Shown: positions 1-16,371 of the stretch, in pieces
How positions within the stretch are numbered: the first letter of the stretch is position 1
Layout of the letters: each line of letters begins with the position of its first letter
DNA from: a virus
Reading direction: 5' to 3' (one strand)
UHGV virus genome: UHGV-0104965
Length of the DNA: 16,371 bases
The notes under the pieces: generated by a model
Seen by the model: the letters and a program-made list of their open reading frames with translations, nothing else
Told to the model about the DNA's origin: nothing
The model's database searches: none
Position numbers and translations under genes: made by a program

Positions 1-15
1 TCAAATGCAGGAGAT

Positions 16-44
16 AAAAAAGGTCGCAAACCGCGACCTTTTAT
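16..44 (-). terminator. Rho-independent terminator downstream of the lipoprotein gene
   Basis: GGTCGC(22-27)-aaacc-GCGACC(33-38) hairpin; on the minus strand it is followed by a run of 6 U (complement of A-run 16-21). Sits directly after the stop of CDS 50..391. Confidence 0.6.
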
Positions 45-49
45 TAAAA

Positions 50-391
50 TTATTTTGATTTGTACTGCTGTATTAGTTTTTCTTTTTTCTCACGATAGTC
101 TTTAGCCTCTGAAATAATCTGATTAGCAGTTTTACCATTCAGAATAACTAAACGCATTTTATCGGGAGAGTAATTTTTATCACCATTAATCATGGCTTCT
201 GTATTGTAGTAACTGAGAGTATCTGAAATTGCTGTTAGCAATTCCTGTTTTTGCTCCGGGGAAAGCGGCTCAATGACCTTCTCACCTGAATAACGCAATG
301 ACTCTTGATTTGCACCATCAAATTTAGGTGCATTATCACAACCTGCCAAGAGCAACGTTAAAGCCAGACTAAATATATAAATAACTCTCAT
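50..391 (-). CDS. Putative secreted lipoprotein (moron), function unknown
   Basis: ATG at 391 with GAGGT Shine-Dalgarno about 6 nt upstream; N-terminal signal peptide with lipobox LLAGC; region 1-520 is markedly AT-rich compared with neighbouring phage genes; own terminator. No family recognised by eye. Confidence 0.8.
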   Translation of the reverse strand: MRVIYIFSLALTLLLAGCDNAPKFDGANQESLRYSGEKVIEPLSPEQKQELLTAISDTLSYYNTEAMINGDKNYSPDKMRLVILNGKTANQIISEAKDYREKKEKLIQQYKSK

Positions 392-497
392 ATGATTAAC
401 CTCATATCTAATGAAGATAAGAGTCTATCAAATCAAAAATAGCTATGACAGGATGATCTGTTATTGCATCTTGTAATAACTATCCCTCTTAGTAGAT

Positions 498-539
498 AAC
501 CATTATCAAGCCCATCTGCAGATGAGCTTTGTAATGGTT
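498..539. repeat. 42-bp imperfect palindrome centred on CATCTGCAGATG, with adjacent hairpin GCCACT-tcccgg-AGTGGC
   Basis: Left arm AACCATTAtcaagccCATCTG, right arm CAGATGagctttgTAATGGTT (3 mismatches in 21-bp arms). Lies exactly at the AT-rich/GC-rich composition boundary, about 110 bp upstream of the lipoprotein start. No U-run, so not an intrinsic terminator. Confidence 0.5.
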
Positions 540-807
540 GCCACTTCCCGGAGTGGCCACGCTCATGCCCTTGAGTTGCTGTCGCTTCATCGCCGCTGAT
601 AACCGGTGCGCGTATGGCGTTCGTGCTGCTTTACCGGAGCATGTACCCTTATTTACCCTCACATCGGTATGCTATACCTGCTCGCCATTACGCGACTCGG
701 GGCAGCATCATGACTGCTGCATTGCCTTCCGGCTACGGTCTTACCGCTTTGCTACTTCAAAAAGGTTTACTCCTTAGTACCGTTTGTTCCCCTGCTTTGC
801 AAAAGGC

Positions 808-1323
808 TCACCGCCGCTCTTGCTCAATCTGCCGTATACCAGCCAGGTTATTGTTGCCCTTCTCAATCACGGCCAGCAGCGGCTTAATCCAGAGCACAGC
901 CTGGCAGTAAGTTATTGAGCCGGCGGCAGCGGTACTATCATCGGCTGCGTCAGGTCCGTCGGTATCGGCGTGCATTGCGCTGGAACGTAAACGGTACGCG
1001 TATTCGAGCAGCCCACCAGCAATGTCAGCAGGAACAGGCAGATCACAGGTTTTTTCACGGCGGAGAATCTCCCGGTATTCGATTACGGTTTCTTCGGTGC
1101 TGGTGTCTATCAGGGCGTTAAGCCTGTTGGCATGTTCGGCTACCTGATTGAACCTATTAAAGTTGAATGCCTGGGTAGCGATCACCTGCCCCTGCAAAGA
1201 GTTGTCACTTCGCAGAACGTCGTTATCGCTCTGTAGGCTACTGGCGTTTGAGCAACTCTTAACGAGAGCGACCGAAAGGCCAGCAATAACGACAACGCCG
1301 ATAAGACCTGCATTAATTTTCAT
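808..1323 (-). CDS. i-spanin (Rz-like inner-membrane spanin subunit)
   Basis: ORF 808..1416 trimmed to internal ATG at 1323, which overlaps the endolysin stop (ATGA). N-terminal TM helix [21 protein letters not shown] followed by charged, probably coiled-coil periplasmic domain; last gene of the lysis cassette; contains the embedded o-spanin ORF. Confidence 0.7.
   Translation of the reverse strand: MKINAGLIGVVVIAGLSVALVKSCSNASSLQSDNDVLRSDNSLQGQVIATQAFNFNRFNQVAEHANRLNALIDTSTEETVIEYREILRREKTCDLPVPADIAGGLLEYAYRLRSSAMHADTDGPDAADDSTAAAGSITYCQAVLWIKPLLAVIEKGNNNLAGIRQIEQERR
912..1058 (-). CDS. o-spanin (Rz1-like outer-membrane lipoprotein), embedded in +1 frame of the i-spanin gene
   Basis: Hand translation from GTG at 1058 to TAA at 912 gives 48 aa: MKKPVICLFLLTLLVGCSNTRTVYVPAQCTPIPTDLTQPMIVPLPPAQ. 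Lipobox LLVGC, proline-rich mature part with a second Cys, as in lambda Rz1. GGGAG SD about 10 nt upstream. Absent from the ORF track (under 60 aa). Confidence 0.7.
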   Translation of the reverse strand: MKKPVICLFLLTLLVGCSNTRTVYVPAQCTPIPTDLTQPMIVPLPPAQ

Positions 1324-1859
1324 TGGTCCAGCCCCCAGCACGCCAGCGCACTTTCTTGATCGCGCCGCTCGACCTGCCCATAGCAGCCATTCTTTTGGCC
1401 TTTGGTTAGTCGGCAATCACGGCCGCCATCTTTAATCCACCAGCGAATAGCTTCACATGCCCCTTTCCGGTCACCAGCATTGATGCGCTTATAGAACGTG
1501 GACGGGAAGCATTTACCCGGCCCGATGTTGTACGGGCAAAAAGATGCGATGCCTACCTTCTGCGGCTCTGTCAGAGGCACTTTGATATTGCGATCAACCC
1601 AGGCTAATGCCTTATCACGTTCAATAGCGTTAACCTTGCGGCATTGTTCCTCTGTGGCTGTCATGCCCTTAACAACACGCCTGCCATCGATAACGGTCAC
1701 GCCGTGACATAAAGACCAGACCCCACCCGGATCAACAACGGCCACCAGCGCATTGCCTTCTTTCTCGCTGATGAATTGGTCGAAAATGAGTGGAGCAGAT
1801 GCCCCTGACGCGATTAGCGCCAGCACTGCTGCGCTGAGCTTTGCTTTGTTCGACATCAT
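1320..1859 (-). CDS. SAR endolysin (phage lysozyme, T4-lysozyme/GH24-like, signal-anchor-release type)
   Basis: N-terminal weakly hydrophobic SAR segment [20 protein letters not shown] followed by lysozyme catalytic region [15 protein letters not shown]...; start overlaps holin stop (ATGA at 1856-1859); resembles phage 21 R21 / P1 Lyz. Confidence 0.9.
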
Positions 1860-2071
1860 TCACCTCGGGCAGCTTTGCGGCGATCCGCTTTGATTTGAAA
1901 ATAAAGGTTGGTTAGGAAGGTTAGTAAGCCAAACAGTAAACTACCGATCACACCTATAGCGGCCCACTGTTCGGGTGAGTAACCGTCAAGAAGTCTTCTG
2001 AACCAGTAAATGGCACTACCTCCCGATGCGCCGTAGGAAATGCCAGTAGTTATTTTGTCCATTCGATACAT
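1856..2071 (-). CDS. Pinholin (phage 21 S21-like class II holin) with dual-start motif
   Basis: 71 aa beginning [10 protein letters not shown]... with two TM segments, closely resembling S21 (MKSMDK...). Met1 and Met4 give the antiholin/holin dual start. GAGGTGA SD upstream of ATG at 2071. Confidence 0.9.
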
Positions 2072-2112
2072 GCTCTCACCTCGCTACGTTGCGGGTGTCC
2101 AGTTGAGGTAAT

Positions 2113-2138
2113 AAAAAGGGCCGCGATAGCGACCCAAG
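2113..2138 (-). terminator. Candidate intrinsic terminator between methyltransferase and holin genes
   Basis: On the minus strand GGGUCGC-uauc-GCGGCCC (7-bp stem with one G-U pair) followed by UUUUU. Stem is more stable in the minus-strand RNA, matching the transcription direction. Confidence 0.5.
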
Positions 2139-2141
2139 CTT

Positions 2142-3194
2142 TTATTCCCCTGCCAGCTGCCTTACCTCACTTACCGTCTGGTTGAAACGTTCCTCTTCCA
2201 GTTCTACGCCGATAGCCTGGCGGCCCAGTTCAATGGCTGCTTTAACAGTTGATCCCGAGCCCATAAAGAAATCAGCTACCACATCGCCGGGCCTGCTGCT
2301 GGCGTTGATGATTTGCCGCAACATATCAGCGGGCTTTTCGCACGGGTGTTTGCCTGGATAGAACTGGACTGGTTTATGGGTCCATACGTCCGTATATGGC
2401 ACGGCAGCTGTCACAGAGAAATGCCGCCGAAGTGATTTGTACTCTTCGAGCAGCTCTGAATATTTGCGATTCAACGAATGCCACAGAGCCACCAGCTGGT
2501 GGTGTGGTGTTGCCAGTTCGCCGTTCTGGTGCTTTTCGATGGCTACCTGCGTGAAAAGGGACTGAAGTTTCCGGTAGTCTGATTCATTCGGTAATTGCCA
2601 CTGGCTACCGCTGAACCAGTGAGACACCATGTTCTTCTTTCCAGTCGCATCGGCTATTTGTTTTGAGGATATGCCAAGCGCTTCACGTGCATCCCGGAAA
2701 TAAGATATTAGGGGAGTCATTACATGCTGCTTCAGCTCGCTTCCCTTCTCAGCGTACCCGTCGCTCTTTGGTTTATACGGCCCCTGGTAATGCTCAGCGA
2801 ACAGGATGCGTTCTGTTGCAGGGAAGTAAGAGCGCAGGCTCTCTTTATTACAGCCATTCCAGCGGCCCGACGGTTTAGCCCAGATGATGTGGTTCAGGAT
2901 GTTGAACCGCTCACGCATCATGATCTCAATGTCTGCCGCCAGGCGGTGACCGGAGAAAAGATAAAGACTGCCAGCAGGTTTAAGCACTCGCCAGAATTGT
3001 GCGAGGCACATATCAAGCCAGCGAAGATAATCCTCATCCCCTTTCCATTGATTGTCCCAGCCGTTGGGTTTCACTTTGAAGTACGGCGGATCCGTAACAA
3101 TAAGGTCAATGGTGTTATCTGGGAGGGTTGCGAGGTATAGCAGGCAGTCAGCGTTGACAAGCTCAACACTGTTTATATTTACAGTATTTTTCAT
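2142..3194 (-). CDS. DNA methyltransferase, beta-class (N6-adenine or N4-cytosine), orphan phage enzyme
   Basis: Motif IV TDPPY near the N-terminus and SAM-binding motif I FFMGSGST near the C-terminus (beta-class order: IV then I). 350 aa, no adjacent restriction endonuclease gene. Confidence 0.9.
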   Translation of the reverse strand: MKNTVNINSVELVNADCLLYLATLPDNTIDLIVTDPPYFKVKPNGWDNQWKGDEDYLRWLDMCLAQFWRVLKPAGSLYLFSGHRLAADIEIMMRERFNILNHIIWAKPSGRWNGCNKESLRSYFPATERILFAEHYQGPYKPKSDGYAEKGSELKQHVMTPLISYFRDAREALGISSKQIADATGKKNMVSHWFSGSQWQLPNESDYRKLQSLFTQVAIEKHQNGELATPHHQLVALWHSLNRKYSELLEEYKSLRRHFSVTAAVPYTDVWTHKPVQFYPGKHPCEKPADMLRQIINASSRPGDVVADFFMGSGSTVKAAIELGRQAIGVELEEERFNQTVSEVRQLAGE

Positions 3195-3392
3195 AGATCC
3201 GTAAGCGTAACTCTGATAGGCTCACTATGCTTTTGCGCTAAAGCAGTGGGCCTTGGTTAGCTTGTGACCTGAAAGCATGAGCTGATGGCTGGCCGGGTGC
3301 TACAACACCCTCCAGCCGCCCATTTCTCAAGCGAAAATGCCTCCAGATAGGAGGAGCGTAGATTAGATAACTGGCTTTAATTTTCTGTCGAC

Positions 3393-3425
3393 GAAAAAAA
3401 ACCCGCTATTAAGCGGGTTTTTTCC
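3393..3425. terminator. Strong bidirectional rho-independent terminator ending the AT-rich moron
   Basis: ACCCGCU(3401-3407)-auua-AGCGGGU(3412-3418), 7-bp stem, flanked by an A8 run upstream and T-run downstream; directly follows the stop of the 53-aa CDS on the minus strand. Confidence 0.75.
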
Positions 3426-3445
3426 TATTTTTTAAGCGGCAAGAT

Positions 3446-3607
3446 TCATGCGGCTTCTCTAACACGACGGCGACCTTGACGCTCTTGAGAAGGTGCCTGT
3501 GCATTCTCTTCAAGAGCTGGACCAACCTTCATAAGAAAGTCCAGAGCTTCGCCAGCTTTTCTGTAAGTTTGGATAGTATCAAACAAGCGTTCTTTTTTCA
3601 TTTCCAT
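3446..3607 (-). CDS. Small hypothetical protein (53 aa), unlisted in the ORF track
   Basis: Hand translation: MEMKKERLFDTIQTYRKAGEALDFLMKVGPALEENAQAPSQERQGRRRVREAA. ATG at 3607 preceded by GAGGTG SD; stop TGA at 3446-3448 followed by the strong terminator. Basic C-terminal tail. Function unknown. Confidence 0.55.
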   Translation of the reverse strand: MEMKKERLFDTIQTYRKAGEALDFLMKVGPALEENAQAPSQERQGRRRVREAA

Positions 3608-3855
3608 ACATCACCTCTTCGGAAGCATTGTTCCAGAGTGAACATGCATTTCGTGTAACAACATGCGTGCTGAAGTTCACATGTTCATGTTACTACTACA
3701 TGCAAGAAGCATCTCGATACTTGAGCCACTCATTGCCATAGCTTTGAGCGATTGACATAGATGGTAGCTGCCATCTAGTTCTTCGGTATCTAGTGCTTAA
3801 ACTTGAGTACACTATAACACAATTACAATGTACCCGCTAACTTATGGGATGATGA

Positions 3856-4401
3856 TTAAGCATCTCTTTCAGCCATGTATCTCATCAGCCTATCAAGACT
3901 ACAAGTCATAACATAAGAGCAACTATCTGACATTTCAAACCCAAAGGTCCGATAGTAATCAATCTTTTCTTCCACTGGTTCAATGATACGAACCTCAGTA
4001 CCATCAACTTGCTTCATGAAGATAACGGCGGCGTATAATGTATACAAAATCATCTTACGACGCAATGGATGATCTTCACTATCCTTCACGAAGTTCTCAA
4101 CTGCATGTATATCAAACCTACTGCTACCGTGATGGTAGGTGCACAATGCCACACCCGCTGGGTAATCATCAACAAGTTTATGCTCTTTAGAAGTTATTAG
4201 TTTAATACATAAACTGAAACAATCCGGGTCATTACCTACTGAGGTTACATAGTATTCCCAGTTAAGTTCACCATAAGCTCTTATGAGGGAACTAGTATCA
4301 TTAAAAGAAAGCGGACCGACTGCTAGATCTATCTCACGATGATCCATGTATGCCTGGAGGGTGTTATAGGTTTGTTGAGCTACTTCTTCCAGAGAAAGCA
4401 T
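3856..4401 (-). CDS. Hypothetical protein in AT-rich moron (about 181 aa), possible GNAT-like fold
   Basis: ORF 3856..4413 uses a TTG; first ATG is at 4401 (MLSLEEV...). No clear SD. Low GC versus flanks. C-terminal segment ...RRKMILYTLYAAVIFMKQVDGTEVRIIEP...IDYYRTFGFE loosely resembles the acetyltransferase core and Y-x-x-x-G-F motif; weak, eye-only. Confidence 0.7.
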   Translation of the reverse strand: MLSLEEVAQQTYNTLQAYMDHREIDLAVGPLSFNDTSSLIRAYGELNWEYYVTSVGNDPDCFSLCIKLITSKEHKLVDDYPAGVALCTYHHGSSRFDIHAVENFVKDSEDHPLRRKMILYTLYAAVIFMKQVDGTEVRIIEPVEEKIDYYRTFGFEMSDSCSYVMTCSLDRLMRYMAERDA

Positions 4402-4500
4402 AATGTAGGCCAAAACAGGAGTTTAAGGGTTGAAAAAGAATACCATTAACAAATGTTAAAAACACTGAAGGATGGGATGTTTTTTCAGATTACTCCCAAG

Positions 4501-4522
4501 AAAAAACCCGCTCACTGGCGGG
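4501..4522 (-). terminator. Intrinsic terminator immediately downstream of the Q-like gene (tR'-like)
   Basis: On minus strand CCCGC-cagtga-GCGGG followed by UUUUUU (complement of 4501-4506). About 50 nt downstream of the candidate late promoter. Confidence 0.7.
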
Positions 4523-4558
4523 CTGATATACTTTTAGCAACATATCAAATTAGCTTCA

Positions 4559-4587
4559 AATATCGCTTATTTTGTTGCATTTTGCAA
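4559..4587 (-). promoter_or_regulatory. Candidate late promoter pR' (sigma70-like)
   Basis: On minus strand TTGCAA (-35; plus 4582-4587), 17-bp spacer, GATATT (-10; plus 4559-4564), placed between the Q-like gene stop and the tR'-like terminator. Hexamers are imperfect; positional argument is the main support. Confidence 0.3.
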
Positions 4588-4617
4588 GCTTAATTGAGGG
4601 AGTTAGTGAAAGTTACA

Positions 4618-5331
4618 TCACATTTCCGCCACTTTCAGTTCTTGGTACTCTTCGTACCGTGACAAAATTTCGCTTAGTGCCTGGCTGTCCATCTCAGTAA
4701 ACGACGCTTTGAAAGCCGCCCAGTGGCATGAATACACTCTGAGCCAGGTGGAACGCTCAACGCTGACCATGCGCGCCAGCGCTGCACCAGCATACTCCTG
4801 ATAGGTATCGTTATTACGCGAGGCAGCAACTTCTTGCGCCGCCAGCCAGACAAGCCCTATCAGTTTTTTAGTGACACGGTCCTGGATTTTTTTGCCGCTA
4901 TGCTGACGCTGAAACTCTTCCCATACGAACTGGCACATTAACCTCTGGTACCGGAAAGCAAGGTCATGCCCATAGCAGTACCGCACCCATGCCTGCAAAT
5001 GCTCCCCAAGACCATTGACCGAACGACGCCATGCTGAACAAGCGAACTCCGCATCCTTAATAGGCGGTAAAGGTCTGCGACGGCTCCTTGTCTCAAGAAC
5101 ATAAAGTGGAGTGGCCATCGTTTTTACAACCTTGGATCCACAACCTTCCCCACCCTCCATGACGATTTCAGGATGGTGCCGGGGGTATTTGTTCTTATCT
5201 GCTGGTGGATGCTCACTGAACGCCTGCAGCTGTCCTTTTGTCGATCCTGATAAATCCGCCAGCGCGCGGCGCAGTTCAATCCGCGTATATTCCAGTTCTT
5301 GTAAATTCATTATGCTCAGCGCTCCATACAA
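4618..5331 (-). CDS. Putative late-gene antitermination protein Q (QuuQ/YdfT-like)
   Basis: 237-aa ORF directly downstream of the YdfU-like gene and upstream of a promoter-plus-terminator pair and the lysis cassette, the canonical Q position; this gene order and size match my recollection of ydfU-quuQ in E. coli Qin. No Cys4 zinc finger seen, so not lambda-Q type. Start may be the internal ATG at 5310 (MNLQELEY). Confidence 0.6.
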   Translation of the reverse strand: MYGALSIMNLQELEYTRIELRRALADLSGSTKGQLQAFSEHPPADKNKYPRHHPEIVMEGGEGCGSKVVKTMATPLYVLETRSRRRPLPPIKDAEFACSAWRRSVNGLGEHLQAWVRYCYGHDLAFRYQRLMCQFVWEEFQRQHSGKKIQDRVTKKLIGLVWLAAQEVAASRNNDTYQEYAGAALARMVSVERSTWLRVYSCHWAAFKASFTEMDSQALSEILSRYEEYQELKVAEM

Positions 5332-6393
5332 TTACGCTTTTGTTATTACGCCGATCGCCAGCGCTCGATTCATAAACCGGAATAGCAGCTCCAGCTGGGT
5401 ACCGTGCTTTTTCTCGAACGCTGCAACATCAGCATGTAAATTGTCGTGACACTCTCTGCACAGAGGGATCACAAACAAATCGTGGGCTTTAGTGGCGGTA
5501 CCGCCCATGCCGTGACCAATGACATGGTGTGGATCATCCGCTGGCCGCCGGCAAGCTTCACAGGGCTGGGTTTTAACCCACCGGGTATAGTCCTCATTCA
5601 CCCACCTGCGGTGTTTTGGGCGCAACATGAATGATTCAGGGGATTCAGGATCCGCATGCAGAGCCAGAACCTTTGGCAGTTCATAGGCTACTTCCTGATT
5701 TGCTCCATGCTTTAATTTCGCAGCCGTGACCGCAGGGGTGACCTTCTTCTGCAAAATGCTTTTTGCCGGGGGCATCGGCACAATGTCACTTTCTCGATAT
5801 ACGGATAAAAACGGCTCATCCGGTAATCGAAGCGCAAGCTGGGCCATCCTTTCCGTGATTGCATCAGCAATGCCTGAATAAACAGCCCACCAGCACAATT
5901 CACCGAGGGATAATTCACGCTCGTTGTTATACCCAAGCGATGACAGGATGGAACTGATCAGCCAGTTAATGAGATTACGCCGGGCCAATTCTGCCAGCGC
6001 CGCGGTGGTTTGATCGCGCAGCTGGTTATCGCAATGCCAACAGAGCAACATTGATCCAGGGGGATGTCGCATCGTTACCAGCTCATGATGGTGATAATCA
6101 GTGTGCGGGTACTGGCATTCCTTCACGTTACGCTCTAACCAGGATTCCAACGCGGTCAAACCGCCTGCTGCACGGATAACTCTCTCGTCGGTGAAGAATT
6201 CCTCGAGCGACTTATCTTCTGCCAGCGGCTGCCTGGCATCAGGGACGAGCCCCGACGGAAGCCCAGCCATACTTTTCGGCTGAGGCTCCACCAGCACACG
6301 CCCCTGTTGAAACAAAGACATCAGTTCGCTACCTGGCTTTAACAGCACAAGCCCAAGGCGCGGAACAGTCTCGGCTGTAAACAGTCCTCTCAC
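5332..6393 (-). CDS. YdfU-like phage protein (DUF968-type with C-terminal HNH/zinc-binding Cys-His cluster)
   Basis: 353 aa; Cys/His clusters CQYPHTDYHHHE...CWHCD and C-terminal PCEACRRP...HHVIGHGMGGTATKAHDLFVIPLCRECHDNLH (YbcO/DUF1364-like pattern). Start ATG overlaps the antirepressor stop (ATGA at 6390-6393). Confidence 0.8.
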   Translation of the reverse strand: MRGLFTAETVPRLGLVLLKPGSELMSLFQQGRVLVEPQPKSMAGLPSGLVPDARQPLAEDKSLEEFFTDERVIRAAGGLTALESWLERNVKECQYPHTDYHHHELVTMRHPPGSMLLCWHCDNQLRDQTTAALAELARRNLINWLISSILSSLGYNNERELSLGELCWWAVYSGIADAITERMAQLALRLPDEPFLSVYRESDIVPMPPAKSILQKKVTPAVTAAKLKHGANQEVAYELPKVLALHADPESPESFMLRPKHRRWVNEDYTRWVKTQPCEACRRPADDPHHVIGHGMGGTATKAHDLFVIPLCRECHDNLHADVAAFEKKHGTQLELLFRFMNRALAIGVITKA

Positions 6394-7082
6394 GCGGCAT
6401 GCCCCTTAGCGATGTGTGCCGTCCACAGGCCGCCGATCCACTCGATGCCTTTGGGTGTAAAACGTGCCTGGCTAAAGGCGTAGTTTGTTTCGCTCGAAGT
6501 GCCAGTTTTCACTTCAAACCGCCCGGCAGCAATGTGCTGGTGCCGCGGTGTCAGCACTCCGCCGAGCCGGTATAAAATGCCGCTCTCAATGAGGAACAAG
6601 CGGAAATCTGTCTCTTTGGCCTGCAACAGCTTTGCCACCTGGCGGAAAGACATTGAGCCTTTGGCAGTACAATACCGATCGACAAACTCAATTTTCGGCG
6701 CGGCAGCGGCTAACTGCTGGCTGAGTTGTTCTTTCTGCTCGGCCAGATCCGCGGCGAGACGTAATGCCTCCGGCAATGTTTGGGGGACACTTACGGCCTG
6801 GCTGTTCTCCAGCTCTTGCCAGCGATCGACAACAGCGGCGGTAAATTCTGGCGACAGCCTGGCGACGATCACCAGAGAATCACGTTTGTTGAACCAATAC
6901 TCCTCGTAGGTTTGCCCGTTTTGCGGGTGTGTGTAGGGGGTGTGCGCCAACGGCGCGGTTAAAATACCAGCAGATGCAAGGCGCTCAGCTGAGCGCTTCA
7001 CATCACCATGTTTGCTCTGTACCAGCCTGGCAATTTCACGGCTGGACATTGTCACAACACCCTTTGCGGTTAACTGATTCAT
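6390..7082 (-). CDS. Phage antirepressor, Rha/AntA-like N-terminal domain plus KilAC C-terminal domain
   Basis: ORF 6390..7130 trimmed to Met17 (MNQLTAKGV...), which has a GGAGA SD 7 nt upstream. N-terminus TMSSREIARLVQSKHGDVKRSAERL matches the Rha/Ant pattern; C-terminus ...FRQVAKLL...LYR...P.Q.I..GRFEVK... matches the KilAC pattern. Confidence 0.85.
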   Translation of the reverse strand: MNQLTAKGVVTMSSREIARLVQSKHGDVKRSAERLASAGILTAPLAHTPYTHPQNGQTYEEYWFNKRDSLVIVARLSPEFTAAVVDRWQELENSQAVSVPQTLPEALRLAADLAEQKEQLSQQLAAAAPKIEFVDRYCTAKGSMSFRQVAKLLQAKETDFRLFLIESGILYRLGGVLTPRHQHIAAGRFEVKTGTSSETNYAFSQARFTPKGIEWIGGLWTAHIAKGHAA

Positions 7083-7096
7083 GCTATTTCTCCATA

Positions 7097-9034
7097 TCAG
7101 GCGGCTGCACCCGCCTTTTGATTTGCACATAATTCAGGAAGATTTGCTTCTACCAGCGCACGAGCGAACGGCGGCGGTACTGCGTTACCGCAGCGCGCTA
7201 CCTGCTTGTCTTTGGCGTAACGATTGCCGCGATAGTCCTGATCGATAACGTAGCCGTCAGGGAAGCCCTGCGCCTTATAAAGCTCATGCGGTTGCAGCAT
7301 GCGCATTCCGATATCGACGATCTGGTACTTAACCCCCTCGATCGTCACCAGCCATTCATCCTCGCTATCACCGCAGTAGGTTTCGAGGAATGTCCGGACC
7401 TCGCCAACGTGCTGGCCACCAGCGGTAATCGTCGGCATAGGTGTATCCATGGTCTGACCGTCGCGGCAGGTTCCGCGCAGCTTCACCAAGTGCGACGCAA
7501 CTACCGCGTGATGATCAACAGTAGTGACAGAGTGGGCAGGCTCATCCATACCAACACCCGGCCCCGTGTAATTCCCACCATAGTGCTTTGCCAGGAACGC
7601 GCTCACCGTTGCAAACTTATTACCACCAGCAGTGACCGTGCCGAGCGGGTTATTCAGTTGAAGAACACGCGGTTCTTGCCCTAGGCGTTCGCCGTACCCC
7701 ATCTGGATCAGTGTTGGAGTTACCAGCTGCGACTTACCGCCACCACCTGCAGTAATCGTCGCGCTCGGTTCGTCAGCCCTGTGCCCAACACTAGCGCCAA
7801 ACTGGCGGGCGATGACCGGCGCAACCACGCACGCGCGGGACTGCCTGAGGATTGTATGAGCGGGTTTATCCAGCGGGCGCGGCTTTGCCTGGTACTCACT
7901 GCCGCCATTGCCAGCCAGGAACGGTGTCAGGGCGGCCTCAACTACGCCAAGCGCATGCCCATTCCCGCCCGGACGCGCCGACGTACCAGCGGTGACAGTT
8001 GGTACCGGCTCGGTCACTGGCTGCCCGGTGGCCCCGGTGCGGAATTTAGTAAGATGCGGTACCGCCAGCGCGTAGCCATGCTTTTTAGTGATGGTCTGCA
8101 ATGGCTCTAACAACGATTGCCCGCGGAAACAGTCATAACCTCCTTTCGTCGTGGTGTGGTTACACTTCACGATGAAAGGTGATGCGCTTTCGATAACAAA
8201 GCGCTGGATGCCGCGCGCGATACGTTTGAGCGTATTTTCCGCCAGCGGCTTTTTGCGGTCGAAGATGGAACGGGCCGGAATGTTCCAGTCAATGCACTCC
8301 GCCGCGGTACGCCATGGCGCCAGCTTGCCGCTTTGTACTTCCAGTGATTTTGGATCCCCATGAGTCGCTTCAGGCCAATGAATCTTGCGGCCGTCACAGC
8401 GCATGACCATGAAGAAACGCCTTCTGATCGTCGGCGCGCCGTAGTCACAAGCGCGCAGCTCACGATAATCGACCTCATAACCAAGCCCGGCGATCAGCTG
8501 TTGAGCCTGCTGGCCGTGCGGCTCAATGGCAAGAAATTCACAAACCTCAGCCAGTGCTGGGTGATTCGCCGCGATCCCCGTCGACAGCATGCCGACAAAT
8601 GCCTCGAATGTTTCACCAGCACGCTCAGGATCCGGGCGTAATTCTTCATCCAGCAGCGGGCCCCATGTCTTAAATTCTTCGACGTTCTCCAGCATCATGA
8701 CTCGGGGACGTACTGCCAGCGCCCAGCGCAGAACAATCCACGCCAGCCCGCGAATCTCTTTCTTAACTGGCTTAGCGCCCTTCGCTTTGGAAAAGTGGCG
8801 GCAGTCAGGGCTAAACCAGGCCAAGCCGACAGGTTTACCGCTGGTGGCTGCGCTTGGGTCAACGTCAAACACCGACTCGCAATAATGCAGCGTGTCAGGG
8901 TGATTCGTCTTATGCATCGCAATAGCGTTTTCGTCGTGGTTGATAGCGATATCCACGCTACGCCCGATCGCCACTTCAATGCCGGTACTCGCGCCGCCGC
9001 CACCAGCAAAGTTATCAACGATAATTTCACGCAT
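7097..9034 (-). CDS. DNA (cytosine-5)-methyltransferase with enlarged, four-module target-recognition region
   Basis: ORF 7097..9088 (GTG) trimmed to ATG at 9034 (MREIIVDNFAGGGGASTG, motif I). Motif IV region SPDCRHFS, motif VI ENV, motif VIII RRR, C-terminal motifs IX (QGFPDGY) and X (CGNAVPPP). Between VIII and IX are four degenerate repeats of P-x-x-T-[VI]-T-A-G-G ... [FT]-L. Confidence 0.9.
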   Translation of the reverse strand: MREIIVDNFAGGGGASTGIEVAIGRSVDIAINHDENAIAMHKTNHPDTLHYCESVFDVDPSAATSGKPVGLAWFSPDCRHFSKAKGAKPVKKEIRGLAWIVLRWALAVRPRVMMLENVEEFKTWGPLLDEELRPDPERAGETFEAFVGMLSTGIAANHPALAEVCEFLAIEPHGQQAQQLIAGLGYEVDYRELRACDYGAPTIRRRFFMVMRCDGRKIHWPEATHGDPKSLEVQSGKLAPWRTAAECIDWNIPARSIFDRKKPLAENTLKRIARGIQRFVIESASPFIVKCNHTTTKGGYDCFRGQSLLEPLQTITKKHGYALAVPHLTKFRTGATGQPVTEPVPTVTAGTSARPGGNGHALGVVEAALTPFLAGNGGSEYQAKPRPLDKPAHTILRQSRACVVAPVIARQFGASVGHRADEPSATITAGGGGKSQLVTPTLIQMGYGERLGQEPRVLQLNNPLGTVTAGGNKFATVSAFLAKHYGGNYTGPGVGMDEPAHSVTTVDHHAVVASHLVKLRGTCRDGQTMDTPMPTITAGGQHVGEVRTFLETYCGDSEDEWLVTIEGVKYQIVDIGMRMLQPHELYKAQGFPDGYVIDQDYRGNRYAKDKQVARCGNAVPPPFARALVEANLPELCANQKAGAAA

Positions 9035-9926
9035 TGACGGCCCCCTGCATGCTGTTGAAGAGACCACCAGCGGTCGTGATAATTTCACTCATCGGCATAC
9101 GTTCGAGCCACAGCTGGTTGATATTGGCTTTCAGCTTGTTCTGCTGTGAAACAGGTAGAGCGTCAGCCCCTTCAATCTGGTTAAACACCAGGCCAACCTC
9201 AAGAGGCCAGATGCGCGACTCTGCATCAGGCGTTGCAATGGGAGCAGGCATTACATTTTCCGGCACCGACGGAAGGGCCAATTTTGCCGCGGCGAATTGA
9301 GCCAATGACAATGCGGCACGCCCTTTTTCTTCCAGTTCGGTGCGATTGATATAGCTGAATCTTTCACCACGCCAGGTTTTGTCAAAGACAGCGATTGCCC
9401 CGGCAAAAAATGCGCTGGTGGGTTGCTGCTTCTCGTCAGCGGGAACAAACCAAACAGGAAGATCGAACCCAATACGACCACGAATAAACATGATGTGATC
9501 GGCATCCTCCGGCCACCATGTTTCACTTGTGGCTGACTTCACGAGGTATATGTAACGACCACCTTGATCACGCATCGCCATTGTGTGATTCATGATGTGG
9601 GTCATGCCAGTGATGGCCTGCTTTTCATGGTACTGAGAACGGCTATATGGCGGATTTGCAAACGCGGCGCCACCGAGTTCTGCCAGACGCTCTGACCAGT
9701 CCTGCGTCAGCGCGTTATCTTCGGCGGTATACCATGCAGGGCATTTAGCATTGCTATCGTCTGCAAACAGATCCAGAACCATCGGCCCAAATATCGAATT
9801 GATGCCCCAAAACAACAAATCCGGAGTGCGCCACTGATCGCCAACCTCTTTCAATTCATGCGCTGGCTTTGAGCGCAGTTCAGCCAGCGCGCGGCAATAT
9901 TTGTTATCAGCATTCATGCTCATCAT
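9027..9926 (-). CDS. Phage DNA N6-adenine methyltransferase (phage Dam family) with about 100-aa C-terminal extension
   Basis: WRTPDLLFWGINSIFGPMVLDLFADDSNAKC...AFANPPYS: the W-x-T-P ... D-x-x-A ... NPPY pattern of the phage Dam family. ATG overlaps stop of the O-like gene (ATGA at 9923-9926). Confidence 0.9.
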   Translation of the reverse strand: MMSMNADNKYCRALAELRSKPAHELKEVGDQWRTPDLLFWGINSIFGPMVLDLFADDSNAKCPAWYTAEDNALTQDWSERLAELGGAAFANPPYSRSQYHEKQAITGMTHIMNHTMAMRDQGGRYIYLVKSATSETWWPEDADHIMFIRGRIGFDLPVWFVPADEKQQPTSAFFAGAIAVFDKTWRGERFSYINRTELEEKGRAALSLAQFAAAKLALPSVPENVMPAPIATPDAESRIWPLEVGLVFNQIEGADALPVSQQNKLKANINQLWLERMPMSEIITTAGGLFNSMQGAVNA

Positions 9927-10786
9927 TTCGCTCCCCTGAAGCCAGCTGGAATGGCTTTATCTGGTCCACCAAATTTCATCGGATCATGCTTACGGATTGA
10001 GCCCCAATACTGTCGTTCTGGACGTCCTGCTGCGTTCCACTTATTTGCGGATTGCAGGTAGCCTGGGAATTTTGTTGGCAGAAACAGCGTTGTTGGGCGC
10101 AGATATTCGGCCATTTTCAGATCCTCGCCCCACTTCTCGACGCTGTAATCCACCACCAACAGCAGCTCATCGGGCGTAAACCCGTCAGCCAAGCGAGCCC
10201 GGATGTTTTCCAAGGATGATTTGCAGACCTGATACCGTGATCCGGTGGTCTTGTTCAGATGTGATAAAACCTGCTTCGCCTGATCGGTGATAACCACCAC
10301 AGGGTCGGGTTGCGCAGCAACCGGACAAGAATGTTTTTTATCTGATGGATCAGTAGTTGTATTTACTGACGGATCCCCCCCAGATTCTGACTGGTGAAAA
10401 CCGCCTTTTTCATCGTTTTTTGATGCCTCAGATTTTGACGCGTCGGTTTTTGAGGCATCAGATTTTGATGCGTCAGAATCTGACAGGTGAGAAAAGGCAG
10501 CAGCCTGTAATTTCGCAACATTGAGCTGGTAAACGTTCGATGCATTGCGGTTGCCTTTACGGCGCTGCTGGCGGGTTAACCACCCGTCTTTTTCCAGTTG
10601 AGATATGGCTGTGCGAACCGTGCTCTCACCGGCACCAATCTGGCGCGCGATGGTAGCGATGGAAGGCCAGCTAACCCCTTCATCACTGCTGAAGTCTGCC
10701 AGACGCGCCATGATGGCAACGCTGGACAGCTTCATGCCAGAAGCGGCACAAGCGTCCCAAACGTAACCCGTTAATTTAGTGCTCAT
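9923..10786 (-). CDS. Replication initiator (lambda O-like function): N-terminal winged-HTH, repetitive linker, conserved phage C-terminal domain
   Basis: N-terminal HTH ...WPSIATIARQIGAGESTVRTAISQLEKDGWL; central low-complexity repeats SDSDASKSDASKTDASKSEASKND encoded by iteron-like DNA repeats; C-terminal domain ...VLSHLNKTTGSRYQ...ENIRARLADGFTPDELLLVVDYSVEKW typical of phage replication proteins. ATG at 10786. Confidence 0.85.
   Translation of the reverse strand: MSTKLTGYVWDACAASGMKLSSVAIMARLADFSSDEGVSWPSIATIARQIGAGESTVRTAISQLEKDGWLTRQQRRKGNRNASNVYQLNVAKLQAAAFSHLSDSDASKSDASKTDASKSEASKNDEKGGFHQSESGGDPSVNTTTDPSDKKHSCPVAAQPDPVVVITDQAKQVLSHLNKTTGSRYQVCKSSLENIRARLADGFTPDELLLVVDYSVEKWGEDLKMAEYLRPTTLFLPTKFPGYLQSANKWNAAGRPERQYWGSIRKHDPMKFGGPDKAIPAGFRGAK
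10325..10484. repeat. Candidate origin of replication: four iteron-like repeats plus adjacent AT-rich tract inside the initiator gene
   Basis: CAGATTCTGAC (10381), CAGATTTTGAC (10429), CAGATTTTGAT (10459), CAGAATCTGAC (10474); 23-bp direct repeats GATGCCTCAGATTTTGACGCGTC / GAGGCATCAGATTTTGATGCGTC 30 bp apart; AT-rich segment 10325-10375. Same layout as lambda ori within gene O. Confidence 0.55.
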
Positions 10787-10955
10787 GGTCGTCCTTTAAC
10801 TCTGTAAACTTGCGCTTGAATTGTTCGAGCGGGCTGAAACATTCGTGGTTATAACCATCCCGCAGGTAGATAACTCGTTGAGTCTCTGGCTCCCACCGGA
10901 TAACCCGAACGGGGATCCCTCTGCGGTCTTTGAACCTTCGGTTAACTTCGCGCAT
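10776..10955 (-). CDS. Small hypothetical protein (59 aa), unlisted, translationally coupled to the initiator gene
   Basis: Hand translation codon by codon: MREVNRRFKDRRGIPVRVIRWEPETQRVIYLRDGYNHECFSPLEQFKRKFTELKDDHEH. ATG at 10955 with AGGAAGG about 10 nt upstream; stop TAA (10776-10778) overlaps the initiator start by 11 nt. Preferred over the composition-poor 126-aa ORF 10796..11176 in another frame. Confidence 0.5.
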   Translation of the reverse strand: MREVNRRFKDRRGIPVRVIRWEPETQRVIYLRDGYNHECFSPLEQFKRKFTELKDDHEH

Positions 10956-11127
10956 AAGCGTTTCGCCTTCCTGTAGTAAACCCCCACAATTGCGACCGCC
11001 CGACTGTGGTTACATGGCACCCAGCGGTTTGCTATTCTGCGTTCATACCGAAACAACGGAGCGCCCGGTACCGGGATCATCCTGAGTTGCGGCAAACGGT
11101 TAAAAGCCGTTAAACTGGTCATGCGGA

Positions 11128-11733
11128 TTACTTCTCCATACAAGATTTGTCTGCCACGACGCCCGGAGCTGCACACTCGCGGGCGTCACTCTTTTCCGGC
11201 GCACAAAACACACGGAAAAGCAGCGTCAAATGTTCCTGCCACTTAGCCATCACCTGATAGCTGTTCTCTTCGATCTGGGTGCGTTCCTGAGCATCAATAA
11301 CGCCGTCAGCGGTAGCTTTACGAACGTATTGTGAATGCCTGCCGATCCACTCAACTGACTCCATGAGACGCTGGTTGATATCGCCGTTCTCAATCTCTTC
11401 AACATCAGCCAATGGCACAAAAACACCGTTCGAGTGACGTGCAATAGCGTTCGCTATGTGGTTTGAACCACCAGCACGTTGAAGCACCATCGCCCAACCG
11501 AGCGGGAAGATCTGATCGCCATCGGTACGCAGCCGGTTAAACAGCGCGTTCTCGGTCACACCCAACCACTCAGCAGCTTCTGAATATCCGCCAGGCAGCT
11601 CGGTGATCGTTTTTTTGATTGCGGCCACCAGCCAGGCTGGCTGCTTATCTACTTTCCATTCAGGTTCTATACCCACGGCTAGGTCCTCCCTTCTGTGGTT
11701 ATTTCTGATCGTTAGGCGATGTATTCTTGCCAT
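11128..11733 (-). CDS. CII-like lysogeny-establishment regulator (phage 186 CII / YdaT-like family)
   Basis: Position immediately downstream of cro-like gene; HTH-like segment YSEAAEWLGVTENALFNRLRTDGDQIFPLGWAMVL resembles the phage 186 CII pattern. ORF 11128..11760 begins with GTG; first ATG at 11733. Start uncertain (no clear SD); overlaps cro-like gene end. Confidence 0.6.
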   Translation of the reverse strand: MARIHRLTIRNNHRREDLAVGIEPEWKVDKQPAWLVAAIKKTITELPGGYSEAAEWLGVTENALFNRLRTDGDQIFPLGWAMVLQRAGGSNHIANAIARHSNGVFVPLADVEEIENGDINQRLMESVEWIGRHSQYVRKATADGVIDAQERTQIEENSYQVMAKWQEHLTLLFRVFCAPEKSDARECAAPGVVADKSCMEK

Positions 11734-11914
11734 AACGTTCTGGGTTGAATTCCAGTTCACCAGCAGTTCGATACGCAGCTTCAGCAGCTCGTCCTTTAGG
11801 GATTAAGCGTCCGGGGCGATTACGCCACTGGTAAACGGCCTCACTGGTGATGCCAAAAAATTCGGCAACTTTCTCAGTGCTGCCGAAATGTTGTTCAATC
11901 TCGTCGGTTGTCAT
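11699..11914 (-). CDS. Cro-like repressor (YdaS/Cro-type HTH)
   Basis: 71 aa with HTH STEKVAEFFGITSEAVYQWRNRPGRLIP; strong AGGAGG SD (11919-11924) before ATG at 11914; divergent from the CI-type repressor across an operator-rich region. Confidence 0.8.
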   Translation of the reverse strand: MTTDEIEQHFGSTEKVAEFFGITSEAVYQWRNRPGRLIPKGRAAEAAYRTAGELEFNPERYGKNTSPNDQK

Positions 11915-11927
11915 GAAGCCTCCTTAG

Positions 11928-11991
11928 CTAAGTTTGGTTAGATATTAATAACCAATCTAACTTTGGTCAATAAAAACTAAGATTACTTAGT
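11928..11991. promoter_or_regulatory. Right operator region with PR and three CTAAG-type repressor binding sites
   Basis: Sites CTAAGTTTGGTTAG (11928-11941), CTAACTTTGGTCA (11957-11969), ACTAAGATTACTTAGT (11976-11991). On the minus strand TTGACC (-35; plus 11965-11970), 17 bp, TAATAT (-10; plus 11942-11947) forms PR for cro; the CI-type repressor gene starts at 12014. Confidence 0.6.
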
Positions 11992-12013
11992 CTTTTTTAA
12001 ATTTGGTGCTTTC

Positions 12014-12640
12014 ATGGAAACGGTTGGTCAGCGCATTAAAGCCCTACGCAGGGTTACAAAAACCTCTCAAAAAGAACTGGGTAAGTTCTGCGGGGTTAGT
12101 GACGTAGCGGTGGGTTATTGGGAAAAGGATGTGAATATCCCTAACGGAGAATCGCTGGTTAAGCTGGCTAAATTCTTCAATACATCAATAAATTACATTC
12201 TTTACGGCACTGAATTTGAAGGTACCCTCATAACTAAAATGAGGCGTGTGCCCGTGATTTCCTGGGTTCAAGCTGGGCAGTTTACGGAATGTAAGGCCGC
12301 TGATTTATTCAGTGATGTTGATAAATGGGTTGAAACATCACTACGCATTGGGGATAGCTCGTTCGCTTTAGAGGTCAAAGGGGATTCAATGACCAATCCA
12401 AATGGCCTCCCAACAATCCCTGAAGGGGCAACCGTTATTGTTGATCCAGATGCCGAACCCCTTCATGGCAAGATTGTTGTTGCGCGTATTGATGGCACTA
12501 ACGAAGCGACTGTTAAAAAACTGGTCATTGATGGCCCACAAAAATTTTTAGTCCCACTAAATCCTCGCTACCCCAACCTCCCGATCAATGGTAACTGCCT
12601 CATTATTGGCGTAGTTAAAGGCGTTCAGTACGAACTCTAA
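12014..12640 (+). CDS. CI-type prophage repressor (N-terminal XRE HTH, C-terminal S24 LexA-like peptidase)
   Basis: HTH QKELGKFCGVSDVAVGYWEKDVNIPNGESLVKLAKFF; C-terminal autocleavage domain with Ser in GDSM and Lys in VKKLV; divergent from cro-like gene. Confidence 0.95.
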   Translation: METVGQRIKALRRVTKTSQKELGKFCGVSDVAVGYWEKDVNIPNGESLVKLAKFFNTSINYILYGTEFEGTLITKMRRVPVISWVQAGQFTECKAADLFSDVDKWVETSLRIGDSSFALEVKGDSMTNPNGLPTIPEGATVIVDPDAEPLHGKIVVARIDGTNEATVKKLVIDGPQKFLVPLNPRYPNLPINGNCLIIGVVKGVQYEL

Positions 12641-12670
12641 TCCCTTCCCGCTCTTCCTCTAAGCATCAAG

Positions 12671-12723
12671 CTAAGTTTAGTTTGATGTTTTCACTTGACC
12701 AATAAACTAAGTTAAGTTAGATT
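12671..12723 (+). promoter_or_regulatory. Left operator region with PL-like promoter
   Basis: Operator-like sites CTAAGTTTAGTTT (12671-12683) and CTAAGTTAAGTTAG (12707-12720) related to the OR sites; TTGACC (12695-12700), 17 bp, TAGATT (12718-12723) directed rightward into the early-left operon. Confidence 0.55.
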
Positions 12724-13076
12724 TTTTTCTGTCGACACCAAACCACCGCGCCTGATGTGGTTAAAAGCAGGCCAAAGCAATAAGACGTGATCCCTGTTCT
12801 GGCTGCTCACTTTCCCCTTGAGGGTGACAGCCAGCTTTTTAAGGGCACAACGTGAAAGCGCACTCCTTCTCTCTTTCACTGCGGGGGCAGGTTTGTTACC
12901 GAAAGAGTGCGCTTCCAGTTGTGGTAATGCGGCTCTGCGCACGTGACGAGGCCAACAAGTTTTTATTTCAACTTTTGAAATGAATACGTTTCTTGAGGTG
13001 TAGCGTCGCCGGTTCTGGCCGGTCCGGCAGGTGGAGGCACCACCGCCACAACAAAATCATTGCTGTGTGTAGTCTT

Positions 13077-13105
13077 TGCCCATCACATCGGTGGGCACCT
13101 TTTTT
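13077..13105 (+). terminator. Candidate intrinsic terminator in the PL leader
   Basis: TGCCCA(13077-13082)-9 nt loop-TGGGCA(13092-13097) followed by CC and TTTTTT (13100-13105). Moderate stem; lies about 380 nt downstream of PL and about 165 nt upstream of the first clear early-left gene. Confidence 0.4.
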
Positions 13106-13268
13106 ACACAAGAGACAAGGGCATCACCGGGCGACGGGCTCATTCCCCAATCCACCCGGGCGCTATGGAAATGGACCTCCTACCCATAGCCGAAGCGCAG
13201 GTGCCCTTTTCTGTTGTGTATGGAGAAGTTCCACTGGCGGTGGCAGCCGCCTCACAGAGGGTTAAACC

Positions 13269-13640
13269 ATGAGTAGTGACCGCATGACCGTAGTGCCCGA
13301 TTTCCTGGGCGAACTGGATGCCGGCGTGTTCATGAACAAGATCGCGGCAGCTTTAAACACTACCGCGCTTGGCGTTCTGAATAACGGTACCAAAGGCAAA
13401 GTAGTCCTTACCTTTGATATTGAGCGTATGGGTAACTCCGTCGAAGAGAAGCGCGTCAAGATCAAGCACAAGCTGAACTACGTCACCCCAACCCCGCGCG
13501 GTAAAGCCTCCGAAGAAGACACCACCGAAACACCAATGTGGGTTAACAAAGGCGGCAAGCTGACCATCCTGCAGGAAGATCAGGGGCAGCTGTTCGGGAT
13601 CAACGGCGGCGTTGACGGAAAGCTTAAAGCGGCACAGTGA
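13269..13640 (+). CDS. Hypothetical early-left protein (123 aa)
   Basis: ATG at 13269 with GAGGG SD 8 nt upstream; protein-like composition; first convincing gene downstream of PL. No family recognised. Confidence 0.8.
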   Translation: MSSDRMTVVPDFLGELDAGVFMNKIAAALNTTALGVLNNGTKGKVVLTFDIERMGNSVEEKRVKIKHKLNYVTPTPRGKASEEDTTETPMWVNKGGKLTILQEDQGQLFGINGGVDGKLKAAQ

Positions 13641-13693
13641 TCCGCAGCAGACAAATCACTGATATCCCTTTGACCAAATATTAAGGAAATTTT

Positions 13694-14524
13694 ATGTCCC
13701 AGATTTTAGACGGTAATGCCCTGCAGCAGGTGAAAGACCTGGTTCTTTCCGGTTACCACCTGGATGCAGCAAAAGTTACGGCATGCCCGACTGCCCTGCT
13801 TCCTGAAGGGGTTCACGTAGAAAGCCTCGAGCGTTTCGAGCTGGAGCGTTTTCGCTTCCGTGGCGCCATGACCACAACCAGTATTCCTGACTTTGTGCGT
13901 TATGCAGCTGGCTATGCCAACGAAGCTGAACCAGCGCGATGCTTTATCGATGCTGACAACATGACCGCACGCTCCGTGTTCAATATCGGTACTCTGGCTA
14001 ACCCTGGCCATGCTGATAACGTCGCATCTATCACTCTCAAAAAGACAGCGCCATTCCGAGCCCTACTTCAGGTAAATGGCGATCGACTGAGCCAGAAGGA
14101 AATTGCTGAATGGCTGGAGGACTGGGCCGACTTCCTGAGCGCATTTGATGCCGACGGGAATGTGTTGTCCATCGCGCAGGCAGCTGGTGCCGTTCGTCGC
14201 GTCAATATCAAACAAGTCTCGGAAGCAGCTCATGAAGACGAAGATTTTGGCGGCAGAAAGTCCCTGATGCAGAGCGTTGAAGCCAGCAGTAAAGACGTGA
14301 TGCCTGTCGCCTTCGAATTCAAATGCCTGCCATATGAAGGCCTGGGCGAACGCCGCTTTAGCCTGCGTAACAGCCTGCTTAAAAGCGGGGAACCGGTGTT
14401 TGTACTCCGCATCGTTCAACTGGAAGCCCAGGAAGAAGCTATCGCCAACGAGTTCCGTGACCTGCTGATCGAGAAGTTCACCGACAAGTCGGTTGAAACC
14501 TTTATCGGTAACTTTAAAGCGTAA
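13694..14524 (+). CDS. YfdQ-like phage protein (DUF2303-type, by recollection)
   Basis: 276 aa, AAGGAA SD before ATG; size and gene order (followed by an HD-domain protein) match the yfdQ-yfdR pair of E. coli CPS-53 as I recall it; not verified by search. Confidence 0.9.
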   Translation: MSQILDGNALQQVKDLVLSGYHLDAAKVTACPTALLPEGVHVESLERFELERFRFRGAMTTTSIPDFVRYAAGYANEAEPARCFIDADNMTARSVFNIGTLANPGHADNVASITLKKTAPFRALLQVNGDRLSQKEIAEWLEDWADFLSAFDADGNVLSIAQAAGAVRRVNIKQVSEAAHEDEDFGGRKSLMQSVEASSKDVMPVAFEFKCLPYEGLGERRFSLRNSLLKSGEPVFVLRIVQLEAQEEAIANEFRDLLIEKFTDKSVETFIGNFKA

Positions 14525-14536
14525 TTTCTCTGCATT

Positions 14537-14560
14537 AAATCCCCGGCGCCGCGGGGATTT
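14537..14560 (+). other. Intergenic GC-rich hairpin (possible weak terminator/attenuator)
   Basis: AAATCCCCG-gcgccg-CGGGGATTT, 9-bp stem, followed by ATTTATT; between the YfdQ-like and HD-domain genes. Confidence 0.35.
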
Positions 14561-14659
14561 ATTGAAGCGCAATTCCCTTTATTAATCGCCAATGGCGAGG
14601 GATTCGTACAACCAAAAACTGGCGCAGGTGCAGCTGCCAAATATGGAGAAGAAAATACG

Positions 14660-15199
14660 ATGAGTTATATCCAGACACTTTCAGGTAAGAAATTTGATTA
14701 CCTCAATTCAACCACTGACGACGTAGAGATCGAGGATATTGCGACCGCACTTTCCCACATCTGCCGCTTCAGTGGTCATCTGCCGGAATTTTACAGCGTG
14801 GCCCAGCACTCGGTACTGTGCAGCCAAATTGTGCCGCCAGAGTTTGCCTTTGAAGCCCTGATGCATGACGCAGCTGAAGCCTATTGCCAGGACATCCCAG
14901 CCCCCCTGAAAGCATTGCTTCCAGATTACCGTCGCATTGAAGAGCGGGTAGAACAGCTGATCCGGGCCAAATTCAGCATCACCCCTGATATGTCAGCGGT
15001 AGTGAAATACGCCGATCTGGTGATGCTTGCCACGGAACGCCGCGATCTGGATATCGACGACGGCTCACTCTGGCCTTGCCTCGAAGGTATTCCGGCCAGC
15101 GACATTATCCAGATCGTCCCTCTTCGCCCAGGCCAGGCATATGGCTTGTTCATTAACCGTTTCAATGAGCTTATGGAATCACGCGCATGCCTCGCATGA
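14660..15199 (+). CDS. HD-domain phosphohydrolase (YfdR-like 5'-deoxynucleotidase family)
   Basis: Metal-binding residues in SVAQHSV and LMHDAAEAY (HD motif); 179 aa; GGAGAA SD before ATG at 14660. Confidence 0.9.
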   Translation: MSYIQTLSGKKFDYLNSTTDDVEIEDIATALSHICRFSGHLPEFYSVAQHSVLCSQIVPPEFAFEALMHDAAEAYCQDIPAPLKALLPDYRRIEERVEQLIRAKFSITPDMSAVVKYADLVMLATERRDLDIDDGSLWPCLEGIPASDIIQIVPLRPGQAYGLFINRFNELMESRACLA

Positions 15200-15384
15200 A
15201 GATAAAAGAACTGGTAGCCGCAGCCCATGCTGCGGCGGGGAAACTGCCACCAGCAGAAGCCTCTCTGATGCGTGAGGTAGCCACTCGCCTGGACGTGACA
15301 TTTGCCGCCTTGACGGAATCGATGGACCAGCGAATGAGCCTTGACGCCGAAATTAACCATCTTCGTCAGGAGTCCGTCCAATGA
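15196..15384 (+). CDS. Small hypothetical protein (about 62 aa), translationally coupled on both sides
   Basis: ORF 15187..15384 trimmed to ATG at 15196, which overlaps the upstream stop (ATGA); its own stop overlaps the next ATG at 15381 (ATGA). Confidence 0.55.
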   Translation: MKIKELVAAAHAAAGKLPPAEASLMREVATRLDVTFAALTESMDQRMSLDAEINHLRQESVQ

Positions 15385-15884
15385 CCACCAACAAATACGC
15401 GACTCTGCGCGGCACAATCGCCAGAGCTAAACGCAACGACTGCCAGAAGGTAGTGATGCGTGTGACGTTAGTTGAAGAACTCCTCCTTCAACTGTCAAAT
15501 GTTGAGAGGCAGGTAGCTGCGCTGGCTGCGGAAGTTCAGGCGGTGCGATGGGCTGCCGGGAAGGTTTATTCAGCTGGGTATAATCATGGGCACCTTAACA
15601 CTGCTGATGAACTCCCCTATGCATCTGATGAAGAACTTCTTCAGAGAGGAAATGAAGTCCTTATCGAGTTCACCGACCCAGACCATTCAGGCAATGTGAC
15701 CGACGCTGTACTGGATGAAGTGCGTGCCCACGCTATCAAATCTGCCCTCAACGATTGTACGGAGTGCCTCGATAGGGACTGCATCATGGATTCGAAAGGC
15801 ATCAGTTATGAAGATGCTGCACTCCATGAAGCGGGGGCTATGGCACTGCATGATGCGTTACTTCGCCAGGAGCGTGCCGTATGA
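15381..15884 (+). CDS. Hypothetical early-left protein (167 aa), possibly Ead/Ea22-like
   Basis: Protein-like composition with predicted coiled-coil N-terminal half; coupled to flanking genes by ATGA overlaps. Family assignment is a guess. Confidence 0.8.
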   Translation: MTTNKYATLRGTIARAKRNDCQKVVMRVTLVEELLLQLSNVERQVAALAAEVQAVRWAAGKVYSAGYNHGHLNTADELPYASDEELLQRGNEVLIEFTDPDHSGNVTDAVLDEVRAHAIKSALNDCTECLDRDCIMDSKGISYEDAALHEAGAMALHDALLRQERAV

Positions 15885-16102
15885 GTTCAGACATCATCGA
15901 TCAGGCAAACGAACTGGTAGAGCACCGCCTGCAGCTGGCCATACAAAAACACCGTATTGATCAGAATGCAGTCTCTGCAGAGCACTGTTCTGAATGCGAA
16001 GAGGACATTCCTGAGGCGCGCCGGGTTGCAATGCCTGGCTGCAAAACGTGCGCCAGTTGCCAGGAAGTTTTAGAGCTCATGATAAAGCAGCGTAAGGGGT
16101 GA
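15881..16102 (+). CDS. TraR/DksA-family C4 zinc-finger protein
   Basis: CSECEEDIPEARR...GCKTCASCQE: two Cys pairs in the spacing typical of phage TraR/DksA-like zinc fingers; 73 aa. Confidence 0.85.
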   Translation: MSSDIIDQANELVEHRLQLAIQKHRIDQNAVSAEHCSECEEDIPEARRVAMPGCKTCASCQEVLELMIKQRKG

Positions 16103-16108
16103 TCGACA

Positions 16109-16321
16109 ATGGCAATAAACCAGAAAATAAAAACCCATACCGGAACCATCATCACCAAAGATGGCGAGAAAACCGTGCAGTTGCGCGAGACTCCAACGAC
16201 CTGGTGTGTTGGCCGCACTGAAACCTACCGGAAAGAAGATGGTCGCCGTAGCGGTGCACCGCTGACATCACGCCGTTTGATTCTGAGCAGCATTAAGCCG
16301 ATAGAAGGTGGTACAACATGA
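16109..16321 (+). CDS. Small hypothetical protein (70 aa)
   Basis: ATG at 16109 preceded by GGGGTGA SD; stop overlaps next gene start. Confidence 0.7.
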   Translation: MAINQKIKTHTGTIITKDGEKTVQLRETPTTWCVGRTETYRKEDGRRSGAPLTSRRLILSSIKPIEGGTT

Positions 16322-16371
16322 GCACTATTACCAGAGAACGCCTACTCATAATCCAGCAGTGGCGCGAAACA
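16318..16371 (+). CDS. Hypothetical protein, 5' end only (truncated by window edge)
   Basis: ATG at 16318 overlapping previous stop (ATGA); reading frame open to the window end (MSTITRERLLIIQQWRET...). Confidence 0.5.
   Translation, partial: MSTITRERLLIIQQWRET

What the first reader, a model, noticed from the sequence alone, without database searches (positions are those of the whole stretch)
1..539. AT-rich lipoprotein moron bounded by a 42-bp palindrome
The final 520 bp are much more AT-rich than the lysis genes and carry a lipoprotein gene with a strong SD and its own terminator. The composition switch coincides with a 42-bp imperfect palindrome centred on CATCTGCAGATG plus a second adjacent hairpin. 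The palindrome could be an operator for a dimeric regulator of the lipoprotein gene or the scar of the recombination that brought in the cargo. The position corresponds to the bor/lom-type surface-protein morons of lambda.
Basis: partly seen in the sequence, partly recalled or inferred. Interest (0 to 1): 0.4.

Follow-up and report, generated by a model that had tools for sequence, protein, structure and literature searches.

The report
Lipoprotein moron beside conserved phage RNA hairpin
The AT-rich end of this prophage window carries an accessory lipoprotein gene of unknown function, and the 42-base "palindrome" next to it is not that gene's control site but one copy of a hairpin found in hundreds of lambda-like phages at the joint between the lysis genes and the DNA-packaging genes, where it most likely acts in the RNA.

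Summary
Bases 1-480 are 34% G+C against 53% for the lysis genes. They hold a DUF6694 lipoprotein gene (50-391, minus strand) with a Shine-Dalgarno (SD) site and a terminator. A unique 18/21 palindrome lies at 498-539.

The gene looks like a moron in lambda's bor slot (Rz to cos). Homologs down to 33% identity sit there too, always beside a Nu1/gpA terminase and after unrelated lysis cassettes.

The palindrome is neither the gene's operator nor an insertion scar. It belongs to a hairpin family, CAUUA-CA-[9-10 bp stem]-GA-UAAUG, present in HK022, HK620, ES18, Stx phages, more than 120 viral contigs and at least 905 of 5,426 E. coli genomes, nearly all without the lipoprotein. Three lipoprotein lineages lack it.

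Its upper stem varies by compensatory changes. G·U pairs occur only on the late-transcript strand, which points to an RNA hairpin. It joins 42 upstream to 39 downstream sequence types, so it is a mosaic joint.

Function is inferred: an RNA processing or stability signal, perhaps for RNase III, that also serves as a crossover point.

An unannotated ~200-nt structured element (546-775) lies next to it.

The parts
8..52 (-). Intrinsic terminator of the lipoprotein gene: stem 18-42 (AAAAGGUCGC / GCGACCUUUU) followed by a U run. In the sister prophage L032, cos follows about 70 nt further on.
   Evidence: Inverted repeat I3. Fold -14.3 kcal/mol, z = -4.3. Terminator and the cos-like sequence are conserved in L032, L034 and L035.
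50..391 (-). DUF6694 lipoprotein gene, 113 aa. Signal peptide with lipobox LAGC and Asp at +2, which predicts retention in the inner membrane. The mature part is a four-helix domain.
   Evidence: all homologs have C-D-N-A-P-K-F-D-G. AlphaFold2 pLDDT 91. No fold match in PDB or BFVD.
399..403 (-). Shine-Dalgarno site (GAGGU) of the lipoprotein gene.
   Evidence: Read from the sequence. Conserved as AUGAGG in L034 and L035.
422..430 (-). Candidate extended -10 promoter element (TGA-TAGACT) for independent expression. No good -35 element.
   Evidence: TAGACT is conserved in the window, L034 and L035 within otherwise diverged DNA. The consensus scan did not call it. Inferred only.
460..480 (-). 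Probably chance.
   Evidence: -3 kcal/mol, z = -1.8. Uncompensated changes in L032 and L033.
481..498 (-). Degenerate copy of the small UAUCCC-N-GGGAUA hairpin that follows the boundary hairpin in many phages. This is the last stretch of backbone homology before the AT-rich cargo.
   Evidence: Blastn homology to SaltyDalty extends to base 481. Flank comparison.
496..541 (-). Boundary hairpin (the 42-bp palindrome 498-539). In the late-transcript sense it has an 8-bp lower stem, a 2x2 internal loop CA/GA, a 9-bp upper stem and loop UGCA.
   Evidence: -21.6 kcal/mol, z = -5.7. Family covariation. Covariance-model match of 63 bits on the minus strand against 31 on the plus strand.
546..775 (-). 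Conserved ~200-nt non-coding structured element that abuts the hairpin. It starts with an SD site (770-775) and a mini-ORF UUG-AAG-UAG (760-752).
808..1323 (-). Rz-like i-spanin. The embedded Rz1 o-spanin lipoprotein gene lies at 912-1058. This is the end of the lysis cassette.
   Evidence: PHROG 214 at 3e-58 and PHROG 456.
1320..2071 (-). Lysozyme (1320-1859) and P21-type holin (1856-2071).
   Evidence: Pfam PF00959 and PF04971.

Best explanation
The window is a lambdoid prophage of an Enterobacter (99% protein identity to E. roggenkampii). Its late operon runs leftward on the minus strand in this order: Q, holin, lysozyme, Rz/Rz1, a ~200-nt structured non-coding RNA element, a conserved hairpin, a lipoprotein gene, then cos and the Nu1/gpA terminase just outside the window.

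(1) Bases 1-480 are a moron-type accessory unit. It consists of a candidate weak promoter, an SD site, a DUF6694 lipoprotein gene and a terminator. The protein is predicted to be lipid-anchored in the inner membrane (Asp at +2) and to face the periplasm. Its function is unknown. The most likely role is an envelope or lysogenic-conversion function such as superinfection exclusion. It would also be transcribed as the last late gene before cos.

(2) The palindrome belongs to the operon backbone, not to the cargo. It is one copy of a widespread hairpin family, CAUUA-CA-[stem-loop]-GA-UAAUG, which folds in the late mRNA. It usually starts 2 nt after the stop codon of the last gene of the lysis or accessory module and lies just ahead of the packaging module.

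Shown: it is a selected stem-loop on the sense strand, and it is a mosaic joint.

Inferred: it punctuates the polycistronic late RNA as a processing or stability signal. The best guess is an RNase III-type site or an exonuclease barrier. Its constant length of about 19-20 bp and an internal loop fixed 9-10 bp from the apex would fit such an enzyme. Because it is the only sequence shared between otherwise unrelated modules, it is also where homologous recombination reassorts lysis and packaging modules. That would explain why the composition switch lies beside it.
For: Identity and context.

Lipoprotein slot: homologs at 99%, 61-67% and 33-37% identity all lie between a lysis cassette and Nu1/gpA, and all are AT-rich (0.35-0.41 against 0.53-0.57).

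Hairpin family: HK022, HK620, ES18, Stx2-1717, ECP1, CobraSix, AsXd-1 and SaltyDalty all carry it downstream of the lysis and accessory genes. More than 120 viral contigs carry it, as do at least 905 of 5,426 E. coli genomes.

RNA-level selection: in 71 distinct sequences the five variable upper-stem pairs are paired in 70-71 of 71 on the sense strand. On the antisense strand three of them are paired in only 20-51 of 71. Five pairs change on both sides, and no shuffle of 500 reached the observed values. Many loops are C(UNCG)G. Subtypes with a completely different upper stem keep the same architecture and the same CA/GA loop.

Mosaic joint: 42 upstream and 39 downstream flank clusters form 72 combinations, and 16 and 13 clusters respectively have two or more partners. 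The upstream stop codon starts 5 nt before AUUAC in 68 of 132 cases.

Independence from the lipoprotein.

Precedent for RNase III processing of a lambda late transcript: Daniels et al. 1988, known here only from its title in the reference list of PMC7547250.
Against: There are no expression or cleavage data, so the RNase III or stability role is inference from shape alone.

The invariance of the lower stem and the CA/GA loop is partly an artefact of ascertainment, because the scan pattern fixed those bases. Only the BLAST-found and model-found copies speak to it.

G·T pairing on one strand would also fit a single-stranded DNA hairpin.

The sequences are related, so the counts are not independent events.

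The window's own copy folds almost as well on the plus strand (-19.5 against -21.6 kcal/mol).

The lipoprotein promoter is weak and was not called by the scan.

The lipoprotein's conservation in this slot down to 33% identity means it is an old resident of the Nu1/gpA module, not a recent cargo here.
Confidence: 0.6

Rival explanations
1. The palindrome is a purely DNA-level 'boundary' or linker sequence. It would be kept only because it promotes or survives homologous recombination between modules and would have no RNA function.
For: 72 flank combinations are joined through the same 34-46 nt. The concept is established in the literature (boundary sequences, cited in PMC3029335).
Against: A DNA linker needs sequence identity, not pairing. 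Yet the centre varies freely while keeping base pairs, with G·U only on the transcribed-sense strand and frequent UNCG loops. Subtypes with unrelated upper stems keep the same fold.
Confidence: 0.13
2. The hairpin is a translational operator or riboregulator for the gene downstream of it. It would bind a protein, or rearrange with the following small hairpins, to control initiation of the first packaging-module gene.
For: In many phages it is followed within 5-60 nt by the SD site and start codon of the next gene, or by UAUCCC/GGGAUA hairpins that contain the SD site. The conserved CA/GA loop looks like a specific recognition feature.
Against: The distance to the next start codon is very variable: 5 to more than 280 nt, and 107 nt in the window. 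The downstream genes are unrelated to each other. The tight constant is the spacing to the upstream stop codon.
Confidence: 0.12
3. It is a structure-specific single-stranded-DNA recombination site, attC-like, that bounds mobile gene cassettes in the late operon.
For: Several phages have two same-strand copies bracketing one small gene, each copy lying right after a stop codon: L042 at 148 and 812, L158 at 1955-2001 and 1644-1690, and L154. It has a conserved base, conserved unpaired bases and a variable paired centre, as attC sites do.
Against: No dedicated recombinase gene is linked to it. The UNCG loops and the constant orientation with transcription favour RNA. Ordinary homologous or illegitimate exchange can explain the cassettes.
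Confidence: 0.06
4. One reading: the palindrome is an operator for a dimeric regulator of the lipoprotein gene.
For: It is a near-perfect dyad 70-115 nt upstream of the candidate promoter.
Against: It is present in hundreds of phages without the gene and absent from three lineages with the gene. Its asymmetric positions (CA against GA) are conserved as mismatches, and no regulator gene is adjacent.
Confidence: 0.03
5. It is an intrinsic transcription terminator that separates the lysis and packaging transcripts.
For: It is a very stable hairpin placed right after a stop codon.
Against: No U tract follows it in the window or in most family members. It lies inside a Q-antiterminated operon that must read through to the head genes.
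Confidence: 0.04

Closest known systems
Lambda bor (the lipoprotein moron between Rz and cos)
   Same: The slot is the same: after the spanin genes and before cos/Nu1. The product is a small lipoprotein and an accessory gene. Bor is expressed from the prophage and encodes an outer-membrane lipoprotein (PMC7067206 introduction, citing Barondess and Beckwith 1995).
   Different: There is no sequence or family relationship, since the only Pfam hit is DUF6694. The gene has the same orientation as the late operon, whereas bor is opposite in DLP12 (borD) and in lambda (from memory). Asp at +2 predicts the inner membrane, not the outer. The fold is all-helical.
Morons of HK97/HK022-type phages (Juhala/Hendrix definition; recalled from memory)
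   Same: It is an extra gene present in some related genomes only, with deviant base composition and its own terminator, placed between conserved modules.
   Different: The promoter is only a candidate. The gene is conserved in this slot down to 33% identity together with the Nu1/gpA module, so it behaves more like a long-term module resident than a recent add-on.
'Boundary sequences' of lambdoid phages (Clark et al. 2001, HK620 paper; concept cited in PMC3029335)
   Same: It is a short conserved sequence at a module boundary, flanked by unrelated DNA and proposed as a focus of recombination. HK620 itself carries the hairpin right after hkbL, at record positions 18881-18917.
   Different: I could not read that paper, so I cannot confirm that this is one of its seven sequences. 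The evidence for sense-strand RNA pairing goes beyond a DNA-homology role.
RNase III processing hairpins in phage polycistronic mRNAs (T7 R1.1-type sites, from memory; lambda late-transcript sites, Daniels et al. 1988, title seen)
   Same: It is an intercistronic hairpin of about two helical turns, interrupted by an internal loop, in a long phage late transcript.
   Different: Cleavage has not been shown. The loop is a symmetric 2x2 mismatch with conserved sequence. RNase III sites are not normally conserved in sequence between unrelated phages.
Integron attC sites
   Same: It is an imperfect palindrome at the 3' end of gene cassettes, with conserved ends, conserved unpaired bases, a variable paired centre and strand specificity.
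   Different: No integron-type integrase is present. The elements lie in a transcribed operon, always in the sense orientation. The RNA-type tetraloops argue against a DNA role.

Membership tests
Pfam DUF6694 (PF20404) lipoproteins | Match to the family model above the gathering score | tested here: met
   41.8 bits against a cut-off of 24.3, E = 1.5e-10, covering residues 7-99. Database relatives carry the same domain.
Bacterial lipoprotein (signal peptidase II substrate) | N-terminal signal peptide ending in a lipobox L-[AS]-[GA]-C | tested here: met
   The window protein has LLLAGC at residues 13-18. The Cys is invariant in 35 aligned homologs. Actual lipidation cannot be tested here.
Moron (HK97/HK022 sense) | Gene present in some, absent in other, otherwise related genomes at the same position | tested here: met
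   Most phages with the hairpin go straight on to other genes. The gene was found in only 7 protein clusters and 1 viral contig.
Moron (HK97/HK022 sense) | Own terminator | tested here: met
   Stem 18-42 plus a U run. Conserved in homologs.
Moron (HK97/HK022 sense) | Own promoter, with expression in the lysogen | tested here: inconclusive
   A conserved TAGACT with an upstream TG is present, but the promoter scan made no call. Expression cannot be tested here.
Moron (HK97/HK022 sense) | Base composition different from the neighbours | tested here: met
   0.35 against 0.53 here, and 0.39-0.41 against 0.49-0.57 in four other contexts.
Lambda Bor family | Sequence membership of the Bor family | tested here: not met
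   The Pfam scan at E <= 0.01 returned only DUF6694. NCBIfam returned nothing significant.
Lysis cassette component (o-spanin or other) | Co-inheritance with one lysis cassette type | tested here: not met
   The gene follows P21-holin/lysozyme/Rz, holin_3_1/DUF2570/LysC and holin_8/GH108 cassettes alike. A separate Rz1 gene is present at 912-1058.
Operator of the lipoprotein gene | Co-occurrence of the site with the regulated gene, and dyad-symmetric conservation in duplex DNA | tested here: not met
   Site and gene occur independently. Conservation is strand-asymmetric.
Intrinsic terminator (for the palindrome) | G+C-rich hairpin followed by a U tract | tested here: not met
   The hairpin is followed by AUCUACUAAG. 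The terminator scan made no call at 498-539.
Conserved structured RNA element (sense-strand hairpin) | Pairs maintained by compensatory and G·U changes on one strand across homologs | tested here: met
   97.6% of cells are paired, 5 pairs change on both sides, and no shuffle of 500 reached the observed values. Slid controls gave 25-48% paired. Sense against antisense tally.
RNase III substrate | About 20 bp of duplex RNA, possibly with an internal loop | tested here: met
   8 + 2 + 9 positions here, and 7-8 + 2 + 10 in the other subtypes.
RNase III substrate | Cleavage by RNase III in vivo or in vitro | not testable with these tools
   No data. This needs rnc mutants or purified enzyme.
Lambdoid 'boundary sequence' | Short conserved sequence between non-homologous flanks at a module border | tested here: met
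   42 x 39 flank clusters and 72 combinations, always between the lysis/accessory genes and the packaging genes.
Lambdoid 'boundary sequence' | Identity with one of the seven sequences listed by Clark et al. 2001 | not testable with these tools
   The paper is not held.
Rfam families | Match to any curated RNA family | tested here: not met
   No match at gathering score in the whole window. Only noise at E <= 10 in 380-900.

The most novel reading that the evidence does not exclude
The CAUUA-CA...GA-UAAUG hairpin may be the specific recognition site of an unidentified phage or host factor, and 'gene plus 3' hairpin' units may behave as exchangeable cassettes in the late operon of lambdoid phages. 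That would be an attC-like or RNA-guided punctuation system. It might work together with the adjacent, equally unannotated ~200-nt structured RNA that starts with a mini-ORF and also appears directly after pL and after Q.
Probability: 0.1. Interest if true: 0.8.

Novelty: new member of a known kind. Interest (0 to 1): 0.45.

Why it matters
The lipoprotein itself is an ordinary accessory gene of unknown function.

The useful result is about the palindrome. It is a very common, unannotated RNA hairpin, present in about one in six complete E. coli genomes and in many classic phages. It marks the joint between the lysis and packaging modules. If it is a processing or stability signal, it would explain how one long late transcript gives different amounts of lysis and structural proteins. 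It would also give a concrete, testable sequence basis for module exchange in lambdoid phages, which is the long-debated 'boundary sequence' model of mosaicism.

For annotation, it is a handy landmark for the end of the lysis region. It also warns against reading such palindromes as operators of whatever cargo lies beside them.

Tried and rejected
(1) Searches used a pattern with the wrong spacing (N16; the true gap is 14). The viral scan found only odd 36-nt variants. The single genome-contig scan returned essentially chance hits (Halanaerobiaceae, archaea and others), so it says nothing about distribution. One search, with a variable gap, corrected this for viral contigs.

(2) Rfam gave nothing at gathering score, and a permissive search of 380-900 gave nothing useful.

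(3) Fold searches with the confident lipoprotein model against PDB and BFVD found no match at E <= 0.001. PADLOC and NCBIfam gave nothing for it.

(4) Literature: the hairpin sequence strings appear in no relevant paper. The HK620 paper is not held. Keyword searches gave only citations of the boundary-sequence concept.

(5) K-12 DLP12 lacks the hairpin, so K-12 transcriptome data cannot be used for that prophage. The other K-12 cryptic prophages were not checked.

(6) The search for related loci with the family alignment failed because no conserved stretch was available. The single-protein scan found only the same prophage type.

(7) The ORF 489-662 (57 aa) that runs through the palindrome was rejected as a gene. 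No gene is called there in the sister contig, and the region aligns as non-coding with indels.

(8) The 460-480 hairpin was rejected as a functional element.
Full report
WHAT THE WINDOW IS

The window is part of a lambdoid prophage. Its genes include:
- cI (12014-12640, plus strand), cro, cII, a replication gene, and Dam and C5 methylases.
- A Rha/ANT gene, a DUF968 gene and Q (4618-5331).
- Then, all on the minus strand: an N6/N4 methylase, a P21-type holin (1856-2071), a lysozyme (1320-1859) and Rz/Rz1 (808-1323 and 912-1058).

The late operon therefore runs right to left, and the finding lies at its downstream end. A sister prophage in Enterobacter roggenkampii (L032, about 97-98% identical DNA, lipoprotein 99%) shows what lies beyond base 1. 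About 70 nt further on comes a cos-like sequence, followed by a Nu1-like small terminase (DUF1441), a gpA terminase and the portal gene.

CHECKING THE OBSERVATION

- G+C is 0.344 for 1-480 against 0.529 for 540-2071.
- The ORF at 50-391 encodes a 113-aa protein with a signal peptide and lipobox LAGC. It belongs to Pfam DUF6694.
- The SD site GAGG lies 8 nt before the ATG.
- A 10-bp hairpin followed by a U run lies at 18-42.
- The palindrome has arms 498-518 and 519-539 with 18 of 21 bases complementary. It is unique in the window, and none of 300 shuffles matched it.

The 'second hairpin' at 460-480 is weak, at -3 kcal/mol and z = -1.8. Two near-identical relatives each carry an uncompensated change in it. 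I discount it.

THE LIPOPROTEIN

The family is small. There are 7 clusters at 90% identity among 5.8 billion proteins, and 40 representatives at E <= 0.001 among 1.84 billion.

I looked up seven contexts, with homologs at 99%, 61-67% and 33-37% identity. In every one the gene lies between a lysis cassette and a Nu1/gpA terminase of a lambda-like prophage, in the late-operon orientation. The lysis cassettes are of three unrelated kinds. So the gene is not a lysis component, and the window already has its own Rz1. It travels with the cos/terminase side of the joint.

All homologs are AT-poor islands in G+C terms, at 0.35-0.41 against 0.49-0.57. All have a terminator before cos. A TAGACT -10-like hexamer, preceded by TG in the window, is conserved upstream of the SD site in three diverged lineages. 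The consensus promoter scan did not call it.

All close homologs start the mature protein with C-D-N-A-P-K-F-D-G. By the established +2 rule for E. coli lipoproteins (my knowledge), Asp at +2 predicts retention in the inner membrane.

AlphaFold2 gives a confident four-helix domain, pLDDT 91. It has no significant fold match in PDB or BFVD, and there is no PADLOC hit.

My conclusion is a moron-type accessory gene in the bor slot, of unknown function. My best guess is an envelope or exclusion role, and that guess is inference only.

THE PALINDROME IS NOT PRIVATE TO THIS GENE

Blastn with bases 1-560 found nothing for the AT-rich part in 50,697 phage records or 5,426 E. coli genomes. The 40-50 nt around the palindrome, however, hit HK022, HK446, mEpX1/X2, mEp235, ECP1, Fraca, CobraSix, AsXd-1 and SaltyDalty. 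A shorter query added HK620, ES18, Stx1/Stx2 phages, mEp213, mEp043 and many Salmonella phages. It also hit at least 905 of 5,426 E. coli genomes.

In every annotated case the site lies after the lysis genes or after accessory genes that follow them (Rha, KilA-N/hkbL). It lies before the packaging genes, which are HNH plus P27-type, P22-type, or other terminases.

Conversely, three lipoprotein lineages (L034, L035-37, L160) have no hairpin. One lineage (L161) has a different subtype of it 62 nt upstream of the gene.

THE PALINDROME ACTS AS A FOLDED STRAND, MOST LIKELY RNA

A corrected pattern scan of viral contigs gave more than 120 loci. These yielded 134 instances and 71 distinct 46-mers.

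Read in the sense of the late transcript, the element has:
- a lower stem (C)CAUUA/UAAUG(G);
- a 2x2 internal loop CA/GA;
- a 9-bp upper stem and a 4-nt loop.

The five upper-stem pairs that vary are paired in 70-71 of 71 sequences on the sense strand. On the antisense strand three of them would pair in only 20, 38 and 51 of 71, because the variation runs through G·U. Five pairs show changes on both sides: C-G to G-C, A-U to C-G, C-G to U-A, and so on. No shuffle of 500 reached the observed values, and slid controls dropped to 25-48% paired.

Many loops are C(UACG)G, C(UUCG)G or C(UGCG)G. These are RNA-stabilising tetraloops (my knowledge).

A second subtype has an unrelated upper stem (GNCAUUC...GAGUGNC) but keeps the same lower stem, the same CA/GA mismatch and the same dimensions. 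It occurs in L158 (two copies), L161 and L042. A mismatch conserved as a mismatch is not what a duplex protein site would show.

There is a caveat. The scan pattern fixed the lower stem and the loop, so their invariance in the 71 sequences is by construction. Only the BLAST-found and model-found copies speak to it.

Within almost identical DNA, the window and L033 differ in the hairpin by a compensatory pair (U-A against C-G) plus one loop base.

THE PALINDROME IS A MOSAIC JOINT

The 40 nt on either side of the hairpin fall into 42 upstream and 39 downstream clusters, joined in 72 combinations. Many clusters have 2-9 different partners.

The upstream gene's stop codon starts 5 nt before AUUAC in 68 of 132 cases. 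Downstream there may be:
- an SD site and start codon within a few bases;
- two small UAUCCC/GGGAUA hairpins;
- a long leader.

The window keeps one degenerate small hairpin (481-498) before the AT-rich DNA begins. The cargo junction is therefore about 18 nt past the palindrome.

Some phages have two same-strand copies bracketing a single gene.

This matches the 'boundary sequence' idea for lambdoid phages (cited in PMC3029335). HK620 carries the element at 18881-18917. I could not read the original paper, so I cannot say whether this is one of its listed sequences.

MECHANISM

Shown: the element is a selected, sense-strand stem-loop at a recombination-prone module border, and it is independent of the lipoprotein.

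Inferred: it is an RNA processing or stability signal.
- Its total length of about 19-20 helix positions is constant.
- Its internal loop is fixed 9-10 bp from the apex.
- It sits immediately after a stop codon.
These features resemble phage RNase III sites and 3' stabiliser hairpins. A lambda late transcript is reported to have RNase III sites (Daniels et al. 1988, seen by title only).

I put about 0.85 on 'RNA hairpin family, not an operator'. I put about 0.35 on RNase III or stability specifically.

The rivals are a DNA-only linker, a translational operator, an attC-like single-stranded DNA site, and a terminator. Each is set out with its own refutation test in the rival-explanations section.

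NEIGHBOUR WORTH A LOOK

Bases 546-775 (sense on the minus strand) are a ~200-nt conserved non-coding element. It is 77-94% identical in the blastn alignment to 10 other copies from Escherichia, Klebsiella, Hafnia and Providencia phages.

The consensus fold has 42 pairs, 10 of which change on both sides, and no shuffle of 500 reached the observed values. The structure was derived from the same alignment, so this is not an independent test.

Each copy starts with a strong SD site and a 1-6 codon mini-ORF whose peptide is not conserved.

It occurs in three settings:
- after pL and before an N-like gene;
- directly after Q;
- after the lysis cassette, abutting the boundary hairpin (window, L008, L111, L158).

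It has no Rfam match. I did not resolve what it does.

VERDICT

The lipoprotein is an ordinary moron-like gene. The palindrome is a member of a common but unannotated hairpin family, whose kind (an intercistronic or boundary hairpin) is already known. I rate interest as moderate.

Noticed in passing
window 546-775 (minus strand); also L001 2987-3191, L002 4446-4646, L008 2537-2771, L031, L111, L141, L155-L158: A ~200-nt conserved non-coding element supported by covariation. Each copy starts with a strong SD site and a 1-6 codon mini-ORF with no conserved peptide. It is found after pL, after Q, or after the lysis cassette in phages of four genera. It has no Rfam match.
   Followed up: partly
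L042 148-181 and 812-851; L158 1955-2001 and 1644-1690; L154 (two copies): Two same-strand copies of the boundary hairpin bracket a single small gene, and each copy starts 2 nt after a stop codon. This looks like a 'gene plus 3' hairpin' cassette arrangement.
   Followed up: partly
window 481-498; L006, L004, L030, L038 and many other loci just 3' of the hairpin: Many phages carry two small UUAUCCC-N5-GGGAUAA hairpins right after the boundary hairpin, and the second often contains the SD site of the next gene. The window keeps one degenerate copy.
   Followed up: no
window 507-530 compared with L033 1-41: In otherwise near-identical DNA the hairpin centre differs at three bases: a compensatory C-G to U-A pair plus one loop base. 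In the window this gives a perfect 12-nt palindrome, CATCTGCAGATG, with a PstI site. Only the window-type prophage shares it (2 of the 137 pattern matches; also L159, found later).
   Followed up: partly
window 461-469 (minus strand): A mini-ORF AUG-CAA-UAA preceded by AAGAGGGA lies just after the hairpin. It may be a remnant of the start of the gene that follows the hairpin in other phages.
   Followed up: no
window 2142-3194, 7097-9088, 9027-9926: One prophage segment holds three DNA methyltransferase genes: N6/N4 with an HTH insert, a 663-aa C5 enzyme, and a Dam-like enzyme.
   Followed up: no
window 3195-4617; L034 544-4361; L035 2548-3959: The interval between Q and the holin is a variable slot. 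The window has an AT-rich 185-aa ORF (3856-4413) with no Pfam or PADLOC hit, plus terminators. Relatives carry KwaA or a KAP NTPase with DUF2441 there, which suggests a defence or accessory hot spot.
   Followed up: no
P0001-P0007 and window 50-391: All close DUF6694 homologs have Asp at +2 after the lipobox Cys (C-D-N-A-P-K-F-D-G), the inner-membrane retention signal. More distant family members vary at that position.
   Followed up: partly
This was my own error.
   Followed up: yes

Follow-up and report, generated by a model that had tools for sequence, protein, structure and literature searches.

The stretch of viral DNA that we analyzed (UHGV virus genome UHGV-0104965; 16,371 nucleotides, hereafter the window) carries a lysis cassette at its left end on the minus strand, wherein the genes are joined through ATGA overlaps. 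The gene for an Rz-like i-spanin follows those for a holin and a lysozyme, and a second, short ORF lies within it in another frame. The features of the locus are as follows.

1856..2071, minus strand: phage-21-type class II holin (pinholin), 71 aa; PF04971, E = 1e-31; dual-start motif M1-Y-R-M4
1320..1859, minus strand: phage lysozyme, 179 aa; PF00959, E = 4e-21; phrog_7; its stop overlaps the i-spanin ATG (ATGA)
808..1323, minus strand: i-spanin gene, 171 aa; phrog_214 'Rz-like spanin', E = 3e-58; N-terminal transmembrane segment at approximately residues 5-22
912..1058, minus strand: probable embedded o-spanin gene, 48 codons plus a TAA stop at 912..914; +1 frame of the i-spanin gene
1069..1073, minus strand: Shine-Dalgarno-like GGGAG, 10 nt upstream of the GTG
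1056..1058, minus strand: GTG start of the embedded ORF, formed by positions 2-3 of i-spanin Arg89 (CGT) and position 1 of Glu90
1011..1058, minus strand: predicted signal peptide MKKPVICLFLLTLLVG, with a KK n-region (K2K3) and a hydrophobic core; weak Pfam LPAM_1 match
1008..1019, minus strand: lipobox L14-V15-G16-C17, wherein Cys17 (1008..1010) is the predicted lipidated residue
972..974, minus strand: codon for Cys29, the single periplasmic Cys of the mature o-spanin

An initial annotation of this DNA had proposed that the embedded ORF completes a lysis cassette, and profile searches bear this out by confirming the Rz-like i-spanin, the class II holin, and the SAR-like lysozyme, whose N terminus is an Ala/Gly/Ser-rich, weakly hydrophobic segment. 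Among the profile libraries used (Pfam, NCBIfam, and PHROGs), only PHROGs recognizes the two spanins: the i-spanin matches no Pfam family above threshold, and NCBIfam yields no match for either protein. The closest protein relatives of the i-spanin are from Enterobacter genomes. Its periplasmic cysteines are Cys94 and Cys140, and the Cys codons 93/94 and 140 are invariant across the alignment of relatives described below.

The ORF listing returns MKKPVICLFLLTLLVGCSNTRTVYVPAQCTPIPTDLTQPMIVPLPPAQ (48 aa, GTG start) as the translation of 912..1058 on the minus strand, which is identical to the protein originally reported for the +1 frame. The GTG lies 265 nt past the i-spanin ATG, which places the ORF in the +1 frame, and with the i-spanin ATG at 1323 and its stop at 808..810, the ORF is nested wholly within 808..1323, as had been claimed. 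The same annotation held that the ORF track had missed this gene. Such an omission is plausible because 48 aa falls below the default 60-aa cut-off of the ORF listing and because RefSeq PGAP and most phage records leave the gene unannotated.

The embedded ORF encodes a predicted lipoprotein

The lipobox, proline-rich mature part, and second cysteine ascribed earlier to the product are all directly visible in its sequence. For the signal-peptidase-II site prediction that had been proposed as a check, we applied a PROSITE-style lipoprotein rule, by which Cys17 is the lipidated residue and cleavage is predicted between G16 and C17. The signal peptide MKKPVICLFLLTLLVG followed by C also conforms to the published lipobox consensus [LVI][ASTVI][GAS]C (PMC6139136). 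The mature part would comprise 32 residues, of which seven (22%) are Pro.

These attributes recur among the relatives that we compared. The lipobox is kept as [LS][VAT]GC in all intact loci, the n-region is kept as KK, KR, or RK, and both Cys17 and Cys29 are invariant among loci with an intact ORF. At position +2 of the mature protein, the window and all relatives alike carry Ser (CSN, CST, CSA, CSS, CSR). Under the +2 rule of the Lol pathway, an Asp at this position causes retention in the inner membrane. Judged by its Ser at +2, the window o-spanin carries no such retention signal and is of the kind predicted to be sorted to the outer membrane.

The embedded reading frame is under purifying selection

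It could be argued that the ORF stays open by chance in a GC-rich gene and has no product. The ORF listing contains several opposite-strand ORFs of equal length, and gene callers and PGAP leave the embedded ORF uncalled. When the i-spanin protein was held fixed and its codons were redrawn from the codon usage of the window (20,000 resamplings), an alternative-frame ORF of at least 48 aa arose in 53% of the resamplings, and ORF length was therefore rejected as evidence for a gene. An ORF with a lipoprotein signal arose in 3.9%, a figure that is inflated because much of the embedded frame is already determined once the i-spanin protein is held constant. Taken by itself, the window sequence gives weak evidence for an o-spanin gene.

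Comparative data argue strongly against a chance ORF. A search of a 5.8-billion-cluster protein database with the 48-aa query gave only three matches, two of which are fusion products of damaged cassettes. Because this result is uninformative on distribution, DNA loci were collected through the i-spanin instead. Relatives of the i-spanin with 46-99% identity yielded 51 genome loci from Enterobacter, Citrobacter, Kluyvera, Kosakonia, Trabulsiella, Pantoea, Brenneria, and other hosts, to which five phage or E. coli loci were added. Every locus of this combined set with an intact i-spanin retains an intact +1 ORF and its lipobox, a conservation that reaches down to the 46-52% i-spanin identity seen in Pantoea and Brenneria. 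The exceptions are three loci (L044, L052, and L056) in which the i-spanin is interrupted or matched only in part.

We then have the pattern of substitution itself. Nucleotide diversity was computed by i-spanin codon position from a codon alignment of 51 distinct sequences, with the following values.

Upstream of the overlap: position 1, 0.32; position 2, 0.23; position 3, 0.54
Inside the overlap: position 1, 0.28; position 2, 0.11; position 3, 0.14
Downstream of the overlap: position 1, 0.22; position 2, 0.12; position 3, 0.54

The drop at the i-spanin third position extends from codon 89 to the o-spanin stop (Mann-Whitney p = 1.6e-16), such that the synonymous sites of the i-spanin are frozen from the GTG to the TAA and nowhere else. 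Codon-position periodicity switches to the embedded frame inside the overlap, where variability peaks (0.28) at the first i-spanin position, equivalent to the third o-spanin position. Over the same bases, conservation is also higher for the embedded protein than for its host, with mean identities to the window of 85% for the o-spanin versus 74% for the i-spanin, the latter being 73% elsewhere in its length. Single-base variants that are silent in the o-spanin frame and change the i-spanin occur at 67 of 111 possible sites, compared to 32 of 101 for the converse class (Fisher p = 3.4e-5).

The embedded frame is thus under purifying selection that is bounded by the GTG and the TAA. The frame-bounded collapse of third-position diversity, the shifted periodicity, and the contrast between variant classes lead us to reject the chance-ORF reading, to which we assign next to no weight, because constraint at the nucleic acid level would not give three-base periodicity in a second frame together with an intact ORF and a conserved lipobox.

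The GTG start codon

The GTG start had been flagged as unusual and in need of confirmation. Its description as unusual is corrected, a GTG start not being so. The start itself is upheld: among the 54 loci in which the motif was found, the codon homologous to GTG 1058 is GTG in 48 and ATG in one (L036), and the curated SpaninDB record for coliphage mEp237 uses the same start. The ATG in L036 costs the i-spanin an Arg-to-His replacement. Constraint begins at the GTG as well. The synonymous third position of Arg89 is nearly invariant (pi 0.04), whereas the three preceding codons show values of 0.55, 0.56, and 0.51. Somewhat further upstream, third-position diversity is lowered in i-spanin codons 82-85, which hold the GGGAG, and the Shine-Dalgarno-like motif is retained as CGGGAGAT in most loci.

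It is conceivable that the gene is real and starts elsewhere, either at an internal GTG at codon 5 or at an upstream TTG or ATG. The spacing of 10 nt between the Shine-Dalgarno-like motif and GTG 1058 lies near the upper limit of what is usual, and the open frame reaches an upstream ATG or TTG in HK225 and in three other loci (L001, L025, and L027). Moreover, four Pantoea-group loci have CTG as the start-homologous codon and a TTG two codons before it, and Kosakonia oryziphila has GGG there and a TTG eight codons before it. In the window, however, an in-frame TAA (1083..1085) lies nine codons before the GTG with no ATG, GTG, or TTG between them, leaving GTG 1058 as the sole canonical start between that stop and the signal peptide. 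Initiation at codon 5 would delete the conserved K/R n-region, and the ATG in L036 falls exactly at the position of GTG 1058. Given the upstream TAA with no intervening start, the conservation among loci, and the constraint boundary at the GTG, alternative starts were rejected for the window, and we consider them very unlikely.

The embedded gene as a probable o-spanin

On this evidence, 912..1058 (minus strand) is very probably an o-spanin gene nested in the i-spanin gene, the two forming the last pair of a pinholin/SAR-lysozyme/spanin cassette in a lambdoid prophage of an Enterobacter-like host. The ORF is nested in the gene of a type II inner-membrane protein that follows the holin and lysozyme genes, as is looked for in an o-spanin. 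The product matches phrog_456 'Rz-like spanin' over residues 2-44 (E = 1.5e-6, 28.8 bits), PHROGs being a library without curated cut-offs. Embedded i-spanins and o-spanins of this kind have been catalogued, each as a family comprising those of HK225, ZF40, and mEp237 (Kongari et al. 2018, BMC Bioinformatics 19:326, PMC6139136), and by its sequence the window protein is assigned to this embedded family.

A lipoprotein with some other role, for example in superinfection exclusion (like Cor) or host fitness (like Bor), would also be compatible with the very short mature peptide (32 aa), and weak matches driven by the signal peptide were obtained to Cor (phrog_1119, E = 0.027) and to an EexN lipoprotein. 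Yet the best family match is to a spanin PHROG, the ORF listing offers no other o-spanin candidate in the cassette, and the position, the proline-rich composition, and the single conserved Cys fit the o-spanin pattern. The embedded ORF is furthermore always found within the same i-spanin family, and the two are lost together in the decayed loci L044, L052, and L056. We therefore regard a role other than that of an o-spanin as extremely improbable.

By analogy with lambda Rz/Rz1, translation, lipidation, complex formation, and a function in lysis can be proposed for the HK225-family protein. On the late polycistronic mRNA, translation would proceed from GTG 1058 with GGGAG as its Shine-Dalgarno sequence, after which the precursor would be exported, lipidated at Cys17, and cleaved by signal peptidase II. 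The lipoprotein would then be carried to the inner leaflet of the outer membrane by the Lol system, a destination suggested by the Ser at +2. There, its 32-residue proline-rich mature peptide would bind the periplasmic C-terminal part of the i-spanin, and a homodimer could form through Cys29. During lysis, the pinholin would depolarize the membrane, the SAR endolysin would degrade the murein, and the spanin complex would disrupt the outer membrane, probably through fusion of the two membranes, to complete the process.

This analogy to lambda may be imperfect, given that the i-spanin lacks a Pfam match and that its family lacks a coiled coil predicted by Pepcoil. A somewhat bolder proposal, which we consider rather unlikely, is that the HK225-family spanin works differently from lambda Rz/Rz1, as a minimal spanin with another interaction geometry. 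The proposal draws on the o-spanin, which ranks among the shortest known (32 mature residues), its predicted beta-strand TRTVYVPAQ, the i-spanin without a predicted coiled coil, and the stronger constraint on the embedded than on the host frame in the overlap (85% versus 74% identity; Fisher p = 3.4e-5). Such a constraint would fit an o-spanin frame that is the older or the dominant of the two, with the middle of the i-spanin accepting what that frame imposes, and it is in this case that the family would be a minimal spanin of different geometry.

A structured RNA element beyond the i-spanin gene

The interval between the i-spanin stop and the next gene holds a further feature, which we describe here as a separate observation.

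540..756, minus strand: 217-nt element with strong base-pair covariation
770..775, minus strand: AAGGAG of the mini-ORF signal associated with the element
752..760, minus strand: TTG-AAG-TAG of the same signal

Copies of the element with 77-90% identity lie in stretches without annotation in unrelated lambdoid phages, and it is present in 115 of 5,426 complete E. coli genomes and, by an exact-pattern scan, in at least 120 IMG/VR contigs. A covariance model was built from seven sequences, and 81 matches (73 distinct) were aligned. Standard pairs make up 94.6% of the cells of this alignment, and 22 of the 45 pairs are changed on both sides. Compensatory cells number 130, whereas shuffles give 21.8 ± 4 (none of 500 is as high) and slid controls give 15-26. 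The abundance of G-U pairs indicates transcription in the same sense as the late genes. Upstream of the element, a strong Shine-Dalgarno sequence, a start codon at a fixed position, an ORF of one to three codons, and a stop are found in 54 of 66 distinct regions, wherein the sequence of the mini-ORF is not conserved.

Three contexts were observed. In the first, the element lies just after pL and a putative boxA/boxB-like nutL sequence and ahead of a gene whose product presumably resembles P22 gp24 N. In the second, it lies just after Q and a terminator-like hairpin and ahead of the holin gene. In the third, it follows the lysis genes, as in the window. Rfam 15 gave no match to the element, either at gathering thresholds or at E <= 10, and scans of HK022 (right half, 21000-40751) and of the lambda lysis region (45100-46500) with the covariance model were negative. 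The HK022 put RNA has been described as only approximately 70 nt long with two stem-loops. The prophage sRNAs Pas and STnc100 were rejected as the identity of the element because they belong to different families, and a literature search by sequence words and topic returned no description of it. Candidate roles include a cis-acting function in antiterminated operons (Rho shielding, or mRNA stabilization or processing) or service as a processed trans-acting RNA.

Annotation of HK225-family spanins

The o-spanin of the window is already known, in that the identical protein was catalogued for coliphage mEp237 in 2018, and its absence from annotations is an ordinary gap and not a discovery. Nothing in the window copy departs from the catalogued family. 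The records of RefSeq E. coli genomes, mEp237, HK225, and Flotzy carry no annotated CDS for the o-spanin. The survey that catalogued the family lists 196 unannotated o-spanins, and its authors describe this annotation bias (PMC6139136). The SpaninDB entries for mEp237 and HK225 provide a Shine-Dalgarno sequence, a lipobox, and the note 'found it emb in Rz', and as entries they show no comparative analysis (PMC6139136). For a different embedded o-spanin, that of mEp235, a LipoP hit is recorded by the same authors. What the present analysis adds is quantitative backing for the GTG start and for dual coding, together with a broader range of hosts for the HK225 family.

The biological import is very small, as the gene completes a textbook lysis cassette. 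The practical value lies in annotation: because the gene is absent from RefSeq PGAP, from most phage records, and from the 5.8-billion-cluster database, HK225-family cassettes look spanin-incomplete unless embedded frames are checked.

Comparison with known spanin systems

The closest catalogued counterpart is the o-spanin of mEp237. SpaninDB, in which families were grouped by BLASTCLUST, gives its CDS as 42575..42718, with Shine-Dalgarno sequence tcgaataccgGGAGattctccgcc, sequence MKKPVICLFLLTLLVGCSNTRTVYVPAQCTPIPTDLTQPMIVPLPPAQ, lipobox LLVG, and the remark 'found it emb in Rz'; the same Shine-Dalgarno sequence is marked for mEp237 and HK225 (PMC6139136). These coordinates agree with the ORF that we found independently in the mEp237 locus. 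The two o-spanins are 100% identical, sharing the GTG, the GGAG Shine-Dalgarno sequence, 48 aa in total and 32 aa in the mature part, the lipobox and cleavage site (LLVG/C), and one periplasmic Cys. The 265-nt offset within a 516-nt i-spanin gene is the same, and the mEp237 i-spanin likewise has 171 aa and two periplasmic Cys residues. This i-spanin (gp59) is 100% identical to that of the window in the overlap and 93% identical outside it, with DNA identity of about 88-89% over the shared part. The mEp237 holin, however, differs from the phage-21-type pinholin of the window. The HK225 embedded o-spanin is 94% identical to that of the window.

Escherichia phage LLS (PQ299149.1, genes 55/56) shares the pairing with the pinholin. 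Its cassette has 89% DNA identity to that of the window and the same gene order of methylase, antiholin/pinholin, SAR endolysin, i-spanin, and embedded o-spanin, the lysozyme homolog being annotated as a SAR endolysin. The embedded 147-nt CDS (48 aa) is annotated as a putative o-spanin, with a 'putative function' note, and its product is 98% identical to the window protein, with D35S as the sole change. Unlike the window, which has the look of a prophage, LLS is a free E. coli K-12 phage.

The profile PF23793 ('Rz1-like lysis system protein LysC') weakly resembles the o-spanin over the lipobox and the proline-rich region (E = 0.012), at 16 bits and thus under its 27-bit gathering cut-off. A frameshift-fused 81-aa relative (P0002) carries a precomputed PF23793 match, and some related embedded or overlapped genes are named lysC by PGAP. 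P2 LysC overlaps LysB without being nested inside it (PMC6139136).

The initial annotation had equated the arrangement with that of lambda Rz/Rz1. This stands for the gene-within-a-gene organization and the +1 frame, but the pair belongs to a separately catalogued family that is distinct in sequence. In both systems, the o-spanin gene lies wholly inside the i-spanin gene in the +1 frame and encodes a proline-rich lipoprotein, and the pair comes last in the lysis cassette. Both have two periplasmic cysteines in the i-spanin and one in the o-spanin, the latter being Cys29 in each precursor. In lambda, C99 and C152 of Rz and C29 of Rz1 form intermolecular disulfides (PMC6139136). Lambda also differs from the HK225 family, wherein the i-spanin lacks a Pepcoil-predicted coiled coil and the o-spanin has a predicted beta-strand (PMC6139136).

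The mature o-spanin has 32 aa in the window versus 40 in lambda Rz1. The lambda and window i-spanins show no significant similarity (E = 0.076), and lambda Rz1 matches the window o-spanin at 32% over 38 aa (BLASTP, 18.9 bits), from the signal peptide into the first approximately 20 mature residues. Direct homology to lambda was rejected because similarity between the i-spanins is undetectable and the o-spanin match is weak. The start codon of lambda Rz1 is ATG, unlike the GTG of the window, and the Pfam matches of the window o-spanin at E <= 1 do not include the Rz1 family (PF06085). As judged by these comparisons, the window o-spanin is best placed in the functional class of lambda Rz1, and not in its sequence family.

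A covarying element near the lysis genes

A 217-nt element on the minus strand shows base-pair covariation, and two features accompany it in the sequence upstream.

Window 540..756, minus strand: covarying 217-nt element (base-pair covariation)
Window 752..760, minus strand: mini-ORF before the element (upstream sequence)
Window 770..775, minus strand: SD of this mini-ORF (upstream sequence)

The covariation is strong, with both sides changed in 22 of the 45 base pairs and with 130 compensatory cells observed, compared with 22 in shuffles. At least 120 IMG/VR contigs contain the element, as do 115 of 5,426 E. coli genomes. It takes one of three positions: behind pL/nutL, behind Q together with a terminator-like hairpin, or downstream of the lysis genes. 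Of the 66 distinct sequences upstream of it, 54 carry an SD and a start-stop mini-ORF of one to three codons at a fixed distance. The element is unannotated throughout, and a search of Rfam 15 yielded no match. The element may represent an undescribed RNA family.

The 39 nucleotides at window positions 501..539, which abut the element, are ~95% identical to DNA near the right end of phages HK022, mEpX1, mEpX2, mEp235, and HK446, and likewise of the Enterobacter phage CobraSix. Their phage counterparts are either unannotated or labelled 'hypothetical', and the stretch resembles a short, conserved boundary between modules.

The o-spanin start codon and damaged cassettes

Among the loci encoding i-spanin relatives, the codon homologous to GTG 1058, the start of the embedded o-spanin ORF, is CTG or GGG in four loci of the Pantoea group (L049, L050, L053, and L055) and in L051 from Kosakonia oryziphila. 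A TTG that could serve as the o-spanin start is located 2 or 8 codons upstream in these five loci. This sequence comparison suggests that the start codon has moved in the family's most distant members.

Of the few database 'homologues' of the o-spanin, two are fusions derived from damaged cassettes. In P0002, the N-terminus of the o-spanin is linked to the C-terminus of the i-spanin, as a frameshift would give, and P0003 joins the N-terminus of a holin to the C-terminus of the o-spanin, as a deletion would give. At three loci (L044, L052, and L056), the i-spanin match is interrupted or partial, and the o-spanin ORF is likewise truncated or absent.

Neighboring genes and comparison with known phages

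Three DNA methyltransferase genes, all on the minus strand, lie in this single prophage segment, together with a hairpin inside the expected Q-antiterminated late operon.

Window 2118..2135, minus strand: GC-rich, terminator-like hairpin with a T-run, between the methylase and holin genes
Window 2142..3194, minus strand: N6/N4 methylase, between Q and the holin gene
Window 7097..9088, minus strand: 663-aa protein with an N-terminal C5-cytosine methylase domain
Window 9027..9926, minus strand: Dam-like methyltransferase
Window 50..391, minus strand: 113-aa lipoprotein with lipobox LLAGC (DUF6694, PF20404, E = 1.5e-10)

A hairpin with a T-run lies after the lipoprotein gene, near 10..45. Because the gene is placed where lambda has bor, it may be a moron.

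The lysozyme (1320..1859, minus strand) contains the motif E-x8-D-x5-S at residues about 34-49, as does that of the E. coli locus L001, whereas the lysozymes of phages mEp237 and Flotzy carry E-x8-D-x5-T. This motif is the putative catalytic triad of phage-21-type SAR endolysins.

Follow-up and report, generated by a model that had tools for sequence, protein, structure and literature searches.

Three DNA methyltransferase genes in an Enterobacter-type prophage: a probable anti-restriction toolkit with a coupled adenine-cytosine methylase module

Why would one prophage carry DNA methyltransferases of three different classes, none of them beside a restriction endonuclease? That orphan methylases protect phages against restriction is textbook knowledge. 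The question is raised by a stretch of 16,371 nucleotides of viral DNA (UHGV virus genome UHGV-0104965; the window), in which a sequence-only reading had seen a layered anti-restriction or epigenetic strategy. We describe below the three genes, their neighbours and their relatives, and weigh what the enzymes may do for the phage.

Three intact methyltransferase genes

The window is part of an Enterobacter-type prophage and matches human-gut metagenome contigs at 100% identity. It contains three intact DNA methyltransferase open reading frames (ORFs), all on the minus strand. They belong to three classes, as had been claimed from the sequence, with Pfam matches that exceed the curated cut-offs and with intact catalytic motifs.

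2142-3194, minus strand: M.EcoGII-family beta-class N6-adenine DNA methyltransferase, 350 aa (Pfam N6_N4_Mtase PF01555, E 7.6e-44)
2484-2717, minus strand: helix-turn-helix (HTH) target-recognition domain (TRD) of this late methylase, about aa 160-237 (weak HTH_3 match at aa 167-197)
7097-9034, minus strand: C5-cytosine DNA methyltransferase, 645 aa, with all catalytic motifs (Pfam DNA_methylase PF00145, E 3.9e-20, 73 bits against a cut-off of 22)
7355-8119, minus strand: seven tandem repeats of about 33-46 aa, consensus QPLDEPLPTVTAGNHHALVAAFLAKYYGGSYGGR, aa 306-560 of the C5 enzyme (repeat HMM)
9030-9221, minus strand: small C-terminal domain SD of the Dam::SD fusion ORF, aa 236-299 (about 60 aa), predicted to form three helices and abutting the C5 start codon (AF2 pLDDT 65-84)
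9279-9926, minus strand: Dam domain of the Dam::SD fusion ORF, which spans 9027-9926 (Pfam Dam PF05869, E 3.6e-45, NPPY)

All three ORFs are full length, and large sequence clusters as well as viable phage isolates contain genes 94-99% identical to them. Searches with Pfam, PADLOC and NCBIfam recognised no restriction or defence nuclease in the window or in the identical contigs out to the integrase and host genes, and the whole of a related E. coli prophage carries no restriction endonuclease annotation. The three enzymes are thus orphans with respect to restriction, as first proposed, and the cognate restriction genes that might have lain just beyond the window edges were looked for in the flanks of the identical contigs and not found.

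The late adenine methyltransferase

Judged by its sequence, the late methylase is a homologue of the non-specific enzyme M.EcoGII and not a site-specific enzyme. Its motif order is that of the beta class, with DPPY at aa 34-37, a central TRD, and FxGxG (FFMGSGST) at about aa 309-316, and the PF01555 match covers aa 29-340. In BLASTP it is about 78-79% identical to M.EcoGII over its full length (348 aa aligned), and the TRD (residues 160-237, a four-helix HTH) is 79.5% identical; minor errors are possible in the M.EcoGII reference, which was machine-read from Table S1 of PMC11551740. It is also 86% identical to the ancestor Anc289 and 74% identical to SUPREM, and these reconstructed ancestors are non-specific by experiment. 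The gene of phage Eeyore, which like phage LLS is an isolated relative, is 96.6% identical to it.

The resemblance to M.EcoGII and M.EcoGI of E. coli O104:H4 prophages (PMC5778455) includes length (350 versus 349 aa), 79% identity extending to the HTH TRD, the same order of motifs, and a prophage location. However, the present prophage is of Enterobacter type, roughly every fifth residue of the enzyme is different, and its activity and non-specificity are predicted by homology. The placing of its gene, with the antiterminator gene Q on one side, the lysis genes on the other and a terminator-like hairpin at each end, is documented here and not in the M.EcoGII paper (PMC5778455). M.EcoGII is carried by prophages; it is silent in lysogens, and its expression is harmful (PMC5778455). 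In lysogens the homologues of M.EcoGI and M.EcoGII are silent as well (PMC5778455, PMC4659465), and those in ST131 and O111 strains are reported either as silent or as giving no detectable motif (PMC4659465, PMC6602927).

The C5-cytosine methyltransferase and its repeats

The catalytic core of the C5 enzyme is modelled by AF2 with pLDDT above 90. The motifs FAGGGG, SPDC78, ENV116-118, R204/R206 (RxR) and GNAVPP616-621 are invariant in 104 diverse homologues, SPDC being a family variant of motif IV, and the match to TIGR00675 falls under the cut-off of that model. The longest ORF begins with a GTG at 9088. The start first chosen, an ATG at 9034 that overlaps the Dam stop codon by 8 nt, is backed by homologues of 645 aa that are 99% identical and belong to a cluster of 1680 sequences. 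The family as a whole is very large and crosses phyla, with 2578 clusters at 50% identity (E below 1e-30).

The array consists of seven units recognised by the repeat HMM with i-E values of 8e-07 to 8e-15, and is positioned between motifs VIII and IX, the place of target-recognition domains. A P-x-x-T-[IVL]-T core, similar to the TL motif of C5 TRDs, is present in each unit. Proteins of the family have from 0 to 12 units, and close homologues (77-99% identical) differ by insertion or deletion of whole units and are otherwise unchanged. The multispecific C5 enzymes of Bacillus, known from the work of the Trautner laboratory, have two to five specificities each. Those from Bacillus phages and prophages, M.SPRI, M.Phi3TI, M.Rho11sI, M.SPBetaI, M.BssHII and M.BceSV (cited in PMC12707154 and PMC7653180), are similarly orphan phage C5 enzymes with tandem modules of about 35-45 aa between motifs VIII and IX, T-[LIV] cores, and modules present or absent in natural variants. 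In contrast to them, the present enzyme has seven units, SPDC rather than PC in motif IV, and an obligatory upstream partner, SD. The sequence similarity of its modules to Bacillus TRDs is not significant, and its multispecificity is putative.

A possible, though rather doubtful, alternative is that the repeats form a single ordered array for DNA binding or scaffolding, serving one relaxed or long specificity, processivity or protein docking, rather than a set of alternative TRDs. Across 151 diverse representatives the relative order of the repeat types is conserved (1565 concordant versus 37 discordant type pairs), and certain types occupy fixed positions counting from the C-terminal end; such collinearity fits an ordered array as well as it fits independent TRDs. 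A single array would also agree with the AF2 model, where the repeats have pLDDT below 50, no confident fold and no discrete domains, and with the comparison to SPbeta MtbP, which gave no significant homology (BLASTP E 0.007 in a single comparison; repeat HMM E 0.08-0.09). No significant match was obtained against PDB chains. However, the gain and loss of single whole units among close homologues, the wide range of unit number, the TL-like core in every unit and the location of the array exactly between motifs VIII and IX all argue against it, as does the best local match to MtbP, which sits on its two presumed TRD cores.

The Dam domain and its SD extension

The Dam domain scores far above the thresholds of its profiles (PF05869, 154 bits versus a cut-off of 28; NCBIfam TIGR01712, 209 bits versus 97), and its catalytic motif, FANPPYS, is intact. 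The phage Dam family defined by these profiles includes enzymes of T1, HP1 and VT2-Sakai (M.EcoVT2Dam) and is GATC-specific (PMC6602927). The domain shares with them the NPPY motif and a compact catalytic domain of about 200 aa, but is only 33% identical to GATC-specific M.EcoVT2Dam and is followed by the extra three-helix C-terminal domain that is linked to the C5 gene. Its target is possibly GATC. If so, the enzyme would be redundant with the host Dam, and if the late adenine methylase is non-specific it would be redundant for protection as well.

SD genetically belongs to the C5 methylase, not to Dam, and the early Dam and C5 genes are a coupled module rather than independent orphans. SD is located directly upstream of the C5 gene (-9 to +12 nt) in all 51 IMG/VR loci in which the C5 protein is at least 60% identical and upstream DNA is available. 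When three more distant loci are added, SD is a stand-alone protein in 22 of the 54, is fused to Dam in another 22, to a DPPH methylase in four and to MT-A70 in three, and in the remaining three is joined in frame to the N-terminus of C5. There is a mosaic breakpoint at the SD/Dam boundary, near 9218, and E. coli relatives carry a further insert of about 160 aa between the Dam part and SD.

This linkage suggests that SD may act as a partner or adaptor of the C5 enzyme through physical interaction. Tentatively, and with the odds against it, we propose that SD docks the fused adenine methylase, whether PF05869 Dam, MT-A70 or DPPH, onto a C5 enzyme with up to 12 ordered TRD-like repeats, a single polypeptide that would methylate many cytosine targets. 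The early pair would then be a previously undescribed two-enzyme methylation machine. Phage P1 Dmt reportedly combines adenine and C5 methyltransferase moieties in a single polypeptide; adenine and C5 methylases are likewise coupled in one phage module here, but they are encoded by two genes that overlap, with an adaptor-like domain as the link. Among the tblastn matches to the C5 enzyme P1-like phages are not prominent, so no close relationship is indicated.

Operon context and the lysogen

The Dam::SD and C5 genes lie in the PR operon behind the replication initiator, and the third gene follows Q and a tR'-like terminator and precedes the holin gene, which bears out the earlier division into two early methylases and one late. 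The start codon of Dam::SD overlaps the stop codon of the replication gene (ATGA).

2118-2135, minus strand: terminator-like hairpin with T-run, after the methylase stop codon and before the holin gene (consensus match)
3396-3423, either strand: strong bidirectional terminator-like hairpin with a 12-bp stem, where the low-GC insert ends upstream of the late methylase (consensus match)
4505-4524, minus strand: tR'-like intrinsic terminator, some 95 nt past the Q stop codon (consensus match)
4618-5331, minus strand: Q antiterminator, at the boundary of the early and late operons (Pfam PF06323, E 2.5e-40)
5332-6393, minus strand: DUF968/HNH-like protein in the NinG/Rap position (Pfam PF06147)
9923-10786, minus strand: replication initiator (HTH and Phg_2220_C), sharing the operon of the Dam ORF and directly preceding it (Pfam)
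11942-11970, minus strand: PR-like sigma-70 promoter, TTGACC-17-TAATAT, between cI and cro and directed towards the early operon (consensus match only)
12014-12640, plus strand: CI-like repressor (HTH and S24 peptidase; Pfam)

By analogy with lambda, late transcription would need Q to carry RNA polymerase through the tR'-like terminator; no PR' promoter passed the promoter scan. The late methylase had been called a late-operon moron. Its late-operon position holds, but because it has no recognisable promoter of its own it is better described as a late-operon accessory gene than as a moron in the strict sense.

In the lysogen the CI-like repressor would shut down the early operon and with it Q, and consequently the late operon, so that all three methylase genes should be silent. 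Since all three are in operons predicted to be repressed in the lysogen, an epigenetic role in the lysogen is unlikely and a lysogen methylome would probably show nothing. The strategy proposed from the sequence therefore survives in its anti-restriction part, which is the established reading of such genes (PMC12707154, PMC5778455), and not in an epigenetic role in the lysogen.

Proposed function

We consider it probable, at roughly 65%, that with these three genes the phage methylates its own DNA during lytic growth, and that this toolkit, which would stay off in the lysogen, guards progeny DNA against restriction in the producing host or in the next one. An anti-restriction role for phage orphan methylases, including multi-TRD enzymes and M.EcoGII, has been reviewed (PMC12707154). 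On induction, PR would transcribe cro, a cII-like gene, the replication initiator, Dam::SD, C5, ant, DUF968 and Q, and in the replicating phage DNA the Dam domain would methylate adenines and the C5 enzyme would produce 5-methylcytosine. With SD as a partner or adaptor of C5 the two early enzymes could act as one module, and the seven TRD-like repeats may broaden the target range of the C5 enzyme. Once Q is made, RNA polymerase would be able to pass the tR'-like terminator as well as the hairpins on both sides of the late gene. Because its expression would require this readthrough, the M.EcoGII-type enzyme would be made only late, and would methylate adenines in nearly any context just before packaging.

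It is unlikely that the methylases mainly regulate the phage life cycle (packaging, replication timing or transcription), as in the case of phage P1 Dam at pac sites. Such a role, discussed for phage Dam enzymes (PMC12707154), would suit the translational coupling of Dam::SD to the replication initiator, in the slot of lambda P and with no helicase loader gene present, and would give a task to a Dam that looks superfluous as protection, should all adenines be methylated by the late enzyme. However, in sibling prophages that persist in several samples Dam and most of C5 have been deleted, leaving a 65-aa C-terminal remnant of C5, so that the early pair is dispensable for prophage persistence, or at least for carriage. 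Related prophages also vary in the number of methylase genes, one sibling having a fourth, of the D12 class, as is typical of accessory arms-race genes, and the frequency of GATC in the window is unremarkable.

The same C5 remnant, together with homologues of the late enzyme that give no detectable methylation in lysogens (PMC4659465, PMC6602927), might be taken as a sign that at least one of the genes is non-functional cargo in decay. This we regard as very improbable in view of three full-length ORFs with intact catalytic motifs, C5 catalytic residues that do not vary among the 104 homologues, and the high identity of all three genes to large clusters (1680 sequences for C5) and to viable phages. 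Least probable is that the methylases are the modification half of a restriction-modification or defence system with an unrecognised neighbour as nuclease, whether the DUF968/HNH-like protein, a 185-aa protein or, beyond the integrase, one of 352 aa. In its favour are the weak HNH-like match of DUF968 and several neighbours without known function, but DUF968 fills the NinG/Rap slot, has no PADLOC match and is kept in the siblings lacking Dam and C5, which led us to reject it as a cognate restriction enzyme, the neighbours have no PADLOC or NCBIfam nuclease match, the slot of the 185-aa gene holds other genes in relatives that keep the methylase, and a nuclease kept in check by a methylase that modifies adenines non-specifically would lack any logic for telling self from non-self.

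Implications

The self-methylation toolkit is most likely an ordinary and already known one, widespread in Enterobacteriaceae prophages and isolated phages. New here are two undescribed architectural details, the coupled SD-C5 module and the C5 repeat array. The late gene is a natural variant of M.EcoGII, whose family serves as a tool for chromatin and RNA footprinting. Heavy reliance on m6A and m5C would leave the phage vulnerable to Type IV (methyl-dependent) restriction, which may explain the deletion of the early module in siblings.

The C5 family with its variable TRD-like arrays is huge and uncharacterised, and m5C specificities are poorly mapped. SD offers a testable handle on the physical coupling of adenine and cytosine methylases. 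If the docking proposal is true, the C5 family would parallel the multispecific methylases of Bacillus phages on the Gram-negative side, and in much more extreme form, and if the C5 enzyme is indeed modular and multi-target, temperate phages would be able to cross many restriction barriers with one gene.

Gene order and the three methylases

The window, described here along its minus strand, spans the immunity, early-right and lysis region of a temperate enterobacterial phage. Human-gut metagenome contigs match it at 100% identity, and the best protein matches come from the Enterobacter cloacae complex. It is closely related to E. coli prophages and to three isolated phages, Eeyore, LLS and Flotzy.

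Features of the window in minus-strand reading order
12014-12640, plus strand, CI-like repressor
11699-11914, minus strand, Cro
11128-11760, minus strand, CII-like protein
between CII-like protein and replication initiator, minus strand, DUF4222 protein
9923-10786, minus strand, replication initiator (HTH plus Phg_2220_C)
9027-9926, minus strand, Dam ORF
7097-9034, minus strand, C5 methylase
6390-7130, minus strand, Ant/Rha
5332-6393, minus strand, DUF968 protein
4618-5331, minus strand, Q
between Q and the beta-class methylase, minus strand, low-GC insert
3856-4413, minus strand, 185-aa protein, phrog_4350 (no assigned function), in the low-GC insert
3446-3607, minus strand, 53-aa protein, in the low-GC insert
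2142-3194, minus strand, beta-class (late) methylase
after the beta-class methylase, minus strand, holin, lysozyme and spanin

The three methylases proposed by the sequence-only reading are all real and full length, with family matches above curated thresholds and intact catalytic motifs, and the start it gave for the C5 enzyme (9034) is backed by homologues. Its description of them as orphans also stands. Neither the surrounding genes of the window, nor the flanks of the identical contigs (searched to the terminase on one side and to the integrase and the host genes for an MFS transporter, ecotin and mqo on the other), nor a fully annotated related E. coli prophage showed a restriction or defence nuclease. 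There are no tRNA genes downstream of Q, and palindromes and GATC show nothing in the window beyond the usual CTAG depletion.

Both early methylase genes should be switched on soon after induction and kept off by CI in the lysogen, because the gap between cI and cro holds a PR-like promoter, the stretch from cro to Q shows no convincing terminator on the minus strand, and the genes overlap (replication gene and Dam by 4 nt, Dam and C5 by 8 nt). In the stretch 9027-10786, a helicase or helicase-loader gene is absent after the replication initiator; the gene for Dam and its C-terminal domain stands where lambda has P, and its translation is coupled to that of the initiator.

The late methylase

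From end to end, the 350-aa late methylase shares 79% identity with M.EcoGII, which is encoded by prophages and methylates adenine regardless of context (PMC5778455). Identity is about 80% in the HTH target-recognition domain, and 74-86% to reconstructed ancestors of the M.EcoGII clade, which according to the SUPREM authors are largely non-sequence-specific. Judged by these similarities, the late enzyme would almost certainly methylate adenine without sequence specificity. M.EcoGIX is plasmid-borne and has no bearing here.

The gene lies downstream of Q. About 95 nt past the Q stop codon there is a hairpin plus T-run resembling lambda tR', two more terminator-like hairpins flank the methylase gene, one on each side, and the region ahead of it yielded no sigma-70-like promoter. 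The natural reading of this arrangement is that the late methylase would be expressed late in infection and only by polymerase that Q has modified. M.EcoGII itself stays silent in the lysogen, and its constitutive expression is harmful (PMC5778455). The tR'-like terminator and the late methylase are separated by an island (3200-4600) with a GC content of 0.40 as opposed to about 0.52; its slot holds other genes in relatives and is thus a variable cargo position of the late operon.

The C5 methylase and its repeat array

In C5 enzymes the target-recognition domain (TRD) sits between motifs VIII and IX. In the C5 methylase this interval is occupied by seven units in tandem, each 33-46 aa long and built on a P-x-x-T-[IV]-T core, and a repeat HMM recovers all seven (i-E 8e-07 to 8e-15). 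Among homologues of 77-99% identity, length varies from 605 to 695 aa, largely through precise loss of unit 3 or 5 or through an extra unit between 6 and 7, with two shorter insertions elsewhere adding to the variation. The family comprises 2578 clusters (50% identity; E below 1e-30), has members in phages of many phyla, and carries 0-12 units per member. Motif IV of the enzyme (aa 75-78) reads S-P-D-C, with an Asp between the Pro and the catalytic Cys of the canonical P-C, and this is invariant family-wide.

The array resembles that of the multispecific C5 methylases of Bacillus phages, in which several TRDs are arrayed in one polypeptide (PMC12707154, PMC7653180). A reading of the units as freely shuffled modules was rejected, as the unit types occur in conserved order across 151 diverse representatives. 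This order and three further results leave the connection to the Bacillus enzymes weak, so that an ordered composite DNA-binding array has to be taken seriously in place of independent TRDs. The similarity to SPbeta MtbP, a bona fide multispecific enzyme, falls short of significance, although the weak matches lie on the two T-[LV] cores of MtbP; the repeat-unit profile gave only chance-level matches to PDB sequences and matched no PDB chain; and an AlphaFold2 model from a 104-sequence alignment has a confident catalytic core and pLDDT below 50 over the whole repeat region. Whether it works as independent TRDs or as one composite, the array may plausibly broaden the target range.

A small domain that accompanies the C5 methylase

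The Dam ORF is a fusion of a PF05869 Dam domain (residues 1-216) and a separate small domain (residues 236-299), here called SD. AlphaFold2 run on the Dam ORF with a shallow alignment modelled SD alone, as three helices at moderate confidence (pLDDT 65-84).

SD goes with the C5 methylase, as is shown by its placement, its fusions and a recombination breakpoint. We surveyed 80 IMG/VR loci that encode enzymes related to the C5 methylase. SD is present at all 51 loci that have a C5 enzyme of at least 60% identity and upstream DNA, always on the same strand and ending -9 to +12 nt from the C5 start. Together with three more distant loci (54 in total), it occurs as a stand-alone ORF (22 loci) or fused to Dam (22), to a DPPH-motif methylase (4), to an MT-A70 methylase (3), or, in frame, to the C5 methylase's own N-terminus (3). 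In Klebsiella phage 5 LV-2017 it is a free 85-aa ORF with no Dam domain, immediately 5' of a C5 methylase of 71% identity. Eeyore and the E. coli prophages carry about 160 extra residues between the Dam domain and SD, and SD is still 97% identical; relative to them, a breakpoint falls at the boundary of the two domains, with 97% identity to about 9218 and 81% beyond. These patterns also suggest, rather than prove, that SD physically tethers the adenine methylase to the C5 methylase.

With the insert, the Dam ORF of the E. coli relatives is 444 aa long (10793-12127 in Eeyore, L002; 22366-23700 in a related E. coli prophage, L001). Pharokka-style annotation names it 'PAPS reductase' via phrog_33262, which appears from its domain content to be a misnomer, since Pfam finds only the Dam domain.

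Variation among relatives

Sibling prophages that share the integration site are without Dam and most of the C5 gene and keep the late methylase. Their 65-aa ORF (4186-4383 in L005, and in L008; corresponding to about 7291-9925 of the window) had been a candidate for a free SD, which we rejected: it is an exact C-terminal remnant of the C5 enzyme (motifs IX-X), and the sibling state is therefore a deletion. The junction, which carries a short GCATGA microhomology, connects the remnant with the replication gene's stop codon; Dam and about 580 C5 codons are gone.

Another sibling (L007) encodes a fourth methylase in its left operon (10938-11765; D12 class, PF02086, 275 aa). The same operon also carries an Rv2179c-like exonuclease; in this phage the left operon has a 207-aa protein without assigned function there, just past the right end of the window. 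The left operon of Eeyore, outside the window, includes a gene annotated as a DpdA-like queuine tRNA-ribosyltransferase (L002 18475-19227), which hints at 7-deazaguanine DNA modification besides methylation. Just past the left end of the window, the large terminase of one contig (ERR1190913 k127_39297; L003 10578-20342) stops at 331 aa. Next in line come an integrase, DUF2971, DUF4222, a DUF927 primase and a ClpP-capsid fusion, which together resemble a satellite or second element that was either inserted into the terminase gene or assembled beside it.

Among 5426 complete E. coli genomes searched at megablast level, 50 gave any match, only about a dozen had both the C5 and the late methylase, and in four at least 80% of the three-gene stretch was covered at a single place. 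In contrast to these few E. coli genomes, the Enterobacter protein clusters are large.

Implications for the methylase ensemble

The ensemble of three methylases is a known kind of system. We found no earlier description of two of its architectural features, the putative SD adaptor and the variable repeat array: the searchable literature, which is incomplete and so gives weak evidence of novelty, yielded no account of a Gram-negative multi-TRD C5 methylase or of the SD domain. The proposal of a layered anti-restriction strategy agrees with established knowledge but needs four corrections. The late enzyme would almost certainly be non-specific for its adenine targets. The two early enzymes, taken by the sequence-only reading as independent orphans, form one coupled module through the linkage of SD to the C5 methylase. 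All three methylase genes should be silent in the lysogen, and the early pair, deleted in the siblings but for the C5 remnant, is dispensable for prophage carriage.

Follow-up and report, generated by a model that had tools for sequence, protein, structure and literature searches.

The window, a 16,371-nucleotide stretch of the virus genome UHGV-0104965, carries on its minus strand a 1.1-kb low-GC insert directly after Q, pR' and tR'. The late antiterminator gene Q, which lies outside the insert, was found at 4618..5331 (minus strand; 4618..5310 from the likely ATG start) by its match to Pfam Phage_antiter_Q (2.5e-40); it also matches phrog_304 (1.2e-71), in agreement with the annotation of phage Eeyore. 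It is followed by a pR'-type late promoter region with a short leader and tR' (4501..4615, minus strand), which forms the left boundary of the insert; within 3380-4620, matches to the DNA of E. coli genomes and of phage Flotzy are confined to it. A terminator scan located tR' as a hairpin at 4524..4505 with a T-run, and the right end of the insert is closed by a second intrinsic, bidirectional-looking terminator (AAAAAACCCGCTTAATAGCGGGTTTTTTTT, 3394..3423), whose stem at 3396-3423 and T-run are a near-copy of tR'. The gene downstream encodes an N6_N4 DNA methylase containing DPPY. The GC content of ~3600-4650 is 0.38-0.41, compared with ~0.52 on either flank. A preliminary description of this region had named the same neighbours and the same AT-rich island, and both are borne out; the dedicated strong terminator that it gave to the island also exists, with its stem just outside the start at 3440 given there. 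An exact direct repeat of 12 nt (AAAAAACCCGCT, 3396-3407 and 4501-4512, 1105 bp apart) flanks the insert, and its two copies belong to tR' and to the cassette terminator, i.e., the repeat is terminator sequence. Our analysis shows that the cassette is ordered as an extended −10 motif, the gene of a 181-aa GNAT-fold protein, a structured RNA of ~250 nt, the gene of a 53-aa protein, and the terminator.

The larger ORF (4413..3856) encodes 185 aa when counted from a TTG start. Because the homologues all start with MLSLEE, the ATG at 4401 is the likely start, which yields a divergent GNAT-fold, acyltransferase-like protein of 181 aa (3856..4401, minus strand; phrog_4350), within the range of 181-185 aa given earlier. 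No match to this protein was obtained in Pfam, NCBIfam or PADLOC, a comparison of the window proteins with PDB sequences returned nothing meaningful, and no AAC, SpeG or Pfam GNAT model was matched above threshold at the sequence level. Acetyltransf_1 was matched by just one of 36 family members (E=0.0058), and the best match in a profile-versus-PDB search had an E-value of 0.0057. The AF2 model is a confident GNAT fold with the elements β1-α1-α2-β2-β3-β4-α3-β5-α4-β6 that define it. Its Foldseek matches include the toxins TacT3, KacT and AtaT, with peptide- and protein-modifying GNATs (NatD, Naa50, RimI, lasso-peptide acetyltransferase) scoring equally well, and aminoglycoside, streptothricin and polyamine acetyltransferases are also among the structural neighbours. 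In addition, YYxxFGF of the 181-aa protein aligns with …FYERFGF of solved GNATs. The acetyltransferase likeness proposed earlier therefore stands, but what had been described as a weak motif is really a full GNAT fold. The CoA-pyrophosphate motif A (Q/R-x-x-G-x-G/A) is degenerate: the β4–α3 segment reads HPLRRKM, invariant in the clade of the window, and HPLxG(R/K)M in the wider family. Since HPLRRKM replaces Q/RxxGxG/A, the protein may not use acetyl-CoA at all. Its predicted fold is that of the GNAT superfamily, with acyl-CoA-dependent acyl transfer as a putative activity.

The second gene (3446..3607, minus strand; phrog_2741) encodes a conserved helical protein of 53 aa and is preceded by the SD sequence AGAGGTG, as the preliminary description had proposed. 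In an alignment of 21 homologues the variable columns are distributed 23/20/51 over the three codon positions, and because variability is concentrated at the third position, the small ORF is a real coding gene whose product is, judged from this pattern, under purifying selection. Identity is 74-100% over 10 clusters, and when the window is compared with Serratia or Photorhabdus the small protein keeps 72-77% identity, more than the GNAT-fold protein does (58-61%). AF2 predicted a long helix (2-37) and a second helix (41-52) with a pLDDT of 78. The protein is hydrophilic and not membrane-like, and its basic C-terminal tail ends in …QGRRRVREAA; a C-terminal AA or KA is kept in four divergent lineages of the small protein. 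A C-terminal Ala-Ala is a recognition determinant for ClpXP, as in the ssrA tag. No Pfam domain was matched by the 53-aa protein, NCBIfam likewise gave nothing meaningful, the protein lacks an RHH (DUF1778) DNA-binding domain, and neither window protein was matched by any family of PADLOC-DB v2, even at E≤10. The profile searches and structure predictions that had been suggested for the two proteins thus gave no match to a curated model, a GNAT fold for the larger and helices for the smaller one. Homology to a housekeeping or structural phage protein was likewise checked and found for neither, and PHROGs 4350 and 2741 are both of unknown function.

The two genes are separated by 248 nt (3855..3608, minus strand). 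This spacer had been described as an intergenic region with five ACATG repeats and an AGATGG-n6-CCATCT hairpin. The hairpin was found at 3776..3759 and the repeats are present, although their number in 3642-3702 is six; the region is, however, not plain intergenic DNA, as RNAalifold covariation reveals a conserved structured RNA of ~200 nt that forms the leader of the small ORF (3608..3804, minus strand). With nine sequences, RNAalifold gave 48 pairs in the spacer, 25 of them with compensatory changes. The 36 pairs of the leader helices tested were 92.9% paired (27-45% in slid controls) and showed compensatory changes in 20 pairs and 61 cells (4-8 pairs and 5-11 cells in slid controls), which none of 500 shuffles matched. 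The RNA comprises a multibranch domain including the hairpin AGATGG-CAGCTA-CCATCT, the loop of which (CAGCUA) is near-invariant, a second domain containing GUGAAC…GCACGCAUG (3680..3662), and a 3' module of anti-SD, GGAA-UUCC hairpin and SD (3640..3612). Folding predicted sequestration of the SD in the window and in the loci L024, L005 and L012. The z-score of single-sequence folding was unremarkable on the sense strand (−1.08; antisense, −2.78), and because this energy is uninformative, the strand assignment rests on the counts of G·U versus A·C pairs. Six of the 25 ACATG matches in the window (both strands) lie within 3642-3702, inside conserved RNA helices; the window overall shows no excess of ACATG (25 found, 37 expected), and the cluster is therefore local. 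Since what had been taken for an intergenic stretch with repeats encodes a structured RNA that is conserved, the cassette is a unit of three parts, the GNAT gene, the RNA and the small protein, and not of two genes.

Searches of the window against Rfam 15 gave no match at the gathering threshold, and an E-value scan returned only sub-threshold, terminator-driven matches and a few weak ones at chance level (E≥2.9) where the spacer adjoins the GNAT gene. No tRNA or tmRNA was detected. Tandem repeats were absent from 3380-4620, so the RNA repeats adjoining a toxin gene that mark type III toxin–antitoxin (TA) systems and repeat-RNA antitoxins are not present here. In Serratia, Photorhabdus, phage mEp460 and distant members the spacers are 81-284 nt long and bear little resemblance to that of the window, save for motifs beside the GNAT stop codon and the SD. 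The RNA sequence and structure are specific to one enterobacterial clade, whereas both proteins are universal in the family. The mEp460 spacer of 196 nt was also compared with sRNA-17, which has a similar length of 193 nt and was reported from a mEp460-like prophage of E. coli K1 (PMC7719688); none of the loci fetched contains its published primer and sRNA sequence, and sRNA-17 is therefore a different element.

Two promoter-like motifs were identified in the cassette. A candidate extended −10 element, P1 (TGGTATTCT, 4437..4445, minus strand), lies ~35 nt 5' of the GNAT start codon, and a TGnTAnnnT motif occupies this position in 10 of 10 aligned enterobacterial cassettes regardless of flanking context. 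The second extended −10-like motif (TGTTATAGT, 3819..3811) is located directly 3' of the GNAT stop codon and is kept in enterobacterial, Serratia and Photorhabdus cassettes. It is enclosed by the inverted repeat GGGTACA…TGTACTC (3805..3835, minus strand; arms 3835..3829 and 3811..3805), the arms of which are 95% paired with compensatory changes in five of seven pairs. Pairing is 95% on the sense strand and 79% on the antisense strand, and the G·U pairs favour pairing in the sense-strand RNA. Judged from sequence conservation, the motif would either act as an internal promoter (P2) or form the loop of an RNA hairpin. A σ70 consensus scan that required a −35 element reported neither motif, and its promoter-like matches in the region did not exceed the shuffled expectation. 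The island has its own terminator and probably its own promoter as well.

We then compared the locus with its relatives. The sister phage Flotzy has the same Q/pR'/tR' segment and methylase leader, directly joined and without the insert; homology to the window stops at the T-run of tR' and resumes only at ~3355. In phage LLS the same slot is occupied by a 192-aa cargo, which was considered as a homologue of the island and rejected, as the two are not homologous. The cassette follows three unrelated Q families, namely PF06323 (window), PF03589 (L005, L012, L033) and PF06530 (L006, L007, L031, L034). A homologous cassette lies in the int–xis gap of mEp460, and this form is found in 562 of 5426 complete E. 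coli genomes (~10%), many O157:H7 strains among them. Non-prophage chromosomal sites were found in Photorhabdus, where nine species representatives carry the cassette between a LysR-family regulator gene and rpiA, and in one further bacterium, where it follows sspB; in Erwinia the cassette adjoins dusA. Its GC content is ~0.35-0.49 across all hosts examined, every homologous cassette has a CCCGC…GCGGGTTTTT-type terminator 20-45 nt past the small ORF, and the cassette is rare overall and barely present on plasmids. Taken together, these comparisons show the AT-rich island to be a cassette that is autonomous, moves horizontally and has inserted immediately 3' of the late-operon tR'. The moron pattern recognized earlier is supported by the empty site in Flotzy, the other cargo in LLS, the deviant GC content, the own terminator, the promoter-like motifs and the other contexts. 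Like lambdoid morons, the cassette stands directly after pR'/tR', deviates in composition, is present or absent between collinear phages, and has its own terminator and a putative promoter. Unlike them (e.g., stx cargo), it brings in no gene known for virulence or exclusion, is found in non-phage DNA as well, and has a conserved structured RNA among its parts.

The mEp460 pair gp23–gp24 (PHROG 4350/PHROG 2741) is homologous to the pair in the window, with gp23 42% identical to the GNAT-fold protein and gp24, which ends in …RRRKAA, 38% identical to the small protein; the two genes are likewise accompanied by a spacer (196 nt) and a terminator, and are likewise annotated as hypothetical only. 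Unlike the cassette of the window, that of mEp460 lies between int and xis and not after Q, and its spacer cannot be aligned with the RNA of the window. Each locus with an intact GNAT gene that we examined has an ORF of 50-60 aa and a terminator downstream, even at only 28% identity, and no intact GNAT gene without the small ORF was found among these loci. The reverse situation was found in two cases. In E. amylovora the GNAT gene is a pseudogene with two frameshifts, while leader and small ORF are intact. In ~200 E. coli records small ORF and terminator remain and the GNAT gene is absent. Two of these records were inspected, and in both a SocA/Panacea antitoxin-domain gene (PF13274, 2e-19) and a 128-aa gene replace the GNAT gene and spacer. 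Panacea is a documented antitoxin domain (PMC8832971). The loss or replacement of the GNAT gene with retention of the small ORF suggests, as far as sequence comparison goes, the asymmetry expected of a toxin versus its antitoxin, although the small ORF beside other cargo in E. coli could also point to a function of this ORF that does not depend on the GNAT gene.

Several known systems invite comparison. In the GNAT/RHH type II TA systems (TacAT, AtaRT, KacAT, ItaRT) the partner gene is located upstream and the two genes overlap or adjoin, whereas in the cassette the partner lies downstream and a 248-nt structured RNA separates the genes. Moreover, the partner lacks the RHH/DUF1778 DNA-binding domain and is predicted as a single long helix with a tail, motif A is HPLRRKM instead of Q/RxxGxG/A, sequence identity is ~10%, and the cassette has no Pfam GNAT or PADLOC match. 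Gene order, the 248-nt spacer and the missing RHH/HTH domain set the cassette apart from every characterized GNAT TA pair. In the PanAT case, which applies, judged from the two records inspected, to about a third of the mEp460-type loci, the Panacea gene and the 128-aa gene exactly replace the GNAT gene and spacer 5' of the shared small ORF and terminator. This identifies the slot as one that takes up TA or defence cargo. The window proteins have no sequence or fold relationship to PanAT, and no Panacea-type gene is present in the window. A literature search with phage names, protein accessions and GNAT, prophage and Q terms found nothing on the protein family of the cassette. Virulence, toxin or defence cargo, which had been considered for this position, stays conjectural; the evidence leans to a toxin–antitoxin or exclusion-type function.

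By analogy, the cassette may be an exclusion or addiction module that resembles a GNAT toxin with a minimal antitoxin regulated via an RNA leader, a reading that we favour over the others but put forward tentatively. The GNAT-fold enzyme would be a potentially harmful effector, analogous to the tRNA-acetylating toxins TacT, AtaT and KacT, and the 53-aa protein its minimal neutralizing partner, comparable to the toxin-binding helix of TacA or AtaR minus the DNA-binding domain. The Ala-Ala C-terminus would render this partner protease-labile, and its level would be set post-transcriptionally by the structured leader that hides the ribosome-binding site, not by operator binding. Promoter(s) of its own would drive the cassette in a lysogen, and its terminator would shield the methylase and lysis genes from this transcription; in the lytic cycle, polymerase modified by Q would traverse the entire cassette. 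If the supply of the 53-aa protein were perturbed, e.g., by infection with another phage or by loss of the element, the GNAT-fold enzyme would be freed and the cell arrested. The HPLRRKM segment in place of the CoA motif counts against this TA model, as do the differences in gene order, spacer and RHH/HTH domain from characterized GNAT TA pairs, the missing PADLOC match and the single-sequence z-score of the leader, and stable vertical retention at one chromosomal site in the Photorhabdus species representatives would also fit an ordinary cellular function. An extension of the model, in which the structured RNA is an integral third component and more than a leader, appears doubtful; as a sensor or decoy, for example, the RNA would tie the release of the non-canonical GNAT effector from its minimal, protease-labile inhibitor to cell state (e.g., phage infection, RNase or translation status).

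Alternatively, the GNAT-fold enzyme could acylate the small protein, e.g., at the conserved Lys pair 16/17 or the N-terminus, or use it for targeting, and the pair would then be a host-takeover or lysogenic-conversion factor in late infection and not a TA system. The strict and ancient pairing of the two co-evolving genes, the better conservation of the small protein, the position of the cassette directly within the Q-dependent late transcript, and the equally good match of NatD, Naa50, RimI and lasso-peptide acetyltransferase to the 181-aa fold all agree with this unlikely but serious alternative. However, a dedicated substrate would hardly be expected to stay intact at loci with a dead or replaced enzyme, and the non-phage chromosomal sites imply that a role confined to late infection does not hold for the cassette in general.

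The RNA itself could also be the main product, as a trans-acting or dual-function sRNA or a riboswitch-like sensor, with the ORFs as accessories or independent neighbours. Consistent with this are the 20 compensatory pairs among 36, the near-invariant hairpin loop, the retention of RNA and small ORF where the GNAT gene decays in E. amylovora, and the −10-like motif directly 5' of the RNA, which, as no Rfam family matches, would be new. Yet the RNA is specific to one enterobacterial clade while the proteins are universal, the E. coli Panacea variants retain the small ORF and lose the spacer, and there is no terminator between the RNA and the small ORF, which makes this explanation rather improbable. 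It is very unlikely that the cassette contributes a conventional small-molecule acetyltransferase, acting on an antibiotic or metabolite as a lysogenic-conversion gene, next to an unrelated small ORF: the GNAT fold and the structural neighbours among aminoglycoside, streptothricin and polyamine acetyltransferases would fit, but AAC, SpeG and Pfam GNAT models are not matched at threshold, motif A is degenerate, the obligatory small partner and the RNA are left unexplained, and the cassette is rare and barely found on plasmids.

Type I toxin mRNAs such as hok and tisB typically keep their SD sequestered within a long, structured 5' leader, and the acetyltransferase MccE provides immunity against microcin C. 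Reversed roles, with the small basic protein as a type-I-like toxin silenced by its SD-sequestering leader and the GNAT-fold protein as a detoxifying immunity enzyme, would accord with the leader predicted to occlude the SD of a 50-60-codon ORF and with acetyltransferases such as MccE serving as immunity against peptide toxins, but are the least probable of all, as the small protein is a hydrophilic, helical one without membrane-like character, no sign of an antisense RNA was seen, and E. amylovora and E. coli maintain, with no intact GNAT gene beside it, an ORF that under this model ought to be lethal or selected against.

The sister form of the cassette is present in ~10% of complete E. coli genomes, yet both of its proteins are annotated merely as hypothetical. 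As a self-contained unit of 1.1 kb in the cultivable E. coli phages Eeyore and mEp460, the cassette makes the hypotheses above directly testable. The covariation-supported RNA, found in no database, is a candidate for a new cis-regulatory family even if its function is mundane. Should the cassette prove to be a GNAT-based TA or exclusion module, it would extend this toxin class to a minimal antitoxin without a DNA-binding domain and with control at the RNA level, and temperate phages would gain a defined type of cargo for their Q–lysis and int–xis hotspots. If the three-component reading were true, the cassette would represent a new class of TA or abortive-infection system, by now dispersed over lambdoid late operons, int–xis gaps and bacterial chromosomes.

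The AT-rich island behind the Q antiterminator gene (5331..4618, minus strand; Pfam Phage_antiter_Q, 2.5e-40) is a mobile, self-terminating cassette inserted after tR', made up of a structured RNA and two proteins, one divergent and of the GNAT fold, the other small and helical. Its GC content is 0.38-0.41 across about 3600-4650 vs about 0.52 on both flanks, and all elements named in the preliminary description were found. On the minus strand, Q is followed by a pR'-type region that ends in the tR' hairpin (4524..4505), then by a 181-aa ORF that starts with ATG at 4401 and stops at 3856, a 248-nt spacer containing a hairpin and an ACATG cluster, and a 53-aa ORF (3607..3446) with the SD AGAGGTG in front; a strong hairpin with a T-run (3394-3423) forms the cassette terminator. 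The boundaries proposed earlier held in general, except that this terminator falls just left of the assumed island start at 3440. The mechanically called TTG start, giving 185 aa, lacks homologue backing, as all homologues start MLSLEE. Downstream of the island lie the genes for an N6_N4 DNA methylase (3194..2142, minus strand) and then a P21-type holin, a lysozyme and a spanin-region ORF, in that order and on the same strand.

The phage carries two DNA methyltransferases, the N6/N4 enzyme (2142-3194), which contains an HTH_3-like segment and is encoded immediately downstream of the cassette, and a 663-aa product (7097-9088) upstream of the Ant/DUF968/Q block, so named by the annotation of Escherichia phage Eeyore. 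A lipoprotein-like protein of 113 aa (MRVIYIFSLALTLLLAGC…; Pfam DUF6694, 1.5e-10) is encoded at 50-391 on the minus strand, in a second AT-rich patch (GC 0.36 over 1-450) situated downstream of the spanin-region ORF. Since the Eeyore match begins at 1320 and this end of the window is not common to Eeyore, the gene may be another moron-like cargo.

The moron reading of the island is supported by an empty site, alternative cargo, the deviant GC content and the island's own terminator. Eeyore, the nearest relative of the window, is 99.2% identical over the island. Phage Flotzy has the Q end, pR', tR' and methylase leader in common with the window, and its tR' leads to the methylase in about 70 nt, with no island. 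In phage LLS (L002 3011-3645) the same slot holds an unrelated 192-aa gene (phrog_18859) with a 29-codon ORF in front of it, so that this position counts as a hotspot for variable cargo. The island was found in 0 of 5426 complete E. coli genomes, the match being limited to the pR' segment 4501-4615. An exact 12-nt direct repeat, AAAAAACCCGCT, occurs in the cassette terminator (3396-3407) and in tR' (4501-4512), 1105 bp apart, and the two terminators are near-copies (23 nt at 87% identity), which suggests that the cassette entered via recombination between terminator sequences.

As stated in the preliminary description, the 181-aa protein has no assignable function: no match was obtained in Pfam, NCBIfam, PADLOC or a PDB sequence search, and phrog_4350, to which it belongs in PHROGs, carries no functional annotation there. 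The family is small, with 18 clusters in a word-indexed search of 5.8e9 proteins and 64 at E≤1e-3 in an exhaustive profile search of 1.84e9 representatives. A confident AlphaFold model based on 17 homologues (pLDDT 81, pTM 0.80) has the strand and helix order of GNAT enzymes, so that the predicted fold is secure; the subfamily is not. The acetyltransferase-like motif had been described as weak and C-terminal; the model extends the likeness to a full GNAT fold. In the sequence, a conserved YY..FGF block aligns with …FYERFGF of solved GNATs (E=0.0057). W48 and Y150 are invariant in the wider family, with E102 and F155 almost so. In place of the CoA-binding motif A stands HPLRRKM here and HPLxG(R/K)M in distant members.

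The 53-aa ORF is a genuine gene, because its variable columns among 21 homologues lie mostly at the third codon position (51 vs 23 at the first and 20 at the second) and synonymous codon differences exceeded non-synonymous ones in every pair tested. The product is strongly conserved (…FDTIQTYKKAGEALDFLMKVGPxLEExAQAPSQE(K/R)QGRRRx(K/R)(E/Q)AA) and is predicted to form a long helix with a basic tail. It likewise has no assignable function, matching only phrog_2741 and nothing in Pfam, NCBIfam or PADLOC. The ssrA tag and related C-terminal signals are recognized by ClpX; a C-terminal Ala-Ala (or Lys-Ala), which recurs in small partners of GNAT homologues only 28-42% identical, resembles such a degradation tag.

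Judged by covariation, the spacer is a structured RNA, for which Rfam holds no matching family. Nine diverse enterobacterial spacers align well, and 25 of the 48 pairs predicted by RNAalifold show compensatory changes. Covariation was then counted over seven leader helices (36 pairs), using partners slid by 1-3 columns and 500 shuffles as controls. Standard pairs were formed in 92.9% of cells (slid, 27-45%), 20 pairs (4-8) and 61 cells (5-11) were changed on both sides, and the covariation score was 0.549 (≤0.125); shuffles reached the observed value in 0/500 cases on four of five measures and in 13/500 on further pair types. The best helix is the AGATGG-n6-CCATCT hairpin already noticed in the preliminary description, with a near-invariant CAGCUA loop and the stem variants AGATGG, GGATGG, GGTTAG, GATTAG, GCTTGG, TCTAGG, ACTTGG, GTAGACAG and GTAGAGGG. 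The reported ACATG repeats do form a local cluster, with six rather than five matches (3642-3702), and are part of the second-domain helices; the island contains no tandem repeats. With 28 G·U pairs against 6 A·C mismatches, covariation favours the gene-sense strand as the folded one. Folding energy alone does not separate the strands (antisense leader, 3602-3805 on the plus strand, z −2.78 vs shuffled; sense, z −1.08), and there may be an antisense transcript of the leader. An anti-SD (CACUCU in the window) brackets an invariant GGAA/UUCC hairpin immediately ahead of the SD. Minimum-energy folding pairs this anti-SD with AGAGGUG in the window, the Q-linked cassettes L005 and L012, and locus L024; the SD of loci L010 and L033 is also paired, though to other partners, and some further cassettes behave less uniformly. 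In its details the RNA is confined to one enterobacterial clade, while the spacers of Serratia, Photorhabdus, mEp460 and remote members (81-284 nt) share only the motifs beside the GNAT stop codon and the SD.

In 10/10 aligned cassettes, after a phage tR' or a chromosomal gene alike, the GNAT start is preceded at about 35 nt by the extended −10 motif TGnTAnnnT (TGGTATTCT in the window, 4445..4437, minus strand). A second such motif, TGTTATAGT (3819..3811, minus strand), directly follows the GNAT stop codon within a 7-bp inverted repeat that is 95% paired (5/7 pairs compensatory, 10 G·U and 0 A·C cells); it may serve as an internal promoter, form the hairpin loop of a bicistronic mRNA, or do both. 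All cassettes close with a CCCGC…GCGGGTTTTT terminator, which would be needed in the lysogen to keep transcription out of the lysis genes and would be ignored by Q-modified polymerase.

In 26/26 loci first collected and in six found later, the small gene lies behind the GNAT gene in the same orientation. The cassette sits behind Q genes of three unrelated families (Escherichia, Klebsiella and Serratia-type prophages; phage contigs of metagenomic or SRA origin), beside dusA in Erwinia, after sspA-sspB on a bacterial chromosome (L032) and between the int and xis genes of mEp460; the mEp460-type cassette is present in 562/5426 complete E. coli genomes. Just downstream of the L032 copy, a TnpB/Cas12f-like C-terminal fragment was seen (L032 4354-4815). 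Nine Photorhabdus species representatives carry the cassette. In L008 and L009, the two loci with listed neighbours, it lies at one chromosomal site between a LysR-family regulator gene and rpiA, with no prophage genes nearby. The Photorhabdus spacers are shorter, 109-222 nt (L008, L009, L016-L023), and the cassette looks like a vertically inherited, domesticated copy. The Q-linked locus L033 has a second, diverged small-gene copy (3642-3803) ending …NKKTI, with its own SD, downstream of the cassette terminator. A 50-60-aa ORF also lies downstream of three remote GNAT homologues (28-29% identity), one each on an Enterobacter kobei plasmid, on a metagenome contig and beside an integrase; a terminator-like hairpin follows the E. 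kobei ORF, the one whose downstream DNA was read.

Loss of the GNAT gene leaves the small gene in place. In E. amylovora ATCC 49946 (L037 2431-3390, abutting a prophage remnant with PyocinActivator-type xis, DUF968 and Q) the GNAT gene is a pseudogene with two frameshifts, spread over three frames, and the leader RNA and 53-aa ORF are intact. About 36% of the mEp460-type E. coli records (about 200) match over the last 240 nt only, a stretch with the SD, small ORF and terminator. In the two of these that were inspected, both dusA-integrated prophages (L035 1983-3184, L036 1986-3187), GNAT and spacer are replaced by a SocA/Panacea gene (PF13274, 2e-19) and a 128-aa gene (phrog_19071); the small ORF and terminator lie 40 nt downstream, and the breakpoint is right at the SD. 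Panacea is a documented antitoxin domain that partners with many toxins (PMC8832971), and its presence in the GNAT place marks the slot as one used by toxin-antitoxin-type cargo. No intact GNAT gene without the small ORF was found among the loci examined. Such asymmetry is expected if the GNAT protein is the dangerous partner and the small protein is protective or regulatory.

Our tentative reading, to which we give somewhat less than even weight, is that the cassette works in the manner of a GNAT-toxin/antitoxin or exclusion module, in which the small protein would be a minimal, probably protease-labile neutraliser and control would be exerted through the RNA leader in place of a DNA-binding antitoxin domain. 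The cassette should be kept out of the canonical GNAT/RHH family, from which it differs in gene order, RHH domain, gene adjacency and motif A. Among the alternatives, the most likely is an enzyme-substrate pair, in which the small protein would be the dedicated substrate; its retention without the GNAT gene is the strongest counterpoint. A function centred on the RNA ranks second, and a conventional small-molecule acetyltransferase third. Reversed toxin and immunity roles are the least likely, the lone small ORF again being the main argument against them.

Pfam, NCBIfam, PADLOC, Rfam, the PHROG annotations and the searchable literature contain no description of either protein family or of the RNA. 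Morons as a concept and GNAT toxins are already known; what is novel is a variant with an unusual RNA component, carried on a cassette that is frequent in E. coli prophages and readily tested.

Follow-up and report, generated by a model that had tools for sequence, protein, structure and literature searches.

A predicted late control module of the phage 82 type next to a Q82-family antiterminator gene in a lambdoid phage genome

Q antiterminators fall into three unrelated families, one of which, the Q82 family, corresponds to Pfam PF06323 (PMC9388147). Structures have been reported for Q21 and Q-lambda (PMC6606751, PMC9388147), and the structure of Q82 is given as an open question (PMC9388147). 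At the late promoter pR' of phage 82, the Q-binding element (QBE) lies between the -35 and -10 elements and is required for 82 Q activity (PMC4914094). The 82 transcript has an AAA start, and the early transcribed region has a pause element at +6..+14 that resembles an extended -10, followed by a G/C-rich triplet at +15..+17 and by an AT-rich stretch; pausing occurs at +25/+26 with the natural U, and a C-to-A change at +17 approximately halves the pause half-life (PMC5001585). Antiterminated phage promoters have also been proposed as a source of small RNAs (sRNAs; PMC7547250).

We analyzed a 16,371-nucleotide stretch of viral DNA (UHGV virus genome UHGV-0104965; hereafter the window), in which positions 4501-4587, judging from sequence comparison, very probably constitute the late control module (pR', Q-utilisation site and tR') of a lambdoid phage with a Q82-family Q. 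They are bounded exactly by the initial -35 base (4587) and the final T-tract base (4501), and all features lie on the minus strand; in the window, a 30-nt linker separates the Q stop codon from the -35 hexamer. The Q gene and the elements of the module, in the order of transcription, are as follows.

4618..5310, minus strand: Q antiterminator gene, Q82 family (PF06323), 230 aa from the ATG at 5310
4582..4587, minus strand: -35 hexamer TTGCAA, invariant in 49 unique module variants, in a register common to phages 434 and PhiR47_2
4565..4581, minus strand: 17-nt promoter spacer, AATGCAACAAAATAAGC, the putative Q-binding element
4559..4564, minus strand: -10 hexamer GATATT, in the register of TATACT (434) and TATATT (82-like locus)
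4551..4552, minus strand: predicted transcription start, 7 nt 3' of the -10 hexamer
4536..4547, minus strand: predicted sigma70-dependent pause element, with TG at +6/+7, the -10-like hexamer TATGTT at +9..+14 and GCT at +15..+17
4527..4528, minus strand: promoter-proximal pause site at +25/+26 predicted by homology, with U at +25
4498..4524, minus strand: intrinsic terminator tR' from the terminator scan, with a hairpin at 4524..4505 and a T-tract at 4506..4501, then CTT

The Q protein has PF06323 as its sole Pfam match (E 2.5e-40; 139 bits, cutoff 25), so that neither the lambda type (PF03589) nor the 21 type (PF06530) was matched, and it also matches PHROG 304, 'anti-termination protein Q-like' (E 1e-71). 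Phage 82 Q, whose biochemistry has been characterized, aligns with it over 215 aa at 34% identity (E 2e-41). Because this alignment begins at the ATG at 5310, and because the annotation of Eeyore, a 98.5%-identical phage, likewise gives a Q of 230 aa, that ATG is more likely the start codon than the TTG at 5331, which opens the mechanical 237-aa open reading frame (ORF). The initial annotation had described a 237-aa Q-like protein; the Q-like assignment holds and is narrowed to the Q82 family, whereas the length is more likely 230 aa. Among the PDB chains in the copy we searched, none matched the Q protein with a significant E-value.

Since the GenBank record of phage 82 (X92588) ends at the Q stop codon and thus lacks pR', we used two substitutes with closely related Q proteins, phage 434 (89% identity to 82 Q) and PhiR47_2 (locus L194; 222 of 229 residues, 97%). 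The L194 promoter region reads TTGCAA-17-TATATT-6-AAATCTGATATTTTGCCAATGTTGTA, or, with the predicted start marked, TTGCAA-17-TATATT-TTATGT-A(+1)AATCTGATATTTTGCCAATGTTGTA, and it agrees with every published feature of 82 pR': the AAA start, the +6..+14 element, GCC at +15..+17, the AT-rich stretch and the U at +25 (PMC5001585). The corresponding sequence in the window, TTGCAA-17-GATATT-TGAAGC-T(+1)AATTTGATATGTTGCTAAAAGTATA, aligns with that of L194 in register and with identical spacings, and 18 of the first 26 transcribed positions are equal. The extended -10-like element at +6..+14, the G/C-rich triplet and the U at the pause end are all present; this pause element had gone unmentioned in the initial annotation and was identified in our follow-up analysis. 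By alignment with the first A of the 82 AAA start (PMC5001585), +1 falls at 4552, and the A at 4551 is the likelier initiating base. The T at +25 occurs in 46 of the 49 unique variants, the other three having C. The strength of the pause in the window is uncertain because the triplet at +15..+17 is GCT and not GCC.

Measured only against the consensus, the promoter is weak and does not exceed chance. It scores 8/12, with no T at -12 and no extended -10, and the promoter scan, run with a threshold of 9/12, did not list it. Matches of 8/12 are not enriched in the window (43 seen versus approximately 55 expected), and although a promoter match followed 20-70 nt on by a terminator occurs there just once, at 4501-4587, such a pair also arose in 4 of 40 simulated sequences. 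These chance-level figures, together with the absence of the promoter from the scan, are what favors a simpler reading, in which the hairpin is the end of the early rightward (nin-Q) operon, the promoter-like hexamers have arisen by chance and the late genes are driven from elsewhere. Given the weakness of these within-window statistics, the case for pR' rests on comparative evidence.

For this comparison we gathered 60 loci via the Q protein, plus a dozen annotated phages; the related loci number about 150 overall, with spacing counts taken from 64 loci and per-position counts from 49 unique variants. All 64 loci, phage 434 among them, have the -35 hexamer and the pause element at a distance of 35 nt. 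Across the 49 variants, the -35 hexamer, A-11, T-10, A-9 and T-7 are invariant and position -12 is variable (G in 23, C in 23 and T in 3); within the transcribed region T6, T9, A10, T14 and G15 are invariant, G7 is kept in 48 and T13 in 47, and +11 and +12 are free to vary. The resulting pattern is TG-n-TA-n-n-TT-G, that is, the TAnnnT read by sigma70 region 2. In the approximately 150 related loci, the invariant positions are those that sigma70 reads. Nucleotide diversity is 0.073 over -35..+17, compared with 0.19 at the third-codon positions of Q and 0.29 at +18..+28.

The edges of the module are marked by two further comparisons. Similarity to the window stops at 4498-4503, in the T-tract, in 54 of the 64 loci, and only Eeyore carries on; Q, pR' and tR' therefore travel as one recombination module, with mosaic sequence beyond it. 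On the other side, one locus (L048, IMGVR_UViG_3300045115_000039, 2190..3315) has an insert of approximately 1.1 kb between Q and the promoter module. Its Q has a different C-terminus, and the insert carries a 225-aa ORF that matches PHROG 2284. The module itself is intact, and similarity resumes at about -37, so that this insertion serves as a natural experiment that places the left edge of the module at about -37. Upstream of that edge, an inverted repeat GTGA-n8-TCAC (GAAATGTGATGTAACTTTCAC; 4588..4625, minus strand) spans the Q stop codon in the window. It is followed by GTAACTTTCACTAAC, which is kept fairly well within the close clade (linker diversity 0.12) and is absent from L048 and from more distant relatives.

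A terminator of the early operon with fortuitous hexamers upstream would not be expected to show this picture: diversity over -35..+17 is well below that of the neighboring synonymous sites, the positions read by sigma70 are invariant, the register equals that of 82-type pR', and the module stays intact from about -37 despite an insertion that separates it from Q. We therefore regard the early-operon reading as highly improbable. The tR' hairpin can also stop unmodified early transcripts, and the two roles are compatible. With respect to the sigma70-like promoter TTGCAA-17-GATATT that had been proposed at first, both hexamers are present and in the register of an 82-type pR', whereas the match to consensus is moderate.

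We also ran the comparison in reverse, scanning viral contigs with the DNA pattern alone (TTGCAAAA-N5-CAAAAT-N5-ATATT-N6-TAATTTGRTA). The scan returned more than 120 matches, and 80 loci were fetched. A Q82-family ORF ends directly upstream on the same strand in 76 of the 80, and each of the remaining four is accounted for by truncation at the contig end, by an incomplete Q match or by the insertion in L048. The Q proteins at the pattern-selected loci are 30-100% identical to the reference Qs. A downstream hairpin is found in all 80; the terminator lies by +58 in 75 of them, and in the other five it is slightly further downstream or its T-run is interrupted. The initial annotation had seen in this region a pR'/tR' pair at which Q loads on a paused polymerase, and the Q82 family of the adjacent gene, the 82 register, the conservation of the module and its linkage to Q all argue for that assignment.

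Within the promoter, the spacer is near-invariant from -29 to -17 (diversity 0.043). Its positions -27..-24 read TGCA, CCGA, GTCA, ATGA or GTGA depending on the Q cluster, and CTGG in 82/434; such tracking of the Q cluster is also expected from co-inheritance of adjacent DNA. Since the -27..-24 pattern fits the location of the 82 QBE between -35 and -10 (PMC4914094), we infer that the spacer may serve as the QBE. Conservation of the spacer does not by itself name the protein that binds it, and the spacer and early transcribed region could in principle be an operator for some other regulator, for instance a late-gene repressor or activator. Such a regulator would have to be reconciled with the linkage of 76 of the 80 pattern-selected loci to Q82-family genes, with a variable tetranucleotide that follows the Q cluster, and with a layout equal to that of 82 pR', where a QBE in the spacer is required for 82 Q (PMC4914094); we consider this explanation extremely improbable and retain the spacer as the candidate QBE.

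The tR' hairpin, AGCCCGCCAGTGAGCGGGTT, has the core stem CCCGC/GCGGG and a dG of -11.2 kcal/mol. Its stem starts at +29, and the RNA released there is predicted to be approximately 52-55 nt long. A terminator shortly after the promoter had been part of the initial annotation, and the hairpin at 4524..4505 with its T-tract, about 35-40 nt from the -10 hexamer, bears this out. All 30 unique terminator variants, folded one sequence at a time, have a GC hairpin from +28..+31 and a T-run ending at +50..+55, with differing stems and loops. RNAalifold on a MAFFT alignment of these variants gave three pairs and no covariation, the two hairpin size classes being out of register; per-sequence folds were used for the terminator in place of column-based covariation. 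In the clade of the window the module takes a compact form, with the hairpin 4-5 nt past the predicted pause site. At the 82-like loci L192, L193 and L194, the terminator lies further downstream, at about +46 to +85, and in L192 and L193 tRNA genes follow it. An AU-rich hairpin further upstream in the pR' leader was rejected as a feature, as it is not kept in relatives, and the fold of the leader showed no unusual stability against shuffles (z -1.4). Searches of Rfam, over the window with the gathering threshold and over 4400-4700 with permissive E-values, returned nothing beyond sub-threshold terminator-like matches.

A 3' end formed by a hairpin and a U-tail is typical of Hfq-binding sRNAs, and the predicted window RNA ends in a standard hairpin and U-tail. 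The pR'-tR' RNA of approximately 52-55 nt, if constitutive in lysogens, might also act in trans as an sRNA like StxS of the Stx phages, in which premature termination of a pR' transcript can yield an sRNA that binds Hfq (PMC7547250). The pR' of the phage 21/933W type (Q21 family, PF06530) does share with the window immediate termination in lysogeny and a short RNA, but it belongs to a 144-aa Q type, not the Q82 type, and StxS is a 74-nt Hfq-binding sRNA processed from a 258-nt leader (PMC7547250). StxS and the window have no sequence or Rfam similarity, and no Rfam family was matched above threshold. Moreover, the sole conserved segment of the RNA, +1..+17, is accounted for by signals at the DNA level, whereas +18..+28 (diversity 0.29) and the hairpin loop are the most variable parts, leaving no conserved seed. 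We thus find a trans-acting role quite unlikely and favor the late control module, with tR' as its terminator.

Downstream of tR', the window contains two more terminators and the lysis genes.

3394..3423, minus strand: second intrinsic terminator, bidirectional, A6-CCCGC-TTAATA-GCGGG-T8, dG -17.4, after the 181-aa and 53-aa genes
2113..2135, minus strand: third intrinsic terminator, GGGTCGC-TATC-GCGGCCC-T5, dG -13.4, between the methylase stop and the holin start
808..2071, minus strand: lysis cassette, with a P21-type holin at 1856..2071 (PF04971), a lysozyme at 1320..1859 (PF00959) and an Rz-like ORF at 808..1416

The two additional downstream terminators announced in the initial annotation were both recovered on the minus strand (3423..3394 and 2135..2113), and its expectation that at least three terminators lie ahead of the lysis genes agrees with our map, in which three separate the promoter from those genes. 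The late genes, all on the minus strand, follow in the order of two genes of unknown function, a DNA methylase, holin, lysozyme and Rz-like ORF; Eeyore has the same lysis order, and then the small terminase subunit. The genes downstream of tR' are a lambdoid late operon. The first two encode proteins of 181 aa (3856..4401, minus strand; PHROG 4350), for which we found no Pfam or NCBIfam match, and 53 aa (3446..3607, minus strand; PHROG 2741). They form a moron-like cassette closed by the strong bidirectional terminator, which among the annotated phages occurs only in Eeyore; in other relatives the inserts found here differ.

By homology with phage 82, the module would operate as follows. Host sigma70 RNA polymerase would initiate at about 4552/4551 from TTGCAA-17-GATATT, and sigma70 retained on the early elongation complex would rebind the extended -10-like element (TG at +6/+7 and TATGTT at +9..+14). 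The complex would then scrunch and pause near +25 (4528), with assistance from the G/C triplet at +15..+17 and from the U at the RNA end. In the absence of Q, the polymerase would escape the pause and terminate approximately 25 nt further on at tR', releasing the RNA of about 52-55 nt. Once accumulated, Q would bind its element in the promoter spacer, engage the paused complex, presumably by the phage 82 route via the beta-flap with the help of NusA, and travel with the polymerase. The Q-modified polymerase should resist tR' as well as the terminators at 3423-3394 and 2135-2113, and read-through would allow expression of the genes of unknown function, the methylase, the lysis genes and the downstream morphogenesis genes.

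Several other features of the window were observed in the course of this analysis. Upstream of the methylase gene (2142..3194) lies a conserved leader of approximately 140 nt (3192..3332, minus strand) that begins with AATGGGCGGCTGG. It is found 80-99 nt upstream of the methylase ATG in 100 of 100 loci that have both features. Its first hairpin, at 3317..3287, has the form GGCTGG-nGGGTG-TTGnAG-CACCCn-CCAGCC, and RNAalifold predicts a conserved fold of 40 pairs in five helices, including a pairing of AGGTC with GATCT just before the ATG that might sequester the region of ribosome binding. Double compensatory changes occur at seven pairs, compared with 2.0 ± 1.0 in shuffles (0 of 500 reach the observed value), which amounts to modest covariation support. 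The leader is probably non-coding because in the window a TAG interrupts the 21-codon ORF that runs through it. It gave no Rfam match and may represent a cis-regulatory leader, so far undescribed, of Dam-like phage methylases. Just upstream of it, at 3340..3354 on the minus strand, there is a hairpin CCTCC-n5-GGAGG and then a short T-rich run. In relatives its sequence varies and the pairing is kept (GCCTCCAGATCCGGAGGC, GCTCCTATAATGGAGT and others). The scan listed it as a weak terminator, and it could represent a fourth, weak one within the late leader.

Further upstream in the genome, a promoter-like TTGACC-17-TAATAT occurs at 11942..11970 (minus strand) between the divergent ORFs 11699..11914 (minus strand) and 12014..12640 (plus strand). 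In the immunity region, the early rightward promoter pR would be expected here, which fits a lambdoid early-to-late operon series for the entire minus-strand layout. In the deposited Eeyore genome (PP925821.1), two small antisense coding sequences annotated as 'hypothetical protein' cover the Q 3' end, the promoter and the terminator (L001, 3739..4062). They are probably spurious because the conservation pattern of the region is non-coding.

For annotation, these results fix the start of the late operon, the likely start codon of Q and the three terminators that Q would have to override, both for this phage and for some 150 relatives. Among the Q families, only Q82 lacks a structure: the PDB copy searched contained none, and PMC9388147 lists it as an open question. 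A natural-variation map of its predicted loading site, although modest, is usable for the design of binding and cryo-EM templates. The map separates the bases that never change, those that follow the sigma70 rules and those that vary with the Q lineage. Two bolder proposals, that the presumably constitutive RNA of approximately 52-55 nt has gained a host-directed sRNA function and, separately, that the approximately 150 spacer variants define a DNA-recognition code of Q82, strike us as unlikely.

Compared with described systems, the window shares with the lambda pR'-qut-tR' region its logic and genome position. The lambda promoter is thought to be constitutive and has its QBE in the spacer, and it combines a sigma70-dependent promoter-proximal pause with a terminator that follows immediately and with processive antitermination that extends into the lysis genes (PMC4914094, PMC9388147). 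Lambda differs from the window in its unrelated Q family (PF03589) and in its pause, at +16/+17 with the element at +1..+6, and in the construct of PMC4914094 it terminates at +193, which gives a far longer short transcript than the approximately 52-55 nt predicted here. Gifsy-1, with a Q that is 33% identical, has TTGACA-17-TATATT and a different leader (L011, 2178..2450); the module is thus not universal to PF06323, because this phage has another downstream design. Phage 82 is the closest counterpart. Window and phage 82 have in common the PF06323 Q, the -35 hexamer TTGCAA, the 17-nt spacer and the distance from -10 to the pause element; within the pause region they share TG at +6/+7, the -10-like hexamer at +9..+14, a G/C triplet at +15..+17 and the U at +25, and in both an intrinsic terminator comes next, then the late genes. 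They differ in the candidate QBE spacer (AATGCAACAAAATAAGC in the window versus AACTGGATTAAAAATCA in the 82 type), the -10 hexamer (GATATT versus TATATT), the +15..+17 triplet (GCT versus GCC) and the likely start (TAA versus AAA). In the window, the Q gene ends 30 nt before the -35 hexamer, whereas the Q stop codon of 82/434 falls within the spacer; the terminator hairpin begins at about +29 in the window, as in phage 434, and at about +58 in the 82-like L194; and the Q proteins of phage 82 and the window are only 34% identical. In summary, the switch at 4501-4587 closely matches the well-studied switch of phage 82, is ordinary in that respect and poses no challenge to the current understanding of such systems.

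Follow-up and report, generated by a model that had tools for sequence, protein, structure and literature searches.

A phage-borne C5-cytosine DNA methyltransferase with seven tandem recognition-like units and a candidate multispecific design

Results

The methyltransferase gene and its surroundings

The DNA analyzed here (the window) is a stretch of 16,371 nucleotides from the virus genome UHGV-0104965. On its minus strand, positions 7097 to 9034 (stop codon included) encode a phage-borne C5-cytosine DNA methyltransferase of 645 aa, as identified from the list of open reading frames and a match to PF00145. The open reading frame is intact and starts with an ATG (MREIIVDNF); the same start methionine is used by homologs, and a protein identical in sequence exists in public collections. 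The gene is situated between a phage Dam gene and an antirepressor gene (Ant) in the early-right operon of a lambdoid prophage. The upstream Dam-type N6-adenine methyltransferase gene (9027 to 9926, minus strand; PF05869, E=3.6e-45; TIGR01712, 209 bits vs. a cutoff of 97) belongs to the same operon, its stop overlapping the start of the C5 gene by 8 nt. A third methyltransferase of the N6_N4_Mtase type (PF01555, E=7.6e-44) is encoded downstream of Q at 2142 to 3194, also on the minus strand, so that the prophage carries three methyltransferases. Other genes close by encode a replication protein, DUF968, CI, a CII-like protein, Q and lysozyme. No restriction gene is adjacent to the C5 gene, whose neighbors are Dam, the replication protein, Ant and DUF968, and no partner genes for further base modification were found near it.

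The first-pass annotation of this DNA had placed the enzyme in an enterobacterial lambdoid prophage. The early-right operon with CI, CII-like protein, Q and lysozyme agrees with this, but the setting is not exclusive, as tblastn found homologs in 122 phage records, including phages of Pseudomonas, Vibrio, Aeromonas, Burkholderia and Rhizobium. Within E. coli the gene is rare (12/5426 complete genomes). Family members of 900-1113 aa were considered as Dam-C5 fusions resembling P1 Dmt; this was rejected, as these members contain inteins. P1 was absent from the 60 records that tblastn listed out of these 122.

A conserved C5 catalytic core

The identity of the enzyme, proposed earlier from the sequence, was confirmed both by PF00145, which matched in three stretches (73.1 bits vs. 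a cutoff of 22, E=3.5e-20), and by structure comparison. The score against TIGR00675 (dcm) stayed below the cutoff (53.4 vs. 100.65 bits) because a long repeat array, described below, breaks the alignment. The motifs follow the order I, IV, VI, VIII, variable region, IX and X, and all are encoded on the minus strand. Motif I, the SAM-binding loop (DNFAGGGG, residues 7-14, 8993 to 9016), aligns to 'dlfsgvgg' in the prophage CP-933R methyltransferase (PDB 3g7u) and is >90% conserved in the family. Motif IV (FSPDCRHFS, residues 74-82, 8789 to 8815) is treated separately below. In motif VI (LENVEEF, residues 115-121, 8672 to 8692) E116, N117 and V118 are >90% conserved. Motif VIII (DYGAPTIRRRFF, residues 197-208, with APTIRRRFF at 200-208; 8411 to 8446) corresponds to 'dygaptirtryf' in 3g7u, motif IX (RMLQPHELYKAQGFPDGY, residues 578-595, 7250 to 7303) was aligned to DNMT1/MET1 and 3g7u, and motif X (CGNAVPPP, residues 615-622, 7169 to 7192) matches 'iGNAVPPP' in DNMT1, with N617 invariant in the family alignment. 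The catalytic residues C78, E116, R204/R206 and N617 are thus all found in the protein.

In the AF2 model the catalytic domain, motif VI included, was predicted at pLDDT >90. Foldseek matched the predicted structure to 3g7u, DNMT1, M.HhaI and M.HaeIII (E 1e-11 to 1e-8, probability 1.00), and a class I SAM-methyltransferase fold was recovered for the catalytic domain, while the part comprising the small domain and the array lacked a confident model. The closest solved structure is 3g7u (sequence E=6e-7, fold E=1.6e-11), which like our enzyme is encoded in an E. coli prophage, but is only 376 aa long, has a GGPPCQ motif and lacks a module array.

SPDC is the hallmark of a large clade

In classical C5 methyltransferases, the proline of the motif IV Pro-Cys dipeptide is considered invariant. 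Here the Pro-Cys dipeptide is absent from motif IV; SPDC starts at residue 75, so that the proline comes one residue earlier and Asp stands in its canonical place before the predicted catalytic Cys78. In the alignment to 3g7u ('fspdcrhfs' vs. 'ggppcqgfs') D77 pairs with the proline of Pro-Cys and R79 with the glutamine of PCQ. This had been noted before as an atypical catalytic motif. It is instead the hallmark of a clade: of 150 cluster representatives, 139 carry PDC, and P76, D77 and C78 are invariant across 144 aligned family members. We refer to this previously unnamed group as the SPDC clade, defined here by motif IV S-P-D-C-[KTR]-H-[FH]-S together with an array of [DE]-x-P-x-x-T-x-T hairpin units. 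At 50% identity it comprises 8585 clusters, most of them of enzymes from phages or prophages, and our 645-aa protein, with FSPDCRHFS and seven units, fits the definition. Judging from these alignments, we treat Asp-Cys as a clade-specific variant within the C5 methyltransferase superfamily and see in it no ground for exclusion.

Seven units between motifs VIII and IX

The region between motifs VIII and IX, as placed by alignments to 3g7u and DNMT1, contains seven tandem units of 32-48 aa. All seven have a common core, [D/E]-x-P-x-x-T-[IV]-T, after which come a loop, a strand of hydrophobic residues and a tail rich in Gly. The protein has seven matches to P-x-x-[TS]-[IV]-[TIL], all of them between residues 311 and 537, and the units start at about residues 306, 338, 386, 418, 458, 494 and 527. 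When each unit was compared with an HMM of the other six (leave-one-out), it scored 6.3-18.5 bits, a value reached by 0-1 of 2000 shuffled sequences.

Tandem modules resembling target-recognition domains (TRDs) in this position had been proposed in the first-pass annotation, and the alignments confirm both the modules and their placement; all eight repeat strings quoted there are present (residues 341, 368, 421, 437, 461, 476, 529 and 546). The number is however seven and not four as then counted. Four units have a Gly-rich loop (T-I/V-T-A-G-G), and the three without it (TITKKHGY, TILRQSRA and VTTVDHHA) had been overlooked. HMM search and modelling of the modules had been suggested at the same time; the HMM comparison supports all seven units, and AF2 modelled the array at pLDDT 31-69 only.

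All units are encoded on the minus strand. Unit 1 (residues 306-337, QSLLEPLQTITKKHGYALAVPHLTKFRTGATG; 8024 to 8119), without a Gly-rich loop and among those overlooked, was placed by unit alignment and scored 13.3 bits in the leave-one-out test (0/2000 shuffles). Unit 2 (residues 338-385, containing TEPVPTVTAGTSARPGGNGHALGVVEAALTPFLAGNGG; 7880 to 8023; 9.9 bits, 1/2000 shuffles) has a long Gly-rich loop. Unit 3 (residues 386-417, RPLDKPAHTILRQSRACVVAPVIARQFGASVG; 7784 to 7879; 6.3 bits, 0/2000 shuffles) is another of the overlooked units. Unit 4 (residues 418-457, containing DEPSATITAGGGGKSQLVTPTLIQMGYGERLGQEPRV; 7664 to 7783), delimited by unit alignment, leave-one-out and typing, is of unit type 'F', and unit 5 (residues 458-493, containing NNPLGTVTAGGNKFATVSAFLAKHYGG; 7556 to 7663; 18.5 bits) was typed as 'C'. 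Unit 6 (residues 494-526, VGMDEPAHSVTTVDHHAVVASHLVKLRGTCRDG; 7457 to 7555; 16.8 bits) is the third overlooked unit. Unit 7 (residues 527-559, QTMDTPMPTITAGGQHVGEVRTFLETYCGDSED; 7358 to 7456; 15.8 bits) is of type 'B' by typing and family consensus, and after it the terminal 'A' unit that is usual in the family is reduced to its second strand, LVTIEGVKYQIVDIGMRML.

At the DNA level, Tandem Repeats Finder detected no tandem repeat, and BLASTP of the array against itself gave no self-hits, the repeat being detectable by profile methods only. Recurring DNA is limited to 18-19 nt encoding P-T-I-T-A-G-G, which is found in unit 7 (7416-7434), unit 5 (7623-7641), unit 4 (7743-7761) and unit 2 (7985-8002). 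With no tandem DNA repeat and only this short core in common, the duplication is therefore ancient. Over 101 diverse units the P and T of P-x-x-T-[IV]-T are >90% conserved, and the linkers between units are G/P/Q/S-rich and variable in length. AF2 prediction with 12 close homologs as input gave a mean pLDDT of 29.6; an input of 144 diverse sequences yielded a good model of the core, and residues 295-560 reached the 31-69 given above. The units may be arranged like beads on a string, form an open solenoid or make up one domain.

Natural alleles gain, lose and exchange single units

Alleles that are 77-99% identical have lengths of 605, 609, 626, 644, 659, 680 and 690-695 aa. Single units have been lost or gained in register, and the junctions fall where the second strand starts; clean gain, loss or swap of single units was likewise seen among near-identical enterobacterial alleles. 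The 609-aa alleles (P0025) lack a 31-aa stretch that begins in the tail of unit 2 and reaches to the second strand of unit 3, the first strand and loop of unit 5 are missing in alleles of 605, 626 and 629 aa, and P0085 has the length of our protein with one unit lost and another gained. P0017 is 97-100% identical to our protein over residues 1-417, but in units 5 and 7 the identity falls to 75% and 66%, respectively. These natural alleles with lost, gained or swapped units stay intact and conserved, and among 120 close homologs the conservation of the array matches that of the core (entropy 0.31 vs. 0.22-0.44).

Throughout the SPDC clade the number of units per protein ranges from 1 to 12. The units of one protein are all different while the same unit types reappear in distant relatives: the closest unit within the same protein has a median identity of 0.42 and the closest in another protein 0.69, and only 1.3% of the units have a sibling at >=60% identity in the same protein. 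Recurrent unit types are defined by their loop sequences, whose conservation within a type is strong even between distant relatives; types were obtained by average linkage, since single-linkage clustering chained the units into one cluster. The repertoire of variable units and the identity of the core do not correlate (Spearman 0.02, 4523 pairs), and cassette shuffling is therefore indicated. The units largely keep their order, and just two type pairs occur both ways round; F-C units travel as a fixed pair, and almost every member has a constant B-A pair at its end, in which 'B' is the near-constant penultimate unit. 'A' is the most conserved unit of the family, yet it is truncated in the clade of our protein with the open reading frame kept, and no single unit would therefore seem indispensable. 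Taken together, the modularity, exchange and purifying selection seen in these sequence comparisons favour independent modules.

Similarity to multispecific enzymes of Bacillus phages

Of the Bacillus phage enzymes, SPR methylates GGCC, CCGG and CCWGG, H2 has three targets, and rho11s has two targets and additional 'pseudo-domains'. In solved enzymes a Thr-[Leu/Ile/Val] element sits beside the flipped cytosine; in M.HhaI, Thr250 is located at the catalytic cleft. The parallel to the Bacillus phage enzymes drawn in the first-pass annotation proved closer than anticipated. SPR contains three analogous '..PT[LI]T[TS]..G.G..' units and rho11s and H2 four, with a spacing of 30-47 aa. Like M.SPRI, M.phi3TI, M.rho11sI and M.H2I, our enzyme is a phage-borne orphan with a conserved C5 core and with short tandem modules from motif VIII to motif IX. 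In every module a Thr-[Leu/Ile/Val] element precedes a loop that contains Gly and a strand of hydrophobic residues; in both groups the module number varies among close relatives. The last Bacillus unit is collinear with the terminal 'A' unit of the SPDC clade through motifs IX and X, although the profile similarity is weak (9-12 bits), and has EPAFTV in common with residues 233-238 of M.HaeIII (checked in PDB 1dct). Our unit most similar to it is unit 6, which BLASTP aligned to 'DEPAFTVNTIDRHGVAIGEYPKYR' of H2/rho11s with 46% identity (E=0.006, from a 3-sequence database). The unit HMM finds the Bacillus and M.HaeIII sites at 2-8 bits, a score reached by 0-3 of 300 shuffles.

The two groups nevertheless belong to different lineages. 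Significant full-length similarity to the SPR-family core is absent, the BLASTP core matches being short with E>=1, and the cores are about 28-30% identical over short stretches. Motif IV reads S-P-C-Q in the Bacillus enzymes and S-P-D-C-R in ours, modules number 3-4 there, 7 in our enzyme and as many as 12 in the SPDC clade, and the hosts are Firmicute and Proteobacterial, respectively. Multispecificity has been demonstrated experimentally for the Bacillus enzymes and is in our enzyme predicted from sequence. Bacillus phage enzymes array TRDs in tandem for several targets (PMC12707154, PMC8936443), and in a review from 2025 the temperate phages of Bacillus are the only ones credited with such arrays (PMC12707154). 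M.BceSV from a B. cereus prophage and M.BssHII/M.phiBssHII are reported to be prophage C5 enzymes with more than one specificity (PMC3592412, PMC6765204); these are Firmicute enzymes and were compared with ours by description only.

M.HaeIII (PDB 1dct, 3ubt) and M.HhaI have the same fold as our enzyme but are monospecific, with solved DNA complexes; their targets are GGCC and GCGC, respectively. Residues 232-249 of M.HaeIII (NEPAFTVQASGRQCQLHP) display the E-P-x-x-T-V and hydrophobic-strand pattern of the repeat unit, but each of these enzymes has one clear such element, as compared to seven here, and a canonical P-C-Q motif IV. HMMER alignments of the B-A-IX-X profile and of the SPR C-terminus to the PDB enzymes begin only at motif IX; the unit profile gave no match in PDB, and neither did a 30-aa SPR unit. 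A phage Dcm that triggers retron Ec86 was also considered and rejected, this being a 237-aa enzyme of T1-like phages with an unrelated architecture. A CmoX-type carboxymethyltransferase was set aside as only the generic fold is common (sequence E=0.11).

Discussion

In our enzyme seven different hairpin modules occupy the place normally held by a single target-recognition domain. The first strand of each module runs into T-[IV]-T; a loop specific to the unit type, a second, hydrophobic strand and a flexible tail rich in G, P and Q come after it. Every module has a Thr-[Leu/Ile/Val] element of its own, and our results suggest a model in which the modules work as alternative, exchangeable recognition units. 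One polypeptide could in this way methylate several unrelated short sequences, with probably about one specificity per module. The orphan enzyme, presumably active, would be transcribed with the early-right (replication/nin) operon and hence be made during lytic growth. Together with the Dam-type and N6/N4 methyltransferases it might leave the progeny phage DNA pre-protected from many host restriction systems. Multispecificity through exchangeable modules, as in M.SPRI, M.rho11sI and M.H2I, is plausible because of the modular unit variation and the Bacillus phage parallel, and by this analogy we give it an even chance. More tentatively, and with somewhat less confidence than an even chance would express, each hairpin of 32-48 aa may be an autonomous, portable sequence reader, which would make the enzyme up to heptaspecific and the clade a combinatorial library of >150 unit types, shuffled independently of the core, with which Proteobacterial phages would track the restriction repertoires of their hosts.

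A different explanation is that the seven hairpins stack into one open-ended beta structure that reads a single site, possibly long or degenerate, with unit number tuning the specificity. Large variable regions do occur in monospecific C5 methyltransferases, and open-solenoid repeat proteins likewise tolerate changes in unit number. The mostly conserved unit order, the fixed F-C pair and the constant B-A end also fit such a structured composite domain and speak against our main reading, as does the weak similarity of the units to characterised TRDs (the 2-8 bits above); in addition, two units are kept even in minimal family members. A single composite fold is nonetheless difficult to reconcile with unit numbers from 1 to 12 that change by single units between 90%-identical alleles, with a repertoire decoupled from core phylogeny, and with flexible-looking linkers rich in G/P/Q/S and variable in length. 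AF2 found no cooperative fold, the most conserved unit seems dispensable in the clade of our protein, and P-x-x-T-[IV]-T recurs in every unit although solved enzymes need it once per catalytic event. We therefore regard a monospecific enzyme as rather unlikely, if still a serious alternative.

Two further explanations concern what the enzyme does rather than how the array is built. It might methylate cytosine with relaxed specificity or almost none, as a C5 equivalent of M.EcoGII; the array would then provide a generic DNA-gripping or processivity platform, and very short contexts would be methylated. Prophage orphans of little or no specificity exist (M.EcoGII, PMC5778455; the Hia5 family, PMC3299994), and these resemble our enzyme in function as orphan prophage methylases giving broad protection from restriction, although they are of the unrelated adenine-N6 class and achieve breadth by lacking specificity and not via a module array. 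Orphan modifiers of mobile elements often act on highly degenerate sites (PMC12707154), and three methylases together suggest a 'methylate everything' strategy. However, the type-specific conserved loops are a signature of specific readout and not of generic binding, the units within a protein are systematically non-redundant, and dense m5C would probably be highly toxic as well as a strong McrBC target, which makes this explanation improbable. Even less probable is that the protein is no conventional methylase at all, being catalytically dead through the Pro-to-Asp change or transferring another group (e.g. carboxymethyl, as in CmoX), with the array in another role such as protein binding. 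The replacement of an otherwise invariant proline and the low TIGR00675 score (53 vs. 100.65) point in this direction, and a natural C5-carboxymethyltransferase of the same fold (PDB 8yf3) is among the fold matches (PMC12783734). On the other hand P-D-C is invariant in thousands of intact clade members, as are ENV, R-x-R and GN(A/S)V, arguing for a conserved active chemistry; the similarity to CmoX is negligible at the sequence level, and the gene neighborhood is devoid of partners for further modification.

Multi-target cytosine methylases with tandem recognition modules have been known for >30 years, essentially from a few Bacillus phages. The SPDC clade, which is found in phages of Enterobacteriaceae, Pseudomonas, Vibrio, Burkholderia and Rhizobium, among others, follows the same design principle at greater scale: a protein may have as many as 12 modules, and natural cassette exchange is clear. 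If each unit is an autonomous reader, the clade would be a much larger and more plastic counterpart of the Bacillus phage enzymes. Literature searches (REBASE being outside their scope) found no publication on the SPDC clade or the SPDC motif, in agreement with the earlier remark that such an enzyme was not recognised as described. Members are annotated merely as 'DNA cytosine methyltransferase', and the family may have gone unnoticed because m5C is poorly detected by PacBio. Should the modules be independent readers, one gene would let Gram-negative temperate phages evade many C5-dependent restriction systems. The family would also link modules of about 40 aa directly to DNA motifs and provide parts for engineering methyltransferase specificity, a toolkit for programmable m5C writers. 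The natural alleles that differ by one unit make this hypothesis directly testable.

Two further points speak against our main reading: in some hosts a phage carrying m5C would be open to attack by McrBC, McrA and Mrr, and the gene is rare in E. coli, as noted above.

The C5 methyltransferase and its catalytic core

The C5 methyltransferase gene is an intact ORF on the minus strand, at the coordinates that the first-pass annotation had given (7097-9034), and its product is 645 aa long when read from the ATG (N-terminus MREIIVDNFAGGGG); a GTG 18 codons upstream serves as start in none of the homologues compared. Alignment to solved enzymes located motif I (DNFAGGGG, residues 7-14), motif IV (FSPDCRHFS, 74-82), motif VI (ENV, 116-118), motif VIII (APTIRRRFF, 200-208), motif IX (RMLQPHELYKAQGFPDGY, 578-595) and motif X (GNAVPPP, 616-622), and the full set of catalytic residues is present (Cys78, Glu116, Arg204/Arg206 and Asn617). 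The protein scored 73 bits against Pfam PF00145 (cutoff 22) and under the cutoff of NCBIfam TIGR00675, because the array of repeated units, lying in the ~370 residues that separate motifs VIII and IX, breaks up the alignment. An AF2 model built with 144 diverse relatives reached pLDDT >90 at residues 1-290 and 560-640 and only 31-69 in the array, and Foldseek against the PDB matched 3g7u (the prophage CP-933R methylase), DNMT1/MET1, M.HhaI and M.HaeIII with E-values of 1e-11 to 1e-8. Taken together, the PF00145 score, the six canonical motifs and the Foldseek matches agree with the earlier assignment, and we take the protein to be a C5-cytosine methyltransferase, probably an active one. Among close homologues the most variable part is residues 126-185 (window 8480-8659, entropy 0.76), between motifs VI and VIII, where the homologues P0061, P0055 and P0010 carry an additional 21-24 aa independent of the variation in the array.

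The SPDC form of motif IV, found at residue 75, had been regarded as atypical, and this does not hold. An exhaustive HMMER search over 1.84 billion cluster representatives returned 8585 clusters at E ≤1e-3 and 2578 at ≤1e-30 (lengths 403-1113 aa), and P-D-C within S-P-D-C-[KTR]-H-[FH]-S is a hallmark of the clade, being present in 139 of the best 150 representatives; the remaining 11 include N-terminally truncated proteins and proteins with an intein exactly at the Cys. P76, D77 and C78 are invariant in the alignment of 144 sequences. Classical motif IV has Pro where SPDC has Asp, and the invariance of P-D-C indicates that this Asp is a conserved replacement, presumably tolerated by catalysis. 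In five relatives outside the window (P0132, P0188, P0218, P0201 and P0223, 900-1113 aa) a Hint/LAGLIDADG element interrupts the catalytic Cys as S-P-D|C and the C5 domain picks up again at the position of residue 77 in our protein; this is an active-site intein in a phage methyltransferase family.

Seven related units between motifs VIII and IX

A scan of the whole protein for P-x-x-[TS]-[IV]-[TIL] gave seven matches, all of them between motifs VIII and IX. The seven segments, starting near residues 306, 338, 386, 418, 458, 494 and 527, align as one repeat, in which an acidic residue, Pro and T-[IV]-T are followed by a 3-12 residue loop, then by a hydrophobic strand and a tail rich in Gly. 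Each unit, compared with an HMM of the other six, outscored no fewer than 1999 of its 2000 shuffled versions. The pattern scan, the unit alignment and the leave-one-out HMM thus confirm tandem modules at this place, and all eight strings quoted for them were found (residues 341-555). The number was too low, as four modules had been counted, namely those with a T-A-G-G loop, and three units (TITKKHGY, TILRQSRA and VTTVDHHA) had been overlooked. No tandem DNA repeat was found in the array-coding DNA, where the sole recurring piece is ~19 nt coding for PT[IV]TAGG, and the duplication is therefore old.

Average-linkage typing of units across the family gave ~167 types, with the loop as the defining feature. 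The number of units per protein ranges from 1 to 12 and is mostly 6-8. Most members close with a constant B-A pair preceded by a variable set, in which an F-C pair is common ahead of B-A; the minimal members (472-525 aa) are essentially B plus A. Type B has the consensus PxxTxTAGxHxAEVRAFLxKYYG and type A, which adjoins motif IX, EPLHTxTTKDRFGLVTVxGxxYxIVDIGMRML. Our protein has the order [rare][rare][rare]-F-C-[G/K-like]-B, with F-C as units 4-5, and from its type A unit both the first strand and the loop have been lost. Units within one protein are dissimilar (median best sibling identity 0.42, reaching 0.6 or more in only 1.3% of units); across proteins, best matches have a median identity of 0.69.

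Natural alleles and cassette exchange

Homologues 77-99% identical to our protein fall into length classes of 605, 609, 626, 644, 659, 680 and 690-695 aa, and their alignment showed that the main differences are clean indels of ~31-39 aa inside the array. Unit 3 is missing in the 609-aa allele, the deletion of 31 aa, seen in P0025, beginning in the tail of unit 2 and ending at the second strand of unit 3. In P0035, P0061 and P0055 the deletion takes out the unit 4 tail and, from unit 5, the first strand and the loop; it is the unit 5 loop that the 605/626-aa alleles are without. Conversely, P0002, P0009, P0017 and P0042 have one additional unit following unit 6; in the 680-aa allele the additional unit is SEPLQTLTTKADSAMVT. 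P0085 equals our protein in length, having lost one unit and gained another, and P0017 is 97-100% identical up to residue 417, with 75% identity in unit 5, 66% in unit 7 and 52 residues inserted. Because the indel junctions coincide with the beginning of the second strand, the hairpins stay in register.

Mean column entropy in 120 close homologues was 0.31 for the array, as compared to 0.22-0.44 for the catalytic core, and the array loops are almost invariant, a pattern which indicates that the array is under purifying selection and conserved like the core. Sharing of variable unit types did not correlate with core identity (Spearman 0.02, p=0.17, 4523 pairs), which indicates that the units move as cassettes.

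Relation to the Bacillus phage enzymes and possible function

The multispecific methyltransferases of the Bacillus phages SPR, rho11s and H2 have 3, 4 and 4 comparable units in their variable regions, spaced by 30-47 aa, of the form '..G[LI][SA][PT]T[LI]T[TS]..G.G..[IV].V', and the proposed likeness to these enzymes is thereby upheld at the level of the unit. Unit 6 of our protein (DEPAHSVTTVDHHAVVASHLVKLR) is 46% identical to the last Bacillus unit (DEPAFTVNTIDRHGVAIGEYPKYR; E=0.006 in a small database of SPR, rho11s and H2), and a profile of B-A plus motifs IX and X from the clade aligned collinearly, if weakly (9-12 bits), with that unit and on through the two motifs. The EPAFTV of the last Bacillus unit recurs at residues 233-238 of M.HaeIII (PDB 1dct), and the unit HMM marks such sites in M.HaeIII, SPR, rho11s and H2 at a level matched by 0-3 of 300 shuffles. 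All four enzymes methylate GGCC, and the T-L element has a conserved Thr, Thr250 in M.HhaI, which is positioned at the catalytic cleft. SPR and H2 each have three targets, while rho11s has two plus inactive 'pseudo-domains'; set against the unit counts, this makes the number of T-[LIV] units approximately an upper bound on the number of specificities. Canonical monospecific C5 enzymes have one clear T-[LIV] unit, whereas our protein has seven and its clade up to 12, also exceeding the 3-4 of the Bacillus enzymes. The matches of its core to the SPR lineage are non-significant, so by sequence the clade is not a member of that lineage.

We put at about an even chance that the seven exchangeable modules would alternate as recognition units at one shared catalytic core, such that one enzyme methylates several target sequences and, deployed by the phage together with two adenine methylases, pre-protects progeny DNA. 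Independence of the modules is argued by the single-unit indels and swaps in conserved alleles, by the non-redundancy of sibling units, by the type-specific and conserved loops, by the decoupling of unit repertoire from core phylogeny, by the P-x-x-T-x-T element that each unit keeps, by the dispensability of the most conserved unit in the clade of our protein and by the flexible, G/P/Q-rich linkers. Against multispecificity we counted the weak similarity of the units to characterised target-recognition domains (TRDs) and the largely conserved unit order, with F-C and B-A as fixed pairs. Possibly, the array is instead a single composite TRD of a monospecific enzyme, which we find rather unlikely. 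That the enzyme is relaxed or non-specific, with the array as a DNA grip, seems improbable to us, and that it is inactive or of different chemistry, very improbable. Unit counts of 1-12 and alleles differing by one unit make a propeller or another closed fold unlikely. Multispecificity is unusually easy to test here, because single-unit deletion, insertion and swap variants exist naturally.

The arrayed-TRD principle is already known, as Bacillus phage enzymes gain several targets via TRDs in tandem (PMC12707154; PMC8936443), and M.BceSV of B. cereus is a further Firmicute example. Our literature search, with REBASE outside its scope, turned up no paper dealing with this clade, with motif IV of the SPDC type or, beyond Firmicute phages, with C5 enzymes that have their TRDs in an array, in agreement with the first-pass annotation, which had not recognised such an enzyme as described. 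The lineage, the scale (7 modules, in the clade up to 12), the cassette exchange and the breadth among Proteobacterial phages appear to be undescribed.

Prophage context and distribution

The gene content of the window is that of a lambdoid immunity-replication-nin-Q-lysis segment, in line with the prophage setting suggested earlier. It encodes a CI-type repressor (12014-12640, plus strand) and, all on the minus strand, a CII-like regulator (11128-11760), a replication protein (9923-10786), a phage Dam (PF05869, 9027-9926) whose stop overlaps the C5 start by 8 nt, an Ant/KilAC antirepressor (6390-7130), a DUF968 protein (5332-6393), the Q antiterminator (4618-5331), an N6_N4 methyltransferase downstream of Q (PF01555, 2142-3194) and a lysozyme (1320-1859). 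From its position the C5 gene would be expressed from the early-right promoter in lytic growth. No endonuclease gene was found among its neighbours in the window, which makes the C5 enzyme an orphan. Near-identical genes are present in the phages Flotzy, Eeyore and Phi06_2987 and in many Enterobacter, Salmonella, Citrobacter, Klebsiella and Kluyvera genomes; of 5426 complete E. coli genomes, only 12 have one. Relatives detected by tblastn came from 122 phage records, including Pseudomonas (32), Vibrio (20), Aeromonas, Burkholderia, Rhizobium and Pectobacterium ZF40; the source names are generic throughout.

The Dam, C5 and N6_N4 enzymes together make three DNA methyltransferases in one prophage, each of a different class. 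The DUF968 protein, encoded two genes downstream of the C5 gene, has a weak C-terminal HNHc_6 match under threshold (E=8e-4) and is probably the usual nin-region gene of lambdoid phages and not a restriction partner. Window 3195-4617, which separates Q from the N6_N4 methylase, has a GC content of 0.39-0.40 (flanks ~0.52-0.56) and contains no tRNA genes; its ORF 3856-4413 (185 aa, TTG start) has no Pfam match, and perhaps the stretch represents a moron or an accessory gene. The Dam-type protein is 299 aa long here and 444 aa in E. coli CX21 and phage Flotzy, where it carries the label 'PAPS reductase'; both forms have the Dam domain at the N-terminus and differ by a variable C-terminal extension of ~145 aa with no Pfam match. 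The 90%-identity cluster of the 645-aa C5 enzyme also includes 'phage N-6-adenine-methyltransferase' proteins of 444-448 aa, and this mixture resembles an artefact of clustering, or bridging by read-through or fused calls over the 8-nt overlap.

Follow-up and report, generated by a model that had tools for sequence, protein, structure and literature searches.

Does the repeat array buried in the replication initiator gene of this phage mark the place at which its DNA begins to replicate? The window, i.e. the whole 16,371-nucleotide stretch of viral DNA that was analysed (UHGV-0104965), had been described in an earlier note as carrying four CAGAWWYTGAY repeats and an adjoining AT-rich stretch at 10325–10484, and this segment had been proposed as a candidate origin. 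The core of that extent was confirmed, while the conserved element reaches slightly further on both sides:

~10304–10489: whole conserved DNA element, candidate ori (codons 100–161, near-invariant synonymous positions in 89 homologues)

As far as sequence comparison can tell, this element is very probably the vegetative replication origin of a lambdoid prophage, placed within a gene in the style of lambda, P22 and SPP1. The arrangement is a known one, with a different repeat sequence and without a helicase-loader gene. What is less ordinary is that the layout has no loader, that the GATC boxes are conserved and that an adenine-methylase gene lies next to the initiator.

The gene that contains the element, and the parts of the protein it encodes, are as follows:

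9923–10786, minus strand: initiator gene, 287 aa (ORF list and translation)
10496–10786, minus strand: coding region of the N-terminal DNA-binding domain (aa 1–97), the presumed iteron reader
aa 23–70 of the initiator: N-terminal HTH_36 winged-helix domain (Pfam)
aa ~100–161 of the initiator: repeat linker
aa 173–245 of the initiator: C-terminal Phg_2220_C domain (Pfam)

The N-domain gave HTH_36, GntR, MarR and DnaD_N matches in a domain search and is assigned to PF13730 (HTH_36). The C-domain is assigned to PF09524 (Phg_2220_C; E = 2e-22, 79.5 bits against a cutoff of 27), the family of SPP1 G38P, to which it is 34% identical (BLASTP, E = 7e-14). Together with PHROG matches named 'replication initiation O-like' and 'primosomal protein', these assignments bear out the earlier description of the gene as a replication initiator, and by its domains the protein is of the replication-initiator type. 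On the strength of the same matches, its C-domain is homologous to a protein that has been proven to bind its origin, and that origin is situated in the gene for the protein itself. PF04492 (Phage_rep_O), which lambda O and P22 gp18 do match, gave no match in the initiator at E ≤ 0.01 (Pfam), and a PDB sequence search with the initiator returned generic winged-helix regulators only (E ≥ 0.02).

The four repeats were recovered as five matches to CAGAWWYTGAY at four places (10381, 10429, 10459 and 10472/10474); every match in the window falls within 10381–10484, with 0.14 matches expected and five reached in none of 200 shuffles. A repeat search likewise returned the 23-nt direct repeat pair and the inverted pair (10381–10400 / 10463–10482). 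All of these lie inside the initiator ORF (9923–10786, minus strand) and encode the linker SDSDASKSDASKTDASKSEASKND. Tandem Repeats Finder reported a 15-bp period with four copies at 10418–10477 and a 30-bp period with 2.1 copies (87% matches) at 10413–10474. An 11-bp palindrome, TCARAWTYTGR, set on a 15-bp register, is probably the better description of the functional unit. This broader motif has seven strand-matches at four sites in the window (0.24 expected; equalled in 0/200 shuffles), and in a logo of 405 units each repeat has dyad symmetry, TCAGAnTCTGA and TCAAAnTTTGA both being 5-N-5 palindromes. The array at 10380–10483 (codons 102–136 of 287) comprises four strong and two degenerate sites:

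10473–10483: iteron 1, strong; TCAGATTCTGA on the coding strand, a perfect 5-N-5 palindrome
10458–10468: iteron 2, strong; TCAAAATCTGA (motif search)
10443–10453: degenerate unit on the 15-bp register; TCAAAAACCGA (read from the sequence)
10428–10438: iteron 3, strong; TCAAAATCTGA (motif search)
10413–10423: degenerate unit on the 15-bp register; TCAAAAAACGA (read from the sequence)
10380–10399: distal iteron TCAGAATCTGG with its conserved 5' flank TTTCACCAG; strong core at 10380–10390 (motif search)

The core TCAAAATCTGA is the commonest among homologues (117 of 405 units). The distal iteron stands 48 bp from iteron 3 and 15 bp ahead of the first GATC box, and its 22-nt unit is the repeated element in one relative (L083). 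In the related, viable phage LLS (complete genome, 42.9 kb), the motif occurs only at the four corresponding sites, inside its 'O family' gene; motif searches found no second iteron cluster in either the window or the LLS genome. Neighbouring sites at a 15-bp spacing would sit on nearly opposite faces of the helix, and this centre-to-centre distance between 11-bp palindromes is tighter than the 20–24 bp of lambda, which counts against the origin reading.

Other classes of origin were also considered. Plasmid-type iterons are direct repeats of 17–22 bp with roughly helical-repeat spacing, and they usually adjoin DnaA boxes. An origin of that type (RepA/pi/TrfA class) was rejected here, as the units are palindromic 11-bp cores on a 15-bp register and no DnaA box is adjacent. 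A DnaA-dependent origin was rejected as well, since no DnaA box lies near the element; the single match in the window, at 13102, is far off. The lack of a nearby DnaA box also counts against the origin reading. No sigma-70-like site that could act as an internal promoter was found in 9800–11300. Literature searches with TCAAAATCTGA, GATCCGTCAGTAAA and related strings returned unrelated papers only, none of which describes the array repeats, and the SfII/SfV replication literature gave no description of an origin of the array type.

Whether the array matters as DNA or only as a protein repeat was judged from a codon alignment of 89 distinct homologues, which are spread over many Enterobacterales. 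Normalised codon entropy is 0.24 in the linker (codons 100–161) against 0.81 in the N-domain (Mann–Whitney p = 4e-15), and the mean top-codon fraction at conserved residues is 0.90 in the linker, whereas in the N-domain it is near-random (0.52). The linker codons TCA, AAA, GAT, GTA and TGT are fixed at 100% in the 89 homologues. Within the cores of the 15-bp units, third codon positions are conserved at least as strongly as first and second positions, and the 3-nt spacers between cores are variable among homologues. Since the spacers vary while the synonymous sites of the linker are near-invariant, selection acts on the DNA. Amino-acid changes in the linker are radical while the DNA is kept similar, S/F arising by TCT/TTT and K/E by AAA/GAA. 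The strong sites, 320 of 320 in 80 genes, fall in the linker, their spacings being quantised at 15, 30 and 45 bp, and repeat copy number differs among homologues by whole 15- or 30-bp units. The conservation of the linker is proof of a cis element; on its own, it is not proof of an origin.

One could argue instead that the segment is a slippage-prone, low-complexity linker of DASKS pentapeptides whose DNA has no function of its own, its similarity among phages being due to shared ancestry or to recent recombination at the module junction. The repeats do encode a hydrophilic and probably disordered linker, their copy number changes by whole units as slippage predicts, and the segment lies at the junction of C-domain exchange. 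Nevertheless, the synonymous sites of the linker are near-invariant across genera while the flanking N-domain is saturated, the periodic pattern of fixed cores and variable spacers is not what a recent sweep would produce, and radical amino-acid changes leave the DNA much the same. The evidence already tells against this reading, and we give it hardly any credence.

Synonymous constraint could also come from a second reading frame or from a structured RNA. In the window, two alternative ORFs run through the array:

10363–10545, minus strand: alternative ORF, 60 aa, in the +1 frame relative to the initiator
10357–10524, plus strand: alternative ORF, 55 aa

In most homologues, moreover, no stop interrupts the +1 frame over the length of the array (median 57 codons). 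A repeat poor in stop codons would, however, be expected to have open frames; a +1 ORF that begins with ATG and reaches 40 aa or more is present in just 49 of 88 homologues, and the ORF in the reverse frame in 52 of them, whereas the constraint is universal and runs ~60 bp beyond the +1 stop codon, to codon 161. With the frames open in ~55–60% of homologues and the constraint passing their stops, overlapping ORFs were rejected as its source. The single-stranded fold is far more stable than that of shuffles (z = −5.1), but this is a trivial consequence of palindromic repeats, the variable repeat number speaks against one defined fold, and no Rfam match was found in the window; an RNA element was thus rejected as well. 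A second frame or an RNA as the source of the constraint is, in our estimation, very improbable.

Next to the iterons, the element contains GATC boxes, an AT-rich tract and a palindrome:

10364–10375: GATC box 1, GATCCGTCAGTA; Dam site plus iteron-like half-site
10340–10351: GATC box 2, GATCCATCAGAT; 24 bp beyond box 1
10330–10369: AT-rich tract, candidate DNA-unwinding element; A-rich on the coding strand, 72.5% AT
10308–10322: short palindrome GGTTGC-TGC-GCAACC at the promoter-distal edge of the element (read from the sequence)

Box 1 is the most invariant stretch of the whole element, with a per-nucleotide conservation of 0.85–1.00, mostly at least 0.93, across 89 sequences that include the divergent subfamilies. 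The two boxes share the form GATCCRTCA and lie within a moderately AT-rich tract. Their 24-bp spacing is kept in 71 of the 79 homologues with at least two GATC sites (88 analysed), in 71 of 78 the distal iteron stands 15 bp from GATCC, and this block has 24.6 GATC sites per kb, compared with 3.3 per kb for the remainder of the genes. The AT-rich stretch reported beyond the repeats proved real but modest (67% AT over 10325–10372). Its duplex stability is ~2.5 sd under the window mean in segments of 30–45 bp. Two observations on the tract count against the origin reading: the best 40-bp segment (10330–10369) has 72.5% AT vs 80% in lambda and P22, and the tract is not the least stable DNA of the window. 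The edge palindrome recurs as a 7-1-7 version in LLS, and a closely related one is present in mEp390.

These features also bear on the possibility that the array binds the initiator in some other role and that the true origin lies elsewhere: the array might mediate autoregulation, act as a transcriptional roadblock, control copy number through titration or handcuffing, or form a late secondary site of the SPP1 oriR kind. Conservation does not reveal function, the AT-rich tract is just moderate, and SPP1 G38P does bind a second site, oriR, which is not the primary origin (PMC5737612; PMC3485210). We nevertheless regard such a role as unlikely: the absence of the motif from the rest of the window and of the LLS genome leaves no alternative iteron cluster, iterons, A-rich tract and palindrome follow one another as in functional lambdoid origins, and the block of GATC boxes and AT-rich DNA is conserved along with the iterons at a fixed 15-bp offset.

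A vegetative origin at this position would be expected to work through a short series of steps. Upon induction, rightward early transcription (the minus strand here) would lead to production of the initiator. Its N-terminal winged-helix domain would bind the 11-bp palindromes, probably as dimers, at four strong and two weak sites, and the resulting nucleoprotein array would stress the adjoining A-rich tract with its two GATCCRTCA boxes until the tract opens. The Phg_2220_C domain would then bring in the replicative helicase, which should be host DnaB, presumably with DnaC, because no phage helicase or loader gene is present. Initiator binding, unwinding, helicase recruitment and origin activity are all events that we infer.

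The helicase step leads to the genes that follow the initiator:

9027–9926, minus strand: Dam-type N6-adenine DNA methyltransferase (PF05869, E = 3.6e-45; TIGR01712)
7097–9088: C5-cytosine methylase (domain search)

The two genes next after the initiator are thus methyltransferase genes, as stated in the earlier note, one Dam-type N6-adenine and one C5-cytosine. The Dam-type gene overlaps the initiator stop codon and sits in the place of a loader gene; a functional link between the enzyme and the GATC boxes is possible. Of 133 ORFs from the next two positions downstream of the initiator at 74 related loci, 42 have an adenine-methylase domain. The reported lack of a helicase-loader gene after the initiator also held, with no helicase or loader domain in the 18 other scanned ORFs of the window; none is annotated in the LLS genome. 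Among the 74 related loci, seven have such a gene directly after the initiator, lambda P in six and a DnaC/IstB-like gene in one, a context that favours a role in replication. The absence of an encoded loader for the helicase-recruitment step counts against the origin reading.

The relatives indicate how the initiator is assembled. The N-domain and linker (aa 1–161) behave as one module, which is joined to Phg_2220_C here and to lambda-O-type C-domains in 23 relatives (30–47% identity to the lambda O C-terminal domain); lambda P directly follows the initiator in five of these 23 (L084 and L087–L090). Specificity differs from one N-domain to another: divergent N-domain subfamilies have other 11-bp palindromes (TCAAnnnTTGA), still with a period of 15 bp, and the divergent N-domain of one such relative (L088) should prefer TCAAATATTGA. 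mEp390 gp42 combines an unrelated N-domain with the same C-domain, and has other repeats and an AT-rich tract at the same place. A simple rule from recognition helix to base was tried and rejected: Arg58 to Ser pairs with TCTGA to TTTGA in one subfamily, but another homologue (L007) keeps Arg and yet has TTTGA. Most of the matches in a plasmid collection turned out to be prophages, carried on megaplasmids or mis-assigned chromosomes; this collection contained no clear case of a small plasmid with the initiator gene as its sole replicon.

A conserved C-terminal tail, ...IPxGFRG, ends 57 of 90 homologues of both C-domain types, and it occurs in none of the seven homologues with a P or DnaC-like loader gene downstream. 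It is conceivable, though doubtful, that the phage is a 'solo' lambdoid replicon in which this tail recruits host DnaB or DnaC directly and the GATCCRTCA pair makes firing depend on the downstream adenine methylase, the two together replacing lambda P. If true, methylation by a phage-encoded enzyme would gate the origin, in principle much as Dam/SeqA control does at oriC.

The principle of an origin within an initiator gene is not new. What the analysis adds is to place, with good confidence, the origin of a widespread and unstudied class of enterobacterial prophage replicons, related to the E. coli KplE1/CPS-53, e14, SfII, LLS and Nissle prophages, and to define an 11-bp recognition motif and a 190-bp segment that are directly testable. 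The linker is a clean natural case of dual constraint, in which the needs of DNA sites shape protein repeats, third positions being fixed while amino acids drift. One origin-recognition unit can evidently work with either kind of C-domain, G38P-type or lambda-O-type, whether or not the phage has a loader, and through this flexibility helicase recruitment in loader-less phages becomes experimentally approachable. The motif could also aid origin annotation and the prediction of replication incompatibility or exclusion among co-resident prophages.

Among known systems, several of which are direct precedents, SPP1 shares the PF09524 C-domain through G38P. Gene 38 of SPP1 contains oriL, made up of AB boxes and an AT-rich unwinding element, and the product of the gene is a pfam09524 protein; G38P binds the repeats adjoining the AT-rich element, and a 356-bp fragment is enough for replication in vitro (PMC5737612). 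There, as here, repeats and AT-rich element lie within the organiser's own gene. Nevertheless, SPP1 encodes its own loader G39P and helicase G40P directly downstream, neither of which is in the window, the N-terminal domain of G38P has no detectable similarity to that of the initiator, and SPP1 is a lytic phage of a Gram-positive host.

P22 likewise has an origin annotated inside a gene (rep_origin 32840–32984, in gene 18), and in phage L 11-bp repeats lie inside gene 18 (PMC8022706). The repeat core of phage L equals the present one in length, but the sequences are unrelated. Unlike the initiator, P22 gp18 has a PF04492 N-domain, the similarity between the two proteins being non-significant (E = 0.07), and in P22 and L a DnaB-type helicase gene (gene 12) follows gene 18. 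The comparison shows that every type of lambdoid initiator has iterons of its own in its coding region. Weigel and Seitz, writing in FEMS Microbiol Rev in 2006, reportedly described 'initiator-solo' modules, in which one initiator gene harbours the origin and no cognate helicase or loader gene accompanies it; the lone initiator gene here, with its probable internal origin, has the same composition and may belong to this class. The P1 plasmid origin has GATC-containing heptamer repeats. Our literature searches on these heptamers and on 'initiator-solo' modules gave nothing usable.

The likeness to lambda ori inside gene O that had been claimed for this segment stands for the architecture and fails for the DNA-binding domain, which is PF13730 and not PF04492; because the N-domain lies outside the lambda O family, the likeness is architectural rather than homologous. 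In both phages, the iterons lie mid-gene between the N- and C-domains (codons 117–144 of 299 in lambda O, 102–136 of 287 here), have dyad symmetry, and are followed by a tract that is A-rich on the coding strand and then by a palindrome. There are also two sets of differences. The first lies in the repeats: lambda ori, on which the O-some forms, has four 18-bp iterons at 20–24 bp, whereas the present array has 11-bp cores on a 15-bp register. The second lies in what surrounds them: lambda has a PF04492 N-domain, a stronger AT tract and the P gene downstream, whereas the window has a G38P-type C-domain and conserved GATC boxes in the AT tract.

The window corresponds to the early region of a lambdoid prophage, in which rightward transcription proceeds along the minus strand. 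The genes of the window are arranged as follows.

14660-15199, plus strand: YfbR-like HD-domain protein gene, in a yfdP/yfdQ/yfdR-like block
13694-14524, plus strand: DUF2303 gene, in the same leftward early block
12014-12640, plus strand: cI-like repressor
11699-11914, minus strand: cro
11128-11760, minus strand: cII-like gene
10776-10955, minus strand: DUF4222 ORF, 59 aa (Pfam E 4e-18; phrog_1343 E 5e-32)
9923-10786, minus strand: initiator gene
9027-9926, minus strand: Dam-type N6-adenine methylase, overlapping the initiator stop codon
7097-9088, minus strand: C5-cytosine methylase, unusually long (663 aa)
4618-5331: Q, preceded in gene order, after the C5-cytosine methylase, by an antirepressor and a DUF968 gene
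2142-3194, minus strand: DNA methyltransferase, N6_N4 type with an inserted HTH

The closest sequenced phage, Escherichia phage LLS, which is viable, temperate and was isolated on E. coli K-12, has the same gene order, and an Enterobacter wuhouensis prophage shows 99% protein-level identity to the N-terminal half of the initiator gene. The earlier note had remarked that two methyltransferase genes, and no helicase loader, follow the initiator. Both points hold: the two genes are of the Dam-type N6-adenine and then the C5-cytosine kind, and no helicase or loader domain was detected in the window ORFs scanned; nor is a helicase or loader annotated in the whole LLS genome. The 16-kb window carries three DNA methyltransferase genes in all, each on the minus strand (N6_N4, C5-cytosine and Dam types). 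The DUF4222 ORF (10776-10955, minus strand) is nested wholly, in a different frame, in a 126-aa ORF (10796-11176, minus strand) that also matches a PHROG family (phrog_1170, E 3e-15); the short ORF is annotated in RefSeq and the long one in the LLS record, so that this is either true nested coding or an annotation artefact in one of the two. The leftward early genes (13269-15199, plus strand) resemble yfdP/yfdQ/yfdR of E. coli K-12 CPS-53. K-12 YfdR is reported to bind DnaA, and initiation at oriC to be inhibited by yfdQRST overexpression (PMC4776307); the yfdPQR-like genes could make host replication proteins available to a phage origin that has no loader.

The CAGAWWYTGAY repeats on which an origin had been proposed occur as five matches at four places, all in 10381-10484 (0.14 expected), and the direct and inverted repeat pairs reported with them were recovered by our repeat search. 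Tandem Repeats Finder identified four copies of a 15-bp unit at 10418-10477, together with a 30-bp super-period (87% matches). The coding-strand sequence of the array is TCA GAT TCT GAC / GCA TCA AAA TCT GAT / GCC TCA AAA ACC GAC / GCG TCA AAA TCT GAG / GCA TCA AAA AAC GAT, which yields the peptide SDSD-ASKSD-ASKTD-ASKSE-ASKND. Its core is the 11-bp palindrome TCARAWTYTGR, present as four strong and two degenerate sites; window matches to a broader pattern are confined to the array sites (0.24 expected). The AT-rich tract of the proposal is present but modest, with 67% AT over 10325-10372 and 72.5% in its best 40 bp, compared with 80% in lambda and P22. The element comprises the following sites.

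10473-10483, 10458-10468, 10428-10438 and 10380-10390: the four strong sites
10364-10375: most invariant stretch, GATCCGTCAGTA
10340-10351: second copy, GATCCATCAGAT, 24 bp after GATCCGTCAGTA
10308-10322: short palindrome GGTTGC-N3-GCAACC, closing the element

Selection on this DNA was assessed with 15 homologous genes of phage or E. coli origin and 80 further loci from one-per-species genomes across Enterobacterales, in a codon alignment of 89 distinct sequences, with codon-choice statistics restricted to residues that 60% or more of the sequences conserve. Codon choice is near saturation in the N-domain (aa 1-97; mean normalised entropy 0.81, mean top-codon fraction 0.52) and close to fixation over codons 100-161 (corresponding values 0.24 and 0.90; Mann-Whitney p = 4e-15 versus the N-domain). 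At three linker positions each, Ser is encoded by TCA (83/83, 79/80 and 86/87 sequences) and Lys by AAA (60/60, 63/63 and 75/75); Asp138 is GAT in 89/89, Val141 GTA in 84/84 and Cys154 TGT in 65/65. Compared pairwise with the window, identical residues share their codon at 32-61% in the N-domain and 71-92% in the linker. The conservation is periodic, with fixed cores of 11-12 nt and variable 3-nt spacers (spacer third position A 27, C 10, G 58 and T 5%), which speaks against the segment having been swept recently by recombination. Within the cores, conservation is higher at third codon positions (A of TCA 96%, T of TCT 100%) than at certain first or second ones (A/G 57/42, C/T 86/12), the opposite of what protein constraint would produce, and the radical residue changes in the linker (Ser/Phe, Lys/Glu, Asp/Val, Ser/Pro) are each a single-base change within the motif. 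A purely coding repeat with no function at the DNA level is contradicted by this synonymous-site pattern and is improbable in the extreme. Constraint from an overlapping ORF or a structured RNA is also highly improbable: just 49/88 homologues have a +1 ORF that starts with ATG and reaches 40 aa or more, and 52/88 have a reverse-frame ORF, and the constraint runs past the ORF ends; the window has no Rfam match, its strong single-strand fold (z = -5.1) is attributable to the palindromes, and a variable unit number is hard to square with one fold. No internal promoter was predicted around the element. Codon fixation, periodicity, the third-position pattern and motif-preserving residue changes together indicate that ~10304-10489 is a cis-acting DNA element that is translated incidentally.

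All 320 strong sites in the 80 main-family genes lie within the linker, at 0-7 per gene (mostly 4-5), and a looser pattern gives 3-9 units per gene. The initiator-gene linkers of two E. coli prophages, L010 (ECONIH4) and L014 (ECONIH6), are exactly 30 bp, or two 15-bp units, longer than those of otherwise near-identical relatives; thus, iteron copy number is polymorphic within E. coli. Site spacings are quantised: 15, 30 and 45 bp inside the array, and 48, 63 and 78 bp between it and a distal site. The distal site has the conserved flank TTTCACCNNCAGAATCTGG and in 71/78 genes precedes the first GATCC by exactly 15 bp. The AT-rich part of the element (10340-10375) holds a pair of invariant GATCCRTCA boxes spaced 24 bp apart, and GATC density is 24.6 per kb in this 90-bp block versus 3.3 per kb elsewhere in these genes (7.5-fold). 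Of 133 ORFs taken from the next two gene positions after the initiator at 74 loci, 42 have an adenine-methylase domain (Dam 33, MT-A70 6, D12 3); with such genes so frequent, a link to the conserved GATC boxes is conceivable, and we hypothesize that the boxes and the Dam-type gene may point to a methylation-sensitive origin.

The initiator matches the Pfam domains HTH_36 (aa 23-70) and Phg_2220_C (aa 173-245), with a sub-threshold DnaD_N match in the N-domain, and the PHROG families 'primosomal protein', 'replication initiation protein' and 'replication initiation O-like'. Its C-domain shares 34% identity with SPP1 G38P (E 7e-14), itself a PF09524 protein. PF04492 is matched by lambda O and P22 gp18 but not by the window initiator, and BLASTP of the latter against gp18 gave no significant similarity; judged by sequence, its N-domain is not a member of the lambda O/P22 gp18 family. 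The N-domain and linker (aa 1-161) are ~80% identical to 'O proteins' of SfII and several Klebsiella and E. coli phages, which differ from it in the C-domain; in 23 collected genes, these other C-domains are homologues of the C-terminal domain of lambda O (30-47% identity). Conversely, gp42 of phage mEp390 shares the Phg_2220_C domain with an unrelated N-domain, and in its linker (2480-2640 of locus L004) lie three to four different repeats of ~17-24 nt, CGCGAAAGTACGGAATC-like; after them come an AT-rich tract containing 12-bp repeats and a relative of the GGTTGC...GCAACC palindrome of the window. This region is probably another, undescribed intragenic origin. In divergent N-domain subfamilies the recognition-helix regions are altered (for example, KSKTTVSAAI for GESTVRTAI) and the 11-bp palindromes differ (TCAAATATTGA / TCAAnnnTTGA), with the 15-bp register unchanged and the GATCCGTCA boxes retained. 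Such module exchange and co-varying repeats are what one would expect if an origin-recognition domain moved together with its origin. At locus L092 of E. coli ECDA1023 (2501-2737), an in-frame fusion joins the first 79 N-domain residues to an unrelated ORF of 456 aa, and iterons are absent; this may be a decayed replication gene, like e14 ymfN.

Independent comparative evidence thus supports the origin interpretation of the earlier note, and the element is quite probably the replication origin of the prophage. That the array binds the initiator in a role other than origin firing is unlikely, since no second motif cluster exists in the window or the complete LLS genome. Directly downstream of the initiator, six relatives have a lambda P homologue and one a DnaC/IstB-like AAA+ gene. 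A C-terminal tail, ...(D/E)Y(S)x(I/L/V)P(A/E)GFR(G/S) (...IPxGFRG), occurs in 57/90 homologues on both C-domain types (in the window, 9923-9955, the last ~11 codons of the initiator) and is absent from 7/7 initiators with a lambda P or DnaC-like gene directly downstream; in modules that lack a loader, a host replication protein may dock at this tail.

The element is a further case of iterons within an initiator gene. Lambda has its iterons inside the initiator gene, and the order of iterons, A-rich tract and palindrome is the same in the window element; in P22, iterons are likewise annotated inside the initiator gene. For phage L, six 11-bp repeats in the initiator gene were proposed by inspection (PMC8022706). 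G38P of SPP1 is an experimentally established origin-binding replisome organiser, and gene 38 contains its origin, oriL, made up of AB-box repeats and an AT-rich unwinding element, a 356-bp fragment being enough for replication in vitro (PMC5737612). Our literature search found no paper describing the present repeat element, which has distinguishable features of its own: an HTH_36 reader domain in the initiator, a 15-bp (pentapeptide) register for its 11-bp palindrome, GATC boxes that stay invariant within the presumed unwinding region, a C-domain of the G38P type in a Gram-negative lambdoid phage and a module without a loader gene. This loader-less layout would correspond to the 'initiator-solo' modules reportedly described by Weigel and Seitz in 2006.

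Follow-up and report, generated by a model that had tools for sequence, protein, structure and literature searches.

Evidence that a DUF4222 gene is nested out of frame in a ymfM-like gene just upstream of a phage replication initiator

Immediately 5' of the replication initiator gene of virus genome UHGV-0104965, two open reading frames overlap on the same strand, and the question they raise is which of them is the gene. The first-pass annotation of the window (the whole 16,371-nt stretch of DNA that was analysed) favored a 59-aa frame over a longer, listed one, and held that evidence that "the 126-aa frame is the one translated" would count against the shorter frame. The 59-aa frame was absent from the list of open reading frames because it is one codon short of the 60-aa threshold. 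Our comparisons indicate that the choice is a false dichotomy and that both frames are used. We put the probability of the full explanation, in which both genes are genuine, the shared DNA is read in two frames, the initiator is coupled to them and the DUF4222 product is regulatory, at about 75%.

The window corresponds to the early-right operon of a lambdoid temperate phage, with about 95-99% identity to the Escherichia phages Eeyore, LLS and Flotzy. Its genes run in the order cro, a cII-like gene of the ymfL family, the ymfM-like gene, the DUF4222 gene and the replication initiator. A set of 15-bp repeats at 10418-10477 is taken to be the ori DNA. The features of this region, as we assign them, are as follows.

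11128..11676, minus strand: CII-like/YmfL-family regulator with a GTG start at 11676 (NCBIfam NF041471, E=1e-55; PHROG 101)
10796..11122, minus strand: ymfM-like gene, 108 aa plus stop, the true extent of the listed ORF 10796..11176
10966..10971, minus strand: GGAAGG, Shine-Dalgarno sequence of the DUF4222 gene, 10 nt 5' of its ATG (read from the sequence)
10776..10955, minus strand: DUF4222 gene, 59 aa plus stop (Pfam PF13973, PHROG 1343, dN/dS, AlphaFold2, start conservation)
10796..10955, minus strand, 160 nt: putative dual-coding segment, DUF4222 codons 1-53 plus the ymfM-like tail in the +1 frame (open frame, codon use)
10796..10798, minus strand: TAA stop of the ymfM-like frame, overlapping the AAGGA ribosome-binding site of the initiator (10792-10796)
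9923..10786, minus strand: replication initiator, O-like (HTH_36 + Phg_2220_C; Pfam, PHROG)

The 59-aa frame begins with an ATG at 10955-10953 and ends with a TAA at 10778-10776, as read from the sequence, and its product, MREVNRRFKDRRGIPVRVIRWEPETQRVIYLRDGYNHECFSPLEQFKRKFTELKDDHEH, is a basic protein of 7.5 kDa (pI 9.4). The match to Pfam DUF4222 (PF13973) reaches 65.2 bits where the cut-off is 27 (E=3.8e-18), with residues 3-53 aligned to profile positions 4-52 of 53, and PHROG 1343 is matched with E=5e-32. Related loci were searched for with the single window protein as the query; the homologous proteins form 124 clusters, nearly all bearing the name DUF4222. One candidate, P0122 (2473 aa, 15 matched stretches), is a eukaryotic C2H2 zinc-finger repeat protein and was set aside as a false positive. 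The window protein has every residue of the family core (D10, G13, V16, V18, V28, R32, Y35, C39, F46 and F50); G13, V16, Y35 and F46 are invariant, and the others are present in at least 90% of sequences, in a 28-sequence alignment that includes RgdR.

Purifying selection acts on this frame. The median dN/dS is 0.086, compared to 2.3 and 1.5 in the other two frames, and the variable columns of the gene are distributed 20/16/47 over the three codon positions. The start position is an ATG, GTG or TTG in all loci (ATG 84, GTG 5, TTG 1), and a purine-rich motif 5' of it is kept in all sequence variants. The first-pass annotation had described a protein-like frame with its own Shine-Dalgarno sequence at 10776-10955: the coordinates were right, a GGAAGG is present, the Pfam match and the dN/dS agree with the description, and the conservation and synonymous-substitution check that it had proposed, once run, found the frame conserved and its start kept in all loci. 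On these comparisons we take 10776..10955 to be a true member of the DUF4222 family, with a start codon and a ribosome-binding site of its own. The novelty implied earlier is not supported; DUF4222 is a known family of small prophage proteins, already catalogued in Pfam and routinely annotated by PGAP. The 10-nt spacing of its Shine-Dalgarno sequence is longer than optimal, and the same GGAAGG doubles as R-K codons of the ymfM-like protein.

The ymfM-like gene starts at the ATG at 11122, 5 nt after the stop of the CII-like gene (TAA, 11128-11130), whose length is that given in the PGAP annotations of L001 and L002. A GGAG lies upstream of this ATG, at a distance of 10-11 nt that is also longer than optimal. 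The predicted protein aligns with YmfM of E. coli K-12 (hhalign probability 99.1%, E=6e-19) and matches PHROG 1170 (E=1.5e-15), and the gene sits between a ymfL-family gene and the replication gene, as in K-12. The tails of the two proteins resemble each other only because DUF4222 is conserved in the other frame. The first 55 codons of the gene fall in a 172-nt gap of the NCBI annotation. In this N-terminal part pN/pS is 0.41, compared to values of about 1 for the other frames, and 20 positions are invariant; the length of the "gap" is 163, 169, 172 or 175 nt across loci, differences that are all multiples of 3. Separate genes of 61-63 aa homologous to the N-domain also exist. Structure prediction gives a folded region at residues 8-62 (pLDDT about 90) and disorder at residues 65-108. 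As modelled, the ymfM-like protein thus has two parts, an N-terminal domain of about 60 residues that is conserved and folded, and a predicted disordered tail of variable sequence. The earlier description of ORF 10796..11176 was correct in its coordinates, but "poorly protein-like" applies to the C-terminal half only and fails for the N-terminal half.

Indels in multiples of 3, purifying selection confined to one frame, invariant residues and the occurrence of the N-domain as separate genes all argue against the view that only DUF4222 codes here, the longer ORF being a chance or annotation artefact and the upstream 172 nt non-coding regulatory DNA. That view is the one embodied in PGAP annotation, which lists DUF4222 alone and leaves the gap of about 172 nt. 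It can also draw on the long ORF, which matched no Pfam or NCBIfam family and whose C-terminal half combines low complexity and predicted disorder with a pN/pS of about 2; yet the long frame is always open, avoids stop-creating codons completely and ends at a fixed position, as described below, and scans for regulatory elements found nothing in the gap. Rfam at gathering thresholds found no RNA element in the whole window, and a promoter and terminator scan of 10600-12100 yielded no terminator and a single promoter, the likely one of the pR region near 11942-11970. The idea that the 172 nt might hold an oop-like antisense RNA or a terminator was dropped when the gap turned out to be coding. 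We consider it highly unlikely that DUF4222 is the only coding frame.

Within the overlap, purifying selection is seen on the DUF4222 frame only (pN/pS of 0.18, compared to 2.0 in the ymfM frame), and the ymfM frame is constrained only 5' of the overlap. All 98 loci keep the +1 frame of DUF4222, which is the ymfM-like frame, open across the overlap; in the +2 frame the median is 4 stops. Valine, leucine and isoleucine codons that would form a +1-frame stop are used at 0 of 317 sites, compared to 128 of 398 sites where no stop is possible, and the same codons are used at 51.6% in the neighbouring replication genes; the open-frame loci represent 22 clusters at 90% nucleotide identity, and these codon statistics ignore phylogeny. 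DUF4222 codons 16 and 19 switch with the next base, taking GTG or ATA freely before C and never before A. When synonymous codons were resampled, the probability of an open frame was 0.04-0.20 per locus. The end of the frame is equally regular. Of 90 distinct sequences, 86 have the ymfM-frame stop at DUF4222 codon 53 and the other 4 have it shifted by indels to codon 54 or 55; it is always formed from a rare xTA codon (TTA, ATA or GTA) and a following A or G.

These patterns bear on the choice between selection on the open frame and a second alternative, in which the N-domain is real and its run through DUF4222 is incidental, the open frame and the stop being inherited by ancestry or arising from DUF4222 codon preference. 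The tail has no amino-acid constraint and the N-domain works without it in other phages, as an incidental run would have it. A within-gene permutation of synonymous codons also gave P=0.14-1.0, but this weak test carries no information, since stop-creating codons are already depleted from the pool of codons being permuted. Ancestry is difficult to reconcile with synonymous sites that are near saturation between lineages (pS 0.5-0.8) while none of the 317 risk codons appears over the 22 clusters. A general codon preference fits poorly with codons that change with the following base, with the free use of the forbidden codons next door, and with a stop that always comes from rare codons at one equivalent position. 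We therefore judge the incidental run unlikely.

Loci in which the two genes are not superimposed provide a comparison. Where another gene is inserted between them, the ymfM-like and DUF4222 genes are each kept as a stand-alone gene; in such separated loci, and in RgdR, 2-7 stops interrupt the DUF4222 +1 frame. In one control, L104, the +1 frame is stop-free with no known overlapping gene. Taken with the codon data, this argues that selection forbids stops in the ymfM-like tail and fixes its terminator 9 nt before the initiator ATG. The longer frame thus appears to be translated as well, beside DUF4222, and the DUF4222 gene would be nested out of frame in the 3' half of the ymfM-like gene, with about 160 nt read in two frames. 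The comparisons do not support the first-pass choice of one frame over the other: the N-terminal 55 ymfM codons are under purifying selection and the overlap is kept open.

The two frames differ by -1, and a database protein, P0164, joins them, which would suit a single YmfM N-domain-DUF4222 fusion made by programmed -1 frameshifting, with no independent initiation of DUF4222. Against it, the DUF4222 start position is conserved and has a purine-rich motif upstream of it. An in-frame stop lies 54 nt 5' of the DUF4222 start in most loci checked, no conserved slippery heptamer of the form X_XXY_YYZ was found near the junction, and L099, L100 and L108-L110 encode the two domains in separate genes. 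P0164 itself (114 aa) was rejected as a true fusion; the change of frame falls midway through its DUF4222 domain, a pattern expected of an indel. Frameshifting is in our estimate extremely improbable.

The initiator ATG is at 10786-10784, and the DUF4222 gene overlaps the initiator gene by exactly 11 nt (ATGAGCACTAA). The AGGA of the initiator (10795-10792) sits within the DUF4222 coding sequence, and the ymfM-like stop lies 9 nt 5' of the initiator ATG and in the initiator's frame (TAAAGGACGACCATG). The earlier observation that the small gene ends 11 nt inside the initiator gene was borne out and can be extended, since an overlap of 8-44 nt is conserved in 90 of 90 distinct homologous loci. 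Among those loci the initiators have at least 5 N-terminal types, which match different sets of PHROG replication-initiator families. In distant relatives the overlap is 4 nt, and the RgdR gene overlaps an unrelated DUF927 primase/helicase gene by 4 nt. The context observed for DUF4222 is that of a small protein gene just 5' of a replication gene in Enterobacterales prophages and islands.

Ribosomes of both frames would terminate at the initiator start, either 9 nt short of it or 5 nt beyond it, and the initiator would be made by termination-reinitiation coupled to both upstream frames. The long tail of the ymfM frame would serve mainly to bring ribosomes of that frame to the initiator start. 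Because the open frame ends at the start of the next gene, translational coupling suggests itself as the selected trait, and it is from this arrangement that we infer the coupling role of the tail. The overlapping half of the ymfM-like gene is apparently kept only as an open frame that ends at the next gene's start. Its amino-acid sequence is simply whatever the +1 frame of DUF4222 happens to encode, and, judged by its substitution pattern, the tail may be functionless as a peptide.

Phages have other out-of-frame nested or overlapping genes, such as Rz/Rz1 of lambda and B in A and E in D of phiX174. The ymfM-like/DUF4222 pair resembles these in that a gene lies within another frame of the same strand and both are maintained. 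It differs from them in the distribution of constraint, the nested DUF4222 being the constrained partner and the overlapping half of its host gene an unconstrained, disordered tail. The locus is thus a clean natural example of a frame that is kept open by selection while its amino-acid sequence is unconstrained.

The AlphaFold2 model of the DUF4222 protein, made from an input alignment without the RgdR row, has a pLDDT of 87 and consists of a five-strand barrel and a short helix. When PDB sequences were searched with a profile built from the DUF4222 alignment, nothing matched, even at E of 10 or less. The model suggests that the product is a Tudor/SH3-like beta-barrel, and it would be produced together with the initiator as lytic growth begins. 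Barrels of this kind include the C-terminal domain of UvrD/PcrA, CarD and the RNA-polymerase-interacting domain of Mfd, all of which bind RNA polymerase, and KOW, which binds nucleic acid. Their identity to DUF4222 is 7-15%, and the RNA-polymerase-binding barrels score no better than many unrelated small barrels (eukaryotic Tudor, C39 peptidase lobes, DUF1653). By analogy with RgdR, described below, DUF4222 probably binds either nucleic acid or a host transcription or replication protein. Action through one specific initiator is unlikely, because the family precedes unrelated initiators, and its steady placement before them is itself a lead to the function of the domain.

A small gene in the same position is found in satellite phage P4, where Cnr (ORF106) is a negative regulator of the alpha initiator. 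Like DUF4222, Cnr is encoded directly 5' of a replication initiator in an enterobacterial mobile element. The likeness is positional only; Cnr is annotated as DUF5375, and it was rejected as a DUF4222 homologue at an hhalign probability of 0.1% against the DUF4222 profile.

The sole DUF4222 member that has been studied is RgdR (ECs1581) of E. coli O157:H7 Sakai, from Sp7 / O-island 51, a phage-inducible chromosomal island. RgdR matches Pfam DUF4222 with E=2e-23, compared to E=4e-18 for the window protein; the two share 46% BLASTP identity over the core, both are small and basic, and both are encoded directly 5' of a replication gene that they overlap. RgdR is a pleiotropic regulator that increases type III secretion, reduces motility, alters LEE1, motility and Congo-red phenotypes and binds DNA non-specifically, and an RGD motif at residues 20-22 was reported to be important for activation of type III secretion (PMC3378721). 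The suggestion that the small basic protein of the window might be a regulator or replication accessory factor is, in the light of this relative (PMC3378721), a reasonable one.

The two proteins differ outside the core. RgdR has 99 aa, with an N-terminal extension that carries the RGD motif and a basic C-terminal tail, neither of which is present in the window protein. The RGD aligns with E3-V4-N5 of the window protein, which stops 9 residues after the core, while RgdR runs about 30 residues further. Without the RGD and the basic C-terminal extension, the window protein may not share the activities of RgdR. The genes also differ in setting: RgdR precedes a DUF927 primase/helicase gene and the window gene an O-like initiator gene, and RgdR has no overlapping ymfM-like gene, its +1 frame containing 7 stops.

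The arrangement in the window bears directly on K-12. The ymfM gene of prophage e14 (b1148, "cell division inhibitor YmfM", SfiC) occupies the same position in its locus, is homologous to the window ORF, and has the same frame relation to DUF4222 and the same stop position. e14 also contains a nested DUF4222 ORF of 59 aa, with a TTG start and a GGAG 8 nt upstream. Past its first 20 or so residues, the K-12 N-domain is a different sequence variant from that of the window and, unlike the initiator of the window, the e14 initiator is truncated and fused (ymfN).

Expression of the K-12 ymfM ORF causes filamentation (bioRxiv 10.1101/2020.11.19.390815). This result, together with records that list the long ORF alone (NC_000913.3 and phages LLS, Eeyore and vB_EcoM-720R4), could be taken to mean that only the long ymfM-like frame is translated and that the 59-aa ORF is spurious. 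The published ymfM clone, however, takes in codons 1-53 of DUF4222 together with its start and ribosome-binding site, and the preprint reports no frame-specific mutants (bioRxiv 10.1101/2020.11.19.390815). Moreover, purifying selection in the overlap is confined to the 59-aa frame, for which there are also a strong Pfam match, a confidently predicted fold and hundreds of homologues, among them stand-alone genes and RgdR with its genetic evidence. Translation of the long frame alone is already contradicted by these comparative data, and we give it next to no credence.

The division block is also not yet assignable to one product. Block of the FtsZ ring and inhibition of division have been seen only with the K-12 fragment, which carries both frames (bioRxiv 10.1101/2020.11.19.390815), and in the experiments that identified ymfM as SfiC, an SOS-inducible inhibitor of division that had long been sought, both the fragment and the deletion also take in the DUF4222 gene. 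One tentative reading, which we think rather doubtful as a whole, is that the nested DUF4222 causes SfiC filamentation wholly or in part; that DUF4222 proteins, RgdR included, are widespread, initiator-linked effectors of prophages and islands that reprogram host division or transcription as the element becomes active; and that the ymfM tail is only a bridge for ribosomes.

In the searchable literature we found no description of the nested ymfM/DUF4222 pair and no paper that combines ymfM with ribosome profiling. Each record inspected annotates one gene only, either ymfM or DUF4222; PGAP lists DUF4222 in E. coli prophages even for DNA that is identical to records with the long ORF. Since the comparative evidence indicates that both frames are used, every such record would omit a gene. 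The e14-type locus is present in 2009 of 5426 complete E. coli genomes (about 37%).

The comparisons, which supply all of the evidence, argue that the locus in front of the replication initiator is a conserved dual-coding pair, a ymfM-like gene and a DUF4222 gene, which feeds the initiator. The shorter member and its putative ribosome-binding site are as follows.

10955..10776, minus strand: DUF4222 ORF, 59 codons, ATG to TAA, read from the sequence
10971-10966, minus strand: GGAAGG motif, 10 nt 5' of the DUF4222 ATG, read from the sequence

The final 11 nt of this ORF are shared with the start of the initiator gene at 9923..10786 (ATGAGCACTAA). The coordinates, the Shine-Dalgarno motif and the overlap described in the first-pass annotation were all correct, as was the prediction of a small basic product (pI 9.4). 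The protein matched Pfam DUF4222 (PF13973) with 65 bits (E=3.8e-18, cut-off 27) and PHROG 1343 (E=5e-32). A database search gave 124 homologue clusters, nearly all titled 'DUF4222 domain-containing protein', from Enterobacter, Citrobacter, Escherichia, Salmonella, Klebsiella, Kosakonia, Pantoea and Providencia. In E. coli prophages the NCBI pipeline PGAP calls DUF4222 here, with a 'YmfL family putative regulatory protein' on one side and a replication gene on the other. The gene had been considered unlisted; it is real but not new, being known to both Pfam and PGAP, and it was missing from the ORF list because it is one codon under 60. Its start codon position was kept across the loci compared (14 genome loci, two E. 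coli loci and the window), and Nei-Gojobori dN/dS was about 0.09 in its frame compared to 2.3 and 1.5 in the two other frames, so the conservation and synonymous-substitution analysis suggested earlier found the frame to be conserved. Variable columns at codon positions 1, 2 and 3 numbered 20, 16 and 47, respectively. These data argue for a genuine gene of an already catalogued family, ordinary when taken alone. An AlphaFold2 model built from 27 sequences (pLDDT 87) predicted a small five-strand barrel with a short helix over residues 2-52 and disorder in the last six residues. A near-invariant G-Y-x-H-E-C motif lies on the barrel (window residues 35-39 of the DUF4222 alignment), in which Y35 is invariant and C39 is present in at least 90%. 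With one His and one Cys in each chain, the motif might build a metal site between subunits or serve as a binding surface.

The longer frame over this interval (10796..11176, minus strand) had been dismissed as poorly protein-like, a judgment that was overturned. Its K-12 counterpart is ymfM (b1148, 112 aa), which carries the reference label 'cell division inhibitor YmfM'. The likely start in the window is the ATG at 11122, which lies 5 nt past the CII-like stop with GGAG upstream and yields 108 aa. Codons 1-55 fill a gap of about 172 nt left by PGAP; gap lengths among the loci were 163, 169, 172 and 175 nt and therefore differ by multiples of three. The N-terminal half had a pN/pS of 0.41 in its own frame compared to about 1.0 in the two others, and all 20 invariant columns in an alignment of 30 sequences fell in residues 1-51, which argues that this half is coding. 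In K-12 MG1655, a 59-aa DUF4222 ORF with a TTG start and GGAG 8 nt upstream is nested in ymfM in a different frame.

L018 (MG1655) 6002-6181 = NC_000913.3 1204001-1204180: nested K-12 DUF4222 ORF, unannotated in the reference

Within the overlap, pN/pS was 0.18 in the DUF4222 frame and 2.0 in the ymfM frame, which places the amino-acid constraint on DUF4222 and not on the ymfM frame. The ymfM frame was nevertheless open across the overlap in 98 of 98 loci (22 clusters at 90% nucleotide identity) and always ended in the same place, 159-165 nt after the DUF4222 start, while the +2 frame had a median of 4 stops. For a stop to form in the ymfM frame, a DUF4222 codon must end in TA or TG and the next codon must begin with A (G also serves after TA). 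Val, Leu and Ile codons ended in TA or TG in 0 of 317 cases before A but in 128 of 398 before C or T; the neighbouring replication genes of these loci had such endings in 51.6% of cases before A. At DUF4222 codons 16 and 19 the codon choice followed the next base, with GTG, GTA and ATA found solely before C. When codons were resampled synonymously with local codon usage, just 4-20% of the trials for each locus left the ymfM frame open. The openness of this frame is thus most unlikely to be due to chance. A rare codon, TTA, ATA or GTA, always contributed the terminal stop; it was DUF4222 codon 53 except in four indel-bearing sequences, where the equivalent codon 54/55 served. This stop shares the reading frame of the initiator and precedes its ATG by 9 nt (TAA AGG ACG ACC ATG); its absence would join YmfM to the initiator in one protein.

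Loci in which the two genes are separated provided natural controls. In two phages, L099 and L100, an inserted antirepressor gene precisely separates the ymfM N-domain gene from DUF4222.

L099 3165-3869: inserted antirepressor (pRha/ANT)
L100 3219-3857: inserted antirepressor (pRha/ANT)

Here the ymfM N-domain is a stand-alone gene of 62-63 aa adjoining the CII-like gene, and DUF4222, with three stops in its +1 frame in each phage, adjoins and overlaps the replication gene. In another lineage, L108-L110, the ymfM-N homologue has 61 aa (hhalign probability 97.6%) and DUF4222 comes after it, overlapping by 4 nt; stops are present in the +1 frame of this first DUF4222 gene. A second DUF4222-like ORF of 60 aa, missed by the gene finder, lies at L109 2674-2856 (hhalign probability 83%), its end shared with the initiator as ATGA; L108 and L110 have equivalent 175-nt 'gaps' between DUF4222 and the initiator, and these phages thus carry tandem DUF4222 paralogues. 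RgdR (ECs1581 of E. coli O157:H7), confirmed as a DUF4222 protein (E=2e-23), has seven stops in its +1 frame. The exception among the controls was a distant DUF4222 gene (L104 3001-3207) whose +1 frame is free of stops with no overlapping gene annotated. These cases show that the two products are separable proteins, that DUF4222 travels with the replication gene and that stop avoidance is confined to the overlapping arrangement. A frameshift fusion of the ymfM N-domain with DUF4222 was rejected; separate genes make it unneeded, and no conserved slippery site was found.

The overlap behind the proposed link to the initiator gene proved to be conserved. In Pfam the initiator shows HTH_36 and Phg_2220_C domains, and its PHROG hits are 'replication initiation O-like' and 'primosomal protein'. 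Among the 98 loci from genomes and IMG/VR, 90 sequences were distinct, and in all of these DUF4222 stopped 8-44 nt into the next gene, whose N-termini were of at least five types (MSTKLT..., MSRIFD.../MSQIFE..., MSLLMP.../MSLLLK..., MNTLIQ... and MSSKLH...) that matched differing sets of PHROG replication-initiator families. The conserved C-terminal 'D-H-E' of DUF4222 is just the reading of GAC-CAT-GAG, in which the initiator ATG lies. The distant DUF4222 genes of L099, L100 and L104 overlap a replication gene by 4 nt, and the RgdR gene overlaps by 4 nt a DUF927 primase/helicase gene that is unrelated to the O-like initiator. DUF4222 is therefore tied to the replication module generally and not to one initiator.

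Judged from sequence, two genes in different frames occupy a shared 160 nt, and both frames end at the initiator start. Termination-reinitiation from both upstream frames would then translate the initiator. The disordered, unconstrained YmfM tail may be kept because ribosomes meeting an early stop would be left some 150 nt short of the initiator ribosome-binding site, which would explain a conserved open frame and stop position but a variable tail sequence. In published work (PMC3378721) RgdR, the only family member studied experimentally, activated LEE1 and repressed motility; it also raised Congo-red binding and bound DNA irrespective of sequence. It differs from the window protein, which lacks the RGD motif and C-terminal tail of RgdR. 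The three RgdR phenotypes presumably resemble loss of H-NS silencing, which offers a lead. The favoured but rather uncertain role for DUF4222 is that of a small early binder of nucleic acid or of a host transcription or replication factor, aiding host takeover at the onset of replication and not via a particular initiator.

The dual-coding reading has direct consequences for a function already assigned in the E. coli K-12 literature. An identical 359-nt K-12 sequence is 'ymfM' in NC_000913.3 and 'DUF4222 domain-containing protein', with no ymfM, in PGAP-annotated MG1655; 38 other sampled genomes also carry the latter label without ymfM. Phage records LLS, Eeyore and vB_EcoM-720R4 list the long ORF alone, and none of the records inspected listed both genes. 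The e14-type ymfM/DUF4222 locus occurs in 2009 of 5426 complete E. coli genomes. The ymfM gene was named as the SOS-inducible division inhibitor SfiC from expression of 'the open reading frame' in pBAD24 and a ymfM deletion (bioRxiv 10.1101/2020.11.19.390815); the text of this preprint version makes no mention of frame-specific mutants. Because the pBAD24 clone includes the DUF4222 ribosome-binding site, start and codons 1-53, the whole folded domain, the SfiC phenotype is not yet assignable to one product. A literature search found no paper linking ymfM with DUF4222, overlap or ribosome profiling, and the overlap appears to be previously undescribed.

The window covers the immunity and early-right part of a lambdoid phage genome and is, across large stretches, 94-98% identical to Escherichia phages Eeyore, LLS and Flotzy.

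12014-12640, plus strand: CI-like repressor
11699-11914, minus strand: Cro
11128-11676, minus strand: CII-like/YmfL regulator

On the minus strand the order is Cro, CII-like/YmfL, the ymfM-like/DUF4222 locus, the initiator, two DNA methyltransferases, Ant and an HNH protein, followed by Q, a third methyltransferase, holin, endolysin and Rz. The CII-like ORF as mechanically listed (11128-11760, 210 aa, minus strand) runs too far upstream; its likely start is the GTG at 11676 behind GGGAGGA, giving 182 aa, the PGAP length in the close relative L001. Between the initiator and the Dam-like gene directly 3' of it, there was no lambda-P-like or DnaB/DnaC-like helicase-loader gene. Three methyltransferase genes lie within 16 kb (9027-9926, 7097-9088 and 2142-3194, all minus strand): a Dam-like gene, a large one of the C5-cytosine type and one further methyltransferase. 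Inside the initiator gene, four tandem 15-bp units at 10418-10477 (plus-strand consensus TTTTGATGCGTCAGA) encode its SDASK repeats. The lambda ori lies within the O gene, and by analogy these repeats may be origin iterons.

Follow-up and report, generated by a model that had tools for sequence, protein, structure and literature searches.

The operator specificity of coliphage LLS has been described as unknown and likely novel in the only paper on a cultured representative of its immunity type (PMC12315714), and the region studied here, which is 97% identical to LLS, raises the same question: which DNA sites does the repressor of such a prophage recognize, and how are they placed with respect to its promoters? 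The region lies in a viral sequence of 16,371 nt, the whole of which is referred to below as the window. The original prediction had placed a repressor gene between two operator clusters, OR and OL, that overlap the promoters PR and PL and share a CTAAG-based palindrome. Protein families, motif statistics, phylogenetic footprinting, the exchange of the region in a heteroimmune phage, and comparison with P22 all supported this arrangement; the sites, their statistics and conservation, the limits of the module, and the homology to P22 parts were directly observed. The region is an ordinary on/off control region of a lambda/P22-like E. coli prophage, and its sequence makes it highly likely that it works as a P22-type immC genetic switch whose operator sequence differs from that of P22.

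Gene content and limits of the immunity module

The stretch from 11681 to 12743 is a self-contained lambdoid immunity module comprising cro, OR, the repressor gene, a probable terminator, and OL/PL. Its limits were derived from phage Flotzy, which is nearly identical to the window up to ~11681–11700 and again from 12743, and in between encodes a repressor that is unrelated, with TTGCG-N5-CGCAA sites in each of the two clusters. A comparison of half-sites with other prophages had been suggested as a check, and Flotzy furnishes one: a heteroimmune phage with the same flanks and a different motif. Both genes were found where they had been predicted, in divergent orientation. The cro gene (11699..11914, minus strand, 71 aa) matches PF14549 P22_Cro (E = 2.5e-12), while the repressor gene (12014..12640, plus strand, 208 aa) encodes HTH_3 and Peptidase_S24 domains. 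With cII (PF06892 CII) located downstream of cro, the gene arrangement is of the P22 type, and the annotation of near-identical records agrees with all three assignments. In LLS, the repressor is gp40 and Cro is gp41.

The N-terminal helix-turn-helix domain of the repressor is ~44% identical to that of P22 C2 (1adr, 2r1j, 3jxb; E = 1.9e-12), with 28 identities over 63 gapless residues, and its recognition helix reads S29-D-V-A-V-G-Y-W. The C-terminal domain matches that of lambda CI (E = 7e-27), with QAG (Ala87-Gly88), GDS125M, and K168/K169 aligning with QAG, GNSM, and KK (KKL) of lambda. The Ala-Gly cleavage site, the Ser nucleophile (Ser125), and the Lys base (Lys168/169) of LexA/CI-type C-terminal domains are thus all present, and self-cleavage is predicted. 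As judged from these alignments, the repressor combines a P22-C2-like DNA-binding domain with a lambda-CI-like self-cleaving domain.

This immunity type is widespread. Repressors 84–98% identical to the present one were found in Salmonella, Citrobacter, Enterobacter, Klebsiella, and Raoultella, and related immunity-region DNA occurs in 500 of the 5,426 complete E. coli genomes. Phage mEp460_4F5 and prophages of Klebsiella, Salmonella, Citrobacter, and Enterobacter have the identical repressor helix and all of the operators; nothing functional distinguishes LLS, mEp460_4F5, and a very large set of Enterobacteriaceae prophages from the window. A full-text literature search returned no match to the exact operator strings, and mEp460 appeared there only in prophage-typing mentions and in an unrelated sRNA-17 paper, with supplements that lack the sequences found here. 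The operators of LLS-type immunity have not been described before, while the kind of switch is already known.

Four copies of an 18-bp dyad in two intergenic regions

An 18-bp dyad of the form A-n-CTAA(G)-N4-(C/G/A)TTAG-n-T occurs four times with at least 11 of 12 matching positions, each time within one of the two intergenic regions. Scored in the frame A.CTAAS....STTAG.T, the four sites reach 11 to 12 of 12, compared with 0.06 such sites expected by chance. These statistics are somewhat circular, as the motif was derived from the sites that it scores. A separate scan used only the pattern of the original prediction, CTAAG-N4-(C/G)TTAG with at most one mismatch, and returned the same positions, 11928–41, 11977–90 (a perfect palindrome), 12671–84 (one mismatch, GTTTG), and 12707–20, and nowhere else in the 16.4 kb. 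All five CTAAG pentamers of the window likewise fall in the two intergenic regions. The shared palindrome therefore stood at four sites, while two further pentamers, CTTAG at 11923–27 and CTAAG at 12659–63, are not conserved, and the latter, which varies among relatives, was rejected as an operator site. A spacer of 4 to 6 bp had been claimed for the half-sites; it is 4 bp at every good site.

Across 79 distinct related loci, phylogenetic footprinting revealed invariant half-sites around variable central bases, with the rest of the OL region highly divergent. The same pattern of invariant outer positions around four variable central base pairs extends to distant relatives and is that of P22-type 18-bp operators. 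It matches the contact rule of the P22 repressor, which touches positions 2–7 and 12–17 but not 8–11 of its 18-bp sites (PMC4267663). CTAA-N6-TTAG recurs at these four positions in relatives whose DNA-binding domains are only 49–54% identical (at three of them in phage 689R5), and two Klebsiella phages preserve identical 49-bp and 36-bp spacings. Hence, the proposal that the half-site defines immunity specificity is only partly safe: since the CTAA-N6-TTAG core also serves repressors whose DNA-binding domains are only ~50% identical, specificity may depend on finer positions.

Could the repeats be chance likenesses in AT-rich DNA? The intergenic regions do contain only 32% G+C, compared with 51% for the window. 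However, none of 5,000 Markov simulations with this intergenic composition reached the observed site count, the half-sites do not vary among the 79 loci and recur in distant relatives, and no further sites exist in the 42.9-kb LLS genome. By statistics and conservation, the chance explanation is effectively refuted, and the CTAAG-type repeats are very probably sites bound by the prophage repressor.

Repressor, Cro, or another regulator

The recognition helix of Cro reads T-S-E-A-V-Y-Q-W. According to the published Cro code, Ala at H3 and Gln at H6 correspond to A at +5 and G at +6 (PMC6649833), and the same residues in this Cro fit the bases at those positions of the half-site nCTAAGnn. The closest Cro is that of N15 (2hin, E = 6e-7; compared with 1e-3 for P22 Cro, 1rzs); the two have the helix pattern T-x-x-A-V-Y-Q-W in common, and the N15 half-site, TTATAGCT, shares the A at +5 and the G at +6 but differs from that of the window at +2 to +4. 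Besides, CTAAG-N5-CTTAG is the C-box of C.Csp231I, a restriction-modification control element (PMC9638921), with the same pentamers; a dimeric Xre-type helix-turn-helix protein recognizes them there and is predicted to do so here.

These likenesses suit an alternative in which Cro alone, or some C-protein-like regulator, binds the sites and the S24 repressor binds elsewhere. We consider this very unlikely. The spacer is 4 bp at all sites rather than 5, no restriction-modification C-protein gene occurs among the module ORFs scanned (cro, repressor, and the adjoining cII), and neither intergenic region contains a second repeated dyad. Furthermore, repressor and Cro use common operators in P22-type switches (PMC6649833; P22 C2 operator annotation), and the heteroimmune swap exchanges repressor, cro, and both clusters together. 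A C-box of the C.Csp231I type is not what was found, and given the differences in spacer, genetic context (here phage immunity), and protein, the resemblance is probably a coincidence. Binding by the repressor thus remains the preferred reading, with Cro predicted to use the same sites.

The OR region

PR, the leftward promoter of cro and cII, was recovered by the consensus scan exactly as claimed (TTGACC-17-TAATAT, minus strand, 11970..11942), with the −35 hexamer at 11970–11965 and the −10 hexamer at 11947–11942. Both hexamers are conserved among relatives, and the −10 variants retain T1, A2, and T6; the annotated PR of P22 is laid out with the same geometry. O_R1 (AGCTAAGTTTGGTTAGAT, 11926..11943, core 11928–11941, 12/12) directly follows the PR −10 and spans the position where the cro transcript is predicted to start; none of the 79 loci alters its CTAAG or TTAG, while 11937 is G or A. 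O_R3 (AACTAAGATTACTTAGTC, 11975..11992, 11/12) adjoins the repressor gene and has the perfectly palindromic core 11977–11990, in which CTAAG and CTTAG are again invariant and 11985 is A, G, or C. A sequence upstream of the O_R1 core, CTTAGCTAAG at 11923–32, was rejected as an operator site since it is not conserved; its CTTAG is part of the ribosome-binding-site context of cro.

A putative repressor maintenance promoter, PRM (11955..11983, plus strand), would combine a weak −35 (ATCTAA, 11955–60) with a −10 (TAAGAT, 11978–83) located inside O_R3. The promoter consensus scan of the window missed it. TAAGAT is invariant in the 79 loci and is either TAAGAT or TAAAAT in distant relatives; the annotated PRM of P22, AGGAAT-17-TAAGAT, also has its −10 inside OR3.

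Three sites had been predicted between cro and the repressor gene. Two of them are strong, and the third is undetectable by motif alone, with two candidates at the background score of 9/12. The better candidate for a weak O_R2 is AACCAATCTAACTTTGGT at 11950..11967, within the PR spacer and overlapping the PR −35 by 3 bp. It is proposed from its position, the geometry of P22, and one relative: its center lies 24 bp from that of O_R1 and 25 bp from that of O_R3, compared with 23 and 25 bp in P22, and the equivalent place in Klebsiella phage vB_VIPKPNMC05 reads CAAAG-CAAA-TTTAG, matching at 9 of 10 positions. The other candidate, CTAAC-TTTG-GTCAA at 11955–11972, was ranked second as it fits neither the P22 geometry nor the Klebsiella site.

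Alternatively, OR may have only two repressor sites (11928–41 and 11977–90), the DNA between them being kept as PR spacer and −35 and as PRM −35. For such an OR it can be said that 18 other places in the window also score 9/12, compared with 13 expected, and that CTAA at 11957–60 varies among relatives. Conversely, the mean entropy of the PR spacer is ~0.14 bits, versus 0.4–1.3 bits for the non-operator part of the PL spacer, and the variable positions coincide with the would-be central 4 bp of O_R2. The position and promoter overlaps of the candidate also equal those of P22 OR2, and the Klebsiella phage has its 9/10 site there. We regard an OR of two sites as somewhat unlikely and favor a tripartite OR with a weak O_R2.

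The OL region

Downstream of the repressor gene, RNA folding revealed a hairpin followed by a U-run (12661..12694, plus strand), which is a probable intrinsic terminator of that gene. The hairpin is AU-rich (−14 kcal/mol, z = −4.4), with 99.2% of cells paired among 44 distinct sequences, many G-U pairs, and covariation (UA/CG/UG) at 12666:12685; the U-run measures 4–6 in relatives. A simple terminator scan did not flag it. PL, the rightward early promoter (12695..12723, plus strand), was found by the consensus scan precisely as proposed, TTGACC-17-TAGATT. It is conserved in relatives, in some of which it leads directly into protein-coding genes. O_L1 (AACTAAGTTAAGTTAGAT, 12705..12722, core 12707–12720, 12/12) sits in the PL spacer and overlaps the −10, with 12707–12721 essentially invariant amid a highly variable background.

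O_L2 (AGCTAAGTTTAGTTTGAT, 12669..12686, core 12671–12684, 11/12) is located upstream of the PL −35, 36 bp from O_L1. The two sites predicted downstream of the repressor gene were thus recovered, with the qualification that the upstream one falls at the tip of the terminator hairpin; a third OL site was not detected. Within the loop, A12673 and A12674 are invariant, G12675 is present in 72 of the 79 loci, and 12676–78 vary.

The conservation of O_L2 is partly explained by its place in an RNA hairpin, and 12671–12684 may be no operator at all, merely a likeness arising from an AU-rich terminator, which would leave OL with a single operator. The covariation and G-U pairs indicate selection on RNA; owing to the pairing of T12683 with A12668, the right half reads GTTTG rather than GTTAG in every relative, and 7 of the 79 relatives have CTAAT here. 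Against this, the loop keeps AAG although the hairpin does not need it, with the next three bases varying like an operator spacer, and the operator-like dyad is centered at 12677.5, 2 bp from the hairpin dyad at 12675.5. Distant relatives have a full-consensus site at the O_L2 position, exactly 36 bp upstream of O_L1, and phage 689R5 has its terminator in a GC-rich hairpin of its own, farther upstream. In P22, a C2-operator motif site starts 35 bp upstream of the PL-proximal one, inside the annotated OL. On balance, we find it unlikely that the hairpin alone accounts for the site, and favor an operator embedded in the terminator.

Comparison with P22 and lambda

Each operator and promoter, including the proposed O_R2 and PRM, has an aligned counterpart in the annotated P22 sequence, in its OR and OL regions and its PR, PRM, and PL. 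The immC region of P22 (c2, cro, OR1–3, OL1–3, PR, PRM, and PL) has the same gene order, with OL/PL directly after the repressor gene, and its operators are likewise 18 bp long with 4 variable central bases. As proposed here, OR1 of P22 abuts the PR −10, OR2 lies in the PR spacer/−35, and the PRM −10, TAAGAT, is inside OR3. The operator cluster overlapping PL just downstream of the repressor gene is homologous to P22 PL/OL: PL starts with CACTTGACCA in both cases, and the OL1–OL2 spacing is 36 bp here versus 35 bp in P22, if the two downstream-most P22 OL motif sites are read as OL1 and OL2. The region departs from P22 in the C-terminal domain of the repressor, for which lambda CI is the nearest match, in the fusion of the probable terminator with O_L2, and in showing two OL sites.

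The sequences that are read also differ. P22 has the half-site A-T-T-(T/A)-A-A-G, from which A-n-C-T-A-A-G of the present phage differs at position 3, and in the recognition helix, S-D-V-A-V-G-Y-W takes the place of S-N-V-A-I-S-Q-W of P22 C2. Neither the half-site ATT(T/A)AAG nor the helix SNVAISQW that mark P22/phage 21 immunity specificity was found, and heteroimmunity with P22 and phage 21 is predicted. As the repressor has Tyr at H6, where P22 C2 has Gln, despite identical bases at +5 and +6, the way in which C2 reads AAG is not simply transferable.

With lambda cI/cro, the region has in common the principle of divergently oriented PR and PRM around an OR that is tripartite in lambda and proposed to be so here, the placement of OL/PL downstream of the repressor transcription unit, and the self-cleaving S24 C-terminal domain with conserved Ala-Gly, Ser, and Lys. 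Lambda operators are 17 bp long and of different sequence. In addition, unlike lambda, the region has no rex genes, and OL and OR are ~730 bp apart. The Cro fold is alpha+beta in lambda and all-helical in P22 and N15 (PMC6649833).

The region downstream of PL

Downstream of PL, we found none of the features of N/nut early antitermination known from lambda and P22. No annotated or plausible ORF for an N-like gene exists in 12724–13268, and none homologous to N (gp24) is reported for LLS (PMC12315714). The window contains no match to an rrn-type boxA, so that no nut-type site was found; relatives do have such a boxA. The small ORFs between PL and yfdP lack ATG starts and would encode implausible Arg/Cys-rich peptides. 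The HK022 early region (put sites) showed no significant blastn similarity downstream of PL, and no inverted copy was found downstream of PR, as a put-site test. Across relatives, the alignment from PL to yfdP is uninformative beyond 12850, where content differs. Searches with Rfam at gathering thresholds returned nothing in the window or in three relatives. Below threshold, the RprA sRNA (RF00034) scored 42.3 bits against a threshold of 70, and the likeness to chromosomal rprA is limited to the 3′ 26 nt plus terminator. The candidate RprA-like RNA lies at 12970–13106.

In a more speculative, joint reading, the CTAA(G)-N4-TTAG operators would define a very widespread enterobacterial immunity group, the LLS/mEp460 type, with a switch that departs from P22 in two respects. 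Bound repressor would act at the fused O_L2/terminator, where read-through into the early-left operon is decided, and PL would drive a ~540-nt non-coding leader instead of an N gene. Two elements would lie in this leader: an RNA of ~115 nt that has a conserved structure and ends in a terminator, and a sequence imitating the 3′ half of the host sRNA RprA. We hold the combination to be quite improbable; if true, it would place host sRNA mimicry under direct repressor and SOS control.

Model of the switch and its implications

For the working of the switch, we infer repressor binding with an order of occupancy and cooperativity, a maintenance promoter, and SOS induction. A dimer of the 208-aa repressor would bind the 18-bp dyad operators, its helix-turn-helix reading the outer bases and leaving the four central bases uncontacted. 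Between cro and the repressor gene, O_R1 would cover the start of PR, O_R3 would overlap the PRM −10, and a weak O_R2 in the middle would occupy the PR spacer and −35; after the repressor gene would follow the terminator, O_L2 in the hairpin apex, and O_L1 inside PL. In a lysogen, repressor at O_R1/O_R2 and O_L1/O_L2 would silence PR and PL, and, as happens in P22 and lambda, O_R2 and O_R3 would probably first stimulate PRM and then curb it. Upon DNA damage, RecA-stimulated self-cleavage at Ala87-Gly88 would release both promoters, and Cro produced from PR would bind the same operators and switch the repressor gene off.

The textbook picture of lambdoid switches is unchanged by these results. 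The operator model with its coordinates may serve to predict mutually immune prophages and to design reporters and ChIP controls. It also offers a test case for operator recognition, in which a one-base change of the half-site (T to C at position 3) is paired with a helix in which Asp, Gly, and Tyr replace Asn, Ser, and Gln.

A shared palindrome flanks the repressor gene

A repeat search grouped four 24-nt stretches, at 11925, 11974, 12668, and 12704, into one family, and CTAAG-N4-(C/G)TTAG with no more than one mismatch occurred in the whole 16.4 kb only at 11928–41, 11977–90, 12671–84, and 12707–20. The first two sites lie between cro (11699–11914, (−) strand; PF14549 P22_Cro match) and the repressor gene (12014–12640, (+) strand; HTH_3 and Peptidase_S24 matches), and the last two lie downstream of the latter. 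In the 18-bp frame A.CTAAS....STTAG.T, the sites scored 12, 11, 11, and 12 of 12, respectively, against an expectation of 0.06 sites at ≥11/12 per window, and their observed number was reached in 0 of 5,000 simulations with AT-rich intergenic composition. All five CTAAG pentamers in the window fall within these two intergenic regions, and in the complete 42.9-kb genome of the related coliphage LLS the same four sites alone reach ≥11/12.

By both motif scan and simulation, the CTAAG-based palindrome that the original prediction had placed at both clusters is real and far beyond chance, as are the two sites downstream of the repressor gene (O_L2, 12671–84, and O_L1, 12707–20; both ≥11/12). The proposed promoters are also present, with TTGACC-17-TAATAT on the (−) strand (11970..11942; PR) and TTGACC-17-TAGATT on the (+) strand (12695..12723; PL). 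However, the spacer had been given as 4–6 bp, and every good site has 4 bp; likewise, three sites had been proposed between cro and the repressor gene, of which two are strong (O_R1, 11928–41, and O_R3, 11977–90) and the third falls below significance by motif alone. Two other half-site candidates were rejected: CTTAG at 11923–27 is part of the cro ribosome-binding-site context (CTAAGGAGG, (−) strand) and varies among relatives, as does CTAAG at 12659–63.

Predicted operator half-sites are conserved among relatives

We compared 80 viral contigs with repressors 91–100% identical, together with two more distant loci, which yielded 79 distinct immunity regions. Between cro and the repressor gene, CTAAG 11928–32, TTAG 11938–41, CTAAG 11977–81, and CTTAG 11986–90 were invariant, with the strongest variation within the two operators at 11937 and 11985, beside or in the central four bases. 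Nearly all positions downstream of the repressor gene varied (entropy often >1 bit), and those kept were 12707–12721 (O_L1 plus the −10 element), the −35 TTGA, CTAA 12671–74, and AGTTTG 12679–84. Prophages of Klebsiella and Raoultella with repressors 85–88% identical displayed the same pattern with other central bases.

The pattern extended to three phages whose DNA-binding domains are only 49–54% identical. Specifically, the Klebsiella phages vB_VIPKPNMC05 and Kp4866-6 carry CTAA-N6-TTAG at all four positions, with start-to-start spacings of 49 bp and 36 bp exactly as in the window, while 689R5 has exact matches at O_R1 and O_L1, one mismatch at O_R3, and a weaker O_L2. Across these distant phages, constraint was weakest at the fifth half-site base (G).

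The predicted operator layout corresponds to that of P22

The N-terminal 65 residues of the repressor aligned without gaps to the DNA-binding domain of P22 C2 (E = 2e-12; 28/63 identical), and its C-terminal domain matched that of lambda CI (E = 7e-27), sharing its QAG cleavage site, the GDSM Ser, and the KK pair. We compared the sites, in the window's orientation, with a GenBank record of P22 that annotates OR1–3, OL1–3, PR, PRM, and PL, and found that they correspond one for one. The P22 OR sites (ATTAAAGAACACTTAAAT, ACTAAAGGAATCTTTAGT, and ATTTAAGATGACTTAACT) start 23 and 25 bp apart, and those of the window 24 and 25 bp apart; OR1 abuts the PR −10 element in P22, as does 11926–43 here; and OR2 fills the PR spacer with a 3-bp overlap with the −35 element, as does 11950–67. 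The P22 PRM −10 element, TAAGAT, lies inside OR3, and an invariant TAAGAT (11978–83) lies inside O_R3. At PL, the sequence is CACTTGACCATTTAATTAAGAAGTCTTAAAT in P22 and CACTTGACCAATAAACTAAGTTAAGTTAGAT in the window, and OL2 starts 35 bp and 36 bp upstream of OL1, respectively.

The half-sites, A-T-T-(T/A)-A-A-G in P22 and A-n-C-T-A-A-G in the window, differ mainly at position 3, and the recognition helices (S-N-V-A-I-S-Q-W and S-D-V-A-V-G-Y-W, respectively) differ at three positions. P22 repressor contacts positions 2–7 and 12–17 of its 18-bp sites but not positions 8–11 (PMC4267663), and the predicted sites, with conserved outer and variable central bases, match this contact rule. The Cro protein of the window is closest to N15 Cro, and both have the helix pattern T-x-x-A-V-Y-Q-W. 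The "evolutionary code" of Cro proteins matches Ala at H3 to an A in position +5 and Gln at H6 to a G in position +6 (PMC6649833); the half-site nCTAAGnn agrees with this code when the dyad is placed between two base pairs, i.e., with a 4-bp gap between pentamers.

Two candidates for the middle OR site score 9/12, which is background level. Of these, 11950–11967 (AACCAATCTAACTTTGGT) is favored as the putative O_R2 because it occupies the same place as P22 OR2, because variation among relatives falls on its central four bases, because conservation is much higher in the PR spacer than in the non-operator part of the PL spacer, and because vB_VIPKPNMC05 has CAAAG-CAAA-TTTAG there (a 9/10 match). 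The T-to-A change in its better half (CAAAG) is also found in the weak half of O_L2 (CAAAC).

A probable terminator hairpin overlaps the predicted O_L2

The site at 12671–84 lies in the apex of a hairpin (12661–12690), absent from the original prediction, that is followed by UUUU and, as RNA, has a folding energy of −14 kcal/mol (z = −4.4). Its pairing is maintained in 99.2% of cells across 44 distinct sequences, with one pair covarying as UA/CG/UG and many G-U pairs. Together, these features suggest that the plus-strand RNA is under selection and that 12661–12694 (+) probably acts as the repressor gene's intrinsic terminator. It is unlikely that 12671–84 serves as a terminator only: the loop keeps its AAG but varies at the following three bases, the operator dyad is 2 bp off the hairpin dyad, P22 OL2 is equally far from OL1, and relatives carry a full-consensus site there, one of them having its terminator as a separate GC-rich hairpin. 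O_L2 thus stays a candidate operator despite the hairpin. In this lineage, the probable terminator hairpin and the predicted O_L2 share the same DNA (12661–12694, +), whereas P22 and 689R5 have a separate GC-rich terminator hairpin upstream of their operators.

The immunity region is exchanged as a unit

In a nucleotide search, 11600–13300 showed 97% identity to LLS and a few E. coli prophages, and the cro–repressor part occurred at 60–80% identity in ~500 of 5,426 complete E. coli genomes. Annotated relatives have, in order, lysis genes, Q, methyltransferases, an O-like replication gene, and a cII/YmfL gene (cII in the window: ~11128–11676, (−) strand; PF06892 match), followed by cro leftward and a LexA-family repressor rightward, and then by an unannotated gap of ~630 bp, yfdP, yfdQ, an HD hydrolase, xis, and int. 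The heteroimmune phage Flotzy matches the window at ~97% identity as far as ~11681–11700, the cro/cII junction, and again from 12743; between these limits, it encodes a CI-like repressor unrelated to that of the window and has TTGCG-N5-CGCAA sites in both intergenic regions. The exchangeable unit therefore comprises cro, the repressor gene, and the two site clusters, which is how a lambdoid immunity region is classically defined. That it is swapped as a whole argues that the site clusters belong to the repressor and Cro pair.

Elements downstream of PL and in the replication gene

Between PL and the yfdP-like gene (12724–13268, ~545 bp; gene start at 13269), we found no N-like gene and no credible ORF; LLS likewise has no N homolog (PMC12315714). 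An element of ~105 nt at 12743–12850 (+), from ~15 to ~120 nt downstream of the predicted PL start, is kept in 34 distinct loci, including Flotzy. Its 5′ 60 nt are nearly invariant, and its 3′ hairpin, CTGGC(T/G)G...C(A/C)GCCAG plus a T-run, has a compensatory UA/GC change in the outer stem and an inner stem that is replaced in some loci. The element has no Rfam match and resembles either a short leader RNA ending in a terminator or an sRNA. Farther downstream, 12970–13106 (+) aligned end to end with the Rfam model of RprA at a score under the threshold (42.3 bits vs 70; E = 4e-4). Within it, the 26 nt at 13059–13084 (ATTGCTGTGTGTAGTCTTTGCCCATC) exactly match the 3′ part of E. coli chromosomal rprA, a terminator like that of rprA comes next (13077–13097 plus a T-run), and the 5′ part is unrelated. 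This segment could be a prophage mimic of the RprA 3′ half, for which a literature search found no paper.

We also compared the region after PL in five relatives' loci (L003, L004, L005, L087, and L098). In many relatives, PL is directly followed by an additional conserved element of ~85 nt (CATCAACAGCGAACAGGCAGGACGCCC...GGATGATTCGC), which the window lacks, and in L004 and L005 a hairpin is followed by TTAGCTCTTTAACAA, an rrn-type boxA that is also absent from the window. A put-like RNA has been suggested for early-left antitermination in LLS (PMC12315714); no similarity to the HK022 early region was found. In some near-identical prophages (L006 and H12–H14; E. coli ST536 and others), an insertion of ~330 bp separates the repressor gene from the yfdP-like gene, with the match in two pieces spanning 2,031 bp for a 1,701-bp query.

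Inside the O-like replication gene (9923–10786), 10381–10482 contains nested inverted repeats, in which 10381–10400 pairs with 10463–10482 around a palindrome at 10421–10460 (TGATGCCTCAGATTTTGACGCGTC and its partner). The replication origin of lambdoid phages is found at such a position, within gene O.

Proposed regulation and relation to known systems

We propose that repressor dimers would bind the five sites, blocking PR via O_R1 and O_R2 and PL via O_L1 and O_L2, while O_R2 and O_R3 would activate and then limit PRM, the putative maintenance promoter of the repressor gene. The prophage would be induced by RecA-stimulated cleavage at Ala87-Gly88, and Cro, acting at the same sites, would shut PRM. 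OL and OR, ~730 bp apart, may interact via the lambda-like C-terminal domain. O_R3 is the sole perfect palindrome among the sites; should it also be the tightest, the filling order would differ from that of lambda.

The repressor closest to that of LLS comes from mEp460_4F5 (89%), with P22 the nearest of known specificity (PMC12315714), and an exact-string literature search found no paper with these operator strings. The same pentamers also occur, with a 5-bp spacer (CTAAG-N5-CTTAG), in the C-box of C.Csp231I, a restriction-modification controller (PMC9638921), whereas the sites here (11928–12720) have 4-bp spacing and a different context. Cross-talk of this controller with the Rac prophage repressor region is known, and cross-talk of the predicted sites with such C proteins is conceivable. 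Although unsurprising to a specialist, these results constitute a sound prediction of the operators for a common, uncharacterized immunity type in the P22-like family.
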